Notes under the pieces: model-generated
The model's input: the letters and a program-made list of their open reading frames with translations, nothing else
Told to the model about the DNA's origin: nothing
Database searches by the model: none
In this document: positions 1-12,149 of the stretch, piece after piece
Layout: each line of letters begins with the position of its first letter
How positions within the stretch are numbered: position 1 is the stretch's first letter
NCBI GenBank assembly: GCA_020349685.1
Contig: CP070698.1
Location: 1,620,288 to 1,632,436, forward strand
Direction of reading: 5' to 3'
Length of the DNA: 12,149 nucleotides
DNA from: a bacterium
GTDB taxonomy: Bacteria > BMS3Abin14
Translations under genes and position numbers: made by a program

Positions 1-1
1 T

Positions 2-154
2 GATGTCATCACGGGGATGAACGGTAAAGCGATCAGGGAACTCAGGGACCTTTCTGAGGCACTTAAAAGCCTCAGCACTGGAGATAAGGTGAGGGTTAAT
101 CTGCTCCGGAACGGAACGCCGATAACTGTTGAGGCGGTACTGAAAGAACGATAA
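2..154 (+). CDS. C-terminal fragment of a PDZ-domain protein (probably protease/peptidase-associated PDZ); gene starts before the window
   Basis: Frame 2 from base 2 reads DVITGMNGKAIRELRDLSEALKSLSTGDKVRVNLLRNGTPITVEAVLKER* (TAA 152-154). This fits the PDZ C-terminal pattern (G)DvIxxxNG...GdxVxVxxxRxG. Not in the ORF track. Confidence 0.85.
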   Translation, partial: DVITGMNGKAIRELRDLSEALKSLSTGDKVRVNLLRNGTPITVEAVLKER

Positions 155-178
155 GAGCTGTTAAACGCTAATACAAGG

Positions 179-219
179 CTTGTCCGCCACAGCTGGCGGC
201 AGGCGTTAGCGACGGCGGA
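179..219. repeat. REP-like palindromic element
   Basis: CTTGTCCGCCACAGCT-GGCGGCAGGCG-TTAGCGACGGCGGA, with terminal arms TCCGCC (183-188) and GGCGGA (214-219). Resembles a TCCGCCxTAGCTTTAGCGAxGGCGGA-type dispersed repeat (from memory) and sits just after a stop codon. Confidence 0.55.
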
Positions 220-622
220 AAGGGCACGGAGGCAACCAGAGTCGAAGGGGGGGAGAGCGGTTCCTTTAATAGCCTTAAGAGCCAGCTTACCATGGGGTAC
301 ACAGTGTAATAACGGGAATCGGTCTAATACTCTTATTGGTGCTTGGATTATTTTCCCTGTGTAACCTTGTGGAGCGGCCTTCAGGACCCCGCTGTGTTGA
401 GTTGGTTTTCGACCTTATCCCAGAATGCTCTGACACCTGGGATTCCAGACTCAGACCGGGTCTGGATTTATTAATTCATTTCTGCTTTCACCATTCCATT
501 CTGATACCAGAATTCATAATTTCTTTAATACTCATGCCATTAGGAGCCTTTCATGATCCAGCATCTAAGGGAAGGTTTGTAACCTCCCATAATGATTTGA
601 AAAAATTAGAATAAGTGCTAGA

Positions 623-649
623 ATATAACATAAATATGTTATATAACAT
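623..649. promoter_or_regulatory. Putative operator/promoter of the small RHH-like gene
   Basis: Perfect inverted repeat ATATAACATA-aa-TATGTTATAT (623-644) overlaps the perfect palindrome ATGTTATATAACAT (636-649). A TANNNT hexamer (TAACAT, 644-649) lies 5 nt before the ATG at 655 and there is no Shine-Dalgarno. Confidence 0.7.
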
Positions 650-654
650 CTTCC

Positions 655-867
655 ATGGCACGGGGAAAATCAGGACGCATCGTCGTTGAGATCGATCCGA
701 TACTGAAAAGCGAACTCTACGATGCCCTCCAGGAGGAGGGGGTCACACTGAAGGAGTGGTTCCTGAGGCATACAGGTTCCTATCTGGCCCAGAAAGCCCA
801 GCCGTCCCTGTTTGGTCCACCTGAACTGGCTGAGAGGAAGGTTAAGGCTGTTAAAGGGGAGAAGTAG
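655..867 (+). CDS. Small ribbon-helix-helix/CopG-like DNA-binding protein (70 aa)
   Basis: MARGKSGRIVVEIDPILKSELYDALQEEGVTLKEWFL has an alternating beta strand (RIVVEI), a helix, a G-x-T/S turn and a second helix, as in RHH proteins. A palindromic operator lies directly upstream. Confidence 0.7.
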   Translation: MARGKSGRIVVEIDPILKSELYDALQEEGVTLKEWFLRHTGSYLAQKAQPSLFGPPELAERKVKAVKGEK

Positions 868-897
868 TCAGGACAAACACGTGCCGGAGCCATCAAG

Positions 898-1527
898 ATG
901 ACCGTGAAGCAGAAAAGAGGGATCAGAGGGGCCGTAATGGCGGTGCTGGTTTTGCTGCTCGCCATCGAGACCTTCGATTTGCAGCAGAGTTTTTTATCCG
1001 CGCGGGCTGAGTCGAGAACGGTTGCTCCAGACGGAAACATGGACATTCGAAAGGTGGAGCCCGGTTTCGCACCCGGAAGATCGGCCGCGCTGGAGGAACC
1101 GCCGGAGGCCCTGGTGGTCCGGAAGGTTGTCGAGCCGGAAAAAACTCTCGATAAACAGGTGGGTCAGACGGTGGATGTCATCGCGCGAGTCGAGGTCGGC
1201 AAGTCTCCCGGGGCGGTCCCAAACGTCCGGATGCCTCTCAGGAAGAAGCCGTTGCCGGTACTTGAACCGGACGACAGCAGCCAGGACAACGATCGCCTTT
1301 ACCTGTTGCCCGATCCCGGAGCGGAACAGCTTCCGGAGACAGTTCCCGGAACAGAAGAGGATGCGAACAAGGGCCACGGCAACGATGAGGACGGTTACGA
1401 TGAGGACAACCCTGGTCGAGGCGGTTTTGGCGGAACGAACTCCTCCAGGGGAGAGAGCGGCCATGGAGGTTCGAGCGGTAGTGGGGGGAATTCCGGCGGC
1501 AGCGGGGGCGGCAAGGGAAGGGGATAA
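898..1527 (+). CDS. Secreted or membrane-anchored low-complexity protein with acidic segment and Gly/Ser-rich tail (209 aa)
   Basis: GGAG upstream of ATG; basic N-terminus plus hydrophobic stretch (AVMAVLVLLLAI); Pro/Glu-rich middle; NKGHGNDEDGYDEDNPG motif; ends GGSSGSGGNSGGSGGGKGRG. Confidence 0.7.
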   Translation: MTVKQKRGIRGAVMAVLVLLLAIETFDLQQSFLSARAESRTVAPDGNMDIRKVEPGFAPGRSAALEEPPEALVVRKVVEPEKTLDKQVGQTVDVIARVEVGKSPGAVPNVRMPLRKKPLPVLEPDDSSQDNDRLYLLPDPGAEQLPETVPGTEEDANKGHGNDEDGYDEDNPGRGGFGGTNSSRGESGHGGSSGSGGNSGGSGGGKGRG

Positions 1528-1540
1528 TAAACAGTAACAA

Positions 1541-1599
1541 GTGCAAGGTTCCAGGTCCCAAGATCTTTCTTGATCCAAGATCCAAAATCCAAAATTAAG
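1541..1599. repeat. Degenerate heptamer tandem arrays
   Basis: GTGCAAG GTTCCAG GTCCCAA (1541-1561) and GATCCAA GATCCAA AATCCAA AATTAAG (1572-1599). Confidence 0.65.
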
Positions 1600-1723
1600 A
1601 GCTTGAACACAGGGAGCCGCAGAGAAAGCAGGCTAAGGCTTAGTCTCACTTTTTCCCTTTCCCATACCCTGCAGTGAGGGCTTGAGGCCGACCACGCTGC
1701 GGCTAATCATTTTTTTGACCTTA

Positions 1724-1755
1724 TCCTGTGTTCTACATTCTGCATTCTGCATTCC
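1724..1755. repeat. Heptamer tandem array (TTCTGCA)n
   Basis: TCCTGTG TTCTACA TTCTGCA TTCTGCA TTCC, just downstream of the comM stop codon. Confidence 0.7.
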
Positions 1756-1775
1756 GGTCCGCCAGCCTCCAGACG

Positions 1776-3302
1776 CTAGAAACCAGTCACTGGATTATCC
1801 AGCACCGGTCGATATTGCAGTGCTTCTGCTAAATGTTCCGGAGTTGGAAAATCTATTCCTTCCAGGTCCGCGATGGTCCTGGCCACCCTCAGGATCCGGT
1901 GGTATCCGCGGGCCGTCAGGCCCATGCTCTTCAGGGCCCTTTCCATGATCTTTACGTGCTCCTTGTCCATGGGACACAGCTCCGCGATGTGATCCGGACC
2001 CAGGCGGGCGTTGAGCACGGGGAACCCGGCCGCGGCGCGCGCATCCTGGATCTTCCTGCAGGCGAGAACCCTTTCCCGGACCTCAGCGGTGGGCTCTTTC
2101 AATGGATCACCCGTGATCATTTCCGGTCCCAGGGCCCTGACCTGGATGACGAGGTCGATCCTGTCCATGAGAGGCCCCGAGATTCGGCGGCGGTAGCGGG
2201 ATACAGCCGAGGGAGGGCAGGTGCATGGCCTGGTGTCGTGACCGAGGTATCCGCACGGGCAGGGGTTGGTCGTCCCCACGAGCAGAAACCTGGCGGGGAA
2301 GGTCACCGAGCTGGCGGCCCGCGCTACGACGATCCGCCCGTCTTCAAGGGGCTGCCTGAGCGTCTCGAGGGTGGACCGCCTGAACTCGGATATCTCGTCC
2401 AGAAAAAGGACCCCCCGGTGAGCCAGGGTGACCTCCCCGGGCCTCGGTTTGGTTCCGCCTCCCGCCAACCCCACGTGAGAGATGGTGTGGTGGGGCGCCC
2501 TGAAAACCGGGGTGGTTATGATCCCGTCCTGTACCGTCAGGTGACCGGCGATGCTGTGGATGGCTGTCACCTCCATGGACTCCTCCGCCGTCAGGGGCGG
2601 CAGGAGGCCGGGCATTCGCCTTGCCAGCATCGTTTTTCCAGACCCTGGAGGGCCGGAGAGGAGGATGTTGTGTCCCCCGGCTGCGGCAAGGGCGAGAGCC
2701 CTCTTGGCCATGCCCTGGCCGGCTACCTCACCCAGATCGGGAATGGTGTCCGGATTCCGGACGGGGGGCGGGATCACCTCCTCCAGTTCACGCCGCCCGC
2801 GCAGATATTCGGTGATCTCGGCAAGGTGCGTGACCGGCAGAGGGTTGCATCCTGCCACGAGGGACGCCTCCGATGCCATCTCCCGGGGCAGGATCATACC
2901 GGCGATGCCGGCTCGTCTCGCCAGGAGGGCAGCGGGAAAGGCGGCCTCCCTTCCAACGACATCACCGGTGAGAGACAGTTCGCCCATCACGAGAAGCCCC
3001 TCCAGAGCCTCACGGGGAAAGGCCCGCAGCGTGGCGAGGATCCCCAGAGCGATAGGCAGGTCGAAGCGGCTTCCTTCCTTTTTCAGGTCGGCAGGAGCGA
3101 GGTTCACCGTGATCCTTGAGGGGGGCAGTTCGTAACCGGAGTTCCGGAGCGCCGCGATGACCCTCTCGCGGCTCTCGCGGATCGCCGTGTCCCCCATCCC
3201 GACGATGGTCAGTCCGGGCAGTCCGCCTGCCATATCCAGTTCCACATGGACGGGAACGGCCTCGAGGCCCTTGATGGTGCAGGAAAGGATTTTAGAGACC
3301 AA
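1776..3302 (-). CDS. comM: YifB/ComM family Mg-chelatase-like AAA+ ATPase (508 aa)
   Basis: Hallmark motifs GLPGLTIVG, ESRERV, RITVNLAPADLKKEGSRFDLPIA, GELSLTG, Walker A GPPGSGKT, FRAPHH, PGEVTLAHRGVLFLDE, NPCPCG and RISGPLMDRID. Start re-called to TTG at 3302, which has AGGAGG 8 nt upstream, instead of 3338. Confidence 0.96.
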   Translation of the reverse strand: MVSKILSCTIKGLEAVPVHVELDMAGGLPGLTIVGMGDTAIRESRERVIAALRNSGYELPPSRITVNLAPADLKKEGSRFDLPIALGILATLRAFPREALEGLLVMGELSLTGDVVGREAAFPAALLARRAGIAGMILPREMASEASLVAGCNPLPVTHLAEITEYLRGRRELEEVIPPPVRNPDTIPDLGEVAGQGMAKRALALAAAGGHNILLSGPPGSGKTMLARRMPGLLPPLTAEESMEVTAIHSIAGHLTVQDGIITTPVFRAPHHTISHVGLAGGGTKPRPGEVTLAHRGVLFLDEISEFRRSTLETLRQPLEDGRIVVARAASSVTFPARFLLVGTTNPCPCGYLGHDTRPCTCPPSAVSRYRRRISGPLMDRIDLVIQVRALGPEMITGDPLKEPTAEVRERVLACRKIQDARAAAGFPVLNARLGPDHIAELCPMDKEHVKIMERALKSMGLTARGYHRILRVARTIADLEGIDFPTPEHLAEALQYRPVLDNPVTGF

Positions 3303-3372
3303 GACGAGATCCTCCTTTTGGTTGTTTTGAAAAAACATTCTGCAATGGAGGGGCCAAGGGGAGGATCCTGAA

Positions 3373-3408
3373 TCAGCTTTCAGCTGGCTGCTGTCAGCTC
3401 AGAGCTGA
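3373..3408. repeat. Heptamer array (TCAGCTn) with inverted copy
   Basis: TCAGCTT TCAGCTG GCTGCTG TCAGCTC, then GAGCTGA. TCAGCTC-A-GAGCTGA (3394-3408) is a perfect 7-bp inverted repeat. Confidence 0.6.
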
Positions 3409-3490
3409 TCTCAGGCTGTATTTCTATTTCATACAACTGGTAGGACTGCCTCACCAATTTGCGGGAAACGCATCCGGCGCATGGATATCA

Positions 3491-3503
3491 TAACTTGTTG
3501 ATT
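3491..3503 (-). promoter_or_regulatory. IHF binding site (distal)
   Basis: Reverse complement AATCAACAAGTTA matches WATCAANNNNTTR exactly, in an AT-rich context. Confidence 0.65.
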
Positions 3504-3770
3504 TTGATGGAAAAAAATTAGAATTGCTCGCTTTTTACATCTTAAAACCCGAAGCCGGGAACCCAAAAAGGTGTCTAAACCGGTGTTTCCGGAACTGTAT
3601 ATTTTTTCGACCATTCCATTGTTATCAAAAATACCTTTAATTAACAGTAATTTACAGTTGTTGTCGGGTAAGCGCCGCGTCGGCTGATGGTTTTTCCGAA
3701 TATTTTTCTCATACAACACCACCCCTAAAATACTTTTTCCCATGTCACATGTAGAAAAAAAGTCTTTTAA

Positions 3771-3783
3771 ATTCAAAGTTTTA
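3771..3783 (+). promoter_or_regulatory. IHF binding site (proximal)
   Basis: ATTCAAAGTTTTA is one mismatch from WATCAANNNNTTR, has an A-tract upstream and ends about 30 bp before the sigma54 -24 box, the usual position. Confidence 0.55.
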
Positions 3784-3809
3784 TAAAAACACACAATTTT
3801 ATGCATGTA

Positions 3810-3826
3810 TTGGCACGCTTGATGCT
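3810..3826 (+). promoter_or_regulatory. Sigma54 (RpoN) -24/-12 promoter
   Basis: TTGGCACGCTTGATGCT, with GG at 3812-3813 and GC at 3824-3825 separated by exactly 10 nt. TGGCACG is full consensus. Lies about 70 nt upstream of the first operon gene. Confidence 0.88.
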
Positions 3827-3898
3827 TCCTGCAGGGTGTCTAGCGATGCGCTCCCCTCAAGGGGAACACGGAAAAACGGGTCATAAGGAGGTCCTGTC

Positions 3899-4174
3899 AT
3901 GAAAGCGTATCCGGGTAAGTTGATGGTCCTGAAGAGGAGGGTAATGACTGTCCTGGTACCCTGCCTCTTCGCCGCAACGCTGGCTTCCGCCGACACGGCC
4001 GGCAGCACCGGGGCTGGAGGGATGAGTCCCCTGACCATGATCTTCCTGGGGCTGCTGGCCGCCATCATCCTTCTGCAGCTGATTCCGGCCATGGTCCTTT
4101 TCGGCTCCATGATCGTGGCGGTGTTCAAGCGGTCGGCCAAAAAGGTTGCGGCCACCACCAGTGATGAGGTGTGA
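3899..4174 (+). CDS. Small membrane protein, paralog 1 (signal peptide plus long hydrophobic segment, 91 aa)
   Basis: AAGGAGG RBS; signal-like region ending TLASA; hydrophobic core IFLGLLAAIILLQLIPAMVLFGSMIVAVFKR; similar to 4688-4948. Confidence 0.8.
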   Translation: MKAYPGKLMVLKRRVMTVLVPCLFAATLASADTAGSTGAGGMSPLTMIFLGLLAAIILLQLIPAMVLFGSMIVAVFKRSAKKVAATTSDEV

Positions 4175-4244
4175 GACGGGCGTGAGGCTCTACAGAGGTT
4201 TGCCTCTTGAGGGAGTTCGAGGGCTGTAGAAGGGGAGTGAGGCC

Positions 4245-4649
4245 ATGGGAATGCTTCTCATAGCGGATGAGGATGTTAAAACCCGGCAAAACATGGAGCA
4301 GCTTTTCGGGGATACCGAATACCAGGTCGTTGCGGCTGATTCGGTGGATTCTGTCATGAGAGACGTCCTGAAAAGGGACGCCCAGGTCGTCCTTCTCGGG
4401 AACGCCTTCGATGATATTCCCGCAGGAGACCTGGTCCCGATCCTGAAAAAGTGCAACCGGAACCTGACCATCATCCTCGTTTCCAACGAGGAGTCCCTGC
4501 CGCTGCTGAGGAAGCTCAGAAAGGAGGGCATCTTCTATCACGCCCTCAAACCTTCCGCCCAGGAAGACAGGGAGGAGCTGCTTCAGGCTGTCAAGTGCGC
4601 CTTCGAAAACGTTGCCGGGTCGATATCGGCGTCCGGCGCCGCCAAGTAG
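4245..4649 (+). CDS. Single-domain atypical response regulator (pseudo-receiver, 134 aa)
   Basis: CheY-like pattern LLIADED, VVLLG, IILVS, ALKP. The phosphoacceptor position at the end of beta3 is Gly52 rather than Asp. AGGGGAG RBS. Confidence 0.88.
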   Translation: MGMLLIADEDVKTRQNMEQLFGDTEYQVVAADSVDSVMRDVLKRDAQVVLLGNAFDDIPAGDLVPILKKCNRNLTIILVSNEESLPLLRKLRKEGIFYHALKPSAQEDREELLQAVKCAFENVAGSISASGAAK

Positions 4650-4687
4650 GCCTTAATCAGGCGTTAAGGAGATAAAAGGAGGCTGTC

Positions 4688-4948
4688 ATGAAAACGATCA
4701 GAGCATTAATCACAACGGCTGCGATGATCCTGCTTACGGTCCACCAGGCCTATGCCGTGGACACGACACAGACCTACCAGAGCGGGATGCTGGTACTGCT
4801 GTTTCTGGGTGTCTGCGCCCTTATCGTCGTTGCCCAGATGGTGCCGGCCCTCATTCTCATGATGGGGACGATCTCCGCTCTTGCCAAGAAGTTGAGGCGG
4901 AAAGAAAGGGCTGCCGTGACCAACACGGGTCAGGAGATCATCGATTGA
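4688..4948 (+). CDS. Small membrane protein, paralog 2 (86 aa)
   Basis: AAGGAGG RBS; signal peptide ending AYA; core LFLGVCALIVVAQMVPALILMMGTISALAKK followed by a basic tail. Confidence 0.85.
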   Translation: MKTIRALITTAAMILLTVHQAYAVDTTQTYQSGMLVLLFLGVCALIVVAQMVPALILMMGTISALAKKLRRKERAAVTNTGQEIID

Positions 4949-4953
4949 CCCTC

Positions 4954-4980
4954 AAGGGCGTCTGGCTTGCGCCCTTTTTT
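4954..4980 (+). terminator. Intrinsic terminator-like hairpin inside the gene cluster
   Basis: AAGGGCG-tctggcttg-CGCCCTT with a T6 run (4975-4980), 5 nt after the stop at 4948. Confidence 0.7.
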
Positions 4981-5036
4981 CGGCGGTACCTGGAAGGATC
5001 TCACGGGCGCCTATGCGCCGGAAGGGAGTCATGCAC

Positions 5037-5240
5037 ATGCTGGACCTGTTGAGGCAGTTCTTCAGTTCTGCGGGTGAAATGGTCAAGGTCTACACGCTGG
5101 TCGATTTCTACAACTATATCAAGGCGGTAGAGTACCTGATCTGTGTAGCCTTCTTCGCCACCTTCCCGCTGTTTTACAGGCACGTGATCAAAACATCCTC
5201 CGAGAGGGAGTCCGATTCATTGAAACAAACCGAGGAGTGA
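5037..5240 (+). CDS. HmcD-like small single-TM protein (about 67 aa)
   Basis: YTLVDFYNYIKAVEYLICVAFFATFPLFYRHV resembles the TLxDF...KgxxY plus TM pattern of HmcD-type peptides (from memory). GAAGGGAG at 5021-5028 favours the ATG at 5037; the ORF track starts it at 5013. Confidence 0.65.
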   Translation: MLDLLRQFFSSAGEMVKVYTLVDFYNYIKAVEYLICVAFFATFPLFYRHVIKTSSERESDSLKQTEE

Positions 5241-5331
5241 TGGGACCCGGACCACGGTTCAAGGGAGATCCCCGCAAGGTCCCCTGTCCCGGAGTACCCT
5301 CCGGGGAGCCGCTTTAAACAGGAGGGAAACG

Positions 5332-5853
5332 ATGAAATCGCTTAAAAGGACTACTTTCATCCTGGTGGTGCTGGCCGTCACCCTGCCTCTGACCGGCCTG
5401 GCGAGGAACCTGGAGCTTCCGGAGACGGTGATGCTGGATAAGCTGGTCCATCTTTATTCCGCGGCCGAGTTCGACCACGCGTTCCACACGGAGATAGCGG
5501 ACGACTGCACGGTGTGCCACCACCATTCTGTGGGCATACCCACGACGGATGAAAAATGCGCCAGGTGCCACGGTTCCGAGGAGGTCCTCGACAGGATCGC
5601 CTGCGTAGACTGCCACGCCGCTGATCCTTTTTCGGCCCAGTATCTTGGCGCCAAGGAGGCCGAAAAGGATGCCTTCCATATAGATCAGCCGGGCCTGAAG
5701 GCTGCCTACCACCTGAACTGCCTGAACTGTCACCTGGAGATGGGCGGTCCGGCGGGGTGCGAGGACTGCCATGAGCGGACGGACCTGGGCAACGCGTTCT
5801 ACCGCTCCGGTAATTATGCCCCGAAAGGCGGCAGCACAGGGTCAGCCCACTGA
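5332..5853 (+). CDS. Periplasmic pentaheme class III (cytochrome c3-like) cytochrome c (173 aa)
   Basis: Sec signal peptide; c3-type FDHAFH; five CxxCH motifs (CTVCH, CARCH, CVDCH, CLNCH, CEDCH); GLKAAYHxxC motif; AGGAGG RBS. Confidence 0.93.
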   Translation: MKSLKRTTFILVVLAVTLPLTGLARNLELPETVMLDKLVHLYSAAEFDHAFHTEIADDCTVCHHHSVGIPTTDEKCARCHGSEEVLDRIACVDCHAADPFSAQYLGAKEAEKDAFHIDQPGLKAAYHLNCLNCHLEMGGPAGCEDCHERTDLGNAFYRSGNYAPKGGSTGSAH

Positions 5854-5912
5854 ATTCCTCGGGCGCTGACCCACAGACAGGAAACTGAACATTTTTGATC
5901 AGGAGGTCGCTG

Positions 5913-6854
5913 ATGGAAAAGATAACCCGTAGAAAATTCCTGTCGGTAAGTCTGGCAGGGGCCGCGGCCGGAGCCTTTTGTATGTCGGGCCGGGCTCTGG
6001 GCGCGGGCAATTTCTCGGGATACCCGGAAGGGATGGGTGTCCTGGTGGACCTGACGCGCTGCATCGGCTGCAGGACGTGCGAGGCCGCCTGCAACCGGGA
6101 GCAGAAGCTGCCGGCGCCGGCCGTTTCCTTCGATGACCCGTCGGTCTTTGACCTCGAATACCACGAGGGGCATAAGCGCAGGACCGACGAGAACGCCTTC
6201 ACCGTTGTGAACAGATACGACCAGCCCCAGGGAGAGCCTGTCTACCGGAAGATACAGTGCAACCACTGCAACGAGCCGGCGTGCCTGACCTCCTGTTTCG
6301 TCAACGCCTACACGAAGACGAAAGAAGGGGCCGTGATCTACGATCCCAAGGTCTGCGTGGGATGCAGGAACTGCATGATCGCATGTCCCTTCCGCATCCC
6401 GGCCTACGCCTACTCCAGCGCTCTCAATCCGGTGGTCCGGAAGTGCATTTTCTGCTACGACACCCGCCTGAAATCAGGCAGGCCGCCAGCCTGCGTCGAG
6501 ATCTGCCCCCAGGAGGCGCTGGTCTTCGGTCACAGGAAGAACCTCCTGAAGATCGCCCACGAGCGGATCCGGGGCAACCCCGACAGCTACGTCGATCATG
6601 TTTATGGAGAGTACGAAGTGGGCGGCACGGCATGGGTCTACCTCTCGGGGGTGCCCTTCGAGGAGGTGGGTTTTGACACGGACATCCAGAAGGAGCCCAT
6701 CCTAGCCAATGCCCAGAGTTTTCTCTCCCAGGTCCCCATGGTCCTCGCCATCTGGCCGGCCCTTTTCCTGGGCTTCCACCGGCTGTCGACCAAGGGCGGT
6801 GAACCGGAAGATGCAAAAGGTGGCAAATCTGAATCAGAGGGGGTGCGGTCATGA
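5913..6854 (+). CDS. hmcB: Tat-exported 4x[4Fe-4S] electron-transfer subunit, HmcB/HybA family (313 aa)
   Basis: TRRKFL twin-arginine signal; four Cys groups CIGCRTCEAAC, CNHCNEPACLTSC, CVGCRNCMIACP and CIFC...PACVEICP; HVYGEYEVGGTAWVYLS; C-terminal TM VPMVLAIWP as in HmcB. Start re-called to ATG 5913 (AGGAGG at 5901-5906). Confidence 0.92.
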   Translation: MEKITRRKFLSVSLAGAAAGAFCMSGRALGAGNFSGYPEGMGVLVDLTRCIGCRTCEAACNREQKLPAPAVSFDDPSVFDLEYHEGHKRRTDENAFTVVNRYDQPQGEPVYRKIQCNHCNEPACLTSCFVNAYTKTKEGAVIYDPKVCVGCRNCMIACPFRIPAYAYSSALNPVVRKCIFCYDTRLKSGRPPACVEICPQEALVFGHRKNLLKIAHERIRGNPDSYVDHVYGEYEVGGTAWVYLSGVPFEEVGFDTDIQKEPILANAQSFLSQVPMVLAIWPALFLGFHRLSTKGGEPEDAKGGKSESEGVRS

Positions 6855-8197
6855 GATCCCTGGTCAAGAACGGTTATCAGCCTGTCACTTCCGCGATAGA
6901 GGAAGGCAGTGAGAGGCGCTGGAGTTTCACGGACAAACTTTTCCTCGGCCTGACGCCCCGTGAATACTTGCGGCAGGCGCTGAAGAACCCCTTTAACTGG
7001 ATCCTGGGAGCCATCTTCGCCGTCGGTTTCCCTCTGATCCTGTACCGGTTCATCTTCGGGCTCGGCGCAGTGACCCACTCTTCCAACGATTATCCCTGGG
7101 GACTTTTCCTCGGATTTGGTCTTTTCGTGATGGTGCCCCTTTCCGCCTCCGGCTTCCTGCTCGGGACGACGGTGGAGCTTTTCGGGCGGAAGGATTTCAA
7201 GCCCATAGAGCGCCTGGCCCTGCTCAACGGCCTCATGGGATACTTCTTTGCAGTGGTCTACCTCCTTGTGGACCTGGGCCAGCCCTGGCGCCTGCCTTAC
7301 CCCATGGTCGTGGCCTGGGGCACGGCGGCGGTGCTTTTCCTTGTGGGCTGGCACGTCGCCACCTACCTCACCGTCCAGATGATGGAGGTTTCGGAGGCTT
7401 TCTTCGAGTGGGCCCATTGGCCCATGGCGAAGAGGTTCATCAAGAGAATCACCATCGGCCTGACCATTGCCGGTATCATCCTGTCCACGCTGCACCAGGG
7501 AGCCCTGGGAGCCCTCTTTACCTACGCTCCCACCAAGGTCCATCCTCTGTGGTACTCCCAGGAGTTCCTGTGGATATTCTTCTTTGTCTCCAGCATATTC
7601 GCGGGGCTTTGCATGGTGATCTTAGTGAGCACGGTGGTCAAAAAGACGATGGCCTGGAGGTGCAGCGAAGAGTGGCTGGCCAAACTCGACAGCCAGACCC
7701 TGGGCCTGGCCAAGGGAGCCAGCATGGCTCTCATCACCTACTTTGTGATCAAGATCATCGGAGTGGCTCACGACAACGAGTGGGCCTACATAGGAACGGG
7801 TTGGGGCCAGTGGTTCATGTTCGAGCTGTTCGCCGGGGTCCTGCTCCCCCTGGTGACCCTCAGTTACGGGATCAGGTTCCAGCGTGTTGGCCTGGTCCGG
7901 TTCGGGGCTTTTATCGCTGTGGCCGGAATCGTTATAAACAGGCTCAACACGGCGATCATCACCTTCAACTGGAACCTCTATCAGGAGATCCCCCACCTGT
8001 TCGAGGTGGTCATCTCGGTCACGCTCTTTGCGGTCTACATCACAACCTACCGTTTCATCCTGTACCGGCTGCCCATCGTCTACGCCTGGAAAGCAGTGCC
8101 GGTTGAGGTCATGGAGAGGGTGACGGAAGTGGGCAGGGTCCCGGGTGTCATCGGCCAGCCCACAGGAGCTTTCTCGGAGGCGAAGGTACCTGATTGA
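6851..8197 (+). CDS. hmcC: NrfD/PsrC-family integral membrane subunit, HmcC/HybB-like (448 aa)
   Basis: ATGA overlap with the FeS gene; about 10 hydrophobic segments; motifs YPWG, DLGQPWRLPYP, LSTLHQGALG, KVHPLWYS, FFFVSS and NRLN. Confidence 0.9.
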   Translation: MRSLVKNGYQPVTSAIEEGSERRWSFTDKLFLGLTPREYLRQALKNPFNWILGAIFAVGFPLILYRFIFGLGAVTHSSNDYPWGLFLGFGLFVMVPLSASGFLLGTTVELFGRKDFKPIERLALLNGLMGYFFAVVYLLVDLGQPWRLPYPMVVAWGTAAVLFLVGWHVATYLTVQMMEVSEAFFEWAHWPMAKRFIKRITIGLTIAGIILSTLHQGALGALFTYAPTKVHPLWYSQEFLWIFFFVSSIFAGLCMVILVSTVVKKTMAWRCSEEWLAKLDSQTLGLAKGASMALITYFVIKIIGVAHDNEWAYIGTGWGQWFMFELFAGVLLPLVTLSYGIRFQRVGLVRFGAFIAVAGIVINRLNTAIITFNWNLYQEIPHLFEVVISVTLFAVYITTYRFILYRLPIVYAWKAVPVEVMERVTEVGRVPGVIGQPTGAFSEAKVPD

Positions 8198-8250
8198 CGT
8201 AAGAACCTGGAAGGCCCCGGCGGGGCAGGTCTCTGACGAAAGGAAGGGAG

Positions 8251-9075
8251 ATGTTCAAGCATTTCGCCACCAGGGAGATCATCAACGTGGCAGCGGTGGT
8301 GACCGGATTCACCGTCGTCTGCTGCATCCTGCTCTACACTTTCATCAAAGCGGACATGAAGCAGGACTACATCCGTTACGAGGCCGACCTCGCCGACACG
8401 ATCCTGCGGTCCATGAGGCACGCCATGATGCGCTCGGACAGCGGCAGCATTCAGGAGATCATCATCGACGTGGGTGAGCTCGACCGCGTCGAGTACGTCC
8501 GGGTCTTCAGGTGCACAGGCGTTGTCAGCTTCTCGAACAACGCACAAGAGATAAACAACACCTACGCCGGTGAAACGGAGGTCTGCGCAAAGTGCCACAG
8601 GAACGGGGACCCCGCCACCGGCCTGGAAACGATGGAGAAAGCCAGCACTTACAGTAACAGACAGGGACTCCAGATCATGAGCATCGTAACACCGATCCGC
8701 AATGAGCCCGGTTGCCTGGTGGGGGACTGCCATGCCGGGCAGGACGAAAAACCCCTGCTCGGCATCCTGGACATCGGTCTCAGCCAGCAGCAGGTGGAAC
8801 ATTCCCTGGCAAGACTGCGGTTGCGTATGGTCATCTTTTGCGTCATGATTCTCATATTGAGTATTGCGGGGGTGACCGCTCTTCTTTGGCGCAGCGTGAT
8901 GCAGCCCTTGGGTGAACTCGTGGATTTTGCCAGCCGATGTTACGAGGGGAAACATGGGGATGAGGCACCACTGGGTACCAGCGAGATCAACGAGATCGGG
9001 GAGATCCTGCGGAAGTTTGCGGTGGAAAGGTCGGTCCCGCCGGCCAAATCCCAAAAGGAGGACGACCTTTCTTAA
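8251..9075 (+). CDS. Membrane sensor with periplasmic c-heme motifs and a degenerate HAMP, no output domain (274 aa)
   Basis: Two TM helices flank a periplasmic domain with CAKCH (8584-8598) and NEPG-CLVGDCH (8713-8733). HAMP-like QPLGEL...SEINEIG is followed by a stop. Collinear with the sensor part of 10269-11819. Confidence 0.85.
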   Translation: MFKHFATREIINVAAVVTGFTVVCCILLYTFIKADMKQDYIRYEADLADTILRSMRHAMMRSDSGSIQEIIIDVGELDRVEYVRVFRCTGVVSFSNNAQEINNTYAGETEVCAKCHRNGDPATGLETMEKASTYSNRQGLQIMSIVTPIRNEPGCLVGDCHAGQDEKPLLGILDIGLSQQQVEHSLARLRLRMVIFCVMILILSIAGVTALLWRSVMQPLGELVDFASRCYEGKHGDEAPLGTSEINEIGEILRKFAVERSVPPAKSQKEDDLS

Positions 9076-9177
9076 GGTGACCGGGGAGGGGGAATCATCA
9101 ATAACCCTGTCACCGACCGCCCTGGGGGGCGAAATCAGGAAAGGCAACCGGTTCGATCACACGCGGGATAGCTGCCA

Positions 9178-9690
9178 ATGAGTGATGATCGGACCGGTGC
9201 CCCCCGGGTTAAGCCTGAAGTCATAGAGGAGACCTCGCAGCAGGTTTCCCAGGTCCGGGAAAGGATCAAAAGCCTGCGAGCCCGAGCGAGGCTGGGGGGA
9301 TGGGGGCTGGCCGCCTACGTCACCGTGAGCGTGCTCTCCATCCCCGACAGTCATCTCCTGCCGGCCCTTTCCGAGTCTGTCCGCCGTTTCCTCGGTGCTG
9401 CCCCGCCTTCCAACCTCATCAGTATTGCCCTCGTGGTCTACGCCTTTTCCGCCCTCACTCTCATCCTCGCGCGCATCGCCCAGGGATCGGGCACCTACAA
9501 AGGGTGGTCCCACCTGCTGTACATCACATCCTTCTATATTTTCTTCGGGTTCGCCGGGACCCTCCGTGAAACCTACTGGGCCGTTTTCGTATCCGGCCTC
9601 CTCATAATGGGCCTGGAGAACTACCTGATACGGAATTACGTCTCGGAGGAGATCAGAAGGGAGGAGAGGAAGCTGAAAGGCGGTTTCTAG
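9178..9690 (+). CDS. 4-TM membrane protein of unknown function, candidate accessory subunit of the quinol oxidoreductase (170 aa)
   Basis: N-terminal coiled/basic region, then four hydrophobic segments (GLAAYVTVSVLSI; LISIALVVYAFSALTLIL; GWSHLLYITSFYIFFGF; YWAVFVSGLLIMGLE). Co-oriented with the cluster, with matching codon style. Confidence 0.8.
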   Translation: MSDDRTGAPRVKPEVIEETSQQVSQVRERIKSLRARARLGGWGLAAYVTVSVLSIPDSHLLPALSESVRRFLGAAPPSNLISIALVVYAFSALTLILARIAQGSGTYKGWSHLLYITSFYIFFGFAGTLRETYWAVFVSGLLIMGLENYLIRNYVSEEIRREERKLKGGF

Positions 9691-9929
9691 TTTCCAGGGT
9701 CTGGTGTCTAGATAATTGAAGGTTTGGAGTTCTGGGTCCGATATCATTAATGCGGTGGACAACCAGTCCGTGTTATTGAGAGTCTCACGCTTCTTCGCAA
9801 GTGGTATCTGTTCGGCCGCTGGGGACGTATTCAACGCCTGCTTGATTCTGCGGAGTAACCGCGACGTCTTTTGGCATTAATAAAGGAATTCTCTCTTCTT
9901 CCAGAAACTAGACCCCAGAAACTAGACAC
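9687..9929. repeat. Inverted pair of AAACTAG-type heptamer arrays bracketing about 200 bp
   Basis: The reverse complement of CTAGTTTCCAGGGTCTGGT (9687-9705) matches ACTAGACCCCAGAAACTAG (9907-9925) at 16/19. The right arm contains CCAGAAACTAGAC twice. Confidence 0.6.
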
Positions 9930-9930
9930 T

Positions 9931-9980
9931 CAAGATCTGGTCCGATTATTTAGGCTCTATAATTACCGGACCAGATCTTG
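9931..9980. repeat. Perfect 14-bp inverted repeat with 22-nt AT-rich spacer
   Basis: CAAGATCTGGTCCG (9931-9944) and CGGACCAGATCTTG (9967-9980); the spacer contains TATAAT (9958-9963). Confidence 0.85.
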
Positions 9981-10059
9981 GTGTATACTTACACTAAACA
10001 CCGGTAAATTGGGGCCCGGGCCGCGACAAAGCCGAAGAACGCTCGACTGGATGAAGGGA

Positions 10060-10249
10060 CGACTGAGCGGCTTAGCGATTTAAGCGAGCTTACGAAAAAG
10101 ACATAATCTGGATTACCGGAAGGGCGAAAAAATGAGCGAGCCCCGACTCAATCGTTTTGTTTTACGCTTTATCGCTCCGTCGCTTCGTCGCCCGTTCGCC
10201 ATGTCGGAAGACCCTTCGCTCAGTCGCCTAGCCGCTCAGTCGCTCAGTC
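10060..10249. repeat. Inverted pair of octamer (TCGCTCAG) tandem arrays
   Basis: CGACTGAG CGGCTTAG CGATTTAA at 10060-10083; TCGCTCCG TCGCTTCG TCGCCCGT TCGCCATG at 10172-10203; TCGCTCAG TCGCCTAG CCGCTCAG TCGCTCAG at 10216-10247. Perfect 13-bp complement between 10060-10072 and 10230-10242. Confidence 0.75.
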
Positions 10250-10268
10250 AAATAAAGGGGGGGCACGC

Positions 10269-11819
10269 ATGCGTCTGGGCCTGATGATCAAATTCTCCAT
10301 TATCAGCGCTCTTGTTCTGCTCTTTACCATGAGCCTCTTCACCCTTTTTAACATCGCGGGGCTCAGGAGGGCTTTCATGGACGTCTACACCAACGATGTG
10401 GACAACCTGAGCGAGACGATCATTGCCACCACCAGTCACGCCATGCTTTCCGGGGAGGTGGACGAGGCTTACCAGCTCATGGAGAGGGCCGGGACACAGG
10501 AGAACATTAAGAATATACGCCTCATCGACAAACACGGTACCATCCGTTTCTCCCTGAAAAAGGAAGAGATCGGCACCTTCGTGGACAGCAGCCGCGATCC
10601 GGGCTGTGACATGTGCCATTTTGCGGGGGAGCCGAGGGTCCAGGCTTCCACCATGGATCGAAGACGGGTGTTCCCGGTCTCGGAAGGTGAGGAGGTCCTC
10701 GGCGTCATCAGAGGGATCTATAACGAACCCGCATGCTCGGAGGCATCGTGTCATTACCATCCGGCCGACGTGAACCTTCTCGGCGTACTCGATATCGTCG
10801 TTTCCACCAAAGAGGTCGTGGCCCAGATCACCAGTTACAGGAACAACGTCCTCGTGGAACTCGTCTTTCTCGTCATCGCCCTCTCACTCTGCCTGAACCT
10901 GCTGACGCGAAAACTCATTACCCACCCCGTCAACACCCTGCTGGATCACACCAGGATGCTTTCCCGTGGCGAGTGGGGCTATATCGAAAATATTACAAAC
11001 GACGAGTTCGGGGAACTGGCCGAATCCTTCAATGACATGACCAGAAGCCTCAAGAAGGCCGAAGAGGAGAGGGAAAGGTGGGCCGCCACCCTGGAGACCA
11101 AGGTCGAGGAGCGGACCCAGCAGATAAAGGAGATGCAGTCGGTCATCGTCCGTTCGGAGAAGCTGGCTTCCCTCGGTGAACTGGCGGCCGGCATCGCCCA
11201 CGAGCTCAACAATCCGCTGACAGGGATCGTCCTCCACGCTTCCATCATCGAGGAGAACCAAGACCTTCCGCCCCGGGTCAAGGAGGAGATCGGCACCATA
11301 ACCTGGGAGGCCGACCGCTGCGCCAGGATCGTCAAGAACCTTCTCGATTTTTCCAGGAAGACGGAGCCGCGCAAAGGCATGAACAGCGTGAACGAGACCC
11401 TTGACAGGGCCCTCGGGCTGGTCGAACACCTGGCCAGCTTCCATAATATCGACATCGTCAGGGAGTACGCCGATAACCTGCCGGACCTGCTCATCGATCC
11501 GGGTCAGATGGAACAGGTCTTCGTTAACATGTTCGTTAACGCGAGCCAGGCCATGGAAGATGGCGGGAAACTTATTCTCTGGACCGGCTTGGACGTGGAC
11601 GGGGAATCGGTCATCGTGCGGATAAAGGATACAGGACGCGGGATCCCCAAGGGCCATCTCGGCCGCATCTTTGATCCCTTCTTCAGCACCAAGGGAGCCA
11701 AAGGGACCGGTCTGGGCCTCTCCGTTTCCTACGGCATCATCGAGGGGCACGGAGGGACAATAGAGGTGCAAAGCGAGGTTGGGAAGGGGACGGAGTTTAC
11801 GATCACAATTCCTGTTTAG
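10269..11819 (+). CDS. Sensor histidine kinase with periplasmic c-heme motifs, HAMP, HisKA and HATPase_c (516 aa)
   Basis: Two TMs; CDMCH (10605-10619) and NEPA-CSEASCH (10734-10754); HAMP (DEFGELAESFNDM); H box AHELNNPL; N box QVFVNMFVNA; G1 DTGRG; F box FDPFFST; G2 GTGLGL. Confidence 0.96.
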   Translation: MRLGLMIKFSIISALVLLFTMSLFTLFNIAGLRRAFMDVYTNDVDNLSETIIATTSHAMLSGEVDEAYQLMERAGTQENIKNIRLIDKHGTIRFSLKKEEIGTFVDSSRDPGCDMCHFAGEPRVQASTMDRRRVFPVSEGEEVLGVIRGIYNEPACSEASCHYHPADVNLLGVLDIVVSTKEVVAQITSYRNNVLVELVFLVIALSLCLNLLTRKLITHPVNTLLDHTRMLSRGEWGYIENITNDEFGELAESFNDMTRSLKKAEEERERWAATLETKVEERTQQIKEMQSVIVRSEKLASLGELAAGIAHELNNPLTGIVLHASIIEENQDLPPRVKEEIGTITWEADRCARIVKNLLDFSRKTEPRKGMNSVNETLDRALGLVEHLASFHNIDIVREYADNLPDLLIDPGQMEQVFVNMFVNASQAMEDGGKLILWTGLDVDGESVIVRIKDTGRGIPKGHLGRIFDPFFSTKGAKGTGLGLSVSYGIIEGHGGTIEVQSEVGKGTEFTITIPV

Positions 11820-11828
11820 ACAGGAATT

Positions 11829-11973
11829 GCGATCCGTGACCAGTGACTAGTGATTCGTGATTGGATGATTACCACGATCCGTGATCCGTAATTAACAAAT
11901 TTACTTTTCAAACTGACTGTGTTGTTTGGGTGTGTATTTCGAGTTACGAGTCACGAATAACGAATCACGGATC
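11829..11973. repeat. Inverted pair of heptamer (GTGATTC) arrays between convergent genes; possible bidirectional terminator
   Basis: Left arm GCGATCC GTGACCA GTGACTA GTGATTC GTGATTG (11829-11863) plus ACGATCC GTGATCC GTAATTA (11874-11894). Right arm GAGTTAC GAGTCAC GAATAAC GAATCAC GGATC (11941-11973). GATCCGTGA and TCACGGATC pair perfectly. Confidence 0.8.
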
Positions 11974-12149
11974 TATCCCTTCACCCCCCTCTCCTTCACC
12001 GAGATCCCCTGCTTCTTCAACAGGGACTGGAAGTTGGGCCGCAACATGCCAACCTCTTGGGCGGCCCGGGTTACGTTCCAGTCGTTGCGCTCGAGGGCGG
12101 CCAGGAGGAACGCCTGCTCCAGGGGTTTGACCGCGTCCTCCCGGAGCTT
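11973..12149 (-). CDS. C-terminal Fis-type HTH of a probable sigma54-dependent (NtrC-family) transcriptional activator; gene starts beyond the window
   Basis: Minus strand from 12149 reads KLREDAVKPLEQAFLLAALERNDWNVTRAAQEVGMLRPNFQSLLKKQGISVKERGVKG* (stop 11973-11975), matching the LExxxlxxAL...WNVtxAA..lG HTH_8 pattern. Not in the ORF track. Confidence 0.9.
   Translation of the reverse strand, partial: KLREDAVKPLEQAFLLAALERNDWNVTRAAQEVGMLRPNFQSLLKKQGISVKERGVKG

Follow-up and report, generated by a model that had tools for sequence, protein, structure and literature searches.

We analyzed a stretch of 12,149 nucleotides (the window) from contig CP070698.1, a bacterium of the lineage BMS3Abin14. 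Positions are those of the window, and features are on the + strand unless noted. Every gene that a preliminary description of this DNA listed was recovered at the same coordinates (by ORFs, Pfam, and NCBIfam).

The first three genes of the cluster are tmA (3899..4174), pREC (4245..4649), and tmB (4688..4948). tmA encodes a small single-pass membrane protein (91 amino acids) with a signal-like N-terminus, one transmembrane (TM) segment, and a basic tail; it has no family match in Pfam or NCBIfam. tmB is a paralog of tmA (E = 3e-7) and is found in 57 of 75 assessable loci. pREC is a stand-alone receiver domain (Response_reg, PF00072, 39 bits) with glycine at the phospho-acceptor position. It had been described as lacking the aspartate, and this loss is real and conserved: the phospho-Asp column has serine or glycine in 55 of 55 sequences, versus aspartate in the receiver domains of the regulators.

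After tmB there is a hairpin (8-bp stem, 7-nt loop) with a T-run at 4954..4980, which might be a partial terminator or attenuator. The preliminary description took it for a terminator between two transcription units. The hairpin and the T-run are present, but the split is not conserved: under the criteria we used, 1 of 58 loci has an equivalent, and that one is the window itself. Folding of 4940-5020 is unremarkable (z = -0.15), and our built-in terminator scan missed this hairpin. The scan did report a terminator-like hairpin with a T-run 3' of the operon, at 9849..9873.

The next gene (5013..5240) encodes a 75-amino-acid subunit with a single TM segment, and it lies next to the core genes in 59 of 75 loci. 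Its best NCBIfam match is HmcD (NF045712, E = 0.098), in keeping with its earlier "HmcD-like" label, but this label is sub-threshold because the score is 12.6 bits versus a cutoff of 34. For this gene, a later start is possible at 5031 or 5037, after a ribosome-site-like stretch (GGAAGGGAG).

The core comprises a periplasmic 5-heme cytochrome of the c3 family (5332..5853), an HmcB/HybA-like four-cluster iron-sulfur protein (5895..6854), and an HmcC/HybB-like (NrfD-type) integral membrane subunit that is predicted to interact with quinone (6851..8197). The five CXXCH motifs of the cytochrome, which is CbcX-like by composition, are kept across 78 sequences, and its NCBIfam matches are to the C-terminus of HmcA (E = 2.5e-12) and to the nine-heme cytochrome (E = 2.6e-9). 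The HmcB-like protein has a Tat signal (RRKFL) and a C-terminal TM segment and scores 387 bits (NCBIfam cutoff 420). The HmcC-like protein has 9 hydrophobic segments and scores 364 bits against HmcC (cutoff 550) and 173 bits against HybB. Judged from these predicted subunits, the core matches Cbc3 of Geobacter in composition and Nhc/Hmc of Desulfovibrio in architecture. The preliminary description had suggested a Geobacter Cbc-type core, and Cbc3 fits by composition as published (PMC7894505).

Sequence alone is compatible with either direction of electron flow through this complex. In Desulfovibrio, Hmc and Nhc run electrons from periplasmic cytochromes into the quinone pool. The complex might do the same, with electrons from hydrogen or formate oxidation or from outside uptake passing to menaquinone, instead of oxidizing menaquinol. 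The best family matches are to proteins of sulfate reducers (HmcB, HmcC, HmcD, the C-terminal c3 domain of HmcA, and the nine-heme cytochrome), and the HybA/HybB matches point to electron delivery to quinone of the hydrogenase-2 type. However, there is no hydrogenase or formate dehydrogenase gene in the window (by Pfam and NCBIfam). Also, the cluster is found in Desulfuromonadia-type genomes of iron- and sulfur-respiring bacteria, whose Cbc clusters are, in the published account, predicted quinol oxidases (PMC13591261). We consider electron flow towards menaquinone somewhat unlikely.

The operon always ends with the same two genes, which in the window are sens2h (8251..9075) and tm4 (9178..9690). 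sens2h encodes a kinase-less di-heme sensor (CbcD-like) with a TM segment, a PDC/PAS-like periplasmic domain, a second TM segment, and a HAMP-like segment, and it has no output domain. Its heme motifs are CAKCH and CLVGDCH, and CX4CH is invariant (61/61 in the sensor set and 38/38 kinases). tm4 encodes a helical membrane protein from a small family with no solved fold; CbcE is a lead for its identity.

These two proteins might instead be structural or electron-carrying subunits of the oxidoreductase, with hemes that pass electrons rather than sense. Besides their constant position, they are found with the core in 57 and 58 of 74 assessable loci, respectively, and the nearest Atlas cluster for tm4 bears the name "Menaquinol oxidoreductase family protein" (score 0.95). 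The Geobacter annotation treats CbcD and CbcE in this way, with CbcD of G. sulfurreducens annotated as a cytochrome c subunit of Cbc5 (PMC7894505). Both genes persist in 11 of 34 loci in which no di-heme kinase was matched at full length (90% or more of the query) within roughly 10 kb, which argues against sens2h being a decoy of the di-heme kinase only. However, sens2h is a paralog of the kinase's sensor module (TM1, periplasmic domain, TM2, and HAMP; kinase residues 10-269, E = 9e-22), and no role in electron transfer is known for a HAMP-like segment. The predicted fold matches ligand-sensor domains (WalK, KinD, DctB, CitA, and the heme-c sensors GSU0935 and GSU0582) and not cytochrome folds, with a structure model of low confidence (pLDDT 64.5). 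A subunit role for sens2h and tm4 is unlikely, in our view.

As the preliminary description expected, the parts recur together across genomes. Five accessory genes are nearly all-or-none with the core. They encode the receiver that lacks Asp, the small membrane protein, the HmcD-like subunit, the di-heme HAMP sensor without a kinase, and the membrane protein with 4 helices. All five are present in 47 of 69 assessable loci and none in 15 of 69, in a sample of related genomes where this pattern mostly tracks two lineages and not independent events.

A sigma54 -24/-12 promoter (TGGCACGCTTGATGC) lies at 3811..3825, 74 nt before the start of tmA. Within the window alone, sites of this type are not above chance (13 matches with at most 2 mismatches versus 10.4 expected). 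The promoter, which had been proposed from the window, is borne out by its conserved position: a sigma54 site is found at the equivalent offset in 40 of 53 related loci, versus 311 of 10,510 control windows (3%). The consensus over 42 loci is TGGCACG-N4-ATGC. A second sigma54 site ahead of the cytochrome gene was found in 7 of 53 loci, which is no enrichment.

A candidate activator-binding motif (CATACAAC; YATACAHY) lies at 3710..3717, or -101, and this is the only clear match of the YATACAYY type in the window. YATACAYY/YATACAHY is found at -110..-85 in 19 of 42 loci, versus 232 of 52,539 background windows and 1 of 336 other windows from the same upstream regions; this enrichment is partly circular because the loci used for the count are those from which the motif was derived. 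A distal copy is found at -230..-188 in 24 of 42 loci, and the motif, which is clustered at these two offsets, is carried by 30 of 42 loci. In the window, a near-match to the distal motif in reverse orientation (CTGTATA) lies at 3593..3603, about -212, in repeat arm I5; it is left out of the motif counts, as the regular expression did not count it. Upstream of the promoters of a paralogous leader cassette, the motif was found in 0 of 10 cases. The IHF sites of the preliminary description exist, as one exact match to the consensus (AATCAACAAGTTA; 3491..3503 on the - strand, about 320 nt upstream of the -24 element) and one with 1 mismatch (3771..3783, between the -101 motif and the promoter), but they are not above chance: there is 1 exact match in the window versus 0.23 expected, with at least 1 in 39 of 200 shuffles, and there are 6 IHF-like matches window-wide versus 4.7 expected.

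Two more genes lie beyond the operon. The first encodes a di-heme sensor histidine kinase (10269..11819) whose periplasmic domain is as in sens2h and is followed by HAMP, HisKA, and HATPase domains. Its heme motifs are CDMCH and CSEASCH, and the first heme motif is lost in 13 of 38 kinases. The second (11973..12149, - strand) is cut by the window edge and encodes the C-terminal 58 amino acids (HTH_8) of a BccR-like sigma54 activator. The preliminary description had expected a full activator here, and the orthologs are indeed REC-AAA+(GSFTGA)-HTH in 48 of 50 ORFs (with Pfam run on L001 and L059, and NtrC/AtoC-type NCBIfam matches on L001, L005, and L059). Among loci with accessory genes and flanks of 7 kb or more on both sides, 33 of 34 have an activator ortholog within roughly 10 kb and 23 of 34 have the di-heme kinase, versus 0 of 10 core-only loci for either. 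We examined two of the 11 of 34 loci without the full-length di-heme kinase (L053 and L059); in its place, both carry a cytoplasmic GAF-PAS hybrid kinase, and the heme kinase is thus not an obligatory component. The positions of the kinase and the activator vary (upstream on the same strand, divergent, or downstream convergent), and the association with the operon is kept.

It is very improbable that the kinase and activator are mere neighbors that control something else, with the operon driven by another activator: in the window they do lie downstream, past a repeat-rich gap of 580 nt, and not divergent from the promoter, and loci with two leader cassettes have two activators, so that the pairing is ambiguous there, but the activator stays with the accessory genes despite changes in position and strand, and YATACAYY sets the promoter of this cassette apart from the paralogous one.

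We propose that the window contains one sigma54-dependent operon, tmA-pREC-tmB-HmcD-like-cytochrome-FeS-NrfD-like-sens2h-tm4, that encodes a quinone-linked inner-membrane complex of the Cbc3/Nhc ("mini-Hmc") kind within a regulatory frame of the cbcBA (Cbc5)/BccR type. We put the probability of this reading at roughly 60%. The working that we propose is inferred, from heme loading and the signal that is sensed to the pairing of kinase and activator, the direction of electron flow, and any feedback. The kinase would read the periplasmic redox state via c-type heme in its PDC/PAS-like domain, with the invariant CX4CH as its essential heme site, and would phosphorylate the REC domain of the adjoining BccR-like activator. 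The activator would open the sigma54 promoter at 3811-3825 after binding the YATACAYY motifs around -100 and -205. Under a particular redox regime, the complex would then connect periplasmic cytochromes and the menaquinone pool. The Asp-less receiver, the two small membrane paralogs, and sens2h with its 4-helix partner may form a phosphorylation-independent branch that tunes either the signaling or the complex.

By composition, the core is like Cbc3 of Geobacter (CbcVWX, GSU1648-1650), which is described as an iron-sulfur protein, a HybB-like membrane subunit annotated as "cytochrome b", and a 5-heme cytochrome c (PMC7894505); the role of Cbc3 is given as unknown (PMC13591261). In the published list of signal transducers from G. 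sulfurreducens, two heme motifs are given for GSU0591 and GSU0599 only, and both of these are at Cbc5 (PMC8396549), so Cbc3 in that organism probably has no kinase-less sensor as a neighbor.

The core is also like Hmc and Nhc of Desulfovibrio, with B, C, and D subunit types and a c3-type cytochrome. However, the cytochrome here has 5 hemes instead of 16 or 9, HmcE and HmcF are absent, the gene for the small subunit precedes the cytochrome gene, and all of the scores are below the NCBIfam equivalog cutoffs. Nhc presumably has no cytoplasmic E and F subunits either and hence would be the nearest "mini-Hmc". We know of no sigma54 and sensor layer described for Hmc or Nhc.

The sensors are like the heme-c PAS-like periplasmic sensors GSU0582 and GSU0935 (PDB 3B47 and 3B42; PF21563), with a PDC/PAS-like fold and a covalent heme motif. 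These two are the top sequence-profile matches in PDB (E = 0.11 and 0.24) and are also among the fold matches. They are one-heme chemoreceptors, whereas the sensors here have two motifs (CXXCH and CX4CH) and their output is a kinase or none.

The putative regulatory layer mirrors the published Cbc5 locus item by item, a likeness that rests on published descriptions and not on sequence comparison with the GSU genes. As described, that locus comprises cbcEDCBA, GSU0596, GSU0597, GSU3489, the activator BccR (GSU0598), and a di-heme kinase (GSU0599) (10.1101/2021.04.15.440034, PMC7894505, PMC8396549). In both systems, a sigma54 promoter precedes a small hypothetical gene, and there is a hypothetical-receiver-hypothetical leader; there are a membrane oxidoreductase, a two-heme HAMP protein (CbcD in Cbc5), and then a membrane protein (CbcE in Cbc5); and a REC-AAA-HTH activator and a two-heme sensor kinase are next door (10.1101/2021.04.15.440034, PMC7894505, PMC8396549). 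For cbcBA of G. sulfurreducens, a preprint reports experiments that establish the sigma54 promoter ahead of this leader and the requirement for BccR in induction at low potential (10.1101/2021.04.15.440034), and the di-heme pair GSU0599/GSU0591 was catalogued before (PMC8396549, PMC3831638). The preliminary description, whose author knew of no characterization of such a layer, holds on this point only with a reservation, the same layout having been published for Cbc5/cbcBA (10.1101/2021.04.15.440034), and its terminator split is not supported; its co-occurrence, activator type, Cbc-type core, and dead receiver stand.

The core differs from that of Cbc5: it is not CbcA/CbcB/CbcC and lacks both a di-heme b-type cytochrome and any cytochrome with 7 or 12 hemes, and has instead a 5-heme c3-type cytochrome with HmcB-, HmcC-, and HmcD-like subunits. 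In locus L053, the paralogous leader cassette precedes a CbcA-like 7-heme cytochrome with a C-terminal TM segment, and the receivers encoded in the two types of leader fall into separate clades (98/91 support). The upstream YATACAYY motif, which is conserved, is not common to the two cassettes. This motif is new, as are the invariant CX4CH heme site and the finding that the phospho-Asp is always absent from both leader types. Also new is the occurrence of a regulatory frame of the Cbc5 type around a second enzyme core.

Ten genes separated by short gaps run along the forward strand from 3899 to 11819 (ORF calling in the window). An eleventh enters on the reverse strand at the right window edge, where its last 58 codons, with an HTH_8 fragment, are present (ORF calling and Pfam). 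The first three genes form a leader (tmA, the stand-alone receiver pREC, and tmB), the fourth encodes a small HmcD-like protein, the next three form the core (a five-heme cytochrome, an FeS protein, and an NrfD-like membrane protein), and the next two a trailer (sens2h, a di-heme HAMP sensor with no kinase, and tm4, a four-helix membrane protein). The tenth encodes a di-heme histidine kinase (10269-11819). Judged by its sequence, this region encodes a quinone-linked complex for electron transfer, of Cbc3/Nhc type, within a cbcBA-type regulatory frame, that is, the layout of the cbcBA (Cbc5) locus of Geobacter sulfurreducens.

We compared 15 candidate-gene ORFs, of the 73 called in the window, to Pfam and NCBIfam. 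The cytochrome (173 aa, five CXXCH motifs) is most similar to the C-terminal c3 domain of HmcA, to the nine-heme cytochrome, and to TmcA (NCBIfam), and its match to the HmcA model is restricted to the C-terminal part (46 bits vs. a cutoff of 400). The four-cluster FeS protein has a Tat signal and its top match is HmcB (387 bits vs. a cutoff of 420; Pfam and NCBIfam). The NrfD-like membrane protein matches HmcC best (364 bits vs. a cutoff of 550), followed by HybB (173 bits). For the 75-aa single-TM protein, the top NCBIfam match is HmcD at E = 0.098 (12.6 bits vs. a cutoff of 34), and its homologue at the related locus L062 matches HmcD at E = 0.0016, so "HmcD-like" is a weak, sub-threshold label. 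The cytoplasm-facing subunits HmcE and HmcF were not found among the 15 ORFs. We rule out the Hmc complex (HmcABCDEF) as the identity of this system because the cytochrome has 5 hemes rather than 16, none of the 15 ORFs is an E or F subunit, and all of the subunits score below the equivalog cutoffs.

Among the other genes, pREC (4245-4649, forward strand) matches PF00072 with 39 bits, and the kinase has HAMP, HisKA, and HATPase domains (Pfam and NCBIfam). No Pfam or NCBIfam family was assigned to tmA, tmB, the 75-aa protein, or tm4; tmA and tmB are paralogues of each other (E = 3e-7). A simple hydropathy scan concurs with the topologies in the preliminary description. Rfam and tRNA scans of the window gave no match. 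The upstream neighbours are unrelated to the cluster: the PDZ end of a DegP/HtrA-type protease (2-154, forward strand), a 70-aa ORF with a weak match to RelB/DinJ antitoxins (655-867, forward strand; E = 0.005), a 209-aa ORF whose tail is rich in Gly and Ser and which matched nothing in Pfam or NCBIfam (898-1527, forward strand), and a YifB/ComM-type Mg-chelatase-like ATPase (1776-3338, reverse strand). Just upstream of the start of yifB lies a 15-nt inverted repeat (3372-3409; ATCAGCTTTCAGCTG / CAGCTCAGAGCTGAT, 87% complementary).

Using the NrfD-like protein as the query, we found 234 relatives in species-representative genomes. We took the best 80 of these, with up to 10 kb per side, and called the presence of each gene by tblastn with the window proteins. 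(The source genome is not among the 80 loci, and the top identity is 74%.) The cytochrome and the FeS protein were each present at 77 of 77 assessable loci. The five accessory genes were present at 59/75 (the HmcD-like gene, adjacent), 57/75 (tmB), 53/74 (pREC), 57/74 (sens2h), and 58/74 (tm4) assessable loci. At the 69 loci that could be assessed on both sides, all five accessory genes were present at 47, none at 15, and some at 7, so the parts do co-occur among the best 80 of the 234 relatives, as the preliminary description had proposed. If at least 7 kb was available on both sides, loci with accessory genes carried an orthologue of the activator (the right-edge gene) in 33 of 34 cases and a full-length di-heme kinase in 23 of 34; none of 10 core-only loci, which are without the accessory genes, carried either. 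The core-only loci are largely labelled as Desulfobulbales-type (Desulfocapsa, Desulfopila, Desulfurivibrio) and the accessory-gene loci as Desulfuromonadales, Geobacteraceae, Geomonas, Citrifermentans, or Malonomonas, so the pattern tracks lineage and does not represent independent events.

The kinase-activator pair lies either upstream, where it runs in the operon's direction or has a divergent activator, or downstream in convergent orientation, which is the arrangement of the window. Because the association is kept despite changes of place and strand, we argue that it is under selection. The window includes just the HTH of the activator, which had been proposed to be a sigma54 activator, and its orthologues bear this out: they are about 470 aa, with REC-AAA+-HTH architecture, and 48 of 50 ORFs contain the loop motif GSFTGA (the other two are short fragments). 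Pfam confirms two of the orthologues, and three have NtrC/AtoC-type matches in NCBIfam.

Some of the loci have other arrangements. At six of them (L053, L058, L065, L069, L072, and L073), the sensor gene is about 800 nt farther from the NrfD-like gene; at L065, the one such locus that we inspected, an additional cytochrome of 251 aa, with nine CXXCH motifs in c7-like repeats, fills this gap (11419-12174). At the core-only locus L062 (5628-6542), an IS1595-family transposase and an FtsH gene lie directly 5' of the cytochrome gene, and beyond them are a sigma54 activator with another domain layout and PAS kinases. Repeats flank the kinase gene in the window. At 9683-9980, the gap between tm4 and the kinase contains 30-nt inverted repeats (80% complementary) around 187 nt, which may be a miniature mobile element, and after them a strong hairpin with 20-nt arms (9931-9980, 90% complementary). 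These repeats and the hairpin may mark the rearrangement that put the kinase and the activator downstream. Directly before the kinase start, an 11-nt unit, CGCTCAGTCGC, occurs five times (10173-10251) and pairs with 10060-10078 as inverted repeats. The convergent gap between the kinase and the activator (11831-11973) contains 35-nt imperfect inverted repeats of GATCCGTGA / ATTCGTGA units, possibly a terminator for both directions or else a repeat element.

The kinase-less sensor (sens2h; 274 aa, 8251-9075) is a paralogue of the kinase's input module. It aligns to residues 10-269 of the kinase (E = 9e-22) across TM1, the periplasmic domain, TM2, and the HAMP region; the heme motifs pair in this alignment (CAKCH with CDMCH and CLVGDCH with CSEASCH); and the protein ends about 15 residues past the HAMP-like segment. 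When 42 family members are aligned, C112, C115, H116, C155, C160, and H161 are invariant. Across the fetched loci, CX4CH is present in 61/61 sequences of the sensor set and 38/38 kinases, and CXXCH in 58/61 and 25/38. (The sensor set includes one row, from L033, that is really the kinase of a truncated locus.) Thirteen kinases are therefore reduced to one motif, and CX4CH is the constant site.

The AlphaFold2 model of sens2h has modest confidence (pLDDT 64.5). Its Foldseek matches include four extracytoplasmic sensor domains of the PDC/Cache type (from WalK, KinD, DctB, and CitA) and two that bind heme c (from GSU0935 and GSU0582); the E-values for the first four and for GSU0935 lie between 1e-8 and 5e-3. 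A profile of the family against PDB chains had GSU0935 (E = 0.24) and GSU0582 (E = 0.11) as its top, weak matches. PF21563, a heme-c PAS/PDC sensor family, scores below its cutoff in the window (17.9 bits vs. a cutoff of 27) and is carried by more distant members of the sensor family in the database. The model combines a PDC/PAS-like fold with a predicted covalent heme motif.

The model of the adjacent tm4 is confident (pLDDT 91.4), and a fold search found no match in the PDB at E up to 0.001; the matches listed are chance helical bundles. The tm4 family is small, with 158 representatives among 1.84 billion proteins in a profile search, and the search matched no far longer protein with several domains from which a function might be guessed. 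The nearest Atlas cluster is named "menaquinol oxidoreductase family protein," and this name is our sole lead for relating tm4 to CbcE of Cbc5. A predicted complex of sens2h with tm4 scored 0.12 against a mark of 0.32, which counts neither for nor against binding.

To examine the receiver, we aligned pREC and 54 orthologues with eight REC domains from activators. The phospho-acceptor column contains serine (32) or glycine (23) in the 55 receivers, with glycine in the window, and aspartate in all eight of the activator domains. The upstream acidic residues, the strand-4 serine, and the strand-5 Lys-Pro are all present in pREC. The preliminary description had noted the missing aspartate in pREC, and since it is missing throughout the 55 receivers, its loss is old and maintained.

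A predicted sigma54 promoter, TGGCACGCTTGATGC, is located at 3811-3825 on the forward strand, 74 nt 5' of tmA and within a 560-nt AT-rich gap. Sigma54-like sequences with up to two mismatches are not above chance in the window as a whole (13 vs. 10.4 expected), but of 53 usable related loci, 40 have a site 300-480 nt upstream of the receiver gene, as compared to 311 of 10,510 control windows of equal size (3%). (Sites were required to have the GG and GC and to agree with the consensus at 8 or more of 10 bases.) The consensus in the related loci is TGGCACG-N4-ATGC. A second sigma54 promoter before the cytochrome and other core genes was rejected, as sites there are about as frequent as expected by chance (7 of 53 loci).

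Upstream of the promoter, the motif YATACAHY was found at -110 to -85 in 19 of 42 loci, at -230 to -188 in 24 of 42 (often as an inverted pair), and at either offset in 30 of 42. It occurs in 0.4-0.7% of background windows and in 1 of 336 other windows from the same upstream regions. This enrichment is partly circular because the motif was discovered and counted on the same data, and its sharp positional clustering is the stronger argument. In the window, the candidate activator motif is CATACAAC (3710-3717, forward strand, at -101), and there is a near-match in the reverse orientation near -212. Another repeated sequence, GGTGTCTAR, is one base off the reverse complement of this motif (GGTGTATR) and occurs three times in the window (0.08 expected; none of 200 shuffles reached three): at -241 (3570-3578), just past the -12 element, close to where transcription is expected to begin (3835-3843), and in the inverted repeat after tm4 (9703-9711).

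Other proposed regulatory elements fared less well. IHF sites were claimed upstream of the operon, and there is an exact match at 3491-3503 and a one-mismatch site at 3771-3783, well placed between the motif and the promoter; with 6 matches across the window vs. 4.7 expected, these sites are plausible but not supported. The terminator proposed after the third gene is real in the window as a hairpin with a T-run (4954-4980), but a conserved terminator there is ruled out, as just 1 of 58 loci has both, namely the window itself. The next start codon is 28 nt away with no promoter there, so in our reading the genes make up a single operon in which transcription is stopped here partially at most.

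[quoted passage not shown] In that account, the divergent gene bccR (GSU0598, REC-sigma54-HTH) is needed for induction late in Fe(III) reduction, and Fe(III) reduction by bccR or cbcBA mutants halts at -0.21 V. Cbc5 is listed as cbcEDCBA, with CbcD annotated as HAMP-domain-containing with two heme sites (PMC7894505). GSU0591 and GSU0599 are listed as the G. sulfurreducens signal-transduction proteins with two c-type heme motifs (CX2-4CH), and GSU0599 is catalogued as a two-component protein (PMC8396549, PMC3831638). In these sources, GSU0590, GSU0591, GSU0596, GSU0597, GSU0599, and GSU3489 are only catalogued or serve as a promoter source (PMC8396549, PMC3831638, 10.1101/2021.04.15.440034); other literature naming these genes has titles on transcriptomics, proteomics, or other regulators.

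Ten of the related loci (L007, L011-L015, L041, L053, L059, and L060) carry a second receiver paralogue on the opposite strand, some 7 kb away and 41-53% identical to pREC, which is direct evidence for kinship with a cbcBA-type cassette. The second receivers form their own clade (98/91 support) and also lack the aspartate (glycine in 10 and serine in 1, a count that includes a tandem duplicate from L045 that groups with the first type). At L045, the leader, with its receiver and two small TM genes, occurs twice in tandem before the core genes (5954-8203). The gene downstream of the second cassette is visible at one of the ten loci, L053, where a small ORF, the receiver, and another small ORF are followed by a 361-aa cytochrome with seven CXXCH motifs and a C-terminal hydrophobic helix, which fits the description of CbcA. 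Between the cassettes, Pfam identified a second sigma54 activator, a GAF-PAS-HisKA-HATPase-REC hybrid kinase, and an orthologue of the window's activator (L053 and L059); the tail of the window's activator had no tblastn match at L053. All ten second cassettes have their own sigma54-like site and none has YATACAHY, which fits two activators with different targets.

We propose that the kinase would sense redox state through its hemes and signal to the activator, which would act at the motifs near -100 and -205 to turn on the sigma54 promoter and expression of the complex. As to the dead parts, they might modulate the kinase or the activator as a branch of their own that does not depend on phosphorylation. 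The trailing pair is kept where no full-length match to the di-heme kinase was found (11 of 34 loci), which speaks against its being purely a decoy. We also considered that the trailing pair could belong to the complex as subunits, which is how CbcD and CbcE are annotated in Geobacter; the sensor fold and the HAMP-like segment speak against a pure electron carrier.

A broader reading, to which we give a probability of about one in four, is that the leader and the trailer are a portable phosphorylation-free redox-signalling chassis that, with a sigma54 promoter and a BccR-type activator, Desulfuromonadia have joined to unrelated quinone oxidoreductase cores of at least two types, CbcBA and Cbc3/Nhc. 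The HAMP-only sensor would inform the pseudo-receiver of the redox state of the cytochromes in the periplasm, the pseudo-receiver would gate the kinase or the activator, and every respiratory branch would set its own redox window of expression. If true, this chassis would explain in general how Desulfuromonadia select inner-membrane pathways according to potential. To our knowledge, BccR is the sole regulator so far tied to redox-potential sensing and inner-membrane branch switching in Geobacter-type bacteria.

The suggestion that the core fits a Geobacter Cbc-type cluster holds by composition: going by the published description, the window matches Cbc3 (CbcVWX, GSU1648-1650), with its FeS protein CbcV, "cytochrome b" CbcW, and five-heme CbcX. 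Among the protein matches to the sensor, to its profile, and to the cytochrome, none was named Geobacter or Cbc, so the links to CbcD and CbcX come from published descriptions. In G. sulfurreducens, Cbc3 is probably without a sensor neighbour, as both two-heme transducers sit at Cbc5. A literature search on the likely neighbours of Cbc3 (GSU1646, GSU1647, and GSU1651-1654) found no relevant paper. The cluster gives the uncharacterised Cbc3-type complexes their first regulatory context, and it supplies handles: the conserved candidate activator motif, the invariant CX4CH, a receiver that never has the phospho-acceptor aspartate, and a kinase-less paralogue of the sensor.

By published descriptions, the layout of the window equals that of cbcBA/Cbc5 item for item: a sigma54 promoter ahead of a hypothetical-receiver-hypothetical leader; an adjacent activator (the HTH in the window and REC-AAA+-HTH from its orthologues); a two-heme kinase; and a two-heme HAMP-only protein followed by a membrane protein. 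The difference is in the core, as the CbcA/CbcB core (seven-heme c and di-heme b) is missing from the window (ORFs, Pfam, and NCBIfam). The preliminary description knew of no characterisation of this regulatory layer. In fact the frame is already known at one locus, cbcBA, but only the promoter and the activator were tested there. What is new is the reuse of the cbcBA-type frame around a second, unrelated core, the consistent absence of the aspartate in both types of leader, the candidate activator motif, and the invariance of CX4CH.
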